NCBI GenBank assembly: GCA_049975265.1
Contig: JBNGDF010000007.1
Location: forward strand, 63,542-127,541
Direction of reading: 5' to 3'
Source: Fidelibacterota bacterium
GTDB taxonomy: Bacteria; Fidelibacterota; UBA2242
DNA length: 64,000 nt
In this document: positions 1 to 64,000 of the stretch, piece after piece
Layout: every line of letters starts with the position of its first letter
Numbering within the stretch: position 1 is the first letter of the stretch
Notes under the pieces: generated by a model
What the model saw: only the letters and a program-made list of their open reading frames with translations
What the model was told of the DNA's origin: nothing
Database searches by the model: none
Translations under genes and position numbers: made by a program

Positions 1-188
1 AGAAATATCGGCTGTTTGAATGAAATAAGCACTCCAATCGCCGGAAGTGTTTGATAATTCAATTAAATCACTGGTTGTAGCAATCTGATACTCATCGTTA
101 CTCGTCCCAGAACCCCACTATAGGTTCCCGCAAAAGACAGAGTACAGCAGACAATCAAACCACTCATTAATAAGATCTTAATTCGCAT
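1..188 (-). pseudogene. 5' end of a secreted GLUG-type/surface protein, frameshifted in a G4 run (113-116); runs off the window edge
   Basis: AAGGAG RBS, then ATG at 188 and signal peptide MRIKILLMSGLIVCCTLSFAGTYS. Adding one G continues the frame as GGSGTSNDEYQIATTSDLIELSNTSGDWSAYFIQTADIS, the typical GSGT..D.YQI.T..DL start of such domains. Confidence 0.7.
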
Positions 189-444
189 GATAAGCTCCTT
201 TAATAAATATCAAGACGATGTGATTACATAACCGAATCCTGTTTGGTGGTTACCTAAACAGAAGACCGTCCGAATTTGTTACTAACAGTATACTTCTAAT
301 TATTATACATATTTAATAAACTAAGGATTTATTATTTGAATGTCAAATCACCTGGTGATTTATATTTTTGCATATCTGGGAAGTGTGCTTAGTCTTTTCT
401 GCAGCATCTTAGTTGAATATTAAAATGGAAAGATTTGAAACGAG

Positions 445-476
445 AAAAGCGCCCGGGATATGGGGTCTCGGGCGCT
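445..476 (-). terminator. Intrinsic terminator-like hairpin downstream of the selA-selB-mutS-porV-like genes
   Basis: Minus strand agcgcccgagac-cccat-atcccgggcgct followed by TTTT. Confidence 0.55.
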
Positions 477-954
477 GGTTTATTGATAAACGTCAATTGA
501 CATTTATTAATCACACAACTGTCATTGCTAATATTTTTATATCAGGCTGCAGAGCAAACCTCCGAAAACCCATTTTAAACCAAGTCTAAACACTATTTTC
601 TGATCCTTGATACTGTTGACCAGGGTGCCATATATATCGGTGTAATATTTCAGACAAAACCGAAATCCCGGTTCAAAGGATTCGGGCTTTAAGCCGTAGT
701 AATCCCTTTTGTGGCAATATTTTTTAATCGACACATTCACCATAATATCGTTCCGGTTTTTATCCTTTTTATCCCGTTTGGGAGATGTATTGACCACCGT
801 GCTAAAACCCTGTGGAGTCGGTCCCCAGGCAAGGGTGATATATTGGGGTCGATCGACGCCAGGAAAATGATTCGGAATGATAACACATTTCCTTTTTTTC
901 AGTTTTTTTCTCTTTGGAAAGAGTGTTGTCCAGCTTTACCTTTCTGTCAGACAG

Positions 955-2019
955 CTACAGATGTTCCCGCATAAATCGCCCCAATTCACCAAAGTGCAGC
1001 GTCAGTCCGATGCGGTGCGATTGTCCCAGTTCGGCATAGGACCCTCCCATCGCCAGGCTGTAATTGATACTTCCTACGCGAGTGTCCAGTCCGAGACCGA
1101 TATGGGCGCTGCCCAGATTATCCCGTCCCAGACGCATTAGAATATGCTCCCTGATCTGTATTTCCATACCCAGCCGGAATCCGCTGCTGATAAATCCCAG
1201 ATTCCAGTCCGACTGGTTGGTCTCACCCTCCAGCAGCATATCCATTCCGATAAAGGGTCGTAATACCACCGGCACAAATTGCGGTGCAATTTGATAGGCA
1301 GTTCCCAGTTGAACAGATGGTACAATTAACTCGTTGTCCCCGTCAGGATAGTATAAAAACGTGGTGGTGGCATCCCGTACGATTATTCCGATATAGAGAT
1401 TCTTGAATGCCCGATACTGAACCGCCAGGTCAAAGCCGATCCCAAAAGCCGCTGTGGTGCCCAGATTTTTATACAGCGCTTTGACCGTCCCACCGATATT
1501 CAGGGCGGGTTTCAGTTGGCGCCCCAGCGCAAAGAACAGAGCGTTTTCACTGGCGCCAAAGGTTCCGATCTTCCCGAAATCCAGACGTTCGCCGGCGTCC
1601 AGTTGCCCGTTGCCATTTTCATCAACCAGCGCCGAGCGGGTATCGGGAATCCCGTCCACGCCCGACCGAAAAAAGCTCAATCCGTAGGACCATTCGCCGG
1701 AGCCGGGCAGAACCAGCGATATATAGTCCAGATTCAGCACTCCGGCGAACTCCTCGGTATGCATGAATTCAGCAGAAATCCGCCGGCTGTCCACCAGTGT
1801 CGCCGGATTCCAGTAGACCGCCGCCGTACTCTGCGGTGCCGCCAGTGACGCTCCGCCGAGACTCATCTCCCGGACGCCCATGCCGATCTTCAGAAACTCG
1901 CCGGCATATTTATCGCCCAGCGCCTGCACCGGCGAGCTCGCCACAATAAGGACCATTCCCAGGATCAGAATCGAAGAAATGCGCTGCCTGTCTGTTTTTA
2001 AAATCGGAACAATGATCAT
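955..2019 (-). CDS. PorV/PorQ (UPF0164)-family outer-membrane beta-barrel protein
   Basis: Signal peptide, then GEFLKIGMGVREMSLGGA...AVYWNPA motif and amphipathic beta strands; Dx[DN]xDG-like loop DENGNGQLDAGE. Confidence 0.75.
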   Translation of the reverse strand: MIIVPILKTDRQRISSILILGMVLIVASSPVQALGDKYAGEFLKIGMGVREMSLGGASLAAPQSTAAVYWNPATLVDSRRISAEFMHTEEFAGVLNLDYISLVLPGSGEWSYGLSFFRSGVDGIPDTRSALVDENGNGQLDAGERLDFGKIGTFGASENALFFALGRQLKPALNIGGTVKALYKNLGTTAAFGIGFDLAVQYRAFKNLYIGIIVRDATTTFLYYPDGDNELIVPSVQLGTAYQIAPQFVPVVLRPFIGMDMLLEGETNQSDWNLGFISSGFRLGMEIQIREHILMRLGRDNLGSAHIGLGLDTRVGSINYSLAMGGSYAELGQSHRIGLTLHFGELGRFMREHL

Positions 2020-2062
2020 GATTTGGATTTAACCGGAGCGCTATCGGGAATGTTCCCTGACA

Positions 2063-4681
2063 TCAACTGCTGAACTCCTTTTTCAGCTGATTCAATTTTT
2101 CCAGCGCCTCAAGAGGTGTCATGGTATCAATATCCACCTCATTGAGTCGTTTGCGCAGTTCGCTCTCCCGCTGGTCAAATAGTCCCAGCTGATTGCGGTC
2201 CGGCTCCGGCATCTTTTTATATTTAATGCGGTCGGTGGGTAACACCCGCTCATCGCTGCTCAGATTCACCATGATCTCATTCGCCCGGTGAATAACCTCC
2301 GCCGGAATTCCCGCCATCTGGGCGACATGGATACCGTAACTCTTGTCGCAGCCGCCGGGAATGATCTTGCGCAGGAAAACCACCCGGTCGCCATATTCCT
2401 TGACCGCCACATTGAGATTGCGCACCCGCTTCAGATATTTTTCCAGTTCCGTTAACTCATGATAATGGGTCGCAAAGAGGGTTTTCGCAGCGACCTCCTT
2501 ATGCTGGTGCAGATATTCCGTCACCGCCCAGGCAATCGCCATACCGTCGTAAGTGGATGTGCCGCGTCCGATCTCGTCCAGCAGAATCAGCGACTGCGGG
2601 GTGACATTATTCAGGATATTGGCGGTTTCATTCATCTCCATCAGAAAAGTGGATTCACCCGCCGCCAGATTGTCGCTGGCACCGACCCGGGTAAAAATTT
2701 TATCCACGACCCCAATTGACGCCTCGGCTGCCGGAATAAAACTGCCCATCTGCGCCAGCAGCACAATCAAGCCTACCTGCCGGAGATAGGTGGATTTGCC
2801 CGCCATATTGGGACCGGTGATGATCAGAATCTGATTTTCGCGATTGTCCACGTCGGTGTCATTGGGAATAAACTTCTCTCCCGGCGGCAGCAGCGATTCC
2901 ACGACAGGATGCCGTCCGTCTTTTATATAAATCCGGCTTTTGGTGGTCACCTCCGGACGGTGGTAATCGTTCCGGTCGGCGATTTCAGCCAGAGCGCTGA
3001 GTACATCCAGCTCGGCAATGACGGCGGCATTCCGCTGAATCGCCGTAATGTTTTTCAAAACCGTTGCCCGGATTTCCTGAAAGAGTTCATATTCCAAAGC
3101 CGCAATCTTCTCCTCCGCCGTCAGTAATTTCTCCTCGTATTCTTTCAATTCCGGCGTAATGAAGCGCTCCGAATTAACCAGGGTTTGCTTGCGGATATAG
3201 GTCTCGGGAACCTTATCCACATGGGGTTTGGTAATGTCAATATAGTAACCGAAAACACGGTTATAGCCCACCTTCAGCGTGGGGATACCCAGCTTTTCCC
3301 GCTCGCTGGTTTGCAGGCGCATGATCCACTCTTTACCGTGCTTGATAATATAGCGATAGTCGTCCAGCTCTTTGGAATAACCGTCGCGGATAAAACCCCC
3401 TTCGCGAATGGACAGCGGCAGGTCCTGCTCTTTAATCGCCCTCTCCAGCAGCTGCACCAGAGCCTGTAGCGGTTTTAATGTCTCTGCCGACGTTTGAAAC
3501 ACCGGAGCTTCATTGACAATCTCCCGTATTTCCGGGATCAACTCCAGGGTAGTCTGCAAATTACGCAGCTCCCGGGCACCGGCGCGGTTGGTGGTCAGGC
3601 GCGACAGCAGTCGCTCCAGATCGCTGGTTTCTCTCAGAAGTTTGCGCAGACGGCGGCGCTTGTCGTGTCCCTTATAAAAAAATTCCACCCGGTCATGCCG
3701 CTGCCTGATCTGCTCAATATTCCGCAGGGGCGACCGAATCCACTTCACCAGTAAGCGACTGCCCGCCGGGGTCACCGTGTCATTAATGACGCTGAACAGC
3801 GTTCCCTGGTCGTCACCGGACTGCATACTGCGAAAGAGTTCCAGATTGCGCTGGGTAAATTCATCAATGAGGACATAATCTTTATCAATTTGCAGACGAA
3901 GGCTGGAAATGTGTCCCAGATTAGTCTGATGATTTTGTCGCAGGTAGCTGATAATCGGTCCGGCAGCCATAATGCCGTATGCCGCCTTCTCGCAGCCGAA
4001 ACCTTTCAGGTTTTTCGTCCGAAAATGATTGGTCAGCGTCTCATATGCCATTTCCCGGGTATAGAAAAAGTCCTCCATCGGCGTAATCCGCAGCACCTGC
4101 CGACCGAAGAGTGCATTGACCTCTTCGGAGAGTCTTTCCGGGCAGAGAATCTCCGAGGGCTGCAGTGCCATGACGGCTTCTTTCAGCCGGTCAGGCGTCG
4201 TTTCGCTGAGATAAAACTCGCCGGTGGAGACATCAATGGTGGCGATCCCGGCAATGGATTCATCAAATATGAGCGAGATCAGGTAGTTATTTTTATCCTT
4301 TTCGAGATAATTATCGGTAATCGCCGTACCCGGCGTCACCAGTTCCACCACCTCCCGCTTGACAATGCCCTTCGCCAGCTTTGGGTCTTCCACCTGCTCG
4401 CAGATGGCGACTTTCAAACCCGCCCGGATCAGCTTATGCAGGTAATTATCCAGAGCGTGATAGGGAAATCCCGCCAGCGGGACGGCGGCGGCTTTGCCGT
4501 TGGCGCGCCTGGTGAGGGTAATGTTCAGAATCCTGGCGGCGGTCCGGGCATCCTCCCGGAAAGTTTCATAAAAATCTCCCATGCGGAACAGCAGCAGCGC
4601 GTCGGGATATTTGGACTTGATCGCGCTGAATTGGCGCATCACCGGTGTGGATTCGTCAATATGTTCGCTCTTTTTCGCCAT
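2063..4681 (-). CDS. mutS: DNA mismatch repair protein MutS
   Basis: TPVMRQF, FRMGDFYE, Walker A TGPNMAGKS, DEIGRGTST, FATHYHEL. Confidence 0.98.
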   Translation of the reverse strand: MAKKSEHIDESTPVMRQFSAIKSKYPDALLLFRMGDFYETFREDARTAARILNITLTRRANGKAAAVPLAGFPYHALDNYLHKLIRAGLKVAICEQVEDPKLAKGIVKREVVELVTPGTAITDNYLEKDKNNYLISLIFDESIAGIATIDVSTGEFYLSETTPDRLKEAVMALQPSEILCPERLSEEVNALFGRQVLRITPMEDFFYTREMAYETLTNHFRTKNLKGFGCEKAAYGIMAAGPIISYLRQNHQTNLGHISSLRLQIDKDYVLIDEFTQRNLELFRSMQSGDDQGTLFSVINDTVTPAGSRLLVKWIRSPLRNIEQIRQRHDRVEFFYKGHDKRRRLRKLLRETSDLERLLSRLTTNRAGARELRNLQTTLELIPEIREIVNEAPVFQTSAETLKPLQALVQLLERAIKEQDLPLSIREGGFIRDGYSKELDDYRYIIKHGKEWIMRLQTSEREKLGIPTLKVGYNRVFGYYIDITKPHVDKVPETYIRKQTLVNSERFITPELKEYEEKLLTAEEKIAALEYELFQEIRATVLKNITAIQRNAAVIAELDVLSALAEIADRNDYHRPEVTTKSRIYIKDGRHPVVESLLPPGEKFIPNDTDVDNRENQILIITGPNMAGKSTYLRQVGLIVLLAQMGSFIPAAEASIGVVDKIFTRVGASDNLAAGESTFLMEMNETANILNNVTPQSLILLDEIGRGTSTYDGMAIAWAVTEYLHQHKEVAAKTLFATHYHELTELEKYLKRVRNLNVAVKEYGDRVVFLRKIIPGGCDKSYGIHVAQMAGIPAEVIHRANEIMVNLSSDERVLPTDRIKYKKMPEPDRNQLGLFDQRESELRKRLNEVDIDTMTPLEALEKLNQLKKEFSS

Positions 4682-4719
4682 CTTAATTCGGCTTTAAATA
4701 TACAGAATCACCGAGAAGA

Positions 4720-6621
4720 TTAAAACACGATATCACAATCTGCATTCAATCCTCGCTGATCACCATTCCGGTAAGTTAATCCTATTCGGTCGAAATAATT
4801 TAAAACCGGCACCGCCCATTTGCGGCTGGTATGCAGGACCTCTTTCAGTTCGCTGACCGTCGCCAGCTGGTGCTGCCGGAGGTACTCTTTGATTCGCTTT
4901 CCGCCCTCTTGCAGCGTTTCGATATGAATGTACATTCCCCGCTCCAGCTGCACGATCCGCTGAGTTTCCACAAGGTACGCGATGATCTGCTGAAACTCCC
5001 TTTCCGAATAATTCCCGGGAAAGTCCGCCTGACGGACCTTCGGCGGTTCAAAACCTCCTGCCCGCAGCGCTTCTTCAATTTTACCGATCAACTGCTCCTG
5101 CCCGGCGGAAAATTCGATTCGGAAGTCGGCAGCCGCCACACGTTCGCCGGTCAGCCTGATTGCCCCAGTTTCGGCAAGTGTCGTCAATAAATAATTCAAC
5201 AATTCCACCGGAATTTTCTGTATCTCCCGCAATTCCGGGCGCAACATTCCCGGCAAAAGCGGCTGGCGTTTGTGATAATCTGTCAAAACCCGGAGAATTT
5301 TCTGCTTTAATGTCTCCAGCGGAGCGCTGACCGTCCAAAATTTATCCACCGCCACAAGTCTGTTGGTCACCGTCAATTCATGAATAACACTGCTGACCTT
5401 TTCGGCAGATAATGAAAACCGCTGAGCCAGATCGTGCTCACTGAAAATCTCAGGAAAATTATCCTGCAGATAGAATTCAATCAGCTCGGCTCCCTCTTTT
5501 TCCATCAGGGACCGCTGCGATTCGGCGGCGGCAATCGATTTTTTACGCAGTGCTCGGGCAGCTGGCTCCAGCACGATTCCACCACCGATGGTCTGCATAG
5601 GTGAATAGCGCCGGATGACGAAACGATCCCGGAAACCGGCACAGAGGGGCTTTTCAAAAAGCAACTGCCCAATCGCTTCCTCGCCGGGCAGGAGGCGATC
5701 CTGCCCAATCAGGCGCACCCGCGCCAGATATTCCCCCGTCCCCAGATGCACCCGCACCACCGCATTGTATTTCAGTGGATCGACAGCGGGCAACATTTCC
5801 AGCCAAACGGTCAGTACCCGACCGTTCCGAAAAGTACCCGGAGTCGTCAGGACAGCGCCCCGTTGGATATCGCGGTAATCGATCCCCTGAATATTGATCG
5901 CCGCCCGGTGCCCGGCACTAATCGACTCCAGCATGCGATTATGGGACTGAATTCCGCGAACCTTTACCACAACGTCTCGCGGCTGGAGATCCAGCTTATC
6001 GCCCAGTTGAACCCGACCGCCGATGACCGTTCCCGTTACTACGGTGCCGTATCCTTTGACACTGAACACCCGGTCCACCGGCAGTCGGAAGAGCCTGGTC
6101 TCCGGCGATTCGTCGATCTGTTTTTCAGGCAATGTCAACAGATAATCCCTGAGTTCGGTAATTCCGCTCTCTTTAACGGCAGACACACGAAAGAGCTGGG
6201 CGTTTTCCAGGAAACTACTCTTAACAAAATCGCGGATATCCGCCTCCACCAGCTCCAGCCAGTCCGAATCCACCAGGTCCGTTTTGGTAATCACGATAAT
6301 ACCCTCCCGGACATTGAGCAGCCGTAAAATCTCGAAATGTTCCCGCGTCTGCGGCATAATCCCGTCATCCGCCGCAATTACCAGCATTCCGACACCGATG
6401 GTGCTGGCGCCGGTAACCATATTCTTGATGAATTTTTCATGCCCGGGAACATCAATAAAGGCGATATTCTCATTGAGAAAGGCAAAACCGATGTCAATGG
6501 TCATGCCCCGCTCTTTTTCTTCGATCAGACGGTCGGGATCGGTCCCGGTCAGCGCCCGGATCAGGGTTGATTTACCGTGATCAATATGCCCGGCGGTACC
6601 GATCAGAACGGGATGCGCCAT
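4720..6621 (-). CDS. selB: Selenocysteine-specific translation elongation factor
   Basis: [29 protein letters not shown]-terminal winged helix [14 protein letters not shown]; adjacent to selA. Confidence 0.97.
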
Positions 6622-8039
6622 TATTTACCCTGTCCCGACGCAATGGATGTCGCCACCCGGTTTATTGCGCTCACAATAAAAGGCAACTCCTTGTCTGCCA
6701 CGGCTTTCAGGTCCAGAAAAAATTGTCCTTCCCGGATGTAGCCGACCACCGGCGGGTCCTGCTTCCGGAAAAGCGCCGCCAGTTTTGTCTCAGAAATTTT
6801 GGTACAGTTCATCCGCAATGCCACGCTGGGAATCGTCTCCGTGGGCATCGAGCCGCTACCGGCTTCGGCGACCGAATCGCAGATTTCAACCTGGAAAATA
6901 CTTTTTGCCCCATCATCCAGGCCGGCAAGAACGGTCTTCGCCATTTTGCGCAGAGCCGTACGACGGCGCGTCAGAAAGCGATAGGTCTTGATATCCGGTT
7001 GCCCGCCTGCGATCATATAGCGACTTAGGATGAAAGCCAGCATGCTCAGGATCAATTTATCACACCGCACCGCCCGCATCAGCGGATTTTTCCGGAGCTT
7101 GCCCAGATATTCACGCTTGCCGACCACAATACCCGCCTGCGCAGCGCCCAACAGTTTATCGCCGCTGAAGCTGACCAGGTCAAATCCCCGGGCAACAGCG
7201 TCGGCGACCACCGTTTCATGCGGTAAACCGAAGGTTTCCATGGCAATCAGTGCACCACTGCCGAGGTCCAGCATGACAGGTAGATTATGGTGGTGCGCCA
7301 ATTCAATAATGTCGGATTCCGCCGGCTTGCTGGTAAAGCCCTGAATCCGGTAGTTGGAGGTATGTGCCAGCAGGACCGCTGCAGTACCGGGAGTAATGGC
7401 ATTCTCGTAATCCGCCAGATGCGTCCGGTTGGTGGTACCGATCTCCACCATTTTGGCACCGCTCTTTTTCATCACGTCGGGCAGACGGAACGAGCCACCA
7501 ATTTCGATCAGCTCACCCCGGGACACTATCACCTCCCTGCGGTTAGCCAGACTGTTCAGCATCAACAGAACGGCAGCGGCGTTATTGTTGACGACCACCG
7601 CCTGCTGAGCGCCGGTCAGGAGTGTCAGATAATCCTCCAGTAAATCCAGCCGCTCACCCCGTCTGCCACTCTCCAGGTCTATTTCGAGATTCACATATCC
7701 GCTAGCGATATTTTGCAGATACTGAAGAGCATGCTCGCCCAGCGGCGCCCGTCCCAGACCGGTGTGCAGCACCACACCGGTGGCGTTGACCACCCGTTGC
7801 AGGGGCGTCTCCAAAAGCAGCTTGAGGCAGGCATTCACACTGGATGTCACCATTTTCTGTGCTGCATCTCTCGATGTCAGCGTCATCCGACCGGCTGATA
7901 ACTGGTGGCGTAAGCGTTCCAGCTCCCGACGAATGACCTCCGTCAGCACCTCTGTTTTGATATTACTGCACTTAAACTGAGCAACCATCTCGTTGACAGA
8001 GGGCAGATATTGAAAACCGGTAGTCTGTTTTTGATTCAT
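6621..8039 (-). CDS. selA: L-seryl-tRNA(Sec) selenium transferase
   Basis: VVNATGVVLHTGLGRAPL, SRGELIEIGGSFRLPDVM, PLP lysine motif SGDKLLG. Confidence 0.97.
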   Translation of the reverse strand: MNQKQTTGFQYLPSVNEMVAQFKCSNIKTEVLTEVIRRELERLRHQLSAGRMTLTSRDAAQKMVTSSVNACLKLLLETPLQRVVNATGVVLHTGLGRAPLGEHALQYLQNIASGYVNLEIDLESGRRGERLDLLEDYLTLLTGAQQAVVVNNNAAAVLLMLNSLANRREVIVSRGELIEIGGSFRLPDVMKKSGAKMVEIGTTNRTHLADYENAITPGTAAVLLAHTSNYRIQGFTSKPAESDIIELAHHHNLPVMLDLGSGALIAMETFGLPHETVVADAVARGFDLVSFSGDKLLGAAQAGIVVGKREYLGKLRKNPLMRAVRCDKLILSMLAFILSRYMIAGGQPDIKTYRFLTRRRTALRKMAKTVLAGLDDGAKSIFQVEICDSVAEAGSGSMPTETIPSVALRMNCTKISETKLAALFRKQDPPVVGYIREGQFFLDLKAVADKELPFIVSAINRVATSIASGQGK

Positions 8040-8046
8040 GAAGTTC

Positions 8047-8688
8047 TCATTTGTTCTTGTAAAGCATTTGATTAATGCGCACCGCCGAAACTTCTCCTTC
8101 CCGCAGAATCTCCCAGCGCTCGGTGTACAGTTTCAGCAATGTAGAACCGGGACTGGTTGCTGCTTTACCGTTATCAATGACAACCTTAATCTGATCCGGA
8201 AAGTAGCTTCGGATTTCTGCTACGGAACATGCCGGTTTGGCGCCGGCGGGATTGACACTGGTCGTGGAAATCGGGTGAGGGTATCCCGCCAAAAGACGAT
8301 TTAGCGCCGGCAGATCAACCACCCGCACTCCAATGTAGCCGTTACTGACAAAGGGCGCCGGAAACTGATTCGGCGATTTTACCGGCAGTAGCAGCGTTAC
8401 CCGACCGGGCAGCAGCCGATTTACAACCCGCAACTGAAAATCATTTAAATGGTCAAAATCCGCCAGGAGGCTTTTGCAATTGGGATAGAGGATACTGAAC
8501 GGTTTGTCGGACAGGCGCCCCTTCAGCGCCAGCAGGCGCTCCACGCCCAGGGGTTGATATATATCCACGCCCAAACCATAGAGTGTATCTGTCGGATAGG
8601 CGATGATCTCTCCTTTTTCCAGCGTTCGAAACAGTTCCTGTCGCTGTGTGTCCGTATAATCATTCAGGCGAATAATGCGAAGGGTCAT
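8047..8688 (-). CDS. tsaC: L-threonylcarbamoyladenylate synthase (YrdC/Sua5 family)
   Basis: YPTDTLYGLG, LKGR..KP, STTSVN, LREG motifs. Confidence 0.9.
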   Translation of the reverse strand: MTLRIIRLNDYTDTQRQELFRTLEKGEIIAYPTDTLYGLGVDIYQPLGVERLLALKGRLSDKPFSILYPNCKSLLADFDHLNDFQLRVVNRLLPGRVTLLLPVKSPNQFPAPFVSNGYIGVRVVDLPALNRLLAGYPHPISTTSVNPAGAKPACSVAEIRSYFPDQIKVVIDNGKAATSPGSTLLKLYTERWEILREGEVSAVRINQMLYKNK

Positions 8689-9617
8689 GTTCTGTGATCC
8701 TTTTCAATCAATACACTCGGTGGGCGGGTCTTCCAGCGACGGTGAATCCAGTAATACTGCTCTGGGTATTGTACAATCAGCGTTTCGAAGTAGCGGGTAT
8801 ACATCTGAATCAGGTGATTGATACTGGATTTTTCATCCATTGATTCCGGTGTTTCCGGAGTAAATTTTTGAAACCGAATCTGGTAGCGTCCCCGCTCATT
8901 CAGCAGGCAACTGCCCAGCAGAACCGGACACTTTTTCCGCAGGGCAAATAGAATCGGACCCCGGAAGCTGGAGGTCCACTGGTCGAAGAACTTGACCCAC
9001 TCACCCTTTCTTCCGGCGTTCTGATCGGCGATCAGATAAAGCAGTCGGTCATCCCGGATATGGCGCATAGTTGGCAGCGTATAACGGCGACCTTTGGGAA
9101 ATATCTTCATACCGTTCCTCGTCCGAATTTCTGTCACCAGCCGGTCCACCAGTGGATTTTTCAGACGGGCAGCAACCGCCGCTATCTGATAGCCCCGGCG
9201 AGCCAGCCAGTCGGCAATCAGTTCCCAGTTGCCCAAATGAAACAGGATAATGACCACACCCCTTTTTTCGCAAATGGCTTTTTCCAAAGCCGCTGCTTCC
9301 ACCCGTTCAATCATTTGAAAAAAACGCTCATCCCGCAGCTGATAGCCGGCGAATATGTCAAAATAGACAGTGGCGAGATGTACATAGACCCGCCGAATCA
9401 CGCTCCGGTGCCATCCTGCCGATTGATCAGGAAAAGCCCGGCTCAGATTACCGGCTATTATGCGCTTACGATAGGGAAAAACGTAAGCGAAAATTAAGCC
9501 AATCATTTTCGCCAATTGCCGCCGGTCCCGATGGGATAAGCGCGGCAGGAGCCGGTTTGACCAGAAAAGAAACCAATATTCGATATTTTGTTGAAACCTA
9601 ATCGCAGGAACGCTCAT
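8685..9617 (-). CDS. Lipid A biosynthesis lysophospholipid acyltransferase (LpxL/HtrB family)
   Basis: HLGNWE, IADQ, PEQYYWIHRRWK motifs. Confidence 0.88.
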   Translation of the reverse strand: MSVPAIRFQQNIEYWFLFWSNRLLPRLSHRDRRQLAKMIGLIFAYVFPYRKRIIAGNLSRAFPDQSAGWHRSVIRRVYVHLATVYFDIFAGYQLRDERFFQMIERVEAAALEKAICEKRGVVIILFHLGNWELIADWLARRGYQIAAVAARLKNPLVDRLVTEIRTRNGMKIFPKGRRYTLPTMRHIRDDRLLYLIADQNAGRKGEWVKFFDQWTSSFRGPILFALRKKCPVLLGSCLLNERGRYQIRFQKFTPETPESMDEKSSINHLIQMYTRYFETLIVQYPEQYYWIHRRWKTRPPSVLIEKDHRT

Positions 9618-9650
9618 GTGCAGCCATTCACCTGTTTTTCCTGACGCCGG

Positions 9651-10097
9651 CTATTCCGGGTAGGTTCGCCGATAGACATCGTGCATGGTTTCAGAGCCGG
9701 TCTGCAATTTCCGGTAGGCATAGCGCAGCGCTTCGTGAAAACTCTCTTTGTGATTATGCTCATGCTGATAAAAGGTATCAATCCAGTCGATCAGGTCATT
9801 TTTACCGCTTTCATCCAGATTCCGAAAAATAGCAAAGATGGGTTCGGCGATTTCAGCATGGTACCGCGGTGTAACGGACTTCAATTTGCGGCTGGCTTGC
9901 AGCTCCATTTCAATCTCATGGGTCCGATACAGATAGGCATGCAGAAAAACCTTTTTCTCTTCTTGGGTCAGCGCCTTCCAGTAAATCATCTGACCATAGG
10001 CAGTATAGTCGATATTTTTTCCCCGGGCAGGTTCCTGGGCTCGCACCGGAAAACCGAGAGCACCAATAAGAACAACCACAAAAATATGTCTCCACAT
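9651..10097 (-). CDS. Hypothetical exported protein (~148 aa)
   Basis: AAGGAG RBS before ATG 10097; signal peptide MWRHIFVVVLIGALGFPVRA; operon packing. Confidence 0.7.
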   Translation of the reverse strand: MWRHIFVVVLIGALGFPVRAQEPARGKNIDYTAYGQMIYWKALTQEEKKVFLHAYLYRTHEIEMELQASRKLKSVTPRYHAEIAEPIFAIFRNLDESGKNDLIDWIDTFYQHEHNHKESFHEALRYAYRKLQTGSETMHDVYRRTYPE

Positions 10098-10111
10098 TCT
10101 TTTATTCTCCT

Positions 10112-11176
10112 TCAATTCGGAAATTTTTCGATCTCTTCCATGAGTCGGTTGATGACCTGGAATTCGGGAATCTTTGCCACGACGGATCCTTTTTTAAACA
10201 GTAAAAAATTCTGTTTACCGCCCGCCACTCCCAGATCAGCCTCCCGGGCTTCGCCGGGTCCGTTGACGGCACATCCCATTACAGCAACGGTCAGCGATTT
10301 GGAAATCGGTTTTACCCGGGCTTCCAGCTCTTTGACAATTCCGATGACATCTACATCGGCTCTCCCGCAGGTGGGACAGGAGATGATCGTCACCCCTCTT
10401 TGAATCAATTCCAGAGACTTTACTATTTCAAAACCTGCCCGCACTTCCTGAACCGGATCATCCGTCAGAGAAACCCGGATGGTGTCACCGATGCCCTCCG
10501 CCAGCAGAGTTCCAATACCGATCGCCGATTTGATCGTGCCCTGCCAGGGCGGACCGGCTTCGGTGACTCCCAGATGGAGCGGATAATCGAAGCGCTCGGC
10601 AAACAGACGATTGGCGGCGATCATCAGCGGCACACTGCTGGCTTTCAAGGCAACAATGATATCCTCAAAACCGACATCTTCACAAATCCGGATATGCCGG
10701 GCTGCGCTTTCTACCATGGCTTCCGCCGTAGGGTGACCATATTGCTGAAGCAGCTCCTGCTCCAGAGAACCGGAATTGACCCCGATGCGGATCGGCACAT
10801 TCGCCGCCTGCGCCGCCCTGAGGACCGCTTTGACCCGCTCGCTGCTGCCGATATTCCCGGGATTGATTCGGATTTTGTCGGCGCCGGCATCAATAGCCCG
10901 TAATGCCAGTTGGTAGTTGAAATGAATATCGGCAATCAGTGGAACCGTCATCGCCTTCTTGATCTCTGCCAAAGCAGCAGCGGCTGTTTCATCGGGTACA
11001 GTTACGCGGATCAGCTGACAACCCGCCGCCTCCAGTTCTTTTACTTGACGGACGACAGCAGCGACATTTGCCGTATGCGGCGTGGTCATGGATTGCACAC
11101 TCACCGGAAACCCACCGCCCACCGGCAGCTTACCCACCGTCACAATTCTGCTTATACGGCGTTGTATATCAGTCAT
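10112..11176 (-). CDS. ispG: 4-hydroxy-3-methylbut-2-en-1-yl diphosphate synthase
   Basis: VQSMT, ADIHF, RINPGNIG, HLGVTEAG, SCPTCGR, MGCAVNGPGEA. Confidence 0.98.
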   Translation of the reverse strand: MTDIQRRISRIVTVGKLPVGGGFPVSVQSMTTPHTANVAAVVRQVKELEAAGCQLIRVTVPDETAAAALAEIKKAMTVPLIADIHFNYQLALRAIDAGADKIRINPGNIGSSERVKAVLRAAQAANVPIRIGVNSGSLEQELLQQYGHPTAEAMVESAARHIRICEDVGFEDIIVALKASSVPLMIAANRLFAERFDYPLHLGVTEAGPPWQGTIKSAIGIGTLLAEGIGDTIRVSLTDDPVQEVRAGFEIVKSLELIQRGVTIISCPTCGRADVDVIGIVKELEARVKPISKSLTVAVMGCAVNGPGEAREADLGVAGGKQNFLLFKKGSVVAKIPEFQVINRLMEEIEKFPN

Positions 11177-11227
11177 AGTTACAAATTAATATCACCGGGT
11201 ATTCTTCACAATAAAAATCCCCGGCAA

Positions 11228-12361
11228 TTACCCGGCATAAGGCTCCGCCAGATATCGCCTGGCTTCCTCCATAGCACTGCTGCGATTGTCCAGTGAAGCA
11301 GCCTTTTGATATAGTTCAAGAGCAGCCTGCCGTTTGCCCTGCAGATCATAGATTTTACCCAGACGCACATAGGCATTGCCCAGATCGAAATCCATCTCTG
11401 AGTCGTAAGCCGCAATATATTCGGACAGCAACCGCGCCGCCAGTTCCAGATCACCTTCGAGAAACGCCCGGCTGCCGTGAAAAAGCTTCAGACGCTGCTT
11501 ATATTCCTTATGAAAAAAGGGCTCCATACCGGGCAGACGCTTTTCGATTCTCTTCAGGTTTTCGGTTACGTCCGGGTTGCCGGTCTGAATTTTCATCTCC
11601 GCGTACATGTAATTGAAATAGGGGTTGTCGGGGAACTCTTCCAGTAGCATATCCAGCCAGCGTTGCGCCTCGCCGTAATTGGCTTCGAAGTAAATATTGA
11701 GATAGGCTAAAAGGCTGCGCGCTTCATAACGGCTATAGTTCCCCTGCAGGGCAGCAGTTTCAATTTGCTGCAAGCCCTCTTCCTTGGAGCCGGAAATTTG
11801 CAGAATCCAGGAGGCAATTTTCATGAACTTTGACGAGAGCCCGACATAATAATTAAAAACACCGAAAGCAATGATAATATCGGGATTGTCGGGATTTATT
11901 TTCAGCGCCGATTTAAAGTTGCGAATAATGCGATAACCACTGATTAACACTCCCAGATAATCCTTTTCCGCCAGCAGGACCCGTGCCCGGAGTCCGTTCG
12001 CCAGCCCCATATAGTAGATAATTTCCGAGTTATCCGGGTCCAGCACCAGCTGCCGGCGATAATCGAGCAGTACATCTTCAATATCCGCCAACAATTCCCG
12101 ATTCCCGGCGGCATGCCCGTAATTGCCCTGATTGTAAATCCATTCGTTGGCGACCGCGCCGAGCGGACCGAGCGGATGATAGGGTTCATTCCCCGCAACC
12201 TCTAAAAAAATATCCCGCGCCTGTTTATGCTCCATCCGGTTCATGGCTTTCAGTGCTTCCTGCAGGCGCGCCTCCTGCATTTCAGCGGTCTGCGCTCCGA
12301 GCGGGAGAGCCATCGGGAGCGAAAAACAAATATTCAGCAGAATGATCTGGAAATATTTCAT
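11228..12361 (-). CDS. Exported TPR-repeat protein
   Basis: Signal peptide MKYFQIILLNICFSLPMALPLGA; multiple TPR-like helical repeats. Confidence 0.75.
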   Translation of the reverse strand: MKYFQIILLNICFSLPMALPLGAQTAEMQEARLQEALKAMNRMEHKQARDIFLEVAGNEPYHPLGPLGAVANEWIYNQGNYGHAAGNRELLADIEDVLLDYRRQLVLDPDNSEIIYYMGLANGLRARVLLAEKDYLGVLISGYRIIRNFKSALKINPDNPDIIIAFGVFNYYVGLSSKFMKIASWILQISGSKEEGLQQIETAALQGNYSRYEARSLLAYLNIYFEANYGEAQRWLDMLLEEFPDNPYFNYMYAEMKIQTGNPDVTENLKRIEKRLPGMEPFFHKEYKQRLKLFHGSRAFLEGDLELAARLLSEYIAAYDSEMDFDLGNAYVRLGKIYDLQGKRQAALELYQKAASLDNRSSAMEEARRYLAEPYAG

Positions 12362-12448
12362 TAAATCCCGTCTTTTTACCGGACGTTTAGGAAAATGCCC
12401 CAATTACTCGGGGCATTTCGATTATCATCACGCAAGCGTTCAATCGGA

Positions 12449-13381
12449 TTATTCAATAAAGTCGGCTTCCATGAAATCTTCCAGGCGAAATCGCCCTTCC
12501 TTTTCCAGTTCGCGGACCTTTTCGACAATCAGTTTCTGTGCCGCTTCCACTTTGCGGCGCGGCTGCGGACCCTCCAGCAGTTCCATCTCATCTTCCAGAA
12601 TAATCTGGGTCCGCTGCGGCAGTGAATTAATAAAGAGTTCCTTTATCTCTTCACTCTGCCCCTTGAGAGCATAGGCAATTTCCGAGGCTTCCACGGATTT
12701 CAGGACATCGGAAAGAATGTCGTGCGGCAGCTTCGGCAGGTCCTCAAAACTGAAGTAGTGGCGTTTGACCTCCTGGACGATGTCGGGCGCCTCTTTCTCC
12801 AAGTGCTCCAGGAAACGTTTTTCGTCCTTGGGACGCATCTGACTAAGAATGCCGGCGAGATTTTGACCGCCGCCCCGTTTGAATTCCGAAGCCCGGGGAA
12901 TAAAAGCCGATTTCTCCTTTAAATCATTGGCAATACTAACAACCCCTTCGAGAGGAATGTCGTCCAGATGACCGATTTCGGTCACTACTTTGGGCTGAAC
13001 CGTCGGGTCCAGCGCCTGCAGCACATTCACTTGCCGTTCCACGGGTAGCTGGGCAATCGTCAGCGCCATAATCCGCGGCGATTCTGTGCCGATCAGATAG
13101 ACAACCTGTTCGTCGGTAAGGTTGCTTAAAAACTCAAAAGGCTTTTTAGTCTCCTCGGTAGCCGGTGTGAATTTCTCCGAGACAAAACTGAAATAAAACT
13201 CCTCCAGAATCTCCTTTTTAACCTGGAAAGGAATATTATTAATCGTCGCCATCCGCTGACGCACCTTCTGAATCTGCTCCTTGCTCATACCTTTGAAAAG
13301 CTGCAGCGCCAGATTATTTCCCAATGTTTTAAACAGGATGGCTACTTTATCTAAACCGTCGAGATTTTTAAAATCCACCAT
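12449..13381 (-). CDS. fliG: FliG-family motor rotor protein (orphan)
   Basis: N-domain KVAILFKTLG, PFEFL, ESPR (EHPQ-equivalent), GGG linker, YFSFEDL, C-terminal LPQRTQIILEDEMELLEGPQPRRKVEAAQ; AAGGAGG RBS before ATG 13381. Confidence 0.9.
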   Translation of the reverse strand: MVDFKNLDGLDKVAILFKTLGNNLALQLFKGMSKEQIQKVRQRMATINNIPFQVKKEILEEFYFSFVSEKFTPATEETKKPFEFLSNLTDEQVVYLIGTESPRIMALTIAQLPVERQVNVLQALDPTVQPKVVTEIGHLDDIPLEGVVSIANDLKEKSAFIPRASEFKRGGGQNLAGILSQMRPKDEKRFLEHLEKEAPDIVQEVKRHYFSFEDLPKLPHDILSDVLKSVEASEIAYALKGQSEEIKELFINSLPQRTQIILEDEMELLEGPQPRRKVEAAQKLIVEKVRELEKEGRFRLEDFMEADFIE

Positions 13382-13395
13382 TTTTTCCTTCCTCC

Positions 13396-14829
13396 TTAGA
13401 ATTCTGATTCGCTCTCTTCGGCTTGTTTCTGCTGGCTCAACCACTCATTGATCACGCGGGAAGCCGTCTCGGGCTGACCGACGCTCATGGAGATGACCGA
13501 CTGTTTGATACCCTTCATCTCCTCTTTGGCAGCACCGATATCATAGGATGCTTCCTGCTTGGGTGTTTCGGCTGCCGGTGCACTTGGTGGTGCCTGCTCC
13601 GGCGGCGCAGCGGGTGTCGAAGGCTGGACCGGCTGGGTCGGTTGAGTAGGCGTCGTCTGCGACGGACGCGGTCCCATGGGTACTTTCGTCCCATAACCCC
13701 ATTCCAATTCCTGGCGTTTCTGATGATTGCGCCGATTAACCAGCAGTATAATCACCAGTACTATCAGCGCGACGGCAAAGAGTCCCAAAATGATATAGAA
13801 AACCCGATTGTCCATCTTTGCGAATCCGGGCGGGGTTGTCTCCAGGGCACCCATCTCCAATTCCTGCAGCCTGCGATTGCTTTCCCGCAGCTGCTCCTTG
13901 AGATTGTATAATTCCGTCTCACGGGCATCGGCAAGGGCGCGGGTCTGTTGCCGCTGATCATCGGAAATCTGCGGCGATTCCAGCTGATTTTTCAGGTCTG
14001 AAATCTGTCTGCGCAGCTCCTGAATCCGCAGCGAATCCCGAATGACTGCCTGGCGTTCAAGTTGCTTCTGCTGTTCAATTTGGGATAGTCTTTCGGCTTC
14101 CTGCTGACGGCGCTCGAGATTATCAATCTTTTCAGCGATGTTTTTCAGGATAATGGCTTCCGCGGCGTCCTGATCTTCCCGCTTTTTAAAGGAGGCTGTC
14201 ATAACGCTGATAACATCACCCCGGGAGCGGTCGTAATGGGAGGCGACGGCAACTACCTGACGGACATTTTCGATAATTTCAGGAGTAACCCCATCCTCCA
14301 TAATGATATTGACCTGCTGCCTCTTAATTACCGGAATCGCCGGACCTGTTGAGCGGGTCGTCTTTGCAGATTTTTTTGTAGGAGTCTGAGCGGATTCTCG
14401 GGTAACTTCCTCCGGCGGTCCTTCCCGCAGGGTGGCTGTCGCTGCTTCCTGTTCCGCCCGAACGATCTCCTCCGGTGTCTCGAAGCCGGGTAAAGGCAAT
14501 CCCAAATCCGAGCTGGGTCTGACCGGGCGTTGCTCCTCCGCCTCTGCCGGTGCCGTTTTAACTTGTGTTTGGGCGGTCTCTCCGATTGCCATCTCCGTAT
14601 CTTTCGCCGCCTGAAACTCCAGTTCAACCACCACATCAACTACAAACTTGATATCATCCAGCAGTTTGTCCAGCGCTTCGGTAATCCGCTCACGGAGATT
14701 GTTCTCCAGCATCAGCTTCTGTGAAAGATAGGACAGTTGATTGTCTTGTGATGGTGTCCAGATCACTGTGATAATCAAAATGATCCCAATCAGCATCCAT
14801 TTATTGAATCTTGTCCGACTCTTGAGCAT
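13396..14829 (-). CDS. Truncated FliF-like ring protein (TM1, RBM3-like, coiled coil, TM2, FliG-binding tail)
   Basis: LENNLRERITEALDKLL..FVVDVVVELEF and IKRQQVNI...VASHYDRSRGDVISVMTASF resemble FliF RBM3; tail QPETASRVINEWLSQ resembles the FliF C-terminal helix; directly upstream of fliG. Confidence 0.75.
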   Translation of the reverse strand: MLKSRTRFNKWMLIGIILIITVIWTPSQDNQLSYLSQKLMLENNLRERITEALDKLLDDIKFVVDVVVELEFQAAKDTEMAIGETAQTQVKTAPAEAEEQRPVRPSSDLGLPLPGFETPEEIVRAEQEAATATLREGPPEEVTRESAQTPTKKSAKTTRSTGPAIPVIKRQQVNIIMEDGVTPEIIENVRQVVAVASHYDRSRGDVISVMTASFKKREDQDAAEAIILKNIAEKIDNLERRQQEAERLSQIEQQKQLERQAVIRDSLRIQELRRQISDLKNQLESPQISDDQRQQTRALADARETELYNLKEQLRESNRRLQELEMGALETTPPGFAKMDNRVFYIILGLFAVALIVLVIILLVNRRNHQKRQELEWGYGTKVPMGPRPSQTTPTQPTQPVQPSTPAAPPEQAPPSAPAAETPKQEASYDIGAAKEEMKGIKQSVISMSVGQPETASRVINEWLSQQKQAEESESEF

Positions 14830-14844
14830 CGTCCTTCTCCTAAT

Positions 14845-15528
14845 TTATAAAATTGTCAAAAAGAATATTTCAACACGCCGATTCATCGCCATACGCTCGG
14901 GGGTAGTATTGGCTTCTGCGATCGTTGCTCCGGGAGCCCGGGGACGTGTGTCCGCATAGCCAATCGCCTGAAACCGCTCGGGCGAAATGCCCCGTGCAAT
15001 GTAGTAACGCACCACCTGCGCCGCCCGCGCCGCCGAGAGCTCCCAATTGGAGGGAAACATCGCCGACCGAATCGGTACATTATCGGTATGTCCCTCGATG
15101 GCAATCGGATAATTGGATTTTTTCATCATATCTTCGAATTTATTTAAAATCGGGTAGATACGGGGATTCAGATCGGCACTGCCGATTCCAAAGGATATTT
15201 CACTGGGAATCTTGATGGCGACACCACGCTCGCTGGTCTCCACCTGAATCTGCTCCTGTAAATTTTCCTCCTCAATGACCTTGACTACATCGGAATAGAT
15301 TTCCGCCAAGGAATATTTTTTGGTTTTCGCCTTCTTACCCAGCGCCTGTCCGACGGAATCACTGAACTGCTCCAGCTTGACGGGATCAATTGTAGACATG
15401 GAAAAGAGCAGCACGAAAAAGGTCATCAGCAGCGTCATCATATCGCCGTAGGTCACCAGCCACGGTTCTTGATCACCCCTGGACTCTTCGAATATATTTT
15501 TCTTTTTACGTTTGCCTTCCTCTGCCAT
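14845..15528 (-). CDS. motB: Stator B subunit MotB/PomB with OmpA-like peptidoglycan-binding domain
   Basis: WLVTYGDMMTLLMTFFVLLFSMS (critical Asp), EGHTDNVP, SNWELSAARA, NRRVEI. Confidence 0.93.
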   Translation of the reverse strand: MAEEGKRKKKNIFEESRGDQEPWLVTYGDMMTLLMTFFVLLFSMSTIDPVKLEQFSDSVGQALGKKAKTKKYSLAEIYSDVVKVIEEENLQEQIQVETSERGVAIKIPSEISFGIGSADLNPRIYPILNKFEDMMKKSNYPIAIEGHTDNVPIRSAMFPSNWELSAARAAQVVRYYIARGISPERFQAIGYADTRPRAPGATIAEANTTPERMAMNRRVEIFFLTIL

Positions 15529-15534
15529 CTGACC

Positions 15535-16323
15535 TTATTCCTCGGGTTTTTTCCAGTCACGCGGTCTCAGATAGGAATTCAGTTTTTCACGTACGATCAG
15601 AGGATGCTTGCGGGCATGTATCAGTAAAACTCCCTCAATCAGCATCTGCTGCATCATTGTCTGATTCTTAATCCGGATTTCGAACTTTTCCGCCATGGGA
15701 TTAAAAAACATGTTCGCCAGAATTGTCCCGTAAAACGTCGTGATCAAGGCAGCGCCCATTCCGGCACCCAAAACTGCCATCGGATCGTCACCGCCGCCAG
15801 CCATGTCAGCCATTCCGTACAGCATCACCACCAAACCGATCAGTGTTCCGATCATTCCAAAAGCCGGCGAATATTTGCCCATCGTCCGCAGCACATTGGC
15901 TTCGCCCTTTTCCCGTAATATCCGGTTTTCGATGCGGGTTTCCAGAATTTCCCGAATTTCATCGGGATTATAGCCGTCAATCACCATCTGGAGACCATCA
16001 CGAAGAAAGAAATTTTTGACACTGCCCAAAGATTTTTCCAGTTCCTGCATACTCTTTCGGGCAATCGGTGCCAACTCCACAATAGCATCCACTTCGCTAG
16101 GCAGATCAATCTTCTGCTTTTTGAACACCGCAAAGGTGGAGCGCAGCAAACCGAACACATCCCGCATGGAAAAGCTCAGCAGCGTTGCGGCAAAGGAGCC
16201 GCCTGCCACAATCAGAAAGCTGGACAAGCTTACGAAAACAATAAAATTCGGGGTCAACTGGTAGATTCCCAGTACAATCAGTCCAATTCCGGCAAAGATC
16301 CCCAATAGACTCGCTATATCCAT
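15535..16323 (-). CDS. motA: Stator A subunit MotA/PomA
   Basis: MDIASLLG start, FLRDGLQMVIDG, SPAFGMIGTLIGLV, ALITTFYG, HPLIVREKLNSYL. Confidence 0.93.
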   Translation of the reverse strand: MDIASLLGIFAGIGLIVLGIYQLTPNFIVFVSLSSFLIVAGGSFAATLLSFSMRDVFGLLRSTFAVFKKQKIDLPSEVDAIVELAPIARKSMQELEKSLGSVKNFFLRDGLQMVIDGYNPDEIREILETRIENRILREKGEANVLRTMGKYSPAFGMIGTLIGLVVMLYGMADMAGGGDDPMAVLGAGMGAALITTFYGTILANMFFNPMAEKFEIRIKNQTMMQQMLIEGVLLIHARKHPLIVREKLNSYLRPRDWKKPEE

Positions 16324-16338
16324 ACAGTACTTCCCTCT

Positions 16339-17682
16339 TTATTCCTTTCGCGTTGATCCCGTGCTTCTCAGACGATTTTCATTCAGAGCCCGTAAAATAT
16401 TGCGTACATCATCATATTCCGGGTCGATACGCAGCGCCAGATTCCAGTTGATCGTCGCCCGGTCAATATCACCTAGTTTATAGTAAATGGAACCGCGGCG
16501 GGCGTATGCCAGCGCCAGGTTGGGATTCAGATCGATAGCCGCTTCGACCTCCTGCAGCGCTTCCCGATACTCACCGGCATAGAAATAGCGCAGGGACCGG
16601 GAGAGATGTTTCAGGGCTAAATTGATATTCTGTTCCAGGGCATGTTTCGCCAGTTTGGCGGAACGCACGGAATCTTCCAGAACCGCCGTCTTCTGCCGCA
16701 GCTGGGCGATCTCACTGGTCAAATACTTTATTTCTGACTCGAATATTTTCAGGGAATCTCTCAATTTGGCAATCTCATAATCCGCCGCCTTTAACGTCGA
16801 ATCCAGCTGAATGGCAAACTGTTCTTCCATATCCAGAATTAATTGAGTCTCTTCGTCCACCATCCCCTCAAGCCGACGGCGGCGTGCGCTTTCCGGTTTG
16901 ACTCTGGGAATCCGAAAATCCAAACCAATATTCAGACTGGGGTAATTCTTGGTGGCACCGAGGTTAAAATCTTCCGCTCCAAAATTGTACAATTTGACCA
17001 GATTGTTTACGCCAAGCATCAGGTTATAGTCCTTGGTAAAGGGAATCCGCACACCGGCATTGATCCCGCCGCCGTCGAATTCGCCGATAAATTCTACCCC
17101 GCCCCGCTCCGCCATGATGCTGGTATGGAGCAGAATTCCCGCAAATACTCCGGCACTGGTGGTGGAGTCGCTGCCAAATCCGGTCGCCAGCCCTCCGGTC
17201 CCAAAACCCATATAGGTACAGAGATTGCTGGATTCAAACTGCTTTTCGTTGCTGATCACACCGAAAATAGACAGGGTTTTTGTGTCGATGTTGAGCTCCT
17301 TGTCACCCTGCTTCAACACCAGGTCATGTATCCCGGCGGAAAAACTGATATCTCCGTAGACAAACAGACGCTTCTGAAAATGCAGCCCGAATTCCACCGG
17401 CGGACCGGAACCGACACCCTGGATAGAGGTCACCCCGATTTTGAAGGTATTGGACAGATCAGTTTCGAAAAACACTCCTCTCGTAATCAGTGTATCGGCA
17501 AACCCATAGATGTCGGTACAAATTCCTGTCCGGAACACATAGGGGGTCCGATAGATACTGCTGGTGGGAATTTTCATCATGTAGCCGGGCTTCGTAAATG
17601 CAACCCGGGTTATCTGGCCGGAGAGCGAGACGGTCAGGATTATGCTTGTCAAAATTTGGATATAACCACGTTTTATCATCAA
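16339..17682 (-). CDS. Putative outer-membrane beta-barrel (YjbH-like) with C-terminal coiled coil and TPR
   Basis: Signal peptide; ~240 aa of alternating beta strands ending SLNIGLDF; heptad region; TPR ALAYARRGSIYYKLGDIDRATINWNLALRIDP. Confidence 0.65.
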   Translation of the reverse strand: MMIKRGYIQILTSIILTVSLSGQITRVAFTKPGYMMKIPTSSIYRTPYVFRTGICTDIYGFADTLITRGVFFETDLSNTFKIGVTSIQGVGSGPPVEFGLHFQKRLFVYGDISFSAGIHDLVLKQGDKELNIDTKTLSIFGVISNEKQFESSNLCTYMGFGTGGLATGFGSDSTTSAGVFAGILLHTSIMAERGGVEFIGEFDGGGINAGVRIPFTKDYNLMLGVNNLVKLYNFGAEDFNLGATKNYPSLNIGLDFRIPRVKPESARRRRLEGMVDEETQLILDMEEQFAIQLDSTLKAADYEIAKLRDSLKIFESEIKYLTSEIAQLRQKTAVLEDSVRSAKLAKHALEQNINLALKHLSRSLRYFYAGEYREALQEVEAAIDLNPNLALAYARRGSIYYKLGDIDRATINWNLALRIDPEYDDVRNILRALNENRLRSTGSTRKE

Positions 17683-17701
17683 TTCCTACTCCCCTTTGGT
17701 C

Positions 17702-18454
17702 TCAATCCATGGCGCCCAATCGTTTCAGTTCCAGGTCTGCCAGCTTGGCCATCTGACCCTCCGGAAATCGCCTGAGAAGCCGTCTAAAAAATATTTCCGC
17801 CATCCTTTTATCCCCCAGTTTGCGGTAGGTCACTGCCGTCAGAAACAGGGCATCATCGAGATTTTCGCACAGCGGATATTCTACGACTTTTTTCAGATAT
17901 TCTAAAGCAAGATATTCGTCTTTCAGATAAATATAACAGTTACCAATCCAGAAATAGGCATCGCCGATCATAGCGCCGGGCAGGTCACTTTCAATGCTTT
18001 TCTGAAAGTAATCCACGGCAACAGGATAATTTCTTGTCAGATAAGCCGCCTGCCCCTTCTCAAAAAAACGCTCACCCTCTTTCTTGGTATAACGGATACG
18101 GGGATTACCCAGATTGGCATGGGGGGACTGAAAAACGAGATGTTTCAGCCGCTGATTCTCGATTACCAGTGAATCGACCAAGTTTCGGATTTCCGTTAAC
18201 TGCTGTTCGACTTGTGCATGACCGTGGGAAAGGGCCAAAGAGAGGGAGTCTATTTGGTTCTGCAATTGAACCATCATTGGGTTCGCAACGCCAATGCCGT
18301 GAAGGGGGGCAGACTCCCTCGCTGGCTCTATGGTTATCCCTAAATCGTACATAAATCCCTGATCCGCCGTCCCCCGGCTGCTATCGGCTTTCTGGGCAAA
18401 TATCGCGAGGGGCATAATCAACATCAGTGCCAATCGATTCACATTCCCATTCAA
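17702..18454 (-). CDS. Periplasmic coiled-coil + TPR protein (CpoB/YbgF-like)
   Basis: Signal peptide; coiled coil; DAYFWIGNCY, DDALF, RRFP TPR pattern. Start codon uncertain (TTG 18454 or GTG 18442). Confidence 0.75.
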   Translation of the reverse strand: MNGNVNRLALMLIMPLAIFAQKADSSRGTADQGFMYDLGITIEPARESAPLHGIGVANPMMVQLQNQIDSLSLALSHGHAQVEQQLTEIRNLVDSLVIENQRLKHLVFQSPHANLGNPRIRYTKKEGERFFEKGQAAYLTRNYPVAVDYFQKSIESDLPGAMIGDAYFWIGNCYIYLKDEYLALEYLKKVVEYPLCENLDDALFLTAVTYRKLGDKRMAEIFFRRLLRRFPEGQMAKLADLELKRLGAMD

Positions 18455-19245
18455 AATTTTTCTTGGGTCGTTAAATATTTCCGGGCTTTTTCCACCAGTT
18501 CACTGTCTGGAAATTCCCGCTCCAGCCGCCGGAAGGCAGCCAGTGCATCCGGCTGATTGTTCATTTTCAGATAGCTCAGACCGATCTTGAACAGCGCCGC
18601 ATCGGCTTTATTGCCATCGCCCAGAGGTTTCACTTTCTGAAACGCTTCCACGGCTTGTGGATATTTTTCCTGCGAATAGAGGTTTTCGCCAAGCCAGTAC
18701 TGGCAGTTATCCGCCAACGGATGCTGTCGGCTCGTTTGCAGCAATATCTGAAAGCGCTTCATACTGGCTGAATAATCCCGGTCGAAATAGAGGTTCAACG
18801 CCTCATTGTATTGTGTCCGGTATTCCGAATCGTTCACCTCGTGAACCAGCGTATCGGCATCCTCTGCCACCACGTTGTTGGATTTGATCGATTCCAGAAT
18901 CTCTTCCGTCAGGGCTTTGTCCTCATCAAAGGTGTTCACAATGAGCTTGAAATTTTCCACCTGATTCTGCTGCTCTTTGAGTGAATCCACTTCCGACTGT
19001 TTCGCCATCAGCGAGTCTCGCAGCTGCCTGTTATACTGTTTCAACCGCTGGATTTCTTCCCGAATTGCCTGGAGCTCGGCATCGTGAACGCTGATCTCGG
19101 ACTGCAGCTCCAGTACCTCGACGTTTTTATCGCTGAGTTCGGCTTTTTTTTCAGAAATCTCGTTAACAGTGGAATCGGTCTGGGCTGCAATGACCATGAT
19201 CATCCCTATGAGCAGTGCGAGAGCTTTGATCCGGAGAGCCGTCAT
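18451..19245 (-). CDS. Periplasmic coiled-coil + TPR protein (CpoB/YbgF-like)
   Basis: TAATG coupling at 19245; long coiled coil; HPLADNCQYWLGE, KADAALFKIG, FPDSE motifs typical of CpoB. Confidence 0.8.
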   Translation of the reverse strand: MTALRIKALALLIGMIMVIAAQTDSTVNEISEKKAELSDKNVEVLELQSEISVHDAELQAIREEIQRLKQYNRQLRDSLMAKQSEVDSLKEQQNQVENFKLIVNTFDEDKALTEEILESIKSNNVVAEDADTLVHEVNDSEYRTQYNEALNLYFDRDYSASMKRFQILLQTSRQHPLADNCQYWLGENLYSQEKYPQAVEAFQKVKPLGDGNKADAALFKIGLSYLKMNNQPDALAAFRRLEREFPDSELVEKARKYLTTQEKF

Positions 19246-20204
19246 TACTGATACTGCTCCCATTCGATGGTGTAGGAATACCCGATAAAACTGCCAAAAT
19301 CCTTCGGGATGATCAGTTCAAATTTTCCCGTCGCTCCGGGCAGAAGCGAATTATTGGTCGTGATACCCGAATCCTCAAAGGTGTAATAACTGCCCTCGAC
19401 GAAAGCGGTGCGGGTTTTGGTGTCACCACTCCAGTTTTTACGAAAAATAAAATTAACTTTGACGAAATCCGCCCGCCGGGCACCGATATTCTTCACCTCA
19501 CCGGAAAAGATGGTGTTCCCCGAACGGTCTTTCTGCTCACTGATATTACCCACCAGAACACAGTTGGGCGTCTTGGCGCTGCTTTCCGACAGCTGTGCCG
19601 GCTCGCTGGCTTGGGAAACATAACCGGGCTGTGGCACCGGCGGATAGGCGGCGCTTTTCTGGACATCGCTGACCAGCTCCTGGGGTATATATTTCTGGGC
19701 AGGTTCTTCCGGCACGTTGGTAATAACCCGGACAATCGAGGCTTTTTCCAGCACGAGATACCCGATCAGGGTCTCGACCTTGACGATCTTATCATCCTGG
19801 TAAATTATTTTTCCGTAAATGGATGTACCGTTATCGGTGATAATTTCCTTATCATAGATTGCCAGCGGATTCATCCACATCTGACTGTTAGCTTGCAACT
19901 CTTCCAGTTGAGAACGCAGATGCTTGAGTTCGGCGGCGAGCTTTTTCACTTCAAAAGTCAGCTCATTTACCACATAATTCGCATCGGCGCTGCTGCTCCG
20001 TATGGGAGCCGCCGGCACGGTTTTTACCTCTGCCGGAGTCTCTCCAGTCGCTCCGGATGCTGTTTCTGTCCGGATTTCGCTCGTTGTCTGAGCGGTCTGA
20101 ATCTGTTCCGTCTCACTCTTGTCTGCGGTCCTGCTGCCGAACAGGCTGCACCCCTGGACAAGGGGAACTATGAGGAGGGCTGCAAAAAATATTTTGGCTT
20201 TCAT
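19245..20204 (-). CDS. Lipoprotein with coiled coil, small beta-domain and C-terminal Ig-like (FxLYD-type) domain
   Basis: Lipobox LVQG-C; low-complexity linker; C-terminal FSGEVKNIGARRADFVKVNF...LLPGATGKFEL. Confidence 0.75.
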   Translation of the reverse strand: MKAKIFFAALLIVPLVQGCSLFGSRTADKSETEQIQTAQTTSEIRTETASGATGETPAEVKTVPAAPIRSSSADANYVVNELTFEVKKLAAELKHLRSQLEELQANSQMWMNPLAIYDKEIITDNGTSIYGKIIYQDDKIVKVETLIGYLVLEKASIVRVITNVPEEPAQKYIPQELVSDVQKSAAYPPVPQPGYVSQASEPAQLSESSAKTPNCVLVGNISEQKDRSGNTIFSGEVKNIGARRADFVKVNFIFRKNWSGDTKTRTAFVEGSYYTFEDSGITTNNSLLPGATGKFELIIPKDFGSFIGYSYTIEWEQYQ

Positions 20205-20273
20205 AATCCCACACCTTCACGTATAGAGTGTCTAAAAAGTTACAGTTGACACTATGGCGTTGCATTCAGAAAA

Positions 20274-20303
20274 AATATAGTCTTCATATCGGGTGAATGT
20301 CAA
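20274..20303 (-). promoter_or_regulatory. Sigma70-type promoter for the motor operon
   Basis: Minus strand TTGACA-N18-TATATT, about 70 bp upstream of ATG 20204. Confidence 0.6.
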
Positions 20304-20426
20304 GGAAAAAATAATGAAAATAGGCGAGTTAGCCAGATGACTTAAATTGTTAATTGAAGTGTTGCCCCCATCTCATTTACTTTTCACCACCGTTTCCTGT
20401 AATAAGTAGCCCGGAATCAGTTCCCC

Positions 20427-21563
20427 TCACTTGAACGGAAAACGTAACAGGGCTGCCATATGTCCATATTTTTCCATCGGCAGCTGGATATATTGCACGT
20501 TCACCCCCTGTTGCAGAGCCAAATGCAGGATATGTTCATTGATGTTCTGGGTACGTTCCAAAGGACCGCCGTGTTTAGGACATTCCGCCTCCGGTGAAAG
20601 GTCCAGATAGTTACAGTGCCGGCAAAAGACCCCTTTGCGCTGATAACTGTTGTTCAGTAAAATCGTATCGATCCATTTATCCCGCAGTTTTGGCAGAATA
20701 GCGTCGATTCCTTCCATTGTCTGACCGGCTTTCTTCTGATTTTCAAACTGTTGTAGCAGCTCCTTCTCAAATTTCAAGCGGGATTCCCGGCTGGCTTTCT
20801 GCACCTTTTCAAAGACATCGTTCAGCGGCGCATGGGGTTCGATGTCGATTACGGCGGTGACCTTCCCATCGACGTAATCGTGCAGATACTTGCGAAATTC
20901 TCCGATGGACTCCCGCCGTCCGCCGAGAACGACCCAGTTAAAATCGTGGGACTTATTCAGCACAAACATTTTTTGCGCTACCTCTTTGTAATGCTGAATA
21001 ATGCCCTGATGGATATTTCGCTCCACCTTCCGCTCCTGGCGTCCCTGATAGCCTCCTACCTTCACCGATTCCGGCGCATTATCGGTGACTTTAAACAACT
21101 CTTTAAAATCACCCAAGGATTGTTCAAATATGCGCGCCTTGGATTTGTCAATCAACAGTACGCCGTACCGACGGTATTCGCTGAACAGCTGCGACAGCTG
21201 ATAGATATATGGTTTTGGTTGTATGACCAACTCATTCTGCAGGGGAATTTTCAGGTTTATGACCTTCCAAAATCCGCTTTTGCTCTGACAAAAGCAGATC
21301 GAGCTGACATATTTCGATGTATCCAGTTCCACCTCAAACCAGTTGACAATACGATCAAAGTCATCGAGAACGGAGTTTTTCTCTACCTCGGTCAACTGCT
21401 TGAAGTAGGTGGTATTTTTTTTATACCGGATCATCTTTTTCAATTCGACAAGGTGAGTCTTATGGTTTCCGTTTTTAATATTCGCCGTAAAATAGGCACT
21501 GGTTACCGGATAATCATTTTGGGTAAAGTGTGCCAACTCCCTGACAACATCATTTTTGATCAT
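20427..21563 (-). CDS. Bacterial archaeo-eukaryotic release factor (baeRF, family 10-like)
   Basis: PVTSAY, PKPYIYQL, LLIDKSKARIF, GGYQGRQERK loop, Zn-ribbon CRHC..CPKH, C-terminal MAALLRF. Confidence 0.8.
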   Translation of the reverse strand: MIKNDVVRELAHFTQNDYPVTSAYFTANIKNGNHKTHLVELKKMIRYKKNTTYFKQLTEVEKNSVLDDFDRIVNWFEVELDTSKYVSSICFCQSKSGFWKVINLKIPLQNELVIQPKPYIYQLSQLFSEYRRYGVLLIDKSKARIFEQSLGDFKELFKVTDNAPESVKVGGYQGRQERKVERNIHQGIIQHYKEVAQKMFVLNKSHDFNWVVLGGRRESIGEFRKYLHDYVDGKVTAVIDIEPHAPLNDVFEKVQKASRESRLKFEKELLQQFENQKKAGQTMEGIDAILPKLRDKWIDTILLNNSYQRKGVFCRHCNYLDLSPEAECPKHGGPLERTQNINEHILHLALQQGVNVQYIQLPMEKYGHMAALLRFPFK

Positions 21564-21610
21564 AACTACTCCTAGGTTATGGATGTTAGGTGCTGCAAAA
21601 CATGAAATAT

Positions 21611-21631
21611 AAAAACAGTCCCGGGAGACTG
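21611..21631 (-). terminator. Terminator-like hairpin between the amidohydrolase and baeRF genes
   Basis: Minus strand cagtct-cccg-ggactg followed by TTTTT. Confidence 0.4.
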
Positions 21632-21818
21632 ATATCCCTACAGGGATTTCGTTCTCGCCTTTGGTTCGTCATATTGATATGGATTTAAAAATGGCGTTTC
21701 CCGAAATAAGTCTGGATATACCACAACTATTAGATAAGGAAATTTTTCATAATTATCAACAGCTATTTTCGATCACCACCAATTATCCGGAGCCGATATC
21801 TGAATTGGCTGAAAATTC

Positions 21819-23063
21819 CTATTCCCCTGCCTCAGCCCCGAGCCATCGAACCTGCTGTGAAAGGTCCAGAATCGCCGCATAAGGGTCGTTTTGATTCAGA
21901 TTAACCATCGGCAACACCAGGCAGCGGGAGGTTTTCCCGGGATCCAGGCTGCCAACCTCTTTATGAAATCCAATGGCATAAGCACCGTTCAGGGTAGCAA
22001 ACTTCATTGCCGTATCCGCACTGATGCCCGCCTGAACGCACTGGGCAATCTCTTTGCGCGGGTCCAGATCGCCGGACAGGGCTTTGCTTTCGGTTCCCAT
22101 GCATATATTTACGCCCCGATCAAGGATTTGTTTCACCGGAGTTGGGCGCCACTGTAAATTGAAAGCGGTGCGCGGACAGATACAGACATTCACTTTTGCC
22201 ACGGTCTCTCTGATTAAATCGATGTCCTTTTCGGTCAGCTCATTCATATGGATCAGGATATTGTGCCGGGCGGCAAAGTGGTTAGTGAAAAAATATTGAA
22301 CCGGCGTCATACGCGGGGCGCGCCAGCCATAATCAAAATCCATGCGCGAAAGCAGATATTGTTGAACGGAGCCAGTGCCGCTGTTGAAAAACTCAATTTC
22401 ATCTTCCGTCATCGCCATATGGATGGCAATGTGCCGTTCATAAATACTGATCTCCCTCAGTAAATCCGCCGAGATTTCCCAGGGTGAAGACATGCCCAGA
22501 TGATTGGTGATCTGTTTCATCGGAGCAATCTGACCAAGTTTTTCACGAATCTCTTTGAAAATGGTCGCCGCCTCGTACCCTTTGAAGCCCCGTACCTCGT
22601 GAAACACCCGGGCAAATAGATTTTCCTCCTGCAATATCCTGGCTGAAAGCCCATCGCTGGAAAAATCTCCCAAGGCAATGGTTCCAAACCGTTTACATTC
22701 CTGGACGTTGGTACGGATAATTTCGGAACGCTCCTTATCGCTCTGGCATTCCAGCAGGGCGGCATTTTGATTCAGATAGTCAAAAAAGCGCCGTATCGGC
22801 TCCGGCAAAGTGTCCTGCTCCAGATGGGTATGAACATTGACAAACGCCGGAAAAATGACCGCTTCACCCAGGTCGATCAGCGGTTCCGGTATCCGTCCGG
22901 ACAGGTCCTCGTATGTCCCGACAGCGCGGATTTGATTTTCATCAACAATCAGAATGCCGTTTTCAATCGGCGGTGCCGATACGGGCAGCAACCATTGCGC
23001 CCGGTAAGCGCGCAGCGGAACAGATTCGTGATTGGTATTCAAACCGACTCCTATTTGTTTCAA
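21819..23063 (-). CDS. Amidohydrolase superfamily protein (deaminase-like, divergent active site)
   Basis: PAFVNVHTHLE, ATLNGAYAIG, GSLDPGK. Confidence 0.85.
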   Translation of the reverse strand: MKQIGVGLNTNHESVPLRAYRAQWLLPVSAPPIENGILIVDENQIRAVGTYEDLSGRIPEPLIDLGEAVIFPAFVNVHTHLEQDTLPEPIRRFFDYLNQNAALLECQSDKERSEIIRTNVQECKRFGTIALGDFSSDGLSARILQEENLFARVFHEVRGFKGYEAATIFKEIREKLGQIAPMKQITNHLGMSSPWEISADLLREISIYERHIAIHMAMTEDEIEFFNSGTGSVQQYLLSRMDFDYGWRAPRMTPVQYFFTNHFAARHNILIHMNELTEKDIDLIRETVAKVNVCICPRTAFNLQWRPTPVKQILDRGVNICMGTESKALSGDLDPRKEIAQCVQAGISADTAMKFATLNGAYAIGFHKEVGSLDPGKTSRCLVLPMVNLNQNDPYAAILDLSQQVRWLGAEAGE

Positions 23064-23174
23064 TATTTGCTTCCATCATCCTGGAAAAAATAGAGGATGT
23101 CTATTAATTAAACAAGAAAATATAGTTGCATTATTGATCCATCTTCCGTAAAATTGGCGCTAATTTTGTAACAT

Positions 23175-23190
23175 TGTGATATAATTCACC
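23175..23190. promoter_or_regulatory. CRP/Rex-like palindrome overlapping a TATAAT hexamer
   Basis: TGTGA-TATAAT-TCACC in the divergent intergenic region. Confidence 0.4.
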
Positions 23191-23246
23191 TCTAAACTCA
23201 CAAGTCTGTCTTAATTTCGGCTTGTCATTTTTGAACAGGATATACC

Positions 23247-24200
23247 ATGAACCTGAAATTTTGGAAAAGCTATTCATTGCGGAATTTTATCCTCATCACA
23301 GCCAGTCTGACACTGCTTCTGTCTGCCTGTCTGAAGGATTTTGTCAAGCCCGCTTTGAATCACGAACCGTCCACCTCTGCCACCGATCCGTATTCTCATC
23401 TGTTCAGCTACCTGGAACAGGCCGGCTTTCAGGCTGTGGATATTGAGAAACTGTTTCGCGATCCGCGGATCGATTATTACCATGACATTGCGATCAATCT
23501 CTATCGCCCCCCGCAGATGGAGCCTTATAACAGTACCTTCTTTTTCAGCGAAAATGAATCCTACGAAATCGACGAATTCATCGCCCGCTATGCAGAAGAG
23601 CTTACCCAGGCTGAAATGCGCTTTAACGTCCCCCGGGAAGCGATTGTAGCGGTGCTTTTTGTGGAAACAAAAATCGGTAAAATTGTGGGCGATCACTCAG
23701 TCTTTAATATCCTCAGTTCACTCTCACTGGCAGACAGTCCTCTGTCGTTGAGGCAAATCGAAAATCACATTAATGAGCGGTATCACTACCTCGATTATGA
23801 CAAACGCCAGGAGCTGATTCGGTATTATCAAGACCGTGCTACCCGCAAGGCTGTCCAGGCCCGGGCAGAATTTATCAGTCTGCTGCACCTGCACTTTGAC
23901 CGCCAACTGGATATTCTGGAGCTGCCCGGCTCTTATGCCGGCGCTTTCGGTTATCCGCAGTTTATGCCTTCAAATGTAGAGCGCTATGGGGTTGATGGCA
24001 ACGAAGACGGAACCATTGATCTGTACAATTTCAGCGACGCCATTATGAGTGTCGGCAATTTCCTCAACAAAAAGGGCTGGACGGAAGATAGTCGCCAACA
24101 GTACCGGGCTCTGCTACGATACAATAACAGTCACCGTTACGTTGAAAACGTACTGGAAACCGCCAGCTCCATTCGCGCCGATCACGACTTTATCGACTAA
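23247..24200 (+). CDS. mltB: Lytic murein transglycosylase, MltB family lipoprotein
   Basis: Lipobox LSAC; VETKIG, GSYAGAFGYPQFMPS, DGNEDG, YNNS. Confidence 0.88.
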   Translation: MNLKFWKSYSLRNFILITASLTLLLSACLKDFVKPALNHEPSTSATDPYSHLFSYLEQAGFQAVDIEKLFRDPRIDYYHDIAINLYRPPQMEPYNSTFFFSENESYEIDEFIARYAEELTQAEMRFNVPREAIVAVLFVETKIGKIVGDHSVFNILSSLSLADSPLSLRQIENHINERYHYLDYDKRQELIRYYQDRATRKAVQARAEFISLLHLHFDRQLDILELPGSYAGAFGYPQFMPSNVERYGVDGNEDGTIDLYNFSDAIMSVGNFLNKKGWTEDSRQQYRALLRYNNSHRYVENVLETASSIRADHDFID

Positions 24201-25761
24201 ATCTATTTCGAATGATGTAATTCTCAGGAATAAATCCCACTCCGATGGGACCGGGATCGAAGTGCACCAGAAACTCCTCGTTCCCGGTCCTGAAATCGAT
24301 CGACACCTCCGAATCCGTCGAACCATTAATCACCAACACATCCGGATTCTCCGGCTGCGGTTCCGTCCAAACCGAGACACAGTTGTCACCGAAGTGCAGA
24401 CGCCGAATGCCATGCCGGTCCTTGCGTCGAATATTCCAGTCCAGTCGGTCGGCGGGTGCATTGACCGAAAATCCGAGTATATCCTCGATCAGCATCGAAA
24501 TCGGTCCGTGACCGGAGAAGCAGATATGATCCTTGCGACAGTAGTTTTTTGCATCCCAGCGGGTGCCGGGCGCAGCCTCTTCCGGGGCATACATTTCCCA
24601 GATCCGATACCGAAGAGTTTCATCAAAGTATACGCTGTCGATGTCAATTTTAATATCGAATCCCTGATATACTTTCTGCATATTGTTCAAATGATTCCGG
24701 GCGGCTTCCCGGGCAAAATCCTGCTCACCGTAGCGCTGTAAACCAGCTATGATCATGTAGTTGGTCACTCCCCAGACACCACCGCGCCAGTAAAAACCGA
24801 GCGGGTTGTATTCCGGTGCCCGGATGGAAACGCTGGGAAACATATGCTCCAGATGAAACGCTGAGTAGTCCTTTAAATGGTCAATCAGGCGCATTGCTCG
24901 GGAGTGACTGGGAATTCCGGCCAGCAGCGGCCAGAAACCGGCGATGTTGTATATCCGGGAGGGTTCGCCTTCGCGGGTCATATCAAAATAAAAGGTGGAG
25001 TCGGGATTCCAGAGTTTCGCCTGGATCGCGGCGGCGATGTCGCGATATTTCCGCTGGTAGTAAGCCGTTTTCTTAGAATCCTTCAAAATGTCAGCAATCT
25101 GCCGCAGCTGTTCGGCAAAGAGAGCCATCTGTGCCGATAAATCGATCCAGCCGCCGAATTCTATATTGCCCCTTGGTAAATTCAGCATGCCCGATGCGAT
25201 CTGGTTTGAGTAGTACAGCTCTGCCGCAGCATATTTGCCCCGGCAGTTCCGGTCAATCCAGTGAAAATATTTTTCCAGAACAGGGAATACACGTCGCAGT
25301 CGCAGTGTATCGCCCGACAGATAAAAATATCTCAGTTCCACCCAGGCAAAGAGTGGCGGATGAATCATCGGATCAGCCTGGCTGGGTAGATGCAACGGCT
25401 CACCCGATTGGGTGATATAGCTGCGGGCGATGAAACCGTCGCCGCGCTGTTTTCGGTAAAACAGATCCAGGGTTTCCATAACCGGATACCTTGTATAGCC
25501 GTACATGGCAAACAGTGCCGTCGACAAAACCGACCACTGATCGATTACGTCTCTATCATCGGGATTCAGATATTTTTCCGGAAAATCGTTGTCGTCATTA
25601 CCTCGCTTTTCCAATTGGTCGATCAGCATCCAGCTCTTCCGGTACAGGTCCAGCCATCCGGCGTCGTCCGTCAAAACAGGCTCCGGCAGGCAGCTTTTAT
25701 TCACTCCCTCACCGCAATCCGTCAGCATCAGGCAGACGATTAACAGACCCGGTAAAAGCAT
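24190..25761 (-). CDS. (alpha/alpha)6 glycoside hydrolase (GH63/MGH1/trehalase-like), probable lipoprotein
   Basis: HPPLFAW, LWN....YFD, GFWPLLAG, YWRGGVW, IWEMYAPE; TAATG coupling at 25761. Confidence 0.8.
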   Translation of the reverse strand: MLLPGLLIVCLMLTDCGEGVNKSCLPEPVLTDDAGWLDLYRKSWMLIDQLEKRGNDDNDFPEKYLNPDDRDVIDQWSVLSTALFAMYGYTRYPVMETLDLFYRKQRGDGFIARSYITQSGEPLHLPSQADPMIHPPLFAWVELRYFYLSGDTLRLRRVFPVLEKYFHWIDRNCRGKYAAAELYYSNQIASGMLNLPRGNIEFGGWIDLSAQMALFAEQLRQIADILKDSKKTAYYQRKYRDIAAAIQAKLWNPDSTFYFDMTREGEPSRIYNIAGFWPLLAGIPSHSRAMRLIDHLKDYSAFHLEHMFPSVSIRAPEYNPLGFYWRGGVWGVTNYMIIAGLQRYGEQDFAREAARNHLNNMQKVYQGFDIKIDIDSVYFDETLRYRIWEMYAPEEAAPGTRWDAKNYCRKDHICFSGHGPISMLIEDILGFSVNAPADRLDWNIRRKDRHGIRRLHFGDNCVSVWTEPQPENPDVLVINGSTDSEVSIDFRTGNEEFLVHFDPGPIGVGFIPENYIIRNRFSR

Positions 25762-27044
25762 TACGGGGATTTTACCGCCGGCTCTTTCAAATTCTCTTCT
25801 TCCGACCATAAATTATCAACCGATTCATGTAAAAAATTCTGGTAGGTTGCCCGGGCTTTATCGATCAGACCGGCACCGGCGTAGGCGTTTGCCAGAATCA
25901 GGCGGTAGCGCTGGACCTGCGGGCTCAGTGAAACTGCCCTTTCCAGATACTCAACGGCTTCCGGAAACCGCTCCATCTCATATAAAAGTTTCCCGTGATA
26001 ATAGAGAGGCTGGGGATGCTCGGGAAGCAGCTCCATCTGTTTCTGCGAATACTGTAGTGCTTTGTCCAATTTACCGGATTTGCGACTGCTCTCCGCCAGG
26101 ATAAAATAGGCGTCCGTCAGACCGCGATCCAGCTGCAATGCCGCTTTGCTGTAATAAACGGCTTTCGCCGGATCATTCAGGTGAAAATGATAAATCTGCG
26201 CCAAGGTAATCAGACTCCCCGGACAATAATTGTGATTCAGTGCCTTAGTGTAGTGGATTGCGGCATTTTCATAATGCCCCTGCCGATATTCCAGATGCCC
26301 CCAGGCCTCGTAGGTGTCCGCCGATCGCCCTGCTATCCGGCTCAATTTTTCACAGACCTGCGCCGCTTCCAGAAAACAGCCGTTATTGGCAAGAATATGC
26401 TCCAACATCCGCAAATGAAAGGGGTTTTCCGTCGATTGAATCGCCTGTTTTGCCAGAGCGACGGCAACGGAATCGGCACCGAGATTACTCTGTAAGATGG
26501 CGTGATACACGGTGATATTGCCGTTGTCGGGAAATTCCGCGCCCAGCGTTCGAAAGAAGCGAATCGCCTCTTCCCGATTCGGTGACTCGCGGTATTTATC
26601 GAGTATAATTGTCAGAGGCAAATCATCCGGCTGAATCCGGTAGAGGGCCGTCGCTACTCGTCGAAACATGTCCCAGGGAACAGCGGTCTCTTTTGCCAGG
26701 TCCGTATAATCCATTAAAAAATCATAGACCGTCGAATCCTTTGCAAACGCCTTAAAATAGAGCGCCCGGGCATTCGTATAATTACCCAGTGCCCATTCTG
26801 ACCGACCGTAGCTCCAGAAGAGATAGAATTCGGGATAGGATTTGACTAACCTGTCGAATATTTTTCGAGCCTGGGTTGCCTGCGCTTTTTTCAGATAGCC
26901 GAGAGCCTGCTTCATGTCAGCCCGGTATTCATTGGGGATCTCTTTTTTGATTGCTTTAAACCGCAACCCTTCCGGCAATCCAGCCCCGCCGGCAGCCACC
27001 AGCAACAGCATTAGGATTAAGAGCAGAACAGCCCGCTTCTTCAT
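25761..27044 (-). CDS. Exported TPR-repeat protein
   Basis: Signal peptide MKKRAVLLLILMLLLVAAGGA; many TPR repeats. Confidence 0.8.
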   Translation of the reverse strand: MKKRAVLLLILMLLLVAAGGAGLPEGLRFKAIKKEIPNEYRADMKQALGYLKKAQATQARKIFDRLVKSYPEFYLFWSYGRSEWALGNYTNARALYFKAFAKDSTVYDFLMDYTDLAKETAVPWDMFRRVATALYRIQPDDLPLTIILDKYRESPNREEAIRFFRTLGAEFPDNGNITVYHAILQSNLGADSVAVALAKQAIQSTENPFHLRMLEHILANNGCFLEAAQVCEKLSRIAGRSADTYEAWGHLEYRQGHYENAAIHYTKALNHNYCPGSLITLAQIYHFHLNDPAKAVYYSKAALQLDRGLTDAYFILAESSRKSGKLDKALQYSQKQMELLPEHPQPLYYHGKLLYEMERFPEAVEYLERAVSLSPQVQRYRLILANAYAGAGLIDKARATYQNFLHESVDNLWSEEENLKEPAVKSP

Positions 27045-27228
27045 GTTGCTGAATATGGCTAATTTCGGTCGATATTTCAAGTGTTTTCAGCATAATGCCG
27101 GAAGGAAAAACAACCCTTTGGCCGATAGGATTGAACCGGTTGTTCTTTTAATTATCCATTCCTGTTGAGATATGCTTTTAAAAATGCTCTTAAAATTGTA
27201 ATTTCTGCATGAAAAAACTGAGGTGTTT

Positions 27229-28203
27229 ATGCAGCAAATTGACGACATACTTGCTCATCTGGACCGGGAAAATATCTCACTTCTGCCGACGCCTTTTTAC
27301 CGTTTGAATACCCTGTCGGAGTTGCTGGAACGGGATATCTATATCAAGCGGGATGACCTGACCGGTTTTGCGTTCGGCGGCAACAAAACCCGCAAATTTG
27401 ATTTTTTAATGGCGGATGCTCTGGAAAAAGGGTGTGATACGATCATCGGCATCGGCGCCAACCAGTCAAACTTTTGCCGGATTCTCAGCGGTGTCGGTGC
27501 CAAGTACGGACTCGCAGTACATCTGATCCTGAACGGCACCGAACCGAAAATTGCGACGGGCAACCTGCTGCTTGATCATCTGTTCGGGGCAACGATCCAC
27601 CATATCGATACCACCGATCCCGAAGAGCGCTTTCAGAAAGCCGTCGAAGTCCGCAAGCAGCTGGAATATGCCGGTCGGCGCGTCTATTTCCTGCCACCGG
27701 GCGGCTCAACCACTCGGGGTGCAATGGGATACATCGCCGGTTGGGGCGAATTAATGGATGACTTTGAACATCATCACTTACAGGTAACGAAAATCTTCCA
27801 CGCCTCCTCATCGGCAGGAACGCAAGCCGGGCTCGTCACCGGACAGGCGATCAGCGGCTGGCAGGGACAGATCATCGGGATCAGTGTAGACGCTCCGAAA
27901 GCAGATCTCGAAAAAAATGTGTACAATCTGGCGCAATCCGCCGGTGATTTTTTAAATGTCCATATCACCCGCGATCTGGTCACCGCTGATGACCGGTATG
28001 TCGGCAGCGGCTACGGCAAACAGACCGACCAGGCGGAAGAAGCGATTGAGCTCTTCGCCCGCAGAGAAGGGGTGTTGCTGGACCATGTCTATACGGGTAA
28101 AGCCGCCGCCGGACTGATTGACTACTGCCGCAGCGGTAAAGTTGCACCGGAGGAAACCATCGTCTTTCTGCATACCGGCGGCAATATCCAACTTTTTGAA
28201 TGA
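27229..28203 (+). CDS. D-cysteine desulfhydrase / ACC deaminase family PLP enzyme
   Basis: KRDDLTGFAFGGNKTRK, SNFCR, LDHVYTGKA, FLHTGG. Confidence 0.9.
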   Translation: MQQIDDILAHLDRENISLLPTPFYRLNTLSELLERDIYIKRDDLTGFAFGGNKTRKFDFLMADALEKGCDTIIGIGANQSNFCRILSGVGAKYGLAVHLILNGTEPKIATGNLLLDHLFGATIHHIDTTDPEERFQKAVEVRKQLEYAGRRVYFLPPGGSTTRGAMGYIAGWGELMDDFEHHHLQVTKIFHASSSAGTQAGLVTGQAISGWQGQIIGISVDAPKADLEKNVYNLAQSAGDFLNVHITRDLVTADDRYVGSGYGKQTDQAEEAIELFARREGVLLDHVYTGKAAAGLIDYCRSGKVAPEETIVFLHTGGNIQLFE

Positions 28204-28213
28204 TGGCAAATCA

Positions 28214-28795
28214 ATGTCGATATTAACCGCACATCCCTGGATTACCACCTGGATCATCATTCCTTTTCTGATCTTTTTAGCCCGTGTCACCGATGTGTCC
28301 ATCGGTACATTTCGGATTATTCTGGTCTCCAAAGGCAGGAAGGCAATCTCCGCCTTCCTGGGATTTATCGAGGTATCCATCTGGCTGCTGGCGATCTCGC
28401 AGGTCTTTCAGCATGTCACCAATATCGCCTGTTTCCTGGCTTACGGTTTTGGTTTCGCAATGGGAAACTACGTCGGCATTTCCATCGAGGAAAAGATCGC
28501 CATGGGACAGCAGGCAATCCGCATAATTACCCGCAATACAATGGAGGTCCTGCCGATGGCGTTGCGGGATGCCGGATACGGCGCTACCGTCATTAAAGCC
28601 AATGGCGCCAAGGGAGAGGTTAATATAATTTTCAGTATTGTGCCCCGGCGACAGGTCAAGGAGGTGGTTGCGCTGGCTCAGGAGATTGATCCCAATATTT
28701 TCATTTCGCTGCAGGATGTCCGGTCGGTCAACGCCGGTTTCATACCCCTGCGGGCACCCCTTTTCGGCTGGCGACGCCTCACCAAGAAAAAATAG
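28214..28795 (+). CDS. DUF2179/UPF0316 membrane protein
   Basis: IFLARVTDVSIGTFRII, GFAMGNYVGI, GYGATV..A.G, DPNIFI. Confidence 0.85.
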   Translation: MSILTAHPWITTWIIIPFLIFLARVTDVSIGTFRIILVSKGRKAISAFLGFIEVSIWLLAISQVFQHVTNIACFLAYGFGFAMGNYVGISIEEKIAMGQQAIRIITRNTMEVLPMALRDAGYGATVIKANGAKGEVNIIFSIVPRRQVKEVVALAQEIDPNIFISLQDVRSVNAGFIPLRAPLFGWRRLTKKK

Positions 28796-28805
28796 TATAT
28801 TCGGA

Positions 28806-29816
28806 ATGATGAATCACCATCCACCATCATTATGGTTCCTGCTCTTTTTTCTGCTTGTCAGTACCCCCTTTGCCTGCTTTCAGCGAAGAGAGCAGGCAGA
28901 CTATCAGGCTATCCAGACCATTGATTCGCCGACTTCCCAACTGGAAGCGATTTGTCAATTCATTACCGATTACCCGAAAAGTGACAACCTGCTGCCGGCA
29001 ATCCGACAGGCGATTATGCTGCTGGAAGCCGATAATCAGCATGACTCTCTGCTGCAATTTCTCATCGATCAGCGCGTAATCCGGTCCAATCCGGAAATCA
29101 CCGCCTATCTGGACAGCCAACTGGTGGCACAATTGCCGCCAGACTCGCTTCAACGGCAGCAGTATCGCACTTCGCTTGATCACTATGTCAGAGAGTATCC
29201 GCAGCCCCTTGCATTTGCTTTGGCGAGCATTCCTCATATCCGGAGCTGCTTTCAAAATGACAGTTTGCGCTGCCGGGCTGTCCGTCAGCTGAGTGACGTC
29301 ATTCTGTCTTCCGATTATGATGATATCGGCAATTTCATCAAAATTTCCAGGCAACTATCCGCAGCGGGTGATTCCCTGCTGCTTCCACATGCCAATCGGT
29401 TCCTCATCGCCGCGATTCAGCACTGCACACCGCCCACTATTCAAAAACACCACCCGGAGCTGAATCAACCCGATTCCCTGTTGAATCAGTATTACTACTC
29501 CTGTTTTACGGAGCTGGCTTGGAACGTTTACCGGCAGCGGCGCTTTGAGTACGCCCTGCATCTGATCTCTCAGGCAAGCAAATTCGGCGATCTGGCAGCC
29601 AATAACGGCTATATAATTCTCGGAGCGGTACAGGCGGAATGCGGCGAACTCAACCCGGGCTGGACACATCTCCTGACCGGTCTGGTCCTGAATCCGGCGG
29701 CTGAAGAGAAGTCCCCCGAGATCCGGAAAATCTATACCCGACTATTCGCCCGGATTCGCGGCTCCCGGGAAGATCCGTTCCGGTTTTTGAATCAATATCG
29801 CCGCTCCCATTACTAA
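28806..29816 (+). CDS. Hypothetical helical (TPR-like) lipoprotein
   Basis: Hydrophobic leader ending PFA-C; alpha-helical repeats. Confidence 0.6.
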   Translation: MMNHHPPSLWFLLFFLLVSTPFACFQRREQADYQAIQTIDSPTSQLEAICQFITDYPKSDNLLPAIRQAIMLLEADNQHDSLLQFLIDQRVIRSNPEITAYLDSQLVAQLPPDSLQRQQYRTSLDHYVREYPQPLAFALASIPHIRSCFQNDSLRCRAVRQLSDVILSSDYDDIGNFIKISRQLSAAGDSLLLPHANRFLIAAIQHCTPPTIQKHHPELNQPDSLLNQYYYSCFTELAWNVYRQRRFEYALHLISQASKFGDLAANNGYIILGAVQAECGELNPGWTHLLTGLVLNPAAEEKSPEIRKIYTRLFARIRGSREDPFRFLNQYRRSHY

Positions 29817-29846
29817 TTCAAATTCAAATGAGGTGCCATCCCGACT

Positions 29847-30395
29847 ATGAAATCTGAAACCATCAGAATCTTCCGTTCCATCGGCATCGGTATTGCGCTG
29901 CTGTTGCTGGACTTCCTGATTAAGTACCTTGCCAATCTAAAGCTACCGTTTCAAAAGGTTCAGCAAACCTTTCTTCCCTTCCTGCTGCTTTACCGGACTC
30001 ATAATACCGGCTATCATTATCTGTTCGGTCCGATTGAGAACCATTTTATCTGGGCGCTGGCGGGCATGGTATTTGTTTTCGTGCTGATGGCATCACTGAT
30101 CCACACGCTGGTGAAAGAGCAACTCGACCATTTTAACAACACGATGTACTCACTGATTCTCACCCTGACCATCGGCGCCTCCGGCAACGTGCTGGAGATC
30201 CTGCTGTTTGGACACGCCACCGATTATTTTATCTTTAAACCTTTTCCCTGGCCCAGTAACCTCTGCGATCAGTATATCAACGGGATACTTTATATTGCCT
30301 TACCCGTAATTATTATTAAGGCAATCATTGATCACAGACGCGGAAAAAAGATTCCCTCCGCGACGAATCATGATCAGGTTATACACGAAGATTAA
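29847..30395 (+). CDS. Signal peptidase II (LspA)-family protein, divergent
   Basis: DFLIK, NTG, GASGN, ATDY, NLCD motifs and four TM helices. Confidence 0.75.
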   Translation: MKSETIRIFRSIGIGIALLLLDFLIKYLANLKLPFQKVQQTFLPFLLLYRTHNTGYHYLFGPIENHFIWALAGMVFVFVLMASLIHTLVKEQLDHFNNTMYSLILTLTIGASGNVLEILLFGHATDYFIFKPFPWPSNLCDQYINGILYIALPVIIIKAIIDHRRGKKIPSATNHDQVIHED

Positions 30396-32173
30396 CGTTT
30401 TTTCTGTTTACGCAACCGCTCGTACTGCTCCGGATACAGTTTTTTCATGCAGTCGTCGCAGAGACCGTGGCTGAATTCCGCGGCGGAATGTTTGGAGATA
30501 TAGGATTCCACATCGTTCCAGTAACCCTTGTCATCCCGGATTCGCTTGCAATTGGCGCAAATCGGGATCAAACCGCTCAGGGTATTAACTTTATCGAGTG
30601 CTTTTTGGAGTTCACGAATGATCCGCTCCCGCTCTTCTTCGGCTTTCTTTCGCTCTGTAATATCGTGTCCGATACCCACCAGCCCGGTCACCTGACCGGC
30701 AGCGTTTTTCAGGGGAATTTTAGAGGTTATCTGCCAGCCGATGCTGCCGTCCGGTCTGGTCACCTTTTCTTCCCGGTCGAGGATAGCTTCTCCGTTCTGA
30801 ATGACTTTTTTATCATCCGCATCAAAGGCAGCCGCCAGCTCCGGTGGAAAGAAATCAAAATCGGTTTTACCGAGTACTTCGGATTCCGATTCCGCACCCA
30901 TGTTATGGAAATCTGCCGGATTTGAGAGAGTTTTCTGGCGGGCGGTATTCTTCACATAAATTGCATTGGGAAGATGGTCTATCATCGTACGCATGAGATT
31001 ACGCTCCGCAGACAGGGCTTCTTCAAACCGTTTGCGTTCGGTAATATCTCTGTAAATTGCCAGTGCACCGATATGTTCACCATCAATGCTAATCGGCGCC
31101 CCGCTGACCGAGACGTCAATATACGAGCCGTCCTTCCGGCGCCGCCGACGGTCCAGATTGGCAATTCCACCTGCCTGAACGCTTTTGGTGATATCGGCGG
31201 CATCATGATAATCCTCTTTATCAACGATGATCCGATCTAGATTGCGCCCCTGGATTTCTGCCTGGGTATAGCCGAACAATTTTTCAAAAGAGGGATTGAC
31301 ATTGACCACATTCCCATGCAAATCCAAGGAGACAATCGCGTCGGAAGCGCTGTCGAATATGGCTTGAAAATACTGTTTCTGTCGCTGAATCTCCCTTTCA
31401 GCCTTTTTGCGCTCGGTGATATCGCGAATGACCGCGAATGTCGCCGTATTGCCCTGATAATTGATGATCGTCACATTGGCTTCGACATCGATCTCGGAAC
31501 CGTCTTTGCGCTTAAAGACGGTTTCATACTGAGACGGCACCTGCTCACCCCGTTCCCGGCGGCGGCTGCGTTCATAGAGAATCGCCAGCCCCCGCTCGTT
31601 GTATACGTCGCGATAATCCCGCATCAGCAGTTCATCGACTGTATAGCCCAACATGGTGGCGAACTGCCGGTTGAAAAAGATGAACTTATCGGATTGGCTG
31701 ATGACAATCCCATCCTTGATATTTTCCACCAGGAGCCGGTACTTTTCTTCTTTACTTAAAATCTGTGATTCCGTTATTTCGGTAATGTACCCTTCCAGAT
31801 AACGTGGCTTTCCATCGTCAGAATAGACACCAATCCCCTGCTCCCAGACCCATTTGACCTTTCCCGACGCCGTGTGGACACGATACTCCAGAATAAAGGA
31901 TCTGTGATGTTTCAGCGCCTTCTGCACGGTCGCAGACACCATTTTCCGGTCGTTGGGCTCAATCAGATCGCCAAAACTGACGACATTGTTCCCGATCAGA
32001 TCTTCCGGTTGATATTCCAGCAGGTCAACGCAACCGGCACTGATCTCCAGCATCGTCCAGTTGCGATCGTTGACACAGCGATAAACAACACCTGGCAAAT
32101 TCTGGAGCAGTCGAACTTTATCGATATCCCCGCCCTTTTTCACTCCGGAACGTTTATATCTTTTTGCCTGCAT
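30392..32173 (-). CDS. Multi-PAS sensor with C-terminal Cys/His motif and no enzymatic output domain
   Basis: Four PAS/PAC modules (E/DITE ends); tail GLIPICANCKRIRDDKGYW...FSHGLCDDC. Confidence 0.88.
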   Translation of the reverse strand: MQAKRYKRSGVKKGGDIDKVRLLQNLPGVVYRCVNDRNWTMLEISAGCVDLLEYQPEDLIGNNVVSFGDLIEPNDRKMVSATVQKALKHHRSFILEYRVHTASGKVKWVWEQGIGVYSDDGKPRYLEGYITEITESQILSKEEKYRLLVENIKDGIVISQSDKFIFFNRQFATMLGYTVDELLMRDYRDVYNERGLAILYERSRRRERGEQVPSQYETVFKRKDGSEIDVEANVTIINYQGNTATFAVIRDITERKKAEREIQRQKQYFQAIFDSASDAIVSLDLHGNVVNVNPSFEKLFGYTQAEIQGRNLDRIIVDKEDYHDAADITKSVQAGGIANLDRRRRRKDGSYIDVSVSGAPISIDGEHIGALAIYRDITERKRFEEALSAERNLMRTMIDHLPNAIYVKNTARQKTLSNPADFHNMGAESESEVLGKTDFDFFPPELAAAFDADDKKVIQNGEAILDREEKVTRPDGSIGWQITSKIPLKNAAGQVTGLVGIGHDITERKKAEEERERIIRELQKALDKVNTLSGLIPICANCKRIRDDKGYWNDVESYISKHSAAEFSHGLCDDCMKKLYPEQYERLRKQKKR

Positions 32174-32231
32174 GAATTCCCTCTGTCCGCTTTAATTTCA
32201 ATTTATGGAAAAAATACTAATCTCTCAATTG

Positions 32232-32269
32232 AAAAAAAAGCCGTCCGGAAGTCTCTCCCGGAAAGCTTT
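32232..32269 (-). terminator. Intrinsic terminator after argF
   Basis: Minus-strand hairpin agc-tt-tccggga/ttccgga-cg-gct followed by T8. Confidence 0.6.
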
Positions 32270-32289
32270 CGGTGTCTTTTTGTCCGGCA

Positions 32290-33204
32290 TTACCCCAGCA
32301 ACAGTTTAACGATAATGGCTTTCTGGACATGCATGCGGTTTTCCGCCTCATCAAAGACAATTGAGTTGGGACCATCAATCACCTCATCAGTAATCTCATC
32401 TCCCCGGTGTGCCGGAAGGCAATGCATGATGAGCACGTCTTTATGGGCATGCCGGATCAATTCACGGTTGACCTGAAACGGCAGGAAATCCCGGCGGCGT
32501 TTTGCGGTTTCCGCCTCCTGCCCCATGCTGGCCCAGACGTCGGTATAGACCACATCGGCATCCCGGACGGCTTCCACAGGATCCCGGACAATCTCGATCC
32601 GGCTGATGCCGGCGCTGCGGGCATTTTCCAGAATTGTCTCATCGGGATCGTAACCGCCGGGGGACGCCAGTACAAAATGCAGTGGCAGCCGGGCGGCTAA
32701 ATTGATCCATGAATTGGCGACATTATTGCCATCGCCGACAAAAGCGACTTTCAGATCGTTCAGATGTTTGCGATGTTCCAGTACGGTAAAAATATCCGCC
32801 ATGACCTGACAGGGGTGGTTGAGGTCCGTCAAACCGTTGATCACCGGGACGGAAGAATATTCGGCGAGTTCCAGGATATGGGCATGCTCGAAGAGGCGTG
32901 CCATGATGATGTCGTCATACCGGGAGATTACCCGGGCGATATCTTTGACGGCTTCCCGCTTACCGATGCCAATATCGTTGGGGCTCAGGTAGATCGCATG
33001 TCCACCCAGTTGGGACATACCGGTTTCAAAGGATATCCGGGTGCGGGCTGAAGGTTTGGCAAAAATCATTGCCATGTTTTTTCCCTTCAGTGGTTTATAC
33101 TCGTTTCCTTCCCTGAGCAGCAACTTAATTTTTGCGCTCAGTTCCAACACCTCCTGAATTTCTTCTGTCGAAAAATCGGTTATATGGATAAAATCTCGCT
33201 TCAC
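32290..33204 (-). CDS. argF: Ornithine carbamoyltransferase
   Basis: KPSARTR, HPCQ, DVWASMGQE, HCLPAHRG. Confidence 0.95.
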   Translation of the reverse strand: MKRDFIHITDFSTEEIQEVLELSAKIKLLLREGNEYKPLKGKNMAMIFAKPSARTRISFETGMSQLGGHAIYLSPNDIGIGKREAVKDIARVISRYDDIIMARLFEHAHILELAEYSSVPVINGLTDLNHPCQVMADIFTVLEHRKHLNDLKVAFVGDGNNVANSWINLAARLPLHFVLASPGGYDPDETILENARSAGISRIEIVRDPVEAVRDADVVYTDVWASMGQEAETAKRRRDFLPFQVNRELIRHAHKDVLIMHCLPAHRGDEITDEVIDGPNSIVFDEAENRMHVQKAIIVKLLLG

Positions 33205-33213
33205 GCGCTCCTC

Positions 33214-34572
33214 CTAAAGAATATAACGACTTAAATCGCGGTCTTTAATCAACTCTGCCAATCTCTTCTCCACATCTTTCCGGGTTACCCGAACCGTTTT
33301 GATTTTCTGATCGGGTATTTGAAAGAGAGCATCTTCCAGCAGCGTGGTCATAATGGTATGCAGCCGCCGCGCACCGATATTCTCCATTTTATCATTGACC
33401 TCCTCCGCCAACTGGGCAATATTCTCGATGGCGTCGTCCTCCACGATCAGATCGACACCCTCGGTTTTCAACAGAGCCTGATATTGCTTGAGAAGGGCAT
33501 TGCGGGGATTCTGCAAAATCTTAATAAATTCCGCCTTCCCAAGACTATCCATCTCCACCCGGATCGGAAAACGACCCTGCAATTCCGGAATCAAGTCCGA
33601 CGGTTTGGTCATATGAAAGGCACCGGCGGCAATGAAAAGGATGTGATCGGTTTTCACGACACCGAACTTTGTCTGTACATTGGAGCCCTCCACAATGGGC
33701 AGTATATCCCGCTGGACACCCTCGCGGGAGACATCGGGACCGTGCCCGGTGTCACCGTGAGAAGAAGCAATCTTGTCAATTTCATCAAGGAATACTATAC
33801 CCGATTCTTCGACCCGCCGGATCGCTTCCTGAATAATCAGATCATTATCCACCAGTTTTTCCGCCTCTTCCTGGGTAAAGATTTTTCGGGCTTCGGCAAT
33901 CGTTACTCTCTGCAGCTTTTTCTTTTTGGGGAAAGCGCTGCCCAGCATCTCGCTCAGGTTCAAGCCCATCTCCTCCAGACCGGCGGGTCCAAAGACCTGC
34001 ATGATCGGCGTTCCGCCCTTCTGAACGGTGATTTCGATAACCCGATCTTCCATTGAGCCGTTTTTCAGCATTTCCCGGAATCTCTCACGGGTATGCGACA
34101 GCTGGGTTTCTTTGCTCTCGCCAGCAGACTCCGGTTCCCTGGCGGACTTTCGGGGCGGCAGGAGAATATCCAGAATACGTTCATTCGCCAGGGCAGTCGC
34201 CTGCTCGGTCACTTCGGCGATGCGTTCACCTTTCACCAGACTGACCGAAATGCTGGCGAGGTCCCTAATAATAGACTCCACATCCCGACCCACATAACCG
34301 ACTTCTGTAAATTTGGACGCCTCGACCTTGATAAAGGGTGCATGCGCCAGACTTGACAGTCGCCGGGCAATTTCGGTTTTCCCTACACCGGTGGGACCGA
34401 TCAGAATGATGTTATTCGGTAAAATGTCCTCTTTGATGGGACCCTCCACATGCTGTCGGCGCCAGCGGTTACGCAGGGCAATCGCCACCGCTTTTTTGGC
34501 AGCGTCCTGACCGATGATATAGGCATCCAGCTCTTTGACAATTTCACGGGGGGTCAAATCTTTGCGGTTCAT
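33214..34572 (-). CDS. hslU: ATP-dependent protease ATPase subunit
   Basis: [38 protein letters not shown]. Confidence 0.98.
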
Positions 34573-35150
34573 AATTCCATTACGGTTAAGTTATCGTTGG
34601 TATAGATACAGATTTTCGCTGCGATGTGCAGCGCCTCTTCCACGATCTCCCGGGCAGAGAGCTCACTGTATTGCAGCATTGCCCGGGCGGCGGCAAGGGC
34701 ATAGTGTCCGCCCGATCCGATGGCTACAATATCGTCGTCGGGCTCTATGACATCACCGGTTCCGGAAATAATCAACGAGGTGTCTGCACTCATCACGGTC
34801 AGCAGTGCCTCCAGGCGGCGCAGATATTTATCGGTGCGCCAGAGCTTCGCCAGTTCGACCGCCGCCCGGTTGATATTGCCCTTGTATTTCTCCAGCTCCC
34901 CTTCAAATTTTTCAAAGAGGGTCAGAGCATCGGCGGTGGAGCCGGCAAATCCTACCAGAATACTATCCTTATAGAGCTTCCGAATCTTCCGGGCATTGTG
35001 CTTCATAACGGTATTCCCGTTGGTTACCTGTCCATCGCTGCCCATCGCCGATTGTCCGTTTCGCCGCACACCGATGACCGTGGTACCATACAGCACTGTT
35101 CCGCTATCACGGCTATCTGTTCCGTACATCGTCTCATGCTTAGCTGTCAT
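34569..35150 (-). CDS. hslV: ATP-dependent protease peptidase subunit
   Basis: [25 protein letters not shown]. Confidence 0.97.
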
Positions 35151-36115
35151 TTGGTAGTCCCCAGATATTGCAGATATTCATTATCCGTGGATAAAATCAG
35201 GGTTGTGCTGCTATCGATAGCCGTGCGGTAGGTTTCCAAGGTTCGTAAAAACCTGTAAAAATCCCGGGAATCCGCCGACCGATTATAGGCATCGCCGTAG
35301 ATTTTCACCGCTTCGGCATCTGCTTTTCCGCGGATCTGCTGGGATTCCAGATAAGCCTGCGAGAGGATTTCTTTCTTTTTCTGGGACAATTTTCCCATGA
35401 TCCGTTCCTTTTCGCCCTGACCGATGGCGCGATATTTTTCTGCGATCCGCAGCTGGGCTGAGATCATACGGTCAAAGACCTTTCTCTGGACCTCGGTGTT
35501 GTAGTCAATCCGCTTAATCTGCAGATCAATAACCTCAATACCCAGATTAAGGTCTTTTAGTTTGGTTCTCACATTCTCCACAATTGCATTAATAATTTTT
35601 GCCCGGGCACCGGGAATGTCAAAATCTTCAAACTGAGAGGAGTCCAGTGGTGTTGTAATATCCGCCGATTCCACCTCCTGAATGACCATTTCCCGATCGG
35701 AGTTACGAATAATTTCCGGCAATGTATGATTGGCGATTTCATCCCGTACGGCGCCATCCAGCAGATCATCCAGACGGGAATAGCCCACCATCTCGCTGCG
35801 GTTGCTTTTATAAAATGCCAGCGCGTCGGATATCCGCCAGCGGGCAAAGGTGTCGATATAAATGAATTTATTATCTTTAGTGGGAATTTCCTGGGGATTG
35901 CCATCCCACTCCAGAATCCGTTTATCAAAGACCAGAACCTTTTGGATAAAGGGTACCTTCAGATGGATGCCTGCCTGTGTAACAGGCAGACCCACCGGCT
36001 TGCCGAACTGGGTTATGATCGCCTGCTGAGTTTCGTCCAGAATAAACAGCGCAGTGCTAAAAAAGACAATTATTAAAACAATCAACAACAATAGAATTAT
36101 TTTACCGGTCTTCAT
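35147..36115 (-). CDS. hflC: FtsH modulator HflC
   Basis: SPFH domain, [18 protein letters not shown]. Confidence 0.93.
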
Positions 36116-37098
36116 TTTGTCACCGCCTTTCCGTCCAGGTTTAGAAGTGGCACGAGGCTTCTGACCTCCTTGTCAATTAAAACCTTGTCATCGACACTTT
36201 GCATCACCGCCTCCATCGTCTCCAGGTAGAGACGCTGCCGGGTCACCTCCCTGGCTTTCTGATATTCGGTAAAGACCGACGTAAACAGCTCCGCATCTCC
36301 GGTGGCGCGATTGGTACGGTCGATGGCGTATCCGCGGGCTTCCTGAACAATCCGCTTCGCTTCACCTTCAACCCGGAAAATCTCCTTATTGTAGATTTTG
36401 CTGGCTTCGTTGATTGCCGTCTCCTGCTCCTGCTTCGCCCGGTTGACCTCGTTATAGGAGTCGAAAACCGGGTCCGGCGGCTGAACGGTAATTAATTGCA
36501 CCAGCTCGATCCGGATACCCATATCGTATTCATCCAGCGTCTGCTGCATATAGTCCTGAGCCAGCAACGCAACCTTACGGCGGTCTGACTGCAATACCTC
36601 CTGAAAAGAGCGATCGCCCACCACAAAGCGCATGGCTGCCTCGGTGACTGCCCGGATGGTACCGCTCTGCTCCCGGACATGGAACAGATACTTCACCGGG
36701 TCTTTAATCTTGTACTGCACCACCCACTGCACGTCGGCAATGTTCAGATCACCGGTCAACATCCAGGATTCGTCTGTATACTGATCCTTATCATAGACCG
36801 TTTTTACCCCGGGACGGGCGGTGCGAAACCCGAACTCCTCCTTCCACTGGTATTCCACCCGAACCTTATATAACTTATCAATTCCCCAGGGAAACTTCAG
36901 ATGCAGCCCCGGATAGGTGGTTTTGAGATATTTCCCAAACCGTAAAACCACTCCGTTTTCATTGGCGTCCACCGTATAAAACGACATGGCTACCGTGACG
37001 CCCACGGCAATTAACACCACAACAATAATGAGCAGAAAGGTCTGTGAAGATGATACCTCAATCTCATTATCTCCGATTTTTACCTTTTTCCCAGCCAT
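36112..37098 (-). CDS. hflK: FtsH modulator HflK
   Basis: VVLRFGK, MLTGDLN, TRQRLYLETME. Confidence 0.93.
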   Translation of the reverse strand: MAGKKVKIGDNEIEVSSSQTFLLIIVVVLIAVGVTVAMSFYTVDANENGVVLRFGKYLKTTYPGLHLKFPWGIDKLYKVRVEYQWKEEFGFRTARPGVKTVYDKDQYTDESWMLTGDLNIADVQWVVQYKIKDPVKYLFHVREQSGTIRAVTEAAMRFVVGDRSFQEVLQSDRRKVALLAQDYMQQTLDEYDMGIRIELVQLITVQPPDPVFDSYNEVNRAKQEQETAINEASKIYNKEIFRVEGEAKRIVQEARGYAIDRTNRATGDAELFTSVFTEYQKAREVTRQRLYLETMEAVMQSVDDKVLIDKEVRSLVPLLNLDGKAVTK

Positions 37099-37109
37099 TT
37101 ATACCTCCT

Positions 37110-38510
37110 TTATATAGTTCGCCGCAGTCTTGCTACGGGAATTTTCAACTGCTCCCGATATTTTGCCACAGTCCGGCGGGCAATCGGGTAACCCTCTTTC
37201 TTTAACAATTGTGCCAGATGATCGTCGCTGTAGGGCTTCTGTTTATCCTCCGAATCGATAATCGTTTTCAATTTTTCCTTAATTATGCGGGTGGAAATTT
37301 CCTCGCCGCTTTCGTCGACCATACCCTCATTGAAAAAATATTTTAATTCATAGACTCCGGAGCTGAGCTGGACATACTTCCCATTGGTCACCCGGCTGAT
37401 TGTCGAAATGTCCATATTGACATCTTCGGCAATATCTTTCAGAATCATCGGTTTCAGCGGATTGCGGCAATCATCAAAAAAATCCCGCTGACGGTCAATG
37501 ATAGCCTTCATTACCCTGATCATGGTCAGGCGGCGCTGATAAATGGACTGGATAAACCATTTCGCCATGTCAATTTTTTTCTTCAGGTACTGTCTGGCGT
37601 CCGGGGATAATTTTTCACCTTCAGCAATCATATTCATGTACCCGGAGTTGATCCGCAATTCGGGAACCCGGGAATCGTTTACCTCAATAATAAATTCATC
37701 GCCCACCTTTTCCACAATCAGATCCGGCACAATATATTGCGGATCGCTGCCCATCAGAGATACGCCCGGTTTGGGATTCAACTTCCGGATTGTCTCCTGC
37801 GCCTTATAAAGACGCTCCCGGGTCCAGCCAAGGGTTTTCATGATCTGCTGAAACCGGCGATTGGCAAAATCGTCAAAATGATCCCGTACAAGAATAACGG
37901 CATCTTCTCTCGTAGAGACCTCCGGCACATTGTCCATCTGGTGGAGCTGGATCAGCAGACACTCCTGCAGGTTCCGGGCGGCAATCCCCGGCGGGTCCAT
38001 CTGCTGCAGGTACCGCAGCACCTGTTCCGCCTTTTCAACGCTCATCGATTGACTGTACGCAATGTTTTCGATCGGTATGCCCAGATAGCCGCGCTCATCG
38101 AGATTCCAGATGATTTCCCGGGCGATCTTCATCTCCCGGTCGCTCAGATTCATCAGCTTCAACTGATCAAACAGATAATCCACCATGCCCCGCGGCGAGA
38201 CCTGCACCAGTGTGTACTCTTCCCGGCTTTTGTCGTACTCCACCTTCGGCTCGTAATCATCGTTTTGCGGTAACAGCTCCTCCCAGTCAATATCATCACT
38301 CTCGTCATCATCCGATTCCTCCGGCTCATCGGTCTCCTTTTCCTCAGGCGGGACCTCTTCCAGAACCGGATTCTGTTCCAGCTCCTGATTAACCCGCGCC
38401 TCCAGCGCCAGGGTCGGGAGCTGCAAAATAGTAGATTGCAGAATCTGCTGTGGTGTCAGACGCAGCTCCTGGGATAATTTTTGCACCTGGGTTTGTGACA
38501 ATTGCATCAT
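37110..38510 (-). CDS. rpoN: RNA polymerase sigma-54 factor
   Basis: Gln/Leu-rich region I, STISR, RpoN box ARRTVAKYRE. Confidence 0.97.
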   Translation of the reverse strand: MMQLSQTQVQKLSQELRLTPQQILQSTILQLPTLALEARVNQELEQNPVLEEVPPEEKETDEPEESDDDESDDIDWEELLPQNDDYEPKVEYDKSREEYTLVQVSPRGMVDYLFDQLKLMNLSDREMKIAREIIWNLDERGYLGIPIENIAYSQSMSVEKAEQVLRYLQQMDPPGIAARNLQECLLIQLHQMDNVPEVSTREDAVILVRDHFDDFANRRFQQIMKTLGWTRERLYKAQETIRKLNPKPGVSLMGSDPQYIVPDLIVEKVGDEFIIEVNDSRVPELRINSGYMNMIAEGEKLSPDARQYLKKKIDMAKWFIQSIYQRRLTMIRVMKAIIDRQRDFFDDCRNPLKPMILKDIAEDVNMDISTISRVTNGKYVQLSSGVYELKYFFNEGMVDESGEEISTRIIKEKLKTIIDSEDKQKPYSDDHLAQLLKKEGYPIARRTVAKYREQLKIPVARLRRTI

Positions 38511-39259
38511 CGGTCCAGCCTGAAACTATCTCCCAAATACAGTCGTTTAGCATCCTCATCGGTAGCCAGCATCTCCGACGTACCGGATTTTAAAATACGC
38601 CCCTCAAACATCAAATAGCTACGATCGGTAATCGACAGGGTTTCATGGACATTGTGATCGGTTATCAGAACTCCGATATTGCGGTCTTTCAAACCCACCA
38701 CGATTTTCTGAATATCTTCCACGGCAATCGGATCGACCCCCACAAAGGGTTCATCCAGCAGAATAAAATCGGGATTGGTCACCAACGCCCGGGTAATCTC
38801 CGTCCGCCGCCGTTCACCGCCGGAAAGGGTATAGGCTTTGCTTTTGCGAAACTTACGGATACCCAGCTCGTCCAGCAGTCGCTCCAGCCGCTCCATCTGC
38901 TCCTTTTTCCCGATTCCCAGAGTCTGCAATACCAGCAGCAGGTTCTGTTCAACGGTCAGCTTTCGAAACACCGACGGCTCCTGAGAGAGATAGCCAATCC
39001 CCAGTTGCGCCCGTTTGTACATGGGCAGGTGGGTTACCTCCCTGTGATTAATAAATACCCGCCCCGAAGTTGGCCGAATCATCCCGGTAAACATGTGAAA
39101 TGTCGTAGTTTTGCCGGCACCATTTGGTCCCAGCAGACCGACGACTTCGCCCTTGTGGACCTCAATGGTGCTGTTATTCACCACCATCCGTCTGCCATAA
39201 ATTTTGCAGAGCTCTTCGCCTCGCAATATCTTATCCTCTGTGACTGTGTTCGGAGTCAT
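38507..39259 (-). CDS. lptB: LPS export ABC transporter ATPase
   Basis: GPNGAGKTT, LSGGERRR, DEPFVGVDP, TDHNV. Confidence 0.96.
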   Translation of the reverse strand: MTPNTVTEDKILRGEELCKIYGRRMVVNNSTIEVHKGEVVGLLGPNGAGKTTTFHMFTGMIRPTSGRVFINHREVTHLPMYKRAQLGIGYLSQEPSVFRKLTVEQNLLLVLQTLGIGKKEQMERLERLLDELGIRKFRKSKAYTLSGGERRRTEITRALVTNPDFILLDEPFVGVDPIAVEDIQKIVVGLKDRNIGVLITDHNVHETLSITDRSYLMFEGRILKSGTSEMLATDEDAKRLYLGDSFRLDR

Positions 39260-39264
39260 TTTTT

Positions 39265-39798
39265 TTACTCTTTAATGTTCCGATCCGTGACTCCACTGGG
39301 CCGCCGAATGATCCAGTTCTTCAAGTCGGAATCCGATTCAAATCCGACACCCGTCAAGGTATCCTGTTCCTGCACAAAGGTAATGAACATGTCCGAAATA
39401 ATCCGCTCCCGCTGATGATCCCACCGCAGCTCCTCGGTATACAGGGTCACCCCGCTGTCCGACACGACAACCACATTGCCACTGGCCAGAAGATCGTTGG
39501 TATTTTCATTCACCTGCGCCTGCTGCGCCGTCAGATGCGACAGATGGGACTGCTCGGCATCAAAAAAATCCACATCCACGCTGTCGTCCATCATAATCAG
39601 CGCTTCGTTTTTATTTTTCGTCAAATGTCCAGCCAATACCAACGCCCGTTTATCGCCGTTCTTGGTCAGCGTAATGGTTGTATTCCAGCTCTCCTGATCG
39701 GGATATTTCCGCTGTTCGGAATCGATGACGTTCTCCTCGCTGGGCTGACAGCCGAGGACAAAAACGAGGATTGCACCATAGCAGAGCCAGCGGTTCAT
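39265..39798 (-). CDS. lptC: LPS export protein LptC
   Basis: Beta-jellyroll pattern GNVVVVS...LYTEELRWD, GVGFESD; position between kdsD and lptB. Confidence 0.85.
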   Translation of the reverse strand: MNRWLCYGAILVFVLGCQPSEENVIDSEQRKYPDQESWNTTITLTKNGDKRALVLAGHLTKNKNEALIMMDDSVDVDFFDAEQSHLSHLTAQQAQVNENTNDLLASGNVVVVSDSGVTLYTEELRWDHQRERIISDMFITFVQEQDTLTGVGFESDSDLKNWIIRRPSGVTDRNIKE

Positions 39799-40775
39799 TT
39801 CACCATAATCCCGTAACGTAAAATATCATGAATATGAATAATCCCTGTAGGGATGCCAGTCTGATGACCGTTAAATACAAACAGATTGGTGACGGCATAT
39901 TTTTCCATCTGGATAAGGGCATCAATTGCCAGCGTCCGGGAATTGACGAATTTCGGATTTTTGCTCATAATCGCAGCAGGTGACTGTTTGAAAAAATCGT
40001 CGGTCTGTTCCAGTCCGCGCCGCAAATCGCCATCGGTGATGACGCCCACCAGACGCCCACTCTGATCGAGAATTCCCACGACTCCCAAACCTTTCTGGGT
40101 CATGGTAAACAGCACCTGTTTCATGCTCTCATTGATGGCAGCCAGCGGAATCTCATCACCGGTATGCATCAGATCCCCCACTGTCGTCAACAGACGCCTC
40201 CCCAGTGAGCCGCCGGGATGCAAGCCGGCAAAATCCAACTCCTTGAACCGGCGTTTATTCATCAATGCAATCGCCAGGGCATCACCCATTGCCAGCGTCA
40301 CGATCGTGCTGGCGGTCGGGACAATCCCCATGGGACAGGCTTCGGAAGATACTCCGGTGTCAATGACCAGATCACATTTTTTTGCCAGTGATGACGTGGT
40401 ATTCCCGACAAAACCGATAATGGGCACCTTGCGTTTTCTTAAATAGGGCAAAAGATACAGCACTTCGCTGGTTTCACCGCTGTTGGAAATGACAATCACG
40501 GCGTCTTTCTGACCGACGCTTCCCAGGTCGCCATGTCCGGCTTCGTAGGCATGGATAAAAAAACTGGGTGTACCGGTAGACGCCAGCGTCGCGGCAATTT
40601 TACGCCCTACCAGACCCGATTTTCCAACGCCGGTAATGATAACCTTACCCCTGATCCCGAACAGCAATTCCACCATCTCCCGAAACGTATCGTCGATCCG
40701 TTTCTCCAGTTGAGCAATGGCAGTAGATTCGGCGCGAATCAGTCCGATGGCGATTTTCAGGTATGATTCCGGCAT
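39795..40775 (-). CDS. kdsD: Arabinose-5-phosphate isomerase (SIS + CBS)
   Basis: GVGKSG, HGDLG, SNSGET, HPGGSLG, TDGDLRR. Confidence 0.93.
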   Translation of the reverse strand: MPESYLKIAIGLIRAESTAIAQLEKRIDDTFREMVELLFGIRGKVIITGVGKSGLVGRKIAATLASTGTPSFFIHAYEAGHGDLGSVGQKDAVIVISNSGETSEVLYLLPYLRKRKVPIIGFVGNTTSSLAKKCDLVIDTGVSSEACPMGIVPTASTIVTLAMGDALAIALMNKRRFKELDFAGLHPGGSLGRRLLTTVGDLMHTGDEIPLAAINESMKQVLFTMTQKGLGVVGILDQSGRLVGVITDGDLRRGLEQTDDFFKQSPAAIMSKNPKFVNSRTLAIDALIQMEKYAVTNLFVFNGHQTGIPTGIIHIHDILRYGIMVK

Positions 40776-40776
40776 T

Positions 40777-41320
40777 TTAATAATCCTTGTAGGTATGCTT
40801 GTTGAGTGCTTCCACCGCAGAAATGTACTTATCCTGGGCTGTCAAAAGCAAATCGATAATTTCCCGCACCGCTCCTGCGCCGCCCTCTTTACGGGTCACA
40901 TAATCCGCTACGTCTTTGACACCGGGATGGGCATTGGCGACGGCAACGCCGACACCGGCACGCCGAATCAATGGCAGATCTACCAGGTCATCACCGACAT
41001 AAAGGATTTCCGCATCCTTCAGACCATGCGCCGCCCGAATCTTTCGGTAGGGCTCTAACTTCGCCAAATTACCCTGATAAAGATGCTCCGCAAGACCGAT
41101 TTCACGCATCCGCTCGGTGGTGATCGCAGAATTCCGACCGGAAATCACCGCCATGGGAAAATTCACCGCTTTCAGCAGGGCGATCCCGGCTCCATCCAAA
41201 ACATGAAAACGCTTGAACTCTTCACCCTTCGGTCCGATGTACAGTGAACCATCCGTAAAAACACCGTCCACATCGGAAATGATCAACCGGATCTGCTTCA
41301 ATTTTTCTGTTAATAAATTC

Positions 41321-41328
<8 letters not shown>
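40777..41328 (-). CDS. kdsC: KDO 8-phosphate phosphatase
   Basis: DVDGVFTDG, GDDLVD, GGAGAVRE. Confidence 0.93.
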
Positions 41329-44496
<3,168 letters not shown>

Positions 44497-44755
44497 TTCA
44501 TCAATCCCTTTAGGGTTCGAAACCGTCATGGATTGTTTCGCTCTCCTAGATAGTCGCAACGGCTATTTTCGGCTGAATGTCTGTTCACCAAGGACCCCCG
44601 CTTTTCCCATCTCGCTAACACGCCGGGCAATTTACAATTTTTACCTTCTTAAAGCAAGCAAACCCATAAAATGGCACAATTGTTGTTGCGACACTATTTC
44701 ACATCAGTAAAAGTGTCCTGGAAACGAAAGCAAAGAGTGTATCAGTGGGTCAGTC

Positions 44756-45286
44756 TCAGCCGAGTATCCGGAGGAGCTGGATGGTAAAGAGTATTACCGA
44801 TGAAATCAGACCGACAAAAAAGAACTGGTAACTGTATTTTAAAAATTTATATTTCCGGTTTTTCAGTACCACGCCCAGCTGATAGAGATTTTTTAACTGA
44901 GCCCGGTAAATAGAGCGGCTGCTGTCGAAGACCTTATCCATCATATCGTAATATTCGTCAGGAGTAAACCGGGTGAAGTGCCCGAAAAAGAGCGGATTGA
45001 CGTTATCAATGCTGCGTTCCCCTTTTTTCGCTTCATAAGAGGGGTAGACTGCCATAATCGCAAAAATCAGGGCGATCAGCGAAAATGCTGCCAGACAGAC
45101 AAATCCCCACAGCATCTCCTCCATTTTGAAATTCGTCAACGAAATTGTGAATAGAATCGAGGTTGCCGCGATGATATTCGCCTTCTGGTCTGCCATCACG
45201 CTCAACTGAAAATGGTACTGCTGTGTCGTTCGCAGGAGTGGATTTATATCATCGCTTAATGGTCTGTTTTCACTGTCTGTAGTCAT
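44756..45286 (-). CDS. Pycsar effector-like (PycTM/DUF5706) membrane protein
   Basis: LSVMADQKANI, AVYP, NPLFFGHF, LYQLG.VL..RKYKFLKYSY.FF. Confidence 0.8.
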   Translation of the reverse strand: MTTDSENRPLSDDINPLLRTTQQYHFQLSVMADQKANIIAATSILFTISLTNFKMEEMLWGFVCLAAFSLIALIFAIMAVYPSYEAKKGERSIDNVNPLFFGHFTRFTPDEYYDMMDKVFDSSRSIYRAQLKNLYQLGVVLKNRKYKFLKYSYQFFFVGLISSVILFTIQLLRILG

Positions 45287-45308
45287 GCCTTATACCTCCG
45301 ATTGTTTT

Positions 45309-46943
45309 CTACATGCGTTCGGGAGCGCTGATCCCCAAAAGTCTGAGACCGTTCGCCAGGACGATTCGGACTGCTCGGACGAGGTCCAGCCGGGCTTTGC
45401 TCAGCTCCCGGTTTTTTGATATTACGCGATGCACGGTATAAAATTTATGAAATGTTGCCGCCAGTTTATGCAGGTAGCTTGTCAGCGGTTGCGGCTCCAA
45501 CGTCTCCCCGCAGTTCAGGCATACTTCGGAAAATTCGCCCAGTGTAGTGAGCAGCGCGATGGTCTCCTCTTCCCCGAGCAGACTGAGATTGCCCCGCTGA
45601 TCGTCGCTGAATCCTTTTACTTTAGCATTGCGCAGGATGCTGCAAATCCGGGCGTGGGCATATTGCAAATAAAAAACCGGATTCTCATCACTCTCCGTCT
45701 TCGCCAGCGCCAGATCAAAATTCAGGTGACTCGTCATTCCCCGCATGACAAAGAAATACCGCACCACATCCTTTCCGACCTCCTCGATCAATTCGCGGAG
45801 GGTGACATAATTGGCTTGACGGGTGGACATCTTGATTTTTTCACCACTCCGGGTGAGGGTGACAAATTGGTGAATCAGCACCCGAATCCGTTCGGTCTCG
45901 TAACCAAGCGCTTGCAGCCCGGCTAAAACATCAGGATAGGTCGCATGGTGATCGGCACCAAAAATATCAACGAGCAGATCGTAACCGCGTTTGATTTTGG
46001 TCTCATGATAGGCAATATCCGGCAGGCGGTAGGTGGCTTCATCCACGACACTTTTCCACAGCACCCGGTCGTCGCCGGAGCCGTACTCGCCGGCTCGGAA
46101 CCAGACGGCGCCGTCCTTTTCATAAGTGGCACCCCGTTCCGCCAGACGCCTCAATACATCATCAATCAATCCGTCTTCATAAAGACTTTTTTCATTGTAA
46201 TAGGAATTAAAAACGATGTCCAGCTGCGCCAGCGTATCACGGATATCGGTAAACACCGCCTCCTCGGCGGATTGCCGAAAAATTTCATGTTCTGGTCGTC
46301 CATCGTATTTGTCACCGTGCTGATCCAGTATGCGGCGGGCAATTTCCCGAATATATTCACCCTGATAATGCTCTTTTGTCAGCTTGTCAGCATAGCCAAG
46401 AAGCTGCCGGTAGCGGATGTAGACCGACTGTCCCAGAATCCGCATCTGCCGACCGGCATCGTTATAATAATATTCACGATCCACCGCAAAGCCGTTCCAT
46501 TCCAGGATACGGGCAACCGTATCGCCCAGCACAGCCTGACGTCCATGCCCCACCGTCAGCGGTCCGGTGGGATTGGCGCTGACGAATTCCACCAGCACTC
46601 TCCGCCCCTTACCGATGTCGTTGCGACCAAAAGTGTCCCCTTTTGACAGAACCTGCGTGACAACTTTCCGGAATGCCGCCGGGGCAATAAAAAAATTGAT
46701 AAATCCCGGAGGAGCAATTTCAATCTTCTCGATCAAATCCGGTTGCTCCCGGATCGAGTCGCGAATCTCCTTAGCAATCCGGAGCGGCGGTTTACGCAGC
46801 CGGCTGCTTAGAACCAGGGCAAGATTCGTGGTAAAATGACCGTGCTCCGGACGGCGCGATCGTTCCAGGGTAATCTCACCGTCATATCCGATCTTTAAAT
46901 CGGTCAATCCCTGACGAATCAGCTTCTGTAAATATTCGATCAT
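45309..46943 (-). CDS. argS: Arginine--tRNA ligase
   Basis: EFVSANPTGPLTVGHGR, GADHH, KMSTR, YLQYAHARICS, APERM. Confidence 0.97.
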   Translation of the reverse strand: MIEYLQKLIRQGLTDLKIGYDGEITLERSRRPEHGHFTTNLALVLSSRLRKPPLRIAKEIRDSIREQPDLIEKIEIAPPGFINFFIAPAAFRKVVTQVLSKGDTFGRNDIGKGRRVLVEFVSANPTGPLTVGHGRQAVLGDTVARILEWNGFAVDREYYYNDAGRQMRILGQSVYIRYRQLLGYADKLTKEHYQGEYIREIARRILDQHGDKYDGRPEHEIFRQSAEEAVFTDIRDTLAQLDIVFNSYYNEKSLYEDGLIDDVLRRLAERGATYEKDGAVWFRAGEYGSGDDRVLWKSVVDEATYRLPDIAYHETKIKRGYDLLVDIFGADHHATYPDVLAGLQALGYETERIRVLIHQFVTLTRSGEKIKMSTRQANYVTLRELIEEVGKDVVRYFFVMRGMTSHLNFDLALAKTESDENPVFYLQYAHARICSILRNAKVKGFSDDQRGNLSLLGEEETIALLTTLGEFSEVCLNCGETLEPQPLTSYLHKLAATFHKFYTVHRVISKNRELSKARLDLVRAVRIVLANGLRLLGISAPERM

Positions 46944-47032
46944 ATTCCTCTCAATCTGTCAGCGTTCTAATTTACACTAACGCTATCTTTCTCGCAATTA
47001 AAGAACGGAATAGCGGGTAAAGGTGTAAACCG

Positions 47033-48085
47033 CTAACGATTTTCGAAACCGGGTGCCACGTTTCCGGTAATAATGATCTCTCCGTCATCGGGAATTGCAT
47101 CAAACATGATATACCGGACCATATCAACGGTGATTACCCGTGAGTTCGTCCGTCGCTCGCCCTGCTTCACAGTCGCCGCCAGCCAGTCGTCGGGCAATGG
47201 TCGGCGGATCGTAATCGGATGGTTATACATTTCATTATCCAGGGTGTCGGTTACCCGGACCACAATGCGATTCTCATGACATCCGGTCTCAATCACCGAA
47301 ACAGCATTTCGCTCCCTGATATAACGTACCACATCAACAAAAGTAGCCACCCAAAAGGTCTCGCGGTTGGTATCCAGATATTTCAGACTCCGGCGCAGCG
47401 CGCGGGAAGAGGTTGGTGACCAACCGTCATTTTCATGATCAAGGGCATGAATTAGATAGACACACCAGCCGTTTGCAGACGCCGCCCGGTCGGCTCTCCT
47501 GCGGAAATCCCAACCGGTTTGAACGGAACCGTTCGAGCCGCAGATAATGGAACTGATATTCAGAAAGTTATCAGGATTATTCGATTCAATATAGCCCTGA
47601 CATGCCCGCGCTGCAAGATAATATTCGGCGCAGATTGAATCATCGCCCGCCACACAATAGGGGTAGGCGATGGTCAGACATTTCTGACTGGTCACCTGAG
47701 CATCGATCTCGTCCCGGGAATTCTTCAGTTCGGCGATTTGCGCCTCCTCATTCAGTTCATCAAGATGGGGATGGCTAACGGTATGACTGGCAATCTCATG
47801 CCCCCGGGCAACAGCCCGGCGCAGGGCATTCCAGTCGGGTGACCAATCGGTAACGGTAAACAGAGTAAGCGGAAATCCGAATTCATCGAACAGCGGAACG
47901 GCAATCGCCAATTGGTTGGGACAACCATCATCAAAGGTATAGCTAATCGCCGCCTGCCGAAAACCCCACCAGGTCGCGACTTCATAAGGCGTATCCACCG
48001 TTTGCGAAAAGAGCCATTGTCCGGCTACAACGGTAATGAAAATCAACTTTAATCGGATAACAGTAAGTCTGTTAAGAGTCTTCAG
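47033..48085 (-). CDS. Exported polysaccharide deacetylase (NodB/CE4) family protein
   Basis: SYTFDDG, GHEIASHTVSHP, AYPYC; start codon uncertain (near the rsfS stop). Confidence 0.8.
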   Translation of the reverse strand: MKTLNRLTVIRLKLIFITVVAGQWLFSQTVDTPYEVATWWGFRQAAISYTFDDGCPNQLAIAVPLFDEFGFPLTLFTVTDWSPDWNALRRAVARGHEIASHTVSHPHLDELNEEAQIAELKNSRDEIDAQVTSQKCLTIAYPYCVAGDDSICAEYYLAARACQGYIESNNPDNFLNISSIICGSNGSVQTGWDFRRRADRAASANGWCVYLIHALDHENDGWSPTSSRALRRSLKYLDTNRETFWVATFVDVVRYIRERNAVSVIETGCHENRIVVRVTDTLDNEMYNHPITIRRPLPDDWLAATVKQGERRTNSRVITVDMVRYIMFDAIPDDGEIIITGNVAPGFENR

Positions 48086-48452
48086 AACGAATTCTTTCCA
48101 GCGGTGCGTCCGCCCAGAGTCGTTCGATGTTATAATAATCACGGGTCTCTTTTTGAAAAACATGCACCACAAAATCCACGTAATCCATCAGAACCCAGTG
48201 TAGATGCTGATAGCCTTCGATATGCCAGGGTTTTATGTCGCGCTTCAACTCCTTTTTTATCTCATCGGCAATGGCTTTGACGTGGACATCCACATCACCG
48301 GTACAGATAATGAAGTAGTCGGTGACGGAGGTCAGCTCTTTCAGAGATAAAATAATAATATCCTCCGCTTTTTTATTTTGCGCCGCCAGCGCGGCTTTCT
48401 TAACCAGCGAATAGATATTATCCTGTGATTTTTTGGGTACCTTCGGCGTCAT
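48072..48452 (-). CDS. rsfS: Ribosome silencing factor
   Basis: KKAEDI, DYFIICTG, WVLMDY.DFVVHVF...R.YY.IERLW. Confidence 0.95.
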   Translation of the reverse strand: MTPKVPKKSQDNIYSLVKKAALAAQNKKAEDIIILSLKELTSVTDYFIICTGDVDVHVKAIADEIKKELKRDIKPWHIEGYQHLHWVLMDYVDFVVHVFQKETRDYYNIERLWADAPLERIRSEDS

Positions 48453-48457
48453 GCGGC

Positions 48458-49006
48458 TCAGTAGATTTCCCTCAGCGCAAGGACTTTCTGGTACACCGGT
48501 AACTGACTGTAATCCTTGCCCAGAATCAGCGTCATATCAACATGCAGGGAGGGATCGGTATCGGTCTGGAGCCTTTCCGGATGCAGTGCAAGCACCTCAT
48601 TAACCTCCCGGACCTTTTCGGAATTGTTTACCCGTTCGATCAAAAGTGTGTGGGGATAATTCATGTGGTCGGCATTACCGGTGTAGATGACATCGAAACC
48701 TTCTGAGCGTAAATAATTGGTAAATTTCTGAGCTAATCCGGAAGTCCCGCAGCCGTTCAGTACCTCCAGTACTGCCGTCTGCTCCGGCATCATGACGGGA
48801 TTAACCTCACTCACCTGGCTCAGAACAACTTTGCTGGGATTTTGAACCAGACGTTTTCCCATGGAGAAGATAAAGCCCAGAATGACCACCGAGAGAGAGA
48901 AAATCGCCAGATTCAGAAGCCACTTCTGAATGTCGGGGTTGTGGATTTTTTTACCTTTTTGTTGCTTATAACCGGCTCTTTTTACCGTCTTTCTGTTTGC
49001 CACCAC
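48458..49006 (-). CDS. Membrane-anchored LytR C-terminal domain protein
   Basis: One TM; EVLNGCGTSGLA, GNAD, LILGKDY. Confidence 0.85.
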   Translation of the reverse strand: MVANRKTVKRAGYKQQKGKKIHNPDIQKWLLNLAIFSLSVVILGFIFSMGKRLVQNPSKVVLSQVSEVNPVMMPEQTAVLEVLNGCGTSGLAQKFTNYLRSEGFDVIYTGNADHMNYPHTLLIERVNNSEKVREVNEVLALHPERLQTDTDPSLHVDMTLILGKDYSQLPVYQKVLALREIY

Positions 49007-49015
49007 TTTCCCTGT

Positions 49016-49501
49016 TTAATAATACGAATAACCATAAGGATAAAAGCCACTGCGGTAATAATACGGGCATTTATCAAAGCGAATGTTGAAATGAAGATTT
49101 TCTTTCGGCGTATAATTCAGATCAAATCCGTAAATCAGGTTATCCATCATGGTGGTCTGCTGATTGGAATAGTCGCCGATGCCCAGCGGATTGTGCATAA
49201 ATCCCAGGCGTGCCCGCATCATCAGCTTATCGGAAAAGAGGTAGGTCATCTGATTCTGGTAGATTCCCATCGATGTACCGCCGCCGAAAGTCGAATAGCT
49301 CAGCGAATAGGACTGATCCATGAAAAAACGATTGGAATCAATAAAACTCAGCACCGAGTTATTCGTCGACCGCACACCGGGAATCTGAATGGCATCCTCT
49401 ACCGCCAGCGGTTTCGGTAACTGACTTTTTAATTGCGCCTGCAGGGGCAAGATACCTCCTGCCAGCATGACAATTGCAATAAAAGTCATTGATTTTCGCA
49501 T
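49016..49501 (-). CDS. Hypothetical exported protein (small beta-rich)
   Basis: Signal peptide; QSYSLSYS..GG...GIYQN beta-strand pattern. Confidence 0.7.
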   Translation of the reverse strand: MRKSMTFIAIVMLAGGILPLQAQLKSQLPKPLAVEDAIQIPGVRSTNNSVLSFIDSNRFFMDQSYSLSYSTFGGGTSMGIYQNQMTYLFSDKLMMRARLGFMHNPLGIGDYSNQQTTMMDNLIYGFDLNYTPKENLHFNIRFDKCPYYYRSGFYPYGYSYY

Positions 49502-49658
49502 TCTCTGATCACCTTCTCGCATCGTTTTGAATCACAACTCATTTTAAGGGATTTGCCGGAGTTTGTCAAGGGCTAAGACCGGTAATTCTGCCGCCAATTC
49601 CCATTTTTTCAATAACCTTTTATCTGTAACCGCCAATTACGGGAAAAGTTCCTCTCAA

Positions 49659-50504
49659 TCAGAGCCTCAGCTCCACGTTGTCAATCAGACGCGTCTTCCC
49701 AAACCAGACAGCCACCGCAAGGAAAACATCCGGCTCGACTTGGGCAACCTGTTTCAGGTCTGCTTCCCTGACAATCTCAATATATTCAATCCGTGCCAGA
49801 GGTGCCGTCTCGATCTTCTCCCGTACGGCTTTTTGAATAACCTCTGCCTCCCGGATTCCTCCGGCTGTCATCTTCCGCGCCTGTTGCAATGCCTGATAAA
49901 TCACCGGTGCCTGGCTTCGCTCCGAGGCAGACAGGTAGGTATTCCGGGAACTCATCGCCAGCCCGTCGGATTCCCGCACAATCGGTGCAATGAGGATTTT
50001 CACCGGAAAATTCAAATCCTCGGTCATCCGCCGGATAATGATCGCCTGCTGGGCATCCTTTCTCCCGAATACCGCCACATCGGGCTGGACAATGTTAAAC
50101 AGCTTTGTCACTATGGTGGCTACCCCGCGAAAATGAGTTGGTCGCGATTTCCCACACAGCACCCGGGACAGATTTTCGGTAACCACATAGGTAAAAAATG
50201 GTTGGGGATACATTTCTTCGGCAGCAGGATAAAAGAGAATGTCCGCGCCCCGTTCTGCAGCGAGACGTTCGTCCCGGGAAAAATCCCGGGGATAACGCTC
50301 CAGGTCTTCATTGGGTCCGAATTGGGTCGGATTCACAAACAGACTGACCACAACAACATCCGCATGGGGACGAATGAAGTCAATAAGGGACAGATGCCCT
50401 TCATGAAAATAGCCCATGGTCGGCACCAGTCCAATCCGCTTCCCCTTTTTTTTCGACGTACTCACGACCTTTCTGATCTCATCAATCGTCTTGACAACCC
50501 GCAT
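49659..50504 (-). CDS. panC: Pantoate--beta-alanine ligase
   Basis: VPTMGYFHEGH, FVNPTQF, HFRGV, GLAMSSRN, RLIDN. Confidence 0.97.
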   Translation of the reverse strand: MRVVKTIDEIRKVVSTSKKKGKRIGLVPTMGYFHEGHLSLIDFIRPHADVVVVSLFVNPTQFGPNEDLERYPRDFSRDERLAAERGADILFYPAAEEMYPQPFFTYVVTENLSRVLCGKSRPTHFRGVATIVTKLFNIVQPDVAVFGRKDAQQAIIIRRMTEDLNFPVKILIAPIVRESDGLAMSSRNTYLSASERSQAPVIYQALQQARKMTAGGIREAEVIQKAVREKIETAPLARIEYIEIVREADLKQVAQVEPDVFLAVAVWFGKTRLIDNVELRL

Positions 50505-50514
50505 CGTTTCTGTC

Positions 50515-51315
50515 CTAATAACTTTCATCCTCTTTCGGAAAATTCACATCGGCGACGTCCCGGCAATACTGCCTGACGGCACTGCGAACCTGTTCGGCGA
50601 GATTGGCATATCGGCGTACAAATTTGAAACGGACCTTATCGTACAGACCCAGCATATCATAGGAGACCAGTATCTGACCGTCGCAGTCCGGTCCGGCGCC
50701 GATCCCAATCGTGGGAATCGTCAGTACTTCCGAAATCTCCTTAGCCAGCCGGCTCGGCACCTTTTCAAGCACCAGGGCAAAGATTCCCGCATCCTGCAGC
50801 GCCAGGGCATCCCGTTTCAACCTTTCCGCCTCGGCAGAATCTCTGCCGCGGACACCGTATCCGCCAAATTCATGTACGCTTTGCGGTGTAAACCCCAGAT
50901 GCCCCACAACAGGAATCCCAATACTTACCATGCGCTGAACCACCGAACAGATATGCTCACCACCCTCCACTTTCACTGCTTCAGCACCACCCTCTTTCAT
51001 TAAACGTCCGGCGTTTTGCAGCCCCTTCTCGACAGTCTCCTGATAAGACATAAAGGGCATATCAGCGACCAGTAGGGCACGTTTAACACCCTGACGGACG
51101 GAGCGGGTATGATAAATTATTTCGTCCATGGTCACCGGCAGGGTCGTCTCATACCCGGCACAGACATTTCCACAGGAGTCACCTACCAGAATCAGATCCA
51201 CTCCCGCCTCATCAATCAAATATGCAAACGTATAATCATATGCCGTCAGCGCCGTGATCTTAATCCCGTCCGCTTTTCGTTTTAAAATAGTCGACACCCG
51301 AATTTTTTCACTCAT
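50515..51315 (-). CDS. panB: 3-methyl-2-oxobutanoate hydroxymethyltransferase
   Basis: TAYD, LVGDS, ADMPFMSY, KVEGG, GIGAG..CDGQILV. Confidence 0.97.
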   Translation of the reverse strand: MSEKIRVSTILKRKADGIKITALTAYDYTFAYLIDEAGVDLILVGDSCGNVCAGYETTLPVTMDEIIYHTRSVRQGVKRALLVADMPFMSYQETVEKGLQNAGRLMKEGGAEAVKVEGGEHICSVVQRMVSIGIPVVGHLGFTPQSVHEFGGYGVRGRDSAEAERLKRDALALQDAGIFALVLEKVPSRLAKEISEVLTIPTIGIGAGPDCDGQILVSYDMLGLYDKVRFKFVRRYANLAEQVRSAVRQYCRDVADVNFPKEDESY

Positions 51316-51316
51316 C

Positions 51317-52408
51317 CTAGTACTCCGTCAAATTAGCTGTTTCAATGATGCCCCCCATGATCAGACGGTCGCCCTGATACAGCACCGCCGATTGCCCGGG
51401 CGTCACCGCCCTTTGCCGCTCCTGAAACTCCACCAAATAGTGCTCCTCTTCAACTGCCTCGGCAACCGCCGAAACACCCCGATGATTGTAACGAACTTTG
51501 ACAGTACCCGACACTTTTTCTGTAGCACGAACACTTACCCAGTTGACATTTTTTATCCCCATTCTCCTACTGAACAGCTTTTCACCATCGGCAAGGACCA
51601 CCCGATTGTTCTCAGCGTCAATCTCCTTGACATACTTGCGCACCGTAAAGCCCTTCCGAAATCCCTTGCGCTGACCAATGGTGAAATGATAAAAACCGTC
51701 GTGCCGACCGAGAATCCTGCCGTTCTCATCAACCAGGTCGCCGCTCCCGATTGACGCCAGCTGCTGAGGAAATTCGGACAGTAGAAATTCACGATAGTCA
51801 TTCGCCGGCAAAAAGCAGATATCCTGGCTCTCTTTCGAATTGTCTTCATGCAGTCCAATTCCCTCAGCGAGTGCCCTGACCTCCTCTTTCCGCAGATTTC
51901 CCAACGGAAACAGCGTGCGTTTCAGAGCCCGCTGAGACAGTTGCCAGAGCATATAGGATTGATCTTTGCGGGAATCAATGCCCTTTAAAATTTCAAACCG
52001 TCCAGTTCGAGGATTATGCACGACCCGCACGTAGTGACCGGTTGCAACCAACGGAATATCCAGGCGATCAGCCAACTGCAACAGATACCGCCATTTGATC
52101 ACCCGATTGCAAAAAACACAGGGATTGGGCGTAATCCCGGCAAGATAATCCTCCACAAACCGTTTCACGACCGTTTTTCTGAATTCCTTTTCCAGGTTCA
52201 GCGTATGATGCGGAATACCCAGTCTGACACAGGTATTTTGCGCCCGGTCAACAATCGCCTCAAAATGCGCCGGATCACCGTAACACCAGAGTTTCAGCGT
52301 TACCCCTTCGGGTCGATAACCCTGTTTCTGAAGCAAATAGGCGGCGGCTGTGCTGTCAACGCCGCCACTCATGGCAATCAGGATACGTTTAGCTGCTGTC
52401 CCGTGCAT
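51317..52408 (-). CDS. mnmA: tRNA 2-thiouridylase
   Basis: [37 protein letters not shown]. Confidence 0.96.
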
Positions 52409-52901
52409 TTTCCTTTTGCCATAAATAAACCATCTCCTCGTGAACGGGAAAGACCATTCGCGGACGTTTCGGAGGCGGATAAAAAACCGCTTCACTGACA
52501 TCATCACCGGGAATTAACCGCTCATCCCCGCGAATGGTGGCACTAAATCCGATAATCAGGACATCCCCGTAGTAGCCGTTCAGGTGTGAACCCACGGAAA
52601 GCAGACGGGGTGCCTGGATTTTGATGCCGATCTCTTCCCGGAGCTCCCGAATGGCGGCTCCAGGCGCGGTTTCACCCATCTCAATAAAACCGCCCGGCAG
52701 ACACCACTCCCCTATGCCCGGCTCCACCCTGCGACGCACCAGTAGAATCCGTCCTTTCCGGTCAGAGAGCACCACCGCAACCGAGGGAATCGGAATCTCG
52801 TACAGTACGACACCGCACTTTTCGCAATACGAACGCTGGCGTCCTTCGATTACCCGCTGGACTGTTCTGGCTCCGCAAATATAACAGTACTGAAATTTCA
52901 T
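52389..52901 (-). CDS. Zn-ribbon NUDIX hydrolase
   Basis: CYICG..CEKCG; Nudix box [23 protein letters not shown]. Confidence 0.9.
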
Positions 52902-52996
52902 CGCTTTAATTTACCAATGATTTAGGATATTGGAAACAAAATCGAAATTTTGTATCTTCACTCGCAACCTTGACAACCAAGCAGCGGGACACTTTT

Positions 52997-53902
52997 ATGA
53001 ACAGCTCAATCCTTGTAGTCGGCTCCATCGCCTTCGACGATGTGGAAACACCTTTTGGAAAGCGGCTCAATGCTCTCGGCGGCAGCGCATTCTACTTTTC
53101 TTTGGCGGCGTCACCCTTCGCGTCATCCCGGATCGTCGGTATCGCCGGACGGGACTATCCCGAAGCCGCGCTTCAATTGTTGCAAACTCACCGGGTGGAT
53201 ACCCGCGGTCTGACCATTGTCGAGGGCAAAACCTTCCGCTGGGGTGGGGTCTATCATAGCGATGTCAACCAGCGCGACACCCTCTATACGGAACTGAATG
53301 TTTTCGCCGGCTTCAAGCCGGTGATTCCAGCCGAATTCCGCCAGACACCTTTTCTTTTCCTCGGCAATATTCAGCCGTCTCTGCAGCTGGATGTGCTCAG
53401 GCAGATGGACAATCCTAAATATGTTGCTCTGGACACCATGAATCTCTGGATCAATACCGCCCCGGATGAACTGCTATCTGTTATTAAAAAGGTGGATTTG
53501 CTGATCATCAACGACGGCGAGCTGCTGCTGCTGACACGGGAAACCAATCTGCTGAACGGACTCGAAAAACTGCACCAGTTGGGTCCGCACCATATTATTA
53601 TTAAAAAAGGGGAACATGGCGCTTTTCTCAGTTACAATACAGAGCTGTTCTACTCACCCGCCTTCCCCGTCAGCCAGGCGACCGATCCAACCGGCGCCGG
53701 TGACAGCTTTGCCGGCGGTCTTCTGGGTTATCTGAGTACCAGTGATAAGGTAGATTTCACCGCGCTGAAAAAAGCCTTGGTGTACGGCTGTGTTACCGGC
53801 TCCTATGCCGTGGAAGCATTCAGTGCTGACGGTCTGTTGAACTTGACACCAGAGATCATCGAATCCCGGTATCAGGCACTCCGCCGGCTGGTGACAATAT
53901 AG
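52997..53902 (+). CDS. PfkB-family carbohydrate/nucleoside kinase
   Basis: VGSIAFD, LGGSA, DPTGAGDSFAGG. Confidence 0.92.
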   Translation: MNSSILVVGSIAFDDVETPFGKRLNALGGSAFYFSLAASPFASSRIVGIAGRDYPEAALQLLQTHRVDTRGLTIVEGKTFRWGGVYHSDVNQRDTLYTELNVFAGFKPVIPAEFRQTPFLFLGNIQPSLQLDVLRQMDNPKYVALDTMNLWINTAPDELLSVIKKVDLLIINDGELLLLTRETNLLNGLEKLHQLGPHHIIIKKGEHGAFLSYNTELFYSPAFPVSQATDPTGAGDSFAGGLLGYLSTSDKVDFTALKKALVYGCVTGSYAVEAFSADGLLNLTPEIIESRYQALRRLVTI

Positions 53903-53915
53903 CAGGAACTATTAC

Positions 53916-54929
53916 ATGATTAAACCGCTCTTTTGGGAAAATGACCGGCTGTTTATCGTTGATCAGACACTTCTGCCTGCAGAATATCGCCGGATCGAAA
54001 TAAGCAGTCATCTGGAGATGGCGGAGGCGATCCGGCGCCTGGCAATCCGGGGCGCACCGGCGATCGGGATTGCCGCTGCTGCCGGTCTGGTCGTCGGCTT
54101 AAAACCTTATATTCATCGGCGGTCCGACCTGTTCATGGAAAAATTAAATGAGATTTCCGACATTCTAAACGGCACCCGCCCAACCGCCGTGAATCTCGCC
54201 TGGGCAATCCGACGGATGAAATCGGTCGCTGATAAAAACCGGAATCGCCCTACAACCGAAATCTGGGAATCCCTGCTTCGCGAATGCCAATCGATCCATG
54301 CCGAAGACATCCAAATGTGTCAGGCGATCGGGCAAAACGGACAGCGGCTGATCCCCGATAATGCTCAGATTATTACCCATTGCAACACCGGCGGTCTGGC
54401 AACCGGTGGTCTCGGTACCGCTCTGGGAATCATCATGACAGCTCACAACGCCGGAAAGCGGGTTCATGTGTTTGTGGATGAGACCCGCCCGCTGTTGCAG
54501 GGAGCCCGGTTGACCGCTTGGGAGCTGGCGGAAGAAAAGGTGCCCCACACGCTGATCTGCGATAATATGGCGGCATATGTTATGAAAGAGAAAAAGATTG
54601 ATCTGGTCATTGTCGGTGCCGACCGCATCGCTGCCAATGGGGATACCGCCAATAAGATCGGCACTTACGGGCTGGCTGTTCTGGCGGCTCACCACAAGGT
54701 CCCCTTCTACGTGGCGGCACCAAGCTCCACCATCGACTCAGATATTCCTTCAGGCACCCAAATTCCCATCGAAGAGCGCCAGGAAAATGAGGTGCGCAGC
54801 ATTTTCGGAGCAGCGATCACCCCGGCTCAGAGTCCGGCGATCTCTCCGGCTTTCGATGTAACCCCCGCCAATCTGATCAGCGGCATTATTACCGAAAAGA
54901 AAATATTCCATGCCCCCTATACCTTTTGA
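53916..54929 (+). CDS. mtnA: S-methyl-5-thioribose-1-phosphate isomerase
   Basis: IRGAPAIG, RPTAVNL, THCNTGGLAT, ETRPLLQGARLT, NKIGTY. Confidence 0.93.
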   Translation: MIKPLFWENDRLFIVDQTLLPAEYRRIEISSHLEMAEAIRRLAIRGAPAIGIAAAAGLVVGLKPYIHRRSDLFMEKLNEISDILNGTRPTAVNLAWAIRRMKSVADKNRNRPTTEIWESLLRECQSIHAEDIQMCQAIGQNGQRLIPDNAQIITHCNTGGLATGGLGTALGIIMTAHNAGKRVHVFVDETRPLLQGARLTAWELAEEKVPHTLICDNMAAYVMKEKKIDLVIVGADRIAANGDTANKIGTYGLAVLAAHHKVPFYVAAPSSTIDSDIPSGTQIPIEERQENEVRSIFGAAITPAQSPAISPAFDVTPANLISGIITEKKIFHAPYTF

Positions 54930-55007
54930 AGCCGATAACTTCCTTGGAAAGTCGCCTGTCAAATGATAAATTTTAATGTTTATTAACCTACTAGAAGGAG
55001 TATTTGC

Positions 55008-56072
55008 ATGAAACGCCGAATCCTTTTGACCATTTTCGTAATGTCTCTTGTAAGTGTCTTTTTTCTCGGCTCCTGCCAGAGTCCCGAAGTCACATCTGCG
55101 AAAGTGTATTTTCAGCAAAACAATATTCCGGCTGCCGAAGAGCAGCTCCTGATTGCTCTCGAAAAAGAACCGATGAACCCCGAAGTCCCTTTCCTGCTGG
55201 CTGTCAAAGTCTACATGGAACAGGGAGAATGGATGAAAGCGAAAAAATATCTCGAAAAGGTCATTGAAATCGACCCCAATTACGTCTATCCGGTGGGGAG
55301 TGTCAAAGTCGATGATCAGCTGAAACGGCTCTGGGCTGAAGTCCATACCCAGGGTGCCAACCTGTTTAACGAAGCCATCAAAGCCATTCTGCCGATTGAA
55401 AAAGACTCCCTGCTCAGTGAAGCGGCGGACAAATTCAACCTAGCCCTTGAAATCCGTGATACGGAAGCGGCGACTTACAACGGCTTGATCAAATGCTACT
55501 ACATGCTGGAAGAAAACGACAAAATCATCGAACTTGCCGAAAAAGCACGGGAAAAGGGCATTTTTGACGAAGATGTGACGATGTATTATACCCAGGCTCT
55601 GTTTGATAAAGGTGAAAAAGACAGAGCCGTGGAAACCCTGAACGATATTTTAACCGAACACCACGATGCCATCAAATTGCAGGAACAGAGAATCCAATTT
55701 CTCCTCTACATGGACCGTCTGGACGAAGCCCGGGAAATCGCCAAAGAACTGGCGGCGGAATATCCTACAGATGTGGATATTATGTACCTGCTCGCATTTA
55801 TCTATTATAAGCTCGGCGACTTTGAGTCCGCCCAATATCAGTTCCAGAAGGTACTCATCGAAAATCCCGATGATTATCAGGTACTCCACAACATCGCCAA
55901 TTCCGCATTTCAGGCGGAGGACTGGTACAGCAGTGAAGAGTACGCCCGGCGCATGGTAGAGCTGGACCCGGAAAATCCGGCGGGATACCAGATTCTCTGG
56001 AAAGCGCTGTTCAATCAGGGACGCAGAGAAGAGGCGGAAGAGTACCGCCAGATTGAAAAAAGTCTGCGGTAA
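55008..56072 (+). CDS. TPR-repeat lipoprotein
   Basis: AAGGAG RBS; lipobox LGS-C; TPR repeats. Confidence 0.85.
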   Translation: MKRRILLTIFVMSLVSVFFLGSCQSPEVTSAKVYFQQNNIPAAEEQLLIALEKEPMNPEVPFLLAVKVYMEQGEWMKAKKYLEKVIEIDPNYVYPVGSVKVDDQLKRLWAEVHTQGANLFNEAIKAILPIEKDSLLSEAADKFNLALEIRDTEAATYNGLIKCYYMLEENDKIIELAEKAREKGIFDEDVTMYYTQALFDKGEKDRAVETLNDILTEHHDAIKLQEQRIQFLLYMDRLDEAREIAKELAAEYPTDVDIMYLLAFIYYKLGDFESAQYQFQKVLIENPDDYQVLHNIANSAFQAEDWYSSEEYARRMVELDPENPAGYQILWKALFNQGRREEAEEYRQIEKSLR

Positions 56073-56100
56073 ACTCTTTTTACCATATTGTTAAAAATGT

Positions 56101-56132
56101 AAAAAAAGCCGGTCTCAGTACCGGCTTTTTTT
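56101..56132. terminator. Bidirectional intrinsic terminator
   Basis: A7-gccggt-ctcagt-accggc-T7 between convergent genes. Confidence 0.85.
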
Positions 56133-56152
56133 ATCTTCATCAATATTTCTGA

Positions 56153-57058
56153 TTATCCGATCCGGCGGCGCTTCCGCAGGTATTCAGTCAGCGCCAGGTC
56201 CAGATGCTGATCGGTGACCAATGTGACGTAATCGATATTGTTTTCACGGCATTGAAGTTTATAATTTTCAATAAAGTGCCGAATTAACCCCTGATAGGCT
56301 TCCTGAATGTGCCAGGGCTCCGTATTCATCCACTGGTCGGTCTCCAGATCCACAAAGCGGGTCTGGCGGTGGAAGGCGAACTCAATCTCCTGGCGGTCAA
56401 GGATATGAAAGAGGATAACCTCATGCCGTTTATGCCGGAAATGCTTCAATGCCTGAATAACTTCAGCGGGCTCATCCAGCAGGTCGGAAATCAGCACAAT
56501 CAGACCCCGTTTTTTCAGCTTTTCCGCCAGTTCATGGAGCTGCGGGGCGATTCGGGTTTCCGCTCCGGCTTGGACCTGTTCCAGGGCGCCGAGCAGGAGA
56601 TTGAGATGCCCCTGCTTGGCAACCGGCGGAAGATAAGTGCGGACCCGGTCGTCAAAGAGCGTCAGACTGACCGCATCCTGCTGTTTCAGCATCAGGTACG
56701 CCAGCGCCGCCGCCAGATAGGAGGCATACTCCAGTTTGCTAATGGCGGTCGATGAATATTGCATGGAGCCGCTTTTGTCCAGCAGAATATAGGATTTGAG
56801 GTTGGTTTCCTCTTCGAATTGCTTGATATAATAACGGTCGGTTTTACCGTACAGTTTCCAGTCTATATGCCGGATTTCATCACCGGGATTGTAGGGGCGA
56901 TGTTCGGCAAATTCCACGGAAAAGCCGTGGTAGGGGCTCTTGTGAAGCCCCAGAATGAAGCCCTCCACCACCAGTCGTGCCCGGAGTGCCATATTATCCA
57001 GACGGGCGATGGTTACCGGGTCCAGATATTTGAGTTTATCGATCTGTCTCTCCGCCAT
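56153..57058 (-). CDS. DUF58 domain protein (MoxR partner)
   Basis: GFSVEFAEHRPY.PGD..RHIDWK, LLDKSGSM, ISDL. Confidence 0.92.
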   Translation of the reverse strand: MAERQIDKLKYLDPVTIARLDNMALRARLVVEGFILGLHKSPYHGFSVEFAEHRPYNPGDEIRHIDWKLYGKTDRYYIKQFEEETNLKSYILLDKSGSMQYSSTAISKLEYASYLAAALAYLMLKQQDAVSLTLFDDRVRTYLPPVAKQGHLNLLLGALEQVQAGAETRIAPQLHELAEKLKKRGLIVLISDLLDEPAEVIQALKHFRHKRHEVILFHILDRQEIEFAFHRQTRFVDLETDQWMNTEPWHIQEAYQGLIRHFIENYKLQCRENNIDYVTLVTDQHLDLALTEYLRKRRRIG

Positions 57059-57063
57059 AGGCG

Positions 57064-58068
57064 TTATCTCCGCAGCCATTCGATTAGTCTGGCGGTGACC
57101 GTATCGGTATCGATGCCTTCGGATTCGGCATTGAAATTCAGAATCAGGCGGTGACGCAATACCGGTCTGGCAATCCGGATAACATCATCAATATTGGGCG
57201 TCGGTTGACCATGTAAAATGGCATTGGCTTTGGCAGCCAGAATCAGATATTGCGATGCCCGCGGCCCGGCACCCCATTCAATCCAGTTACCGATAAAATC
57301 CGGAGCTATTTCACCGTTGGGACGCGAGGCGGTGACCAGCTTGACGGCAAATTCGATAACATTATCGGCTACCGGTACCCGTCTCACCAGCTCCTGAAAC
57401 TGCATAATGGCGTCCCTCCGGACCACTGTTCCAACTGCCCTGGCGATATCATAGGTCGTGGATTTGACGATCTCAATCTCCTCCTCAAAGCTGGGATACT
57501 CGACATTCAAACTGAACATAAAACGGTCCAGCTGGGCTTCCGGCAGCGGATAGGTTCCCTCCTGCTCGATGGGATTCTGGGTCGCCAGAACGAAAAAAGG
57601 CTCTTCCAGCCGGTAGGTCTTGCCCGCCGCGGTAACATGATGTTCCTGCATGGCTTCCAAAAGCGCCGCTTGCGTCTTGGGGGGTGTCCGGTTGATTTCA
57701 TCTGCCAGAATGATATTCCCGAAAATCGGTCCCTGAAAAAAGCGGAATTCCCGCCGACCGCTCTGCTTGTCTTCCTCAATGACCTCTGTTCCGGTGATGT
57801 CCGACGGCATCAGGTCCGGCGTGAACTGAATCCGCCGGAAGCTCAAATCCAGCGCCTGCGCCAAAGTCTTGATCAGTAATGTCTTTGCCAGTCCCGGCAC
57901 CCCAATCAATAAGCAATGTCCCTGACAAAGCAGCGAAATGAGAAGCTGGTCTATTATCTCCCTCTGTCCGATAATGACTTTGCCCAACTCGGCACACAGG
58001 ATTTCACGGGTTTGATACAATTGCTGCACCAGCTCAACATCATCGGTTTTCGTTTTATTCATCATCAT
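57064..58068 (-). CDS. MoxR-family AAA+ ATPase
   Basis: [47 protein letters not shown]. Confidence 0.95.
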
Positions 58069-58234
58069 AATTTTCCCTGTTGTTTGTCCTAAAAAATCCA
58101 AGAAATGTAAGATTAAATCCGACCAAGGGCAAGTGCGCCGGCGAATCTAACCTTTTTTATTTCATTTCAAAACCCTTAACTTTACCCCATTATTGATCAC
58201 GCTTGTTGAAGTACAGCTTTTTATTATTGTTCCT

Positions 58235-60058
58235 ATGAAAATGAAACGAAAAATTCCAATTTCCATTTTCTGGATTCTGAATATCTTTCTGTTAAGAGGT
58301 ATTTTTGCCCAGAATTATGTCTGTGATTTTGATCCGGTCGTGATTACGGGTAGTCTTAATGAAATTCCGTTGTCCGCATCTCCCAAACATATTTTGGTGA
58401 TTGATCAACAGACTATCCAATCTACCAGAATCGAAAGTCTCGACCAACTGCTGCAAAAGATCGTGGGTATTGACATCCATTCACAAGGACCGCTTAATAT
58501 TCAATCGGATATCAGTATTCGGGGAGCCGGAGCAGAACAAACGCTAATCCTGATTGACGGACTGAAAATGTCCGATCCGCAAACCGCCCATCATAATTTC
58601 GATCTACCGTTAAACCCGGAAAATATCGAACAAATTGAAATTATCAGGGGAAGCGCATCCCGGCAATATGGCAGTACCGCCTACGCCGGGGTGATCAATT
58701 TTATCACCCGAAAAGTTGAAAAACCGGAATTATCAGCTGAAATTGCCGGTGGCGATAATTCATACTATCATGCAGCCGGCAATCTTGCTTTTCAAAAGAA
58801 TAATTTTTACAGTCAGCTAACCACGAAAATTCAACATTCCGCCGGATACCGGTACAATACCGATTATGATAATCTTATTCTTTTTTTTAAAAACACCTAT
58901 CAGAGCTCAATTGGTAAAGTCCATTTCTCCACCGGCTACCGAAAAAAAGAATTTGGTGCTAATGAGTTTTATTACGTCCGATATCAGAATCAACGGGAGG
59001 ACACGGAAACATTTTTCATAAACCTAAACGGCTTTTTCAACAGACCAAATGGTTTATTCTCGGCGGGATTCAGCGGGCGGCGCCATAATGATCATTACCT
59101 GCTGGATTTTACGAATCCATCTTTTTATGAGAACAACCACTTCACCAACACTTTTCATTTAAACCTGAAAAGAACATTCCAATCGAAACGCCGAACTCAT
59201 AACATTGCCTTGGACGGAACCGTCGAAGCAATTCAAAGTAATAATCTAGGGTCTCATCAGAGACAAAATATCGGGATCGTTTATGAATATCAATGGCGTC
59301 CCAACAATCGCCTGGCGCTTCAATTGGGATCGTCGGCAAATTTCCACTCGGAATGGAAAGGAGTAGTCGTACCAGGTATTGATTGTCAGTATCGGTTTTT
59401 ACCAAATTTGGTATGGCACGGTTCGGTCGGTCGCGGATTCCGAATCCCCACCTTTACCGAACTGTATTATCATAGCCCCACTAACCAGGGCAACCCGGAT
59501 TTAAAACCTGAAAAAGCCCTGACTATGGAACAAAATATCCTTTGGAAAAATGGTGCCCGGTCATTACAATTTGGAATATTCATCCGCGATGGTAAAGCGC
59601 AGATTGACTGGGTAAGAAAAAATGCTGCCGATCCCTGGCAGGTTAAAAATATCGCCAGGATCGTGAATTACGGCATTGAAACAACCCTTTCATTTCCAAT
59701 GAAAAGTATTTTTATTAACTCCGTCTCACTTTCCTACTGTTATACCTACACAGATAAACACAACGCTCATTATGAATCAAAATATCTCCTGAATTCGCTG
59801 ACACATCAATTTATCCTTGATTTTCACCCGTTTGACATATTAGGCATTCAGCAAATCTGGAATTTTCGTCTCGAAGACAGATTGAATCAGCAAGAAAATA
59901 CAATAGTTGACGCCTGCTTTACAAAAAATATTCTCGATTTTACACTCAGTTTATCAGTCACCAATCTGCTGGATAGTCAATATACCGGTTATTCTGGAGT
60001 CCCGATGCCCGGTCGCTGGATTACATTCGGGTTGAAATATAAAATCATCTATGAATAA
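58235..60058 (+). CDS. TonB-dependent outer-membrane receptor (BtuB-like)
   Basis: VVITGS, ISIRG, LILIDG, IEQIEIIRG, GNPDLKPE, NLLD..Y, PGR. Confidence 0.9.
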   Translation: MKMKRKIPISIFWILNIFLLRGIFAQNYVCDFDPVVITGSLNEIPLSASPKHILVIDQQTIQSTRIESLDQLLQKIVGIDIHSQGPLNIQSDISIRGAGAEQTLILIDGLKMSDPQTAHHNFDLPLNPENIEQIEIIRGSASRQYGSTAYAGVINFITRKVEKPELSAEIAGGDNSYYHAAGNLAFQKNNFYSQLTTKIQHSAGYRYNTDYDNLILFFKNTYQSSIGKVHFSTGYRKKEFGANEFYYVRYQNQREDTETFFINLNGFFNRPNGLFSAGFSGRRHNDHYLLDFTNPSFYENNHFTNTFHLNLKRTFQSKRRTHNIALDGTVEAIQSNNLGSHQRQNIGIVYEYQWRPNNRLALQLGSSANFHSEWKGVVVPGIDCQYRFLPNLVWHGSVGRGFRIPTFTELYYHSPTNQGNPDLKPEKALTMEQNILWKNGARSLQFGIFIRDGKAQIDWVRKNAADPWQVKNIARIVNYGIETTLSFPMKSIFINSVSLSYCYTYTDKHNAHYESKYLLNSLTHQFILDFHPFDILGIQQIWNFRLEDRLNQQENTIVDACFTKNILDFTLSLSVTNLLDSQYTGYSGVPMPGRWITFGLKYKIIYE

Positions 60059-60847
60059 TCTTTTCTGGTACAAAATTTTGCTCAGTTTTATTGTCAGTGG
60101 GATATGGGTCACTCTGACAACCATCATAGCGGAAAAATTCGGCGTAAAATCGGCGGTCTGCTGGGCGGTCTGCCGTCGACAATCGTCGTGACGCTGCTCT
60201 TTATCGGCTTGACGCAAAACGCCAACCTAGCCTCACAAGCCACCACCATTGTCCCCCTGGCGCACGGCTTCAACACCTTTTTCATCCTCACATTCATACA
60301 GACCATTCCCGGCGGACTAAAGCGTGCAGTGCCCCTGTCACTGCTGGTCTGGTTTCTCTCGGCCGGCTTATTGATTCTGATCAATGTCGAACGTTACTGG
60401 ATAGCGCTGGGCGGCTGGCTGGTCTTTTTAGGAATGGCTTATTTCCTCCTGGAAAAAAGACTCCGGATTCATTCCCATACAACCATTCCCATCCGATACC
60501 AATCGGGGCAGATTCTGTTCCGGGCGCTTTTCAGCGGCAGCGTGATCGTTTTTGCCGTGGTTATGGGTAAGCTGGGCGGTCCGCTGATCGGCGGCATTTT
60601 TGCTACCTTCCCGGCGCTGTTTCTGACCACCCTGATCATCACCTACCGTTCCGGCGGCGCCGGTTTCGCCCGGGCAACCGCCAAGTCGCTCCTGATCAGC
60701 GGTCTATTCAATGTGATCATTTATACCGTCGTCGTCCGCTATCTGTTTGTCCGGATCGGGCTGTTTCCGGGAACAGGAATCGCGCTGGCAATATCCGTCG
60801 GTACGGGATATCTGACCTTTCTGTTCATGGGGAAATGGGTCTCCTGA
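60051..60847 (+). pseudogene. Multi-TM membrane protein (DUF3147-like) with an apparent 1-nt deletion near 60144
   Basis: ATG 60051 gives MNNLFWYKILLSFIVSGIWVTLTTIIAEKFG; the expected continuation KIGGLLGGLPST is in another frame after ggc-gt-aaa. Confidence 0.7.
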
Positions 60848-60852
60848 TGGAT

Positions 60853-61747
60853 TCAATTGCCGAAATTATAGACGAAGGACAGCCAGGGAATCGGAATCCC
60901 CTCCTTTAAAATCTCAAGCAGAATAATCGCACCCGCATCCACGGCGATATGCTTACCGAAAAAGCGTATGGCGATACTAAACGGCTGCCAGCTGATATCA
61001 AAATTTTCGCCCGGCATCATCCAATTCTCAGAAACCAGAGAGAGGCTGTTGGAAAGCCGGTAATTGCCACCCCAGACGAGAATTGGTGAACGTGCCCACT
61101 CAATGTCCCCGTTCTCACCGGAAAATCCTTTTCCGATTCCCACCGTAATACAGCGCCCCGGCGGACCGTAGCTGCCCGTCAAAAAACCGATTCCCGCGCT
61201 GAAATCATCAGGTGCAGCCAGATACAGGAATCCGCCAGAAAAGGAAAACCTGTCCGCGAGTGCCAGACCAAACCGGGGAGCAATGTACACCATCTGATCC
61301 CTCACTGGAATCCCCGGAATCAGGGAAAAGCCCGCCATAATGCTCAGCCGCTCGGTCAAGCCGTAGGCAATTCCCGGAAAAAAAACATAGTAATTCGGTC
61401 ATATACCCCACACCTTTTCCCAGCGGGTGTCCCGTAGGGGTAAAGAGCAGCCGCGTGTAATTCGGATCAGAACGCCGGAATTCTCCGGTGACCATCCAGC
61501 CATGCGCCGTCCGGCGGGACGCAATGATCGATTTCGGCAGTGTAATTCTCAATCCCGAGGCAGTCATAAATACCACGGAATCGGGTTCCTCGGCGATGAT
61601 CGTGCCTTGTAACAGCGAGCCGTCCGACAGCTCCAGCGATAGCAGCGATAGCAGCGAATCGGCGGGCGGCGTCCCGGCGACCATCAGCCGGAATCCAACC
61701 GCCAGGATAAGAAGTACTATTCTTTTTGCTATAGCTGCGACGTGCAT
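60853..61747 (-). pseudogene. Exported beta-barrel-like protein split by a +1 frameshift near 61378-61395
   Basis: ORF 61747 reads ...DPNYTRLLFTPTGHPLGKGVGYMT; the next frame reads YYVFFPGIAYGLTERLS... to ...WLSFVYNFGN. Confidence 0.7.
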
Positions 61748-61775
61748 TGCACAAATTACCCTTTATAAATCCTTA

Positions 61776-63245
61776 TCAGAGAACATCCGTAAAAATCTCC
61801 TGATTTCCAAAGGGATCCTGAAACTGCTGTTCCTTCCGGAAGGTCAAGCCCTTTTCCCCGCGGTTATTCAGATATTGCGTCAGTTCCAGATCAATTTTTT
61901 CCGGCAATTGAATACCGCCCGCCGCCAGCATCTGTCGCAATAAAGCCTCCGCTCGCCCTGCCAGAGCCACGGCATCGGTCAGCACCCGTCCCGTTTCGGC
62001 GGGATTGTGAAATCCACTTGAATTTTCCGCCGCAATAAATATCACCCGTAAAAAAGCCCGCTTATAAAGGTCCACAGCGCGTTGATACAAATTTTCATCT
62101 ACCCGCAATCCCTTCTGCTGTTCCCGGTGCAGCCGTTCGAACAGCTTCGCCGCCGTAGCCGTGGCATAACCAGCCCGGTTCAACATCGAAACCGTGCGGT
62201 CCTGAATATGAAATACCTGCTTCTCCAGCCAGTCCGCCGATTCGGTATGACATTGTCGGCAGGCACGCATGTCCGCCTTCAGTGGACTGGTAACATCATG
62301 ATCGGAAATTTTATTGGCACCGACCCGGGAGTAGGGCATGTGACAATCGATACAGGATATCTCCGCCTGCCAATGAACGCTGCCATTGCTGTACAGCTCA
62401 AACTCCGGATGCCGGATGTACGGCAGTGGGAATCCCGTCACACCCTGAACCCATTCAATCCGGCTCTCATCACTCAGTAAATCGCTGATGATATTTTCAA
62501 TGGGAATGTTGCCCCAGCGACTGCCGGTCCAGGGCGGTTGAACGTCACCGGCGACTTTTCGATTCTGATCCCGCGGAACATAATAGGTGATATGACACTA
62601 TGCGCAAACCAGGTTGCGTTTATCCTGATGAGACAACTCCGTCTTGTCCAACAGCGCCAGTCCCCGCTCCAGATGCGACTTGTGAGTACGAATCTCCATC
62701 GTACTGCCCTGATGACAATCAATGCACGCCGGTCCCAGTTCACGATGTTTCTCCGGCAGCATATTGACCGCCTCCAAGAAGGGCGCTTTCAGGTAATCCA
62801 TACCGTACTTATCTGTAAACTCTTTATGGAACGGGGTCTTGCAAGCCAGACACACACCACCCGGGCTGGTGCGGGACGGGTCAATCTCAATCTGATCAAT
62901 CACCGCATAATGATGACCGCGTGGCTCGTTGTATTCGATGCCGAATCCCCAACCGTGGTACAGCAACGCGGAAAAGGGGAATTCACTCAGACGGTCATAG
63001 ATGATGCGGTCCTCATCCCAGCCGCGCCGGTAGCGACTCTTACCTGCCGGCTTGGGATGTTTCGTCTGCCGCCAGGATTCATAATTCAACGGGTAAACGC
63101 GCCCCCAGACTTCGGGATCATATTCATTATCAGAAATTTGAGCGACTTTAATCAGCTCCGGCTTCTCCGGAGCGCAATTGCGCAGTGCCAGTGCAGCACC
63201 GCTAACCAGTCCTAAAAAAACCAGTGATTTCCGTAATTTAGTCAT
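61776..63245 (-). pseudogene. nrfA: Cytochrome c nitrite reductase catalytic subunit with in-frame TAG at 62598-62600
   Basis: YNEPRGH, CLACK, CIDCH, CA*CH, HPEFE, CIDCH, CRQCH, AENSSGFHNP; 489 codons in one frame if the TAG is read through. Confidence 0.9.
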
Positions 63246-63259
63246 CTTCTCCTCCTTGC

Positions 63260-63721
63260 TTATTTCCCCGCAGCTGCCATAGGAAAATTATGGTTCATGC
63301 GCCGGTGACAACTCCAGCACTCCCGGTCGTCAAGCGTCATTTGCGAGACCATTTCAGCGTGACAGCGCACACAATTGTTCTGGACTGTCCGCTCGCCATG
63401 CGCGGATATTGTCAGGTCATCGGCATACAGACGACCGAAAAAGAAGATCACATCTTTGGTACCGTCATACCCCTTCCAGAACATGTGTTGAACAAAATTG
63501 TTTTGGGGCAGATGACACTCAACGCAATCCAGATGACGGTGATCGGCATGCTTCCGCCAGGCATCGTGGTGATATTCCATGACGTGGCAGCTGGCACAGA
63601 ATTCCGGTGTGGATGTTAAATGATACACATCCGGCGGTCCGAAAAATACAAACAGAAACAGCCCCGCCAGAATTCCGCCGATCCCCAGAATCTTCAGTCC
63701 AATCCGCCTTCGCAATTTCAC
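63260..63721 (-). CDS. nrfH: Cytochrome c nitrite reductase small (quinol dehydrogenase) subunit
   Basis: N-terminal TM; four CxxCH (CASCH, CVECH, CVRCH, CWSCH); GTG start 63721; upstream of nrfA. Confidence 0.92.
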   Translation of the reverse strand: MKLRRRIGLKILGIGGILAGLFLFVFFGPPDVYHLTSTPEFCASCHVMEYHHDAWRKHADHRHLDCVECHLPQNNFVQHMFWKGYDGTKDVIFFFGRLYADDLTISAHGERTVQNNCVRCHAEMVSQMTLDDRECWSCHRRMNHNFPMAAAGK

Positions 63722-63764
63722 CCCAATCCTTACGTCTCTGTATGTCAAATGAATAATGATTAAT

Positions 63765-64000
63765 GAGTCCACTCTAAAAAGGTTGCACATTAATCTGTAA
63801 ATAAATGTTGCATAATACACTGATATTACATATACATAGGTGTAATTTGAACTAATCACAGGAACCGCATGTTTCGAGAAAACACAAAACATCTGCAAGG
63901 TGATATGTTTGGAGTGACAAACCGTGTTTCGAAGTCCTTGCAGCAGAAGATTGACAACTCCGCCGAATCCACATTTTACCGTTTGATCTTTTCGAGGATT
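63765..64000 (+). mobile_element. Left end of an insertion sequence (IS1182/IS5-like); transposase starts at 63869 and is truncated by the window edge
   Basis: AGGAA RBS and MFRENTKHLQGDMFG...SAESTFYRLIFSRI resemble N-termini of this transposase group; candidate terminal repeat GAGTCCACTCTAAAA at 63765. Confidence 0.6.

Follow-up and report, generated by a model that had tools for sequence, protein, structure and literature searches.

A candidate flagellum-independent rotary motor built of FliG, FliF-like and MotAB proteins and linked to an outer-membrane barrel in Marinimicrobia

Do FliF and FliG occur only in flagella? Both proteins are regarded as flagellum-only, and the torque interface of MotA is treated as flagellum-specific in a 2025 phylogeny (PMC12505986). 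In a survey, 11% of non-motile species were noted to have rotor proteins, and whether these serve some other function was left undecided (10.1101/2024.12.05.626484). The operon described here shares with the flagellar torque core (the FliF MS ring, FliG and MotA5B2/PomA5B2; PDB 8Z5V, 6SCN, 1LKV, 8UCS, 8BRD) the S-ring fold, a three-domain FliG, a stator with a plug and a peptidoglycan-binding domain, and the main ion and torque residues. In comparison to the flagellum, however, it lacks RBM1 and RBM2, the export gate, rod, hook, filament, FliM/FliN and chemotaxis proteins, its FliM site is replaced, and it has outer-membrane partners of its own. The GldLM-hub of Bacteroidota (PMC10994853) is likewise an ion-driven inner-membrane motor with a periplasm-spanning arm and outer-membrane partners, whereas the present operon would use MotAB on a FliG ring, and neither GldM nor GldL gives a match in this genome. 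Similarly, the Tol-Pal, Ton and Agl-Glt systems, grouped as generic ion transporters in PMC12505986, combine motor genes of the 5:2 type with TPR proteins and barrels as envelope partners; their stators are without the torque interface of the flagellum and work through TonB/TolA-like arms, while the operon has a MotA of flagellar type and uses FliF and FliG.

Within the 64-kb stretch of DNA analysed (the window), eight minus-strand open reading frames at 12449..20204 were found where the sequence-only reading had placed them (Table 1). Their tight packing, which it had described as gaps of at most 20 bp or overlaps, is borne out by intergenic gaps of -19, -4, 19, 15, 6, 15 and 14 bases in gene order. 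This packing and one promoter-like site suggest that the eight genes are co-transcribed; the promoter-like site ranks first among 20 sites in 11 kb and, since shuffled sequence yields 11.5 sites, should be read as a consensus match only. No RNA record holding the operon was listed, a blank that carries no information about its expression. The downstream TPR gene, which adjoins fliG in eight of 20 loci, all of one order, is possibly part of the same transcript. Three details of the sequence-only reading required revision. The fliG start, first assigned to GTG 13444, is most likely the ATG at 13381, which is preceded by a strong Shine-Dalgarno sequence, most homologues being about 310 residues long. 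All eight genes of the proposed set are present here, but the conserved core numbers seven, because presence of the second TPR gene (18451..19263) varies and many relatives lack it. The designation of the first gene product as a lipoprotein holds for this copy but not for the family, in which a lipobox-like Cys occurs in only 35 of 72 homologues.

Table 1. Features of the operon and its immediate flanks, with positions in the window.
Feature	Position	Strand	Basis or remark
Candidate sigma-70-like promoter	20274..20303	-	70 bases upstream of first gene; 11/12 consensus matches
Exported protein, lipoprotein in this copy, 319 aa	19245..20204	-	No Pfam family
Coiled-coil and CpoB-like TPR protein	18451..19263, likely start ATG 19245	-	TIGR02795 E 3e-19, below cut-off
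Exported CpoB-like TPR protein, near-universal TPR gene of the operon	17702..18454	-	Profile matches and locus comparison
Predicted 12-stranded outer-membrane barrel with coiled-coil stalk and TPR	16339..17682	-	AlphaFold2, structure matches
MotA, flagellar (PomA-like) type, predicted sodium-coupled	15535..16323	-	PDB matches, conserved residues
MotB, ion-binding Asp29, plug, OmpA-type peptidoglycan-binding domain	14845..15528	-	Pfam, alignment
FliF-like protein	13396..14829	-	Pfam YscJ_FliF_C only; predicted structure
FliG, 310 aa, three domains	12449..13381	-	Pfam FliG_N/M/C
Exported TPR protein, 45 bases downstream of fliG	11228..12403	-	Outside conserved core

Does the genome encode a flagellum elsewhere? 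A complete flagellar set outside the window, which would undercut the motor reading, was searched for and not found. With family models run across the genome, which is 95.3% complete with 1.24% contamination, and with positive controls matching, FlhA, FliP, FliMN_C, Flagellin_N, Flg_bb_rod and CheW gave 0 matches each, and no rod, hook or filament genes were detected. Likewise, tblastn with the FlgB/C/D/E and FliE/K proteins of a flagellated relative gave no match in the genome. The absence of flagellar genes noted earlier for the 64 kb thus extends to the whole genome, and it rests on the family models and the relative's proteins: E. coli flagellar proteins used as tblastn queries failed to find even the operon's own fliG at E 1e-4, and a lack of matches to them therefore means little. 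Three FliI-like matches on contig C21 are probably F1 ATPase subunits and Rho.

The operon FliG matches FliG_N, FliG_M and FliG_C above the Pfam cut-offs. In an alignment with flagellar copies, the FliM site is lost in all 82 operon copies and kept in all 19 flagellar ones, with H126, Q128 and R160 each found in 0 of 82; the replaced motif is the FliM-binding site according to PMC6290876. The linker between the N and M domains is about 27 residues long, compared with 54 in flagellar FliG. A laboratory FliG mutant lacking part of this region forms a smaller ring (31-fold, 358 A, versus 34-fold, 416 A) that still turns; that mutant sits in a full flagellum, whereas the operon FliG is natural, keeps FliG_N and occurs where the flagellum is absent. 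The FliF-like protein has a signal peptide and a single S-ring (RBM3) domain, which contains an insert of low complexity, as well as a helical hairpin, one membrane helix and C-terminal helices of the FliG-binding type; RBM1 and RBM2 are absent. Its RBM3 model superimposes on the FliF S-ring 8z5v with Z 15.8 and rmsd 1.8 over 100 aligned residues (here and below, Z and rmsd are from VIA-align searches), and a single internal membrane helix is present in 72 of 72 homologues, in place of the two helices and RBM1-3 of flagellar FliF. With low pTM values of 0.37 and 0.53, the models leave the placement of domains uncertain. In a paired covariation analysis of 72 loci (effective number 31), the highest-scoring pairs spanned membrane compartments and were judged to be noise.

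The stator is of flagellar type. MotA matches MotA_ExbB and MotB matches MotB_plug and OmpA in Pfam; the best PDB matches of MotA are MotA/PomA structures (E 3e-45 to 6e-39) versus only 8e-4 for ExbB, its sequence aligns over its full length with 8UCS and 8BRD, and the tolQ model scores E 6e-4 against E 1e-54 to 4e-51 for the MotP/PomA models. Conserved residues of MotA include R89 (96 of 96 copies), E96 (95 of 96), D116 (92 of 96), P153, P209 and T160/T195/T196. The three sodium-site threonines, PomA T158/T185/T186, are kept in every one of 96 MotA copies, the ion-binding Asp in 94 of 94 MotB copies, and sodium coupling is predicted from the sequence. At the torque interface, for which we follow the residue roles in PMC10374538, MotA keeps four of the five PomA charges R88, K89, E96, D114 and R232; the exception is R232, kept in 0 of 96 copies, where L, I or M is found in all 96 with a new basic pair three to four residues upstream. 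On the FliG side, K264 and a basic residue at 281 are kept in 82 of 82, R297 in 0 of 82 and D288/D289 in 26 of 82, and 56 of 82 copies have a torque segment shorter by three residues. The basic charge has moved from 297 to 298/299 in FliG and from the R232 position to 238/239 in MotA, and this parallel shift in rotor and stator is what co-adapted partners would show. A second stator pair is encoded elsewhere in the genome; of 276 genomes, 130 have a second flagellar-type motA, and 125 of these also have the barrel gene.

The barrel, coiled-coil stalk and TPR of the outer parts are backed by predicted structures, as is the S-ring domain. In the AlphaFold2 model of the barrel protein (mean pLDDT 81.9, pTM 0.53), 12 strands span about residues 48-259, followed by a 93-residue stalk (277-369) and a highly conserved C-terminal TPR (372-442); the stalk shows a heptad a/d pattern and is predicted to be a 14 nm coiled coil ending in the TPR. 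Pfam recognises TPRs in the operon, and CpoB/YbgF models match both TPR genes below cut-off. The first-gene protein has a disordered N-terminus, a short coiled coil and two conserved beta-rich domains, with 30 invariant columns in a 75-row alignment; its Atlas cluster holds 1160 members, most commonly from Fidelibacterota.

Among 276 Marinimicrobia genomes, 204 carry the barrel gene; 158 of these, including the single-contig genome G063, lack FlhA and 46 have both. A draft genome may fail to show FlhA, as in G058, where a flagellar fliG cluster is present and an FlhA match is absent. In flagellated relatives, a canonical fliG is present separately from the operon. The linkage of the upstream genes to motAB-fliF-fliG persists across the phylum: the order lipo-barrel-motA-motB-fliF-like-fliG is complete in 19 of 20 and in 75 of 100 loci, and the remainder show an unbroken part of it. 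No relatives of the barrel were found in viral contigs. PMC11652737 describes the phylum's only cultured member as non-motile; this species is not among the 17 members listed for five barrel clusters. The absence of a flagellum, the canonical fliG of flagellated relatives, the kept linkage and the predicted structures together support the earlier proposal of a minimal stator-rotor-ring module with an outer-membrane barrel.

We propose, with confidence a little short of even, that the operon encodes a switch-less, export-less, sodium-driven one-way rotary motor that would transmit force through the periplasm to an outer-membrane barrel complex and thereby pull on surface proteins or move them. 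From what is known of the family, MotA5B2 would be anchored to peptidoglycan and turned by Na+ flow. FliG would co-fold on the FliF-like protein's C-terminal helices, both building a ring that would be smaller because the N-M linker is halved. With no FliM site, FliM/N or CheW, this ring would have no switch and turn in one direction, and with no RBM1/2, export gate or rod it would drive no axial filament. The barrel's stalk and TPR are predicted to extend into the periplasm, where they may meet the ring or the FliF-like hairpin, aided by the lipoprotein and the TPR proteins; the hairpin, absent in three of 68 proteins measured and otherwise 45 to 208 residues long, cannot be a universal link to the outer parts. 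In the weakest step, the load would be outer-membrane carrier or adhesin proteins, much as GldLM and its hub serve type IX secretion in Bacteroidota. SprA is present in 274 of 276 genomes of the phylum and GldM in one of 276, which makes the powering of surface-protein release the leading job; the GldM model derives from Bacteroidota and could overlook a motor that has diverged, and the GldL model gave 0 matches here, though no control matched either and diverged forms could escape. This genome holds 88 type IX C-terminal-domain matches, and in Flavobacterium substrate release requires a motor, according to PMC10994853. The operon contains no type IX genes, and SprA is retained in all 72 barrel-negative genomes, so type IX secretion does not depend on the operon.

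Could the same motor serve another purpose? It might maintain or remodel the envelope as Tol-Pal does, pulling the outer membrane inward or redistributing wall-membrane tethers at division. Two CpoB-like TPR genes, the frequent position of the second motA beside eno-ftsB (gene names recognised from sequence) and the rarity of Pal, above cut-off in only ten of 276 genomes and not in this one, point in this direction. However, nine of the ten Pal-positive genomes have the barrel gene, Pal is also lacking from most operon-less genomes, so that no complementary pattern emerges, and the below-cut-off CpoB scores may be generic TPR signal; we consider this role unlikely. Less probable still, the motor could drive a polymer out or in through the barrel, guided across the periplasm by the TPR proteins. 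Barrel and TPR layouts are known from polysaccharide export, the closest fold to the barrel is the sugar porin KdgM (Z 17.4, rmsd 2.2, 162 aligned), and the Atlas links it to YjbH clusters (feature score 0.93, 168 of 256 shared). Yet 12-stranded barrels that serve unrelated functions come within 2-3 Z units of KdgM, there is no Pfam YjbH match at E 0.5, three fusion loci (below) have the TPR module without this barrel, and no synthase or glycosyltransferase lies in the operon at any examined locus.

Alternatively, the ring may be static, with FliG only docking and gating stators that serve as an ion channel sensitive to load or as a static strut across the envelope. The altered and, in most copies, shortened torque segment is consistent with this, as is the lack of an evident axial load and the resistance to rotation that a membrane-fixed barrel may offer; the near-invariance of the torque-face charges on both partners across the phylum and the retention of several stator sets argue against it, and we regard it as improbable, to about the same degree as polymer transport or very slightly less so. 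It seems very improbable that the operon is left over from a flagellum or serves one as a dispersed accessory. Its parts are flagellar homologues, 46 genomes have both systems and FlhA can escape detection, but the 158 barrel-positive genomes without FlhA include G063, the genes are intact and conserved, and the operon FliG and MotA group apart from the flagellar copies of Marinimicrobia.

Finally, the operon FliG and the FliF-FliG fusions of other lineages form one clade with support 100/100; the fused protein of locus L069, which lies on a long branch and for which a word search found no relatives, was omitted from the careful phylogeny. The fusions also carry the short N-M linker and the FliM-motif swap. 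The same TPR module occurs in a neighbour of the fusion at seven of nine fusion loci, at three loci on a small lipoprotein-like protein with the operon-type barrel absent, and MotAB adjoins the fusion at only three of nine. A broader and more doubtful view than the motor proposed above is that these are forms, split and fused, of a second, ancient FliF-FliG-MotAB machine of several phyla, a small switch-less ring working on the outer membrane via a TPR adaptor, which in Marinimicrobia replaces GldLM in the movement or release of type IX surface proteins.

A motor of the kind proposed has likely not been described before. Our literature search, whose coverage took in few subscription journals, found no paper on the module, and the name of the phylum is absent from the main text of PMC13277936 and of 10.1101/2024.12.05.626484. 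To the question of whether rotor proteins have a second function, the operon adds a concrete, intact set of seven genes that lends itself to expression and imaging. Among natural stator-rotor motors it would be the simplest, and it bears on the origin or repurposing of the flagellar motor. As the operon is found in most genomes of an abundant marine phylum, motA and fliG matches there may wrongly suggest swimming.

Is the motAB-fliF-fliG operon part of a flagellum? The eight minus-strand open reading frames that the sequence-only reading had called were all recovered at their positions (see table), and the tight packing it described (gaps of at most 20 bp, or overlaps) was borne out by intergenic distances of −19 to 19 bases. 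A promoter-like site lies 70 bases upstream, the base composition resembles that of the rest of the window, and fliG probably starts at the ATG listed. Family scans matched the FliG_N, M and C domains in FliG, plug and OmpA domains in MotB, MotA/ExbB in MotA, TPRs in the TPR genes and the C-terminal FliF domain only in the FliF-like protein; they found no known family for the first gene, of which the genome holds a stand-alone paralogue (27% identity). The flagellar genes reported missing from the 64 kb are also missing from the whole genome, 95.3% complete, where FlhA, FliP, FliMN_C, Flagellin_N, Flg_bb_rod and CheW gave 0 matches each and controls were positive. Likewise, the 13 proteins of a flagellated relative's cluster matched only the operon fliG, two motA, two motB and three ATPases here; the blanks of ten E. 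coli queries carry little weight because that search overlooked even the operon fliG. The cluster does not qualify as a flagellum, lacking export, axis and switch, yet its design is for working in the manner of the flagellar torque core.

The distribution of the operon across the phylum was examined in 276 genomes, each at least 85% complete, bearing in mind that related genomes are not independent samples and that draft assemblies leave some genes out. The barrel gene occurs in 204 and FlhA, over cut-off, in 63: both in 46, barrel only in 158, FlhA only in 17 and neither in 55. As an example of a draft gap, G058 has a flagellar fliG cluster yet no FlhA match; the operon is also present, and FlhA absent, in the single-contig genome G063. 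The linkage of the upstream genes to motAB-fliF-fliG, observed in the window, persists in other genomes: the order lipoprotein gene, TPR, barrel, motA, motB, fliF-like, fliG is intact in 19 of 20 fliG-centred loci, the remaining one stopping at a contig end, and the six non-TPR genes are all present in order in 75 of 100 barrel-centred loci, the other 25 showing an unbroken part of it. These two sets overlap; all seven core genes are found together at 72 distinct loci. A baeRF10 release-factor-like gene, upstream in 11 of 20 loci with an intergenic gap of its own, is probably unrelated. Weaker second fliG matches are canonical at 19 of 20 loci and a FliF-FliG fusion at the twentieth (L069); the three canonical ones examined at the level of open reading frames sit within what we take, from gene names recognised in the sequence, to be flgB-flgC-fliE-fliF-fliG-fliH-fliI clusters. 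We note that one assembly (G130; L160, L161) carries two differing operon copies, by duplication or as a mixed bin, and that L112, L146 and L147, titled Nitrospinales or Lentisphaeria, carry the operon or barrel gene and are likely mislabelled or mixed bins. In family f21 (G104-G124), which has the smallest genomes (0.8-1.1 Mb), barrel gene and FlhA are each found in 0 of 21 and SprA in 21 of 21.

Which parts of the torque core are kept? The EHPQR motif of FliG is described as binding FliM (PMC6290876). In E. coli numbering, none of 82 operon FliGs keeps its H126, Q128 or R160, whereas of 19 flagellar copies 18 keep H126 and all keep Q128 and R160; charge is swapped by the most frequent substitutions, R at 128 and E at 160. 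The residue 70-124 stretch has 54 residues in every one of the 19 flagellar rows but mostly 27-28 in operon FliGs (31 rows measured); with part of this region deleted, Salmonella FliG is reported to form a ring that is smaller yet still rotates (PMC6445934). K264 and a basic residue at 281 are conserved in 82 of 82 operon rows, R297 is kept in none although a basic residue occupies 298 in 82 and 299 in 80, and D288/D289 are retained in 26, the segment being three residues shorter in 56; judged from these residues, the torque surface is conserved but remodelled.

The FliF-like protein is predicted (AlphaFold2; 105 alignment rows, pLDDT 73, pTM 0.37) to have a single ring-building domain and a single membrane helix, together with a helical hairpin and two helices at the C-terminus. 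The ring-building domain aligns with the FliF S-ring at Z 15.8 (rmsd 1.8, 100 aligned), ahead of the next non-FliF row at Z 11.2. Family scan and model show neither RBM1 nor RBM2, the domains in which the flagellar export gate is housed. A FliF-like terminal motif is kept in 76 and an LPG motif in all of 84 FliF-like proteins, and the hairpin region is 45 to 208 residues long at the 68 of 72 loci where it was measured. For the barrel protein, the model (107 rows, pLDDT 82, pTM 0.53) predicts 12 strands, a heptad-patterned helix of 93 residues (about 14 nm) and a TPR that contains most of the invariant columns; its fold resembles 12-stranded barrels, KdgM best, a match that shows no function.

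The solved structures closest to operon MotA are flagellar MotA and PomA. PMC10374538 names PomA R88, K89, E96, D114, R232 and the sodium-site threonines. Operon MotAs keep R88 in 96 of 96, K89 in 92 (R counted), E96 in 95, D114 in 92 and the three threonines in all 96; the six flagellar MotAs of the phylum that were examined also have the threonines. R232 is kept in none, but operon MotAs carry a basic pair a little upstream, at positions that are G and E in flagellar copies. The MotB Asp is conserved in 94 of 94. A second flagellar-type motA and motB, each solitary, occur in the source genome; immediately before the motA come enolase and an ftsB-like gene. A quick tree gives the operon MotAs, the second MotAs and the flagellar MotAs a branch each. 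Several stators for the sole FliG of the genome fit a working rotor. An active non-flagellar stator-rotor machine is the reading we consider highly probable; we found no description of this module in the literature searched.

What would such a machine do? SprA occurs in 274 of the 276 genomes and GldM in one, which is barrel-negative and whose match may be contamination (5%). Type IX C-terminal-domain matches number 88 in the source genome, 86 of them over cut-off, and release from SprA in Flavobacterium is described as requiring motor input (PMC10994853). With SprA near-universal, GldM nearly absent and that Flavobacterium precedent, surface-protein handling is the leading candidate, one we would stop just short of calling probable. 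However, all 72 barrel-negative genomes keep SprA, type IX and operon loci show no link, and in the GldL search no control came up positive. A Tol-Pal-like role in envelope maintenance meets a rare Pal (10 of 276), yet one not complementary to the operon, and gliding is weakened by a cultured phylum member described as non-motile (PMC11652737), if that member has the operon.

The module has wider kin. Among the best 150 matches of operon FliG in 1.8 billion representatives, 37 are proteins of at least 440 residues, 38 rows with the L069 protein; 29 of the 38 have the LPG motif, most share the short linker and FliM-motif swap, and four grouped with canonical FliGs. A mixture-model tree was built from 59 subsampled rows, of which 12 were operon, 17 fused and 30 flagellar; those four rows and L069 were excluded. 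It splits operon and fused FliGs from flagellar ones at 100/100, with no reliable root and so no order of origin. Of ten fused proteins looked up, two carry source names, Elusimicrobia and Deltaproteobacteria. At 7 of 9 fusion loci, three of the loci being nearly identical, an adjacent gene encodes a protein with a C-terminal TPR module. This module scores 47-60 bits on the barrel TPR profile (at most 31 for any other of 6711 frames in the source genome), so the shared adaptor is likely the TPR module more than the barrel; motA-motB follows the fusion at 3 of 9. In fusion loci the gene upstream of the TPR protein weakly resembles FlgO (E 0.004, short of the cut-off), possibly an outer-membrane ring. 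The L069 genome encodes FliG of three types: the flagellar one, the operon one and a fusion of 509 aa. Two coiled-coil/TPR genes come directly after the fusion, and there is no motAB in its vicinity.

Coordinates of the operon and of related features
Feature	Genome or locus	Coordinates
Operon, eight genes, minus strand	window	12449..20204
fliG start (ATG, probable)	window	13381
baeRF10-like gene	window	20427-21563
Paralogue of first operon gene	source genome (G000), C11	43585-42998
Second motA	source genome, C21 (L175)	1198-2046
Lone motB	source genome, C5 (L176)	1462-2145
Fusion locus, genome with three FliG types	L069	8080-11649
Weak FlgO match	L238	999-2135
Weak FlgO match	L236	1537-2601
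Sole GldM match	G231, C9	11575-13308
motA-motB-motB	L216, L220, L221, L226, L229, L230, L234	
DUF4352-like protein	L217	4867-5454
DUF4352-like protein	L235	4959-5549
DUF4352-like protein fused to Ig/PKD domains	L225	3312-5381

Finally, the second motA family follows the distribution of the operon in the phylum: it matches (E 1e-64) in 130 of 276 genomes, 125 barrel-positive and 101 without FlhA, one match being a flagellar copy. In 20 neighbourhoods it stands as motA-motB, motA-motB-motB or alone; the two motB genes differ, which suggests a stator with unlike B subunits, and L220 also has a motA-motB set. Downstream of the second motB, several genomes encode an exported protein (about 195 aa) that weakly matches DUF4352.

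Follow-up and report, generated by a model that had tools for sequence, protein, structure and literature searches.

A conserved operon around the fliF-like gene

The window, a 64,000-nucleotide stretch of DNA from a Fidelibacterota bacterium, carries a fliF-like gene in an operon with the gene order LP319–TPR270–TPR250–OMB447–motA–motB–fliF-like–fliG (Table 1). Comparison of loci showed that fliG directly follows the fliF-like gene in 75/75 loci with enough sequence (from 80 genome loci) and that the six core genes stand in order in 52/52 genome loci with enough sequence, the number of TPR genes per locus varying from zero to two. The order was also kept in 19 of 20 loci picked for divergence, the other being cut by a contig end, and in 22 of 23 metagenome loci, the exception being a block deletion.

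Table 1. Features of the operon and of its FliF-like protein (positions in the window)
Feature	Position	Strand	Basis
Sigma-70-type promoter-like site, 11/12 matches, ~70 nt upstream of the first gene	20274..20303	(-)	consensus match only
LP319, predicted lipoprotein whose lipobox ends in Cys, with a coiled coil and two conserved domains that match no known family	19245..20204	(-)
TPR270, signal peptide, coiled coil, CpoB/YbgF-like TPR (under NCBIfam cut-off), variable member	18451..19263	(-)
TPR250, signal peptide, CpoB/YbgF-like TPR (under cut-off), variable member	17702..18454	(-)
OMB447, predicted 12-strand outer-membrane barrel, 93-residue periplasmic helix, highly conserved TPR tip	16339..17682	(-)
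motA, flagellar-type stator A; R89, E96, T160, T195, T196 conserved	15535..16323	(-)
motB with plug, D29, OmpA-type peptidoglycan-binding domain	14845..15528	(-)
fliF-like ORF, 477 aa	13396..14829	(-)	ORF translation
Predicted cleavable signal peptide, residues 1–27 (earlier "TM1")	14749..14829	(-)	sequence marks
RBM3 helix 1 and strand 1, residues 28–74	14608..14748	(-)	AlphaFold model, structure match
LPLPGF motif, residues 111–116, in the middle of disordered collar insert 75–163	14482..14499	(-)	P114-G115 in 94/94
RBM3 strand 2, helix 2, strand 3, residues 164–215	14185..14340	(-)	model, structure match
Periplasmic helical insert, residues 218–330, modelled antiparallel hairpin	13840..14178	(-)	model, alignments, heptad test
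Single lasting membrane helix, residues 343–364 (FliF TM2 equivalent)	13738..13803	(-)	predicted
Helix-Pro-helix-Trp tail, FliG-binding type, residues 431–475	13405..13539	(-)	model, alignment, conservation
fliG paralogue, 310 aa, N/M/C domains; ~25 residues missing N–M; EHPQ degenerate	12449..13381	(-)
Operon flanking genes	20427-21563, 11228-12403, 4720-8039

Among 151 genomes of the phylum, which are drafts and whose kin are not independent, the FliF-like protein was found in 105 and the barrel in 106 (union 107); the two sets differ in three genomes, owing to contig ends in two and to a very divergent copy, within an intact operon, in the third. The operon was absent from 44 genomes. Most sampled Marinisomatota (SAR406) carry one conserved operon for a cut-down base-ring protein, FliG, MotA/MotB and outer-membrane partners. 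The named loci belong to Marinimicrobia/Fidelibacterota, a metagenome scan recovered close relatives only, and a plasmid search returned only ordinary FliG (24–29%). A wider range was considered on account of two loci labelled Bathyarchaeota and SAR86 (L045 and L096); these are 33–78% identical to phylum copies, lie on 3-kb contigs and were taken as mis-binned. No published description of the operon was found in the literature, the search stopping short of supplements and most subscription papers.

The upstream flank holds a baeRF10 release-factor-like gene and an amidohydrolase gene, and the downstream flank holds a TPR gene, ispG, LpxL-like and Sua5-like genes, selA and a selB-like gene. Because these are conserved in near relatives only, they are not part of the system. 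At one locus (L199:9000-10600) the operon has been lost as a block, leaving a truncated LP319 on one side and the TPR gene of the downstream flank on the other; an apparent transposase remnant, judged by eye, accompanies the deletion. One flagellated genome (G027; L154:7153-13690) carries a six-gene operon without TPR genes, and its FliF-like protein is too divergent for Pfam or the homologue profile.

Domain make-up of the FliF-like protein

Pfam YscJ_FliF_C was matched at residues 53–214 (32.7 bits; cut-off 23.8). The AlphaFold model of the 477-aa protein (pLDDT 72, pTM 0.38) displayed an RBM3 fold formed by residues 28–74 and 164–215 with disorder between them, followed by helices at 218–284 and 290–330, a membrane helix and a helix-turn-helix tail. 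All 15 Foldseek matches of this model at E ≤ 1e-3 were FliF, and structure comparison of model residues 28–215 with FliF by VIA gave a Z of 15.6 and an rmsd of 1.8 Å over 100 residues. HHalign against 27 canonical FliF proteins of the same phylum gave 95.4%, over RBM3 only, and a profile from 66 homologues (among 120 matches listed; 236 were found) matched at E < 0.01 only FliF chains in the PDB. The insert at residues 75–163 is of low complexity and low model confidence. These results confirm the preliminary description, in which an RBM3-like segment resumes after a low-complexity insert.

The same description held that RBM1 and RBM2 are missing. No PF01514 (YscJ_FliF) match was obtained in the FliF-like protein at E ≤ 1, the control, the canonical FliF of a flagellated relative (G006), scoring 224 bits. 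Furthermore, only 11–15 residues run from the conserved Gln to RBM3 helix 1 in all 94 homologues, leaving no room for RBM1/2, and the claim therefore stands. The first hydrophobic segment, in contrast, had been taken for a lasting TM1, and its features are those of a signal peptide: its end shows Gln at +1 in 89 of 94 homologues and G/A/S at −1 in 86 of 94. In the type-IX-tailed secreted proteins of this genome, a rough heuristic, which called a cleavage site in 49 of 55, likewise found Gln at +1 in 23/55 against a background of 8%. A Gln-at-signal-site rule is on record for Bacteroidetes, with variation in other lineages of the FCB group; Fidelibacterota go unmentioned in the available part of that source (PMC5837995). 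The segment is thus probably a signal-peptidase-I signal peptide that is cleaved, suggesting that the mature protein is probably single-pass.

The C-terminal tail, described earlier as of the FliG-binding type, pairs with the Vibrio FliF C-terminal helix in the profile alignment, and its W463 is invariant (94/94 homologues), but the match is weak on its own (HHalign 2.4%). By the ungapped register of the profile alignment, Ala52 (at least 90% conserved) is aligned to Ile252 of Salmonella FliF. The I252A substitution renders Salmonella non-motile, and RBM3 alone makes the S-ring and collar in that organism, according to the available text of PMC11739650. Alanine at the position where it abolishes Salmonella motility implies that the ring contacts differ. 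Taken together, these results indicate that the 477-aa protein is a FliF paralogue in which RBM3 is followed by a helical insert, a single membrane helix and a tail of the FliG-binding type.

The insert had been described as about 100 residues of Q/E/R-rich heptads that could act as a drive shaft in place of the rod. The composition holds, with 42% Q/E/R over residues 218–330, but heptad periodicity was significant only at 268–284 (p = 0.001) and not over 222–330 (p = 0.14). The model places the helices in an antiparallel hairpin at pLDDT values over 90, and residues 223–335 align structurally with the antiparallel hairpins of FadA, the LSD1 tower and prefoldin. The RBM3-to-TM spacer is 44–211 residues long in the homologues, compared with 19–30 in 26 canonical FliF proteins. 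The insert follows the C-terminus of RBM3, which in FliF runs outward to the rim of the ring, where the membrane helix lies.

The same motor could nevertheless be imagined with the coiled coils as its shaft, either raising the RBM3 ring towards the outer membrane or forming a bundle along the axis. The long spacer (119–211 residues in 91/94 homologues) favours such an arrangement, as does the loss of TM1, which frees RBM3 from the inner membrane; single-chain models may also wrongly fold long helices back. However, the confident hairpin, the weak overall heptad signal and three genomes of one family in which the spacer is just 44–47 residues and the operon otherwise intact argue against it. 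An axial shaft is doubtful, and we regard this version of the motor as quite unlikely.

Stator, FliG and outer-membrane partners

In MotA, R89 was found in 86/86 sequences, E96 in 83/86 and T160, T195 and T196 in 86/86. These residues align with R88, E96 and T158/T185/T186 of PomA; according to the available text of PMC10374538, that Arg and Glu are where PomA touches FliG, and the three Thr are a hallmark of Na+ stators. D29 of MotB is present in 91/91 sequences and the wall-binding motifs are near-invariant. The pair thus has the plug, Asp, OmpA domain and cytoplasmic Arg and Glu of a flagellar-type stator, and by sequence all 86 MotA proteins carry the threonines of the sodium type.

The FliG paralogue keeps the N-terminal helices, armadillo motifs and Gly-Gly link. 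Its EHPQ motif (FliM motif) is lost, and His falls outside the five most frequent residues across 93 operon FliG proteins; EHPQ or ENPQ occurs in 34/34 flagellar FliG proteins, a set that was picked by that motif. About 25 residues are missing between FliG N and M in all 20 copies shown. The torque helix is full-length in 29/93 homologues and four residues shorter in 64/93, and the Arg–Glu spacing of MotA is one residue shorter than the canonical and PomA spacing in 80/86, indicating that the rotor–stator interface is not canonical. We read the altered FliG–MotA interface as a probable co-adaptation that would avoid cross-talk with flagella; it could also reflect a loss of rotation.

In addition, this genome contains a second, stand-alone motA (L149:2079-2927; G000:C21) and a stand-alone motB (L150:5552-6235; G000:C5), perhaps forming a second stator for the same rotor. 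Orthologues of the stand-alone motA (≥45% identity, among the matches listed) occur in at least 84/151 genomes, 82 of them with the operon. A 695-aa protein, P0270, combines a signal, an RBM3-like part, an LPG motif, helices, a TM and FliG M/C in what appears to be a fused rotor; its FliG part scores 98 bits for the operon FliG type, and its RBM3 match is weak (17%).

The OMB447 model (pLDDT 82) displayed a 12-strand barrel, a 93-residue helix of about 14 nm by helix rise, and TPRs, the TPR end being the most conserved part of the protein. Its barrel was matched structurally by the KdgM, autotransporter, NanC and FapF barrels (Z 16–18), and the fold shows no function. An Atlas lead to a YjbH-like protein (0.93) was followed by PF06082 (YjbH) in 0/48 family members; a distant relative, P0257, passes the PF06082 cut-off. 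The barrel profile found 144 proteins among 1.84 billion, mostly fragments and including distant barrel-TPR relatives. No PDB sequence match was found for OMB447, nor for LP319 at E ≤ 5. LP319 has a lipobox in most clades; in the marine clade (L052–L110) it has a further N-terminal domain, and a conventional signal peptide replaces the lipobox.

The collar insert of the FliF-like protein contains a PG[FILV] motif at its middle in 94/94 homologues and in the divergent G027 copy, and in 0/27 canonical FliF proteins of the phylum. Flagellar FliF collar loops reach the rod and carry torque, according to the available text of 10.64898/2025.12.04.692373. From this analogy and the invariance of the motif, we propose that the LPxPGF peptide may grip the barrel tail or the lipoprotein; in the collar loop it would be a better torque outlet than the coiled coil.

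Independence from flagella

In this genome, which is 95.3% complete, no FlhA, flagellin or rod match was found, and tblastn with FliP/Q/R, FlhB, FliE/H/J/M/N, Flg, FliC/D and CheW/CheR/MCP of two flagellated relatives gave no match. Against the flagellar clusters of G009 and G006, the only matches in the genome were FliG, MotA, MotB and generic ATPase, GTPase, sigma and response-regulator paralogues. The suggestion of a FliF-type ring with no place for an export gate but with its FliG partner retained is therefore upheld, the ring itself being predicted: no gate gene was found in this genome, and fliG came next at every locus with enough sequence. FlhA was detected in 38/151 genomes, 28 with the operon and 10 without; 79 have the operon only and 34 neither. 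FliM/FliN domains occur in 36/151 genomes, all FlhA-positive, with at most two per genome. The system shows neither the SctJ-type RBM1/2 and export apparatus of an injectisome nor the export gate, rod, hook and filament of a flagellum (FlhA was not found in 79/107 carriers), nor a FliM/FliN switch with the FliG EHPQ motif. In an unrooted MotA tree, operon, orphan and flagellar sequences (28, 22 and 5 rows) fell into three separate clades, operon MotA standing apart from flagellar MotA with support of 100/100.

The operon could alternatively be a decaying remnant of a lost flagellar system, since all four motor genes are homologous to flagellar genes, with about 24% identity to flagellar FliG. 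However, it is intact, strongly conserved and phylum-wide, has its own MotA clade and is lost as a block; 79 carriers lack FlhA and 28 also have a separate flagellar set. The operon is therefore no relic, the 28 genomes with both systems ruling that reading out, and we consider it almost certainly wrong. Together, the domain make-up, the operon structure, the flagella-independent distribution and the conserved stator and rotor residues demonstrate a real, conserved, flagellum-independent rotor–stator operon with new outer-membrane partners.

The product of this operon is likely to be a sodium-driven rotary machine, not described before, that acts on the outer membrane. Sec export and cleavage would yield a single-pass FliF-like protein, whose RBM3 domains would oligomerise into an S-ring with a collar and whose tail would co-fold with FliG-N to give a FliG ring without FliM/FliN, implying rotation in one direction and no chemotactic switching. 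Wall-anchored MotA5B2 units would pass Na+ and turn the ring, the helical hairpins serving as rim struts. The LPxPGF loop, which has a flexible tether of about 50 residues on either side and lies where flagellar FliF loops grip the rod, would bind the periplasmic helix or TPR of the barrel, or the lipoprotein, and send torque outward; the output would most likely be movement of surface-exposed proteins on a gliding-type conveyor. These last two steps are the weakest; the operon carries no adhesin gene and nothing ties it to surface cargo. The complete reading, in which the RBM3-only paralogue is the rotor ring of a sodium-driven, switch-less motor turning an outer-membrane complex with surface-protein output, is given slightly less than an even chance, and the motor core alone, without that output, is rated more probable.

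Other functions were weighed against this motor. The operon might energise envelope maintenance in place of Tol-Pal, exerting force on outer-membrane proteins for division invagination or lipid balance. Two CpoB/YbgF-like TPR proteins are consistent with this role, as are the lack of a Pal over the cut-off in this genome, its single ExbB/TolQ gene within an exbB-exbD-exbD-tonB set, and the detection of Pal over the cut-off in just 9/151 genomes. However, the TPR matches are under the cut-off, Tol-type pulling needs no geared ring, and the two systems are not complementary (8/9 Pal genomes have the operon, and 43/44 non-carriers also lack Pal); this role seems rather unlikely. Such rarity of Pal is an observation in its own right in a diderm phylum. 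A non-rotating scaffold or load sensor, with a ring that serves as a dock for stators and controls ion flow or reports envelope stress but does not keep rotating, would fit the remodelled torque helix, the shortened FliG N–M link, the altered ring contact and the absence of a visible load such as a filament. The invariant rotor-contact Arg of MotA, the conserved Glu, ion site and wall-binding domain, and the lack of a signalling gene in the operon make it unlikely.

The operon could also encode an obligatory type IX secretion motor that takes the place of GldLM and the GldKN ring: SprA is present in 151/151 genomes, 86 type-IX tails exceed the cut-off in this genome, and GldM was found in 0/151, albeit without a scoring positive control. 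However, 44 SprA-positive genomes, including the single-contig G016 and G067, lack the system, which therefore is not obligatory, and in this genome sprA has a Ton set some 6 kb away; we consider this role very unlikely. The best explanation does include a possible accessory part in the movement of secreted adhesins. The SprA-type translocon of this genome lies at G000:C29:18713-24619 (L151), with the exbB-exbD-exbD-tonB set nearby. A ring motor acting on the outer membrane remains the best reading, with the coiled-coil shaft as a minor rival. Its most specific form, a geared one-way Na+ motor that uses the FliF collar loop to grip a barrel/lipoprotein hub and sets surface proteins moving to give surface motility, is offered tentatively.

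To our knowledge, FliF, FliG and flagellar-type MotAB have been taken to act together in flagella only. A 2025 survey reported rotor genes in 11% of non-motile species, and its available text raises an alternative function as a possibility (PMC12199754). The phylum-wide operon makes such a rotor function testable and offers a natural minimal rotor of RBM3, one helix and FliG with no switch; it also means that fliF, fliG and motAB matches overcall flagellar motility in Fidelibacterota. If the proposal is true, an abundant ocean phylum would have an unrecognised surface motility and would offer a rotary motor free of secretion that can be studied in living cells. The individual parts are familiar, whereas the assembly as a whole falls within no known family by the criteria applied, and its function is a proposal.

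Compared with the flagellar FliF, FliG, MotA5B2 and PomA5B2 structures (PDB 8z5v, 6scn, 1lkv, 8ucs, 8bri), the system shares RBM3 with a split collar insert, TM2 and a C-terminal tail, FliG N/M/C, and the stator plug, Asp, OmpA domain, rotor-contact charges and Na+-type threonines. Unlike flagellar FliF, the operon protein lacks RBM1/2, probably has TM1 cleaved and contains a long helical insert; unlike the flagellum, the operon lacks an export gate, ATPase, rod, P/L rings, hook, filament and FliM/N, and has new outer-membrane partners. A machine built on the flagellar torque core might be the mirror image of the injectisome, with rotor and stator kept and export and axle discarded, a speculative view that is less probable than the motor itself. 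SpoIIIAG of Bacillus sporulation is likewise a split, FliF-RBM3-like RBM outside flagella, and the Chlamydia FliF–FliG fusion likewise joins a shortened FliF to FliG in a bacterium without flagella, according to the available text of PMC4768692. SpoIIIAG, which was not among the structure matches listed (Foldseek, VIA), has no FliG tail or stator, unlike the operon, whereas the Chlamydia fusion has no RBM3 but retains some of the SctJ region, and it occurs together with FlhA and an injectisome, a complementary loss.

The Bacteroidota GldLM–GldKN machinery offers a works-like analogy, with a 5:2 ion motor, a ring and outer-membrane cargo, and SprA and tailed proteins exist in Fidelibacterota; however, no GldM was found in the phylum (no positive control scored), and torque would here enter through a cytoplasmic FliG ring. 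Tol-Pal with CpoB and Myxococcus Agl-Glt likewise combine a MotA-family motor with TPR or coiled-coil periplasmic proteins and outer-membrane partners. No TolQR, TolA, TolB or Pal gene lies in the operon locus. Whereas those systems use TolQR-type stators and a TolA/TonB-type transducer, the operon described here encodes a flagellar-type stator with FliG and FliF.
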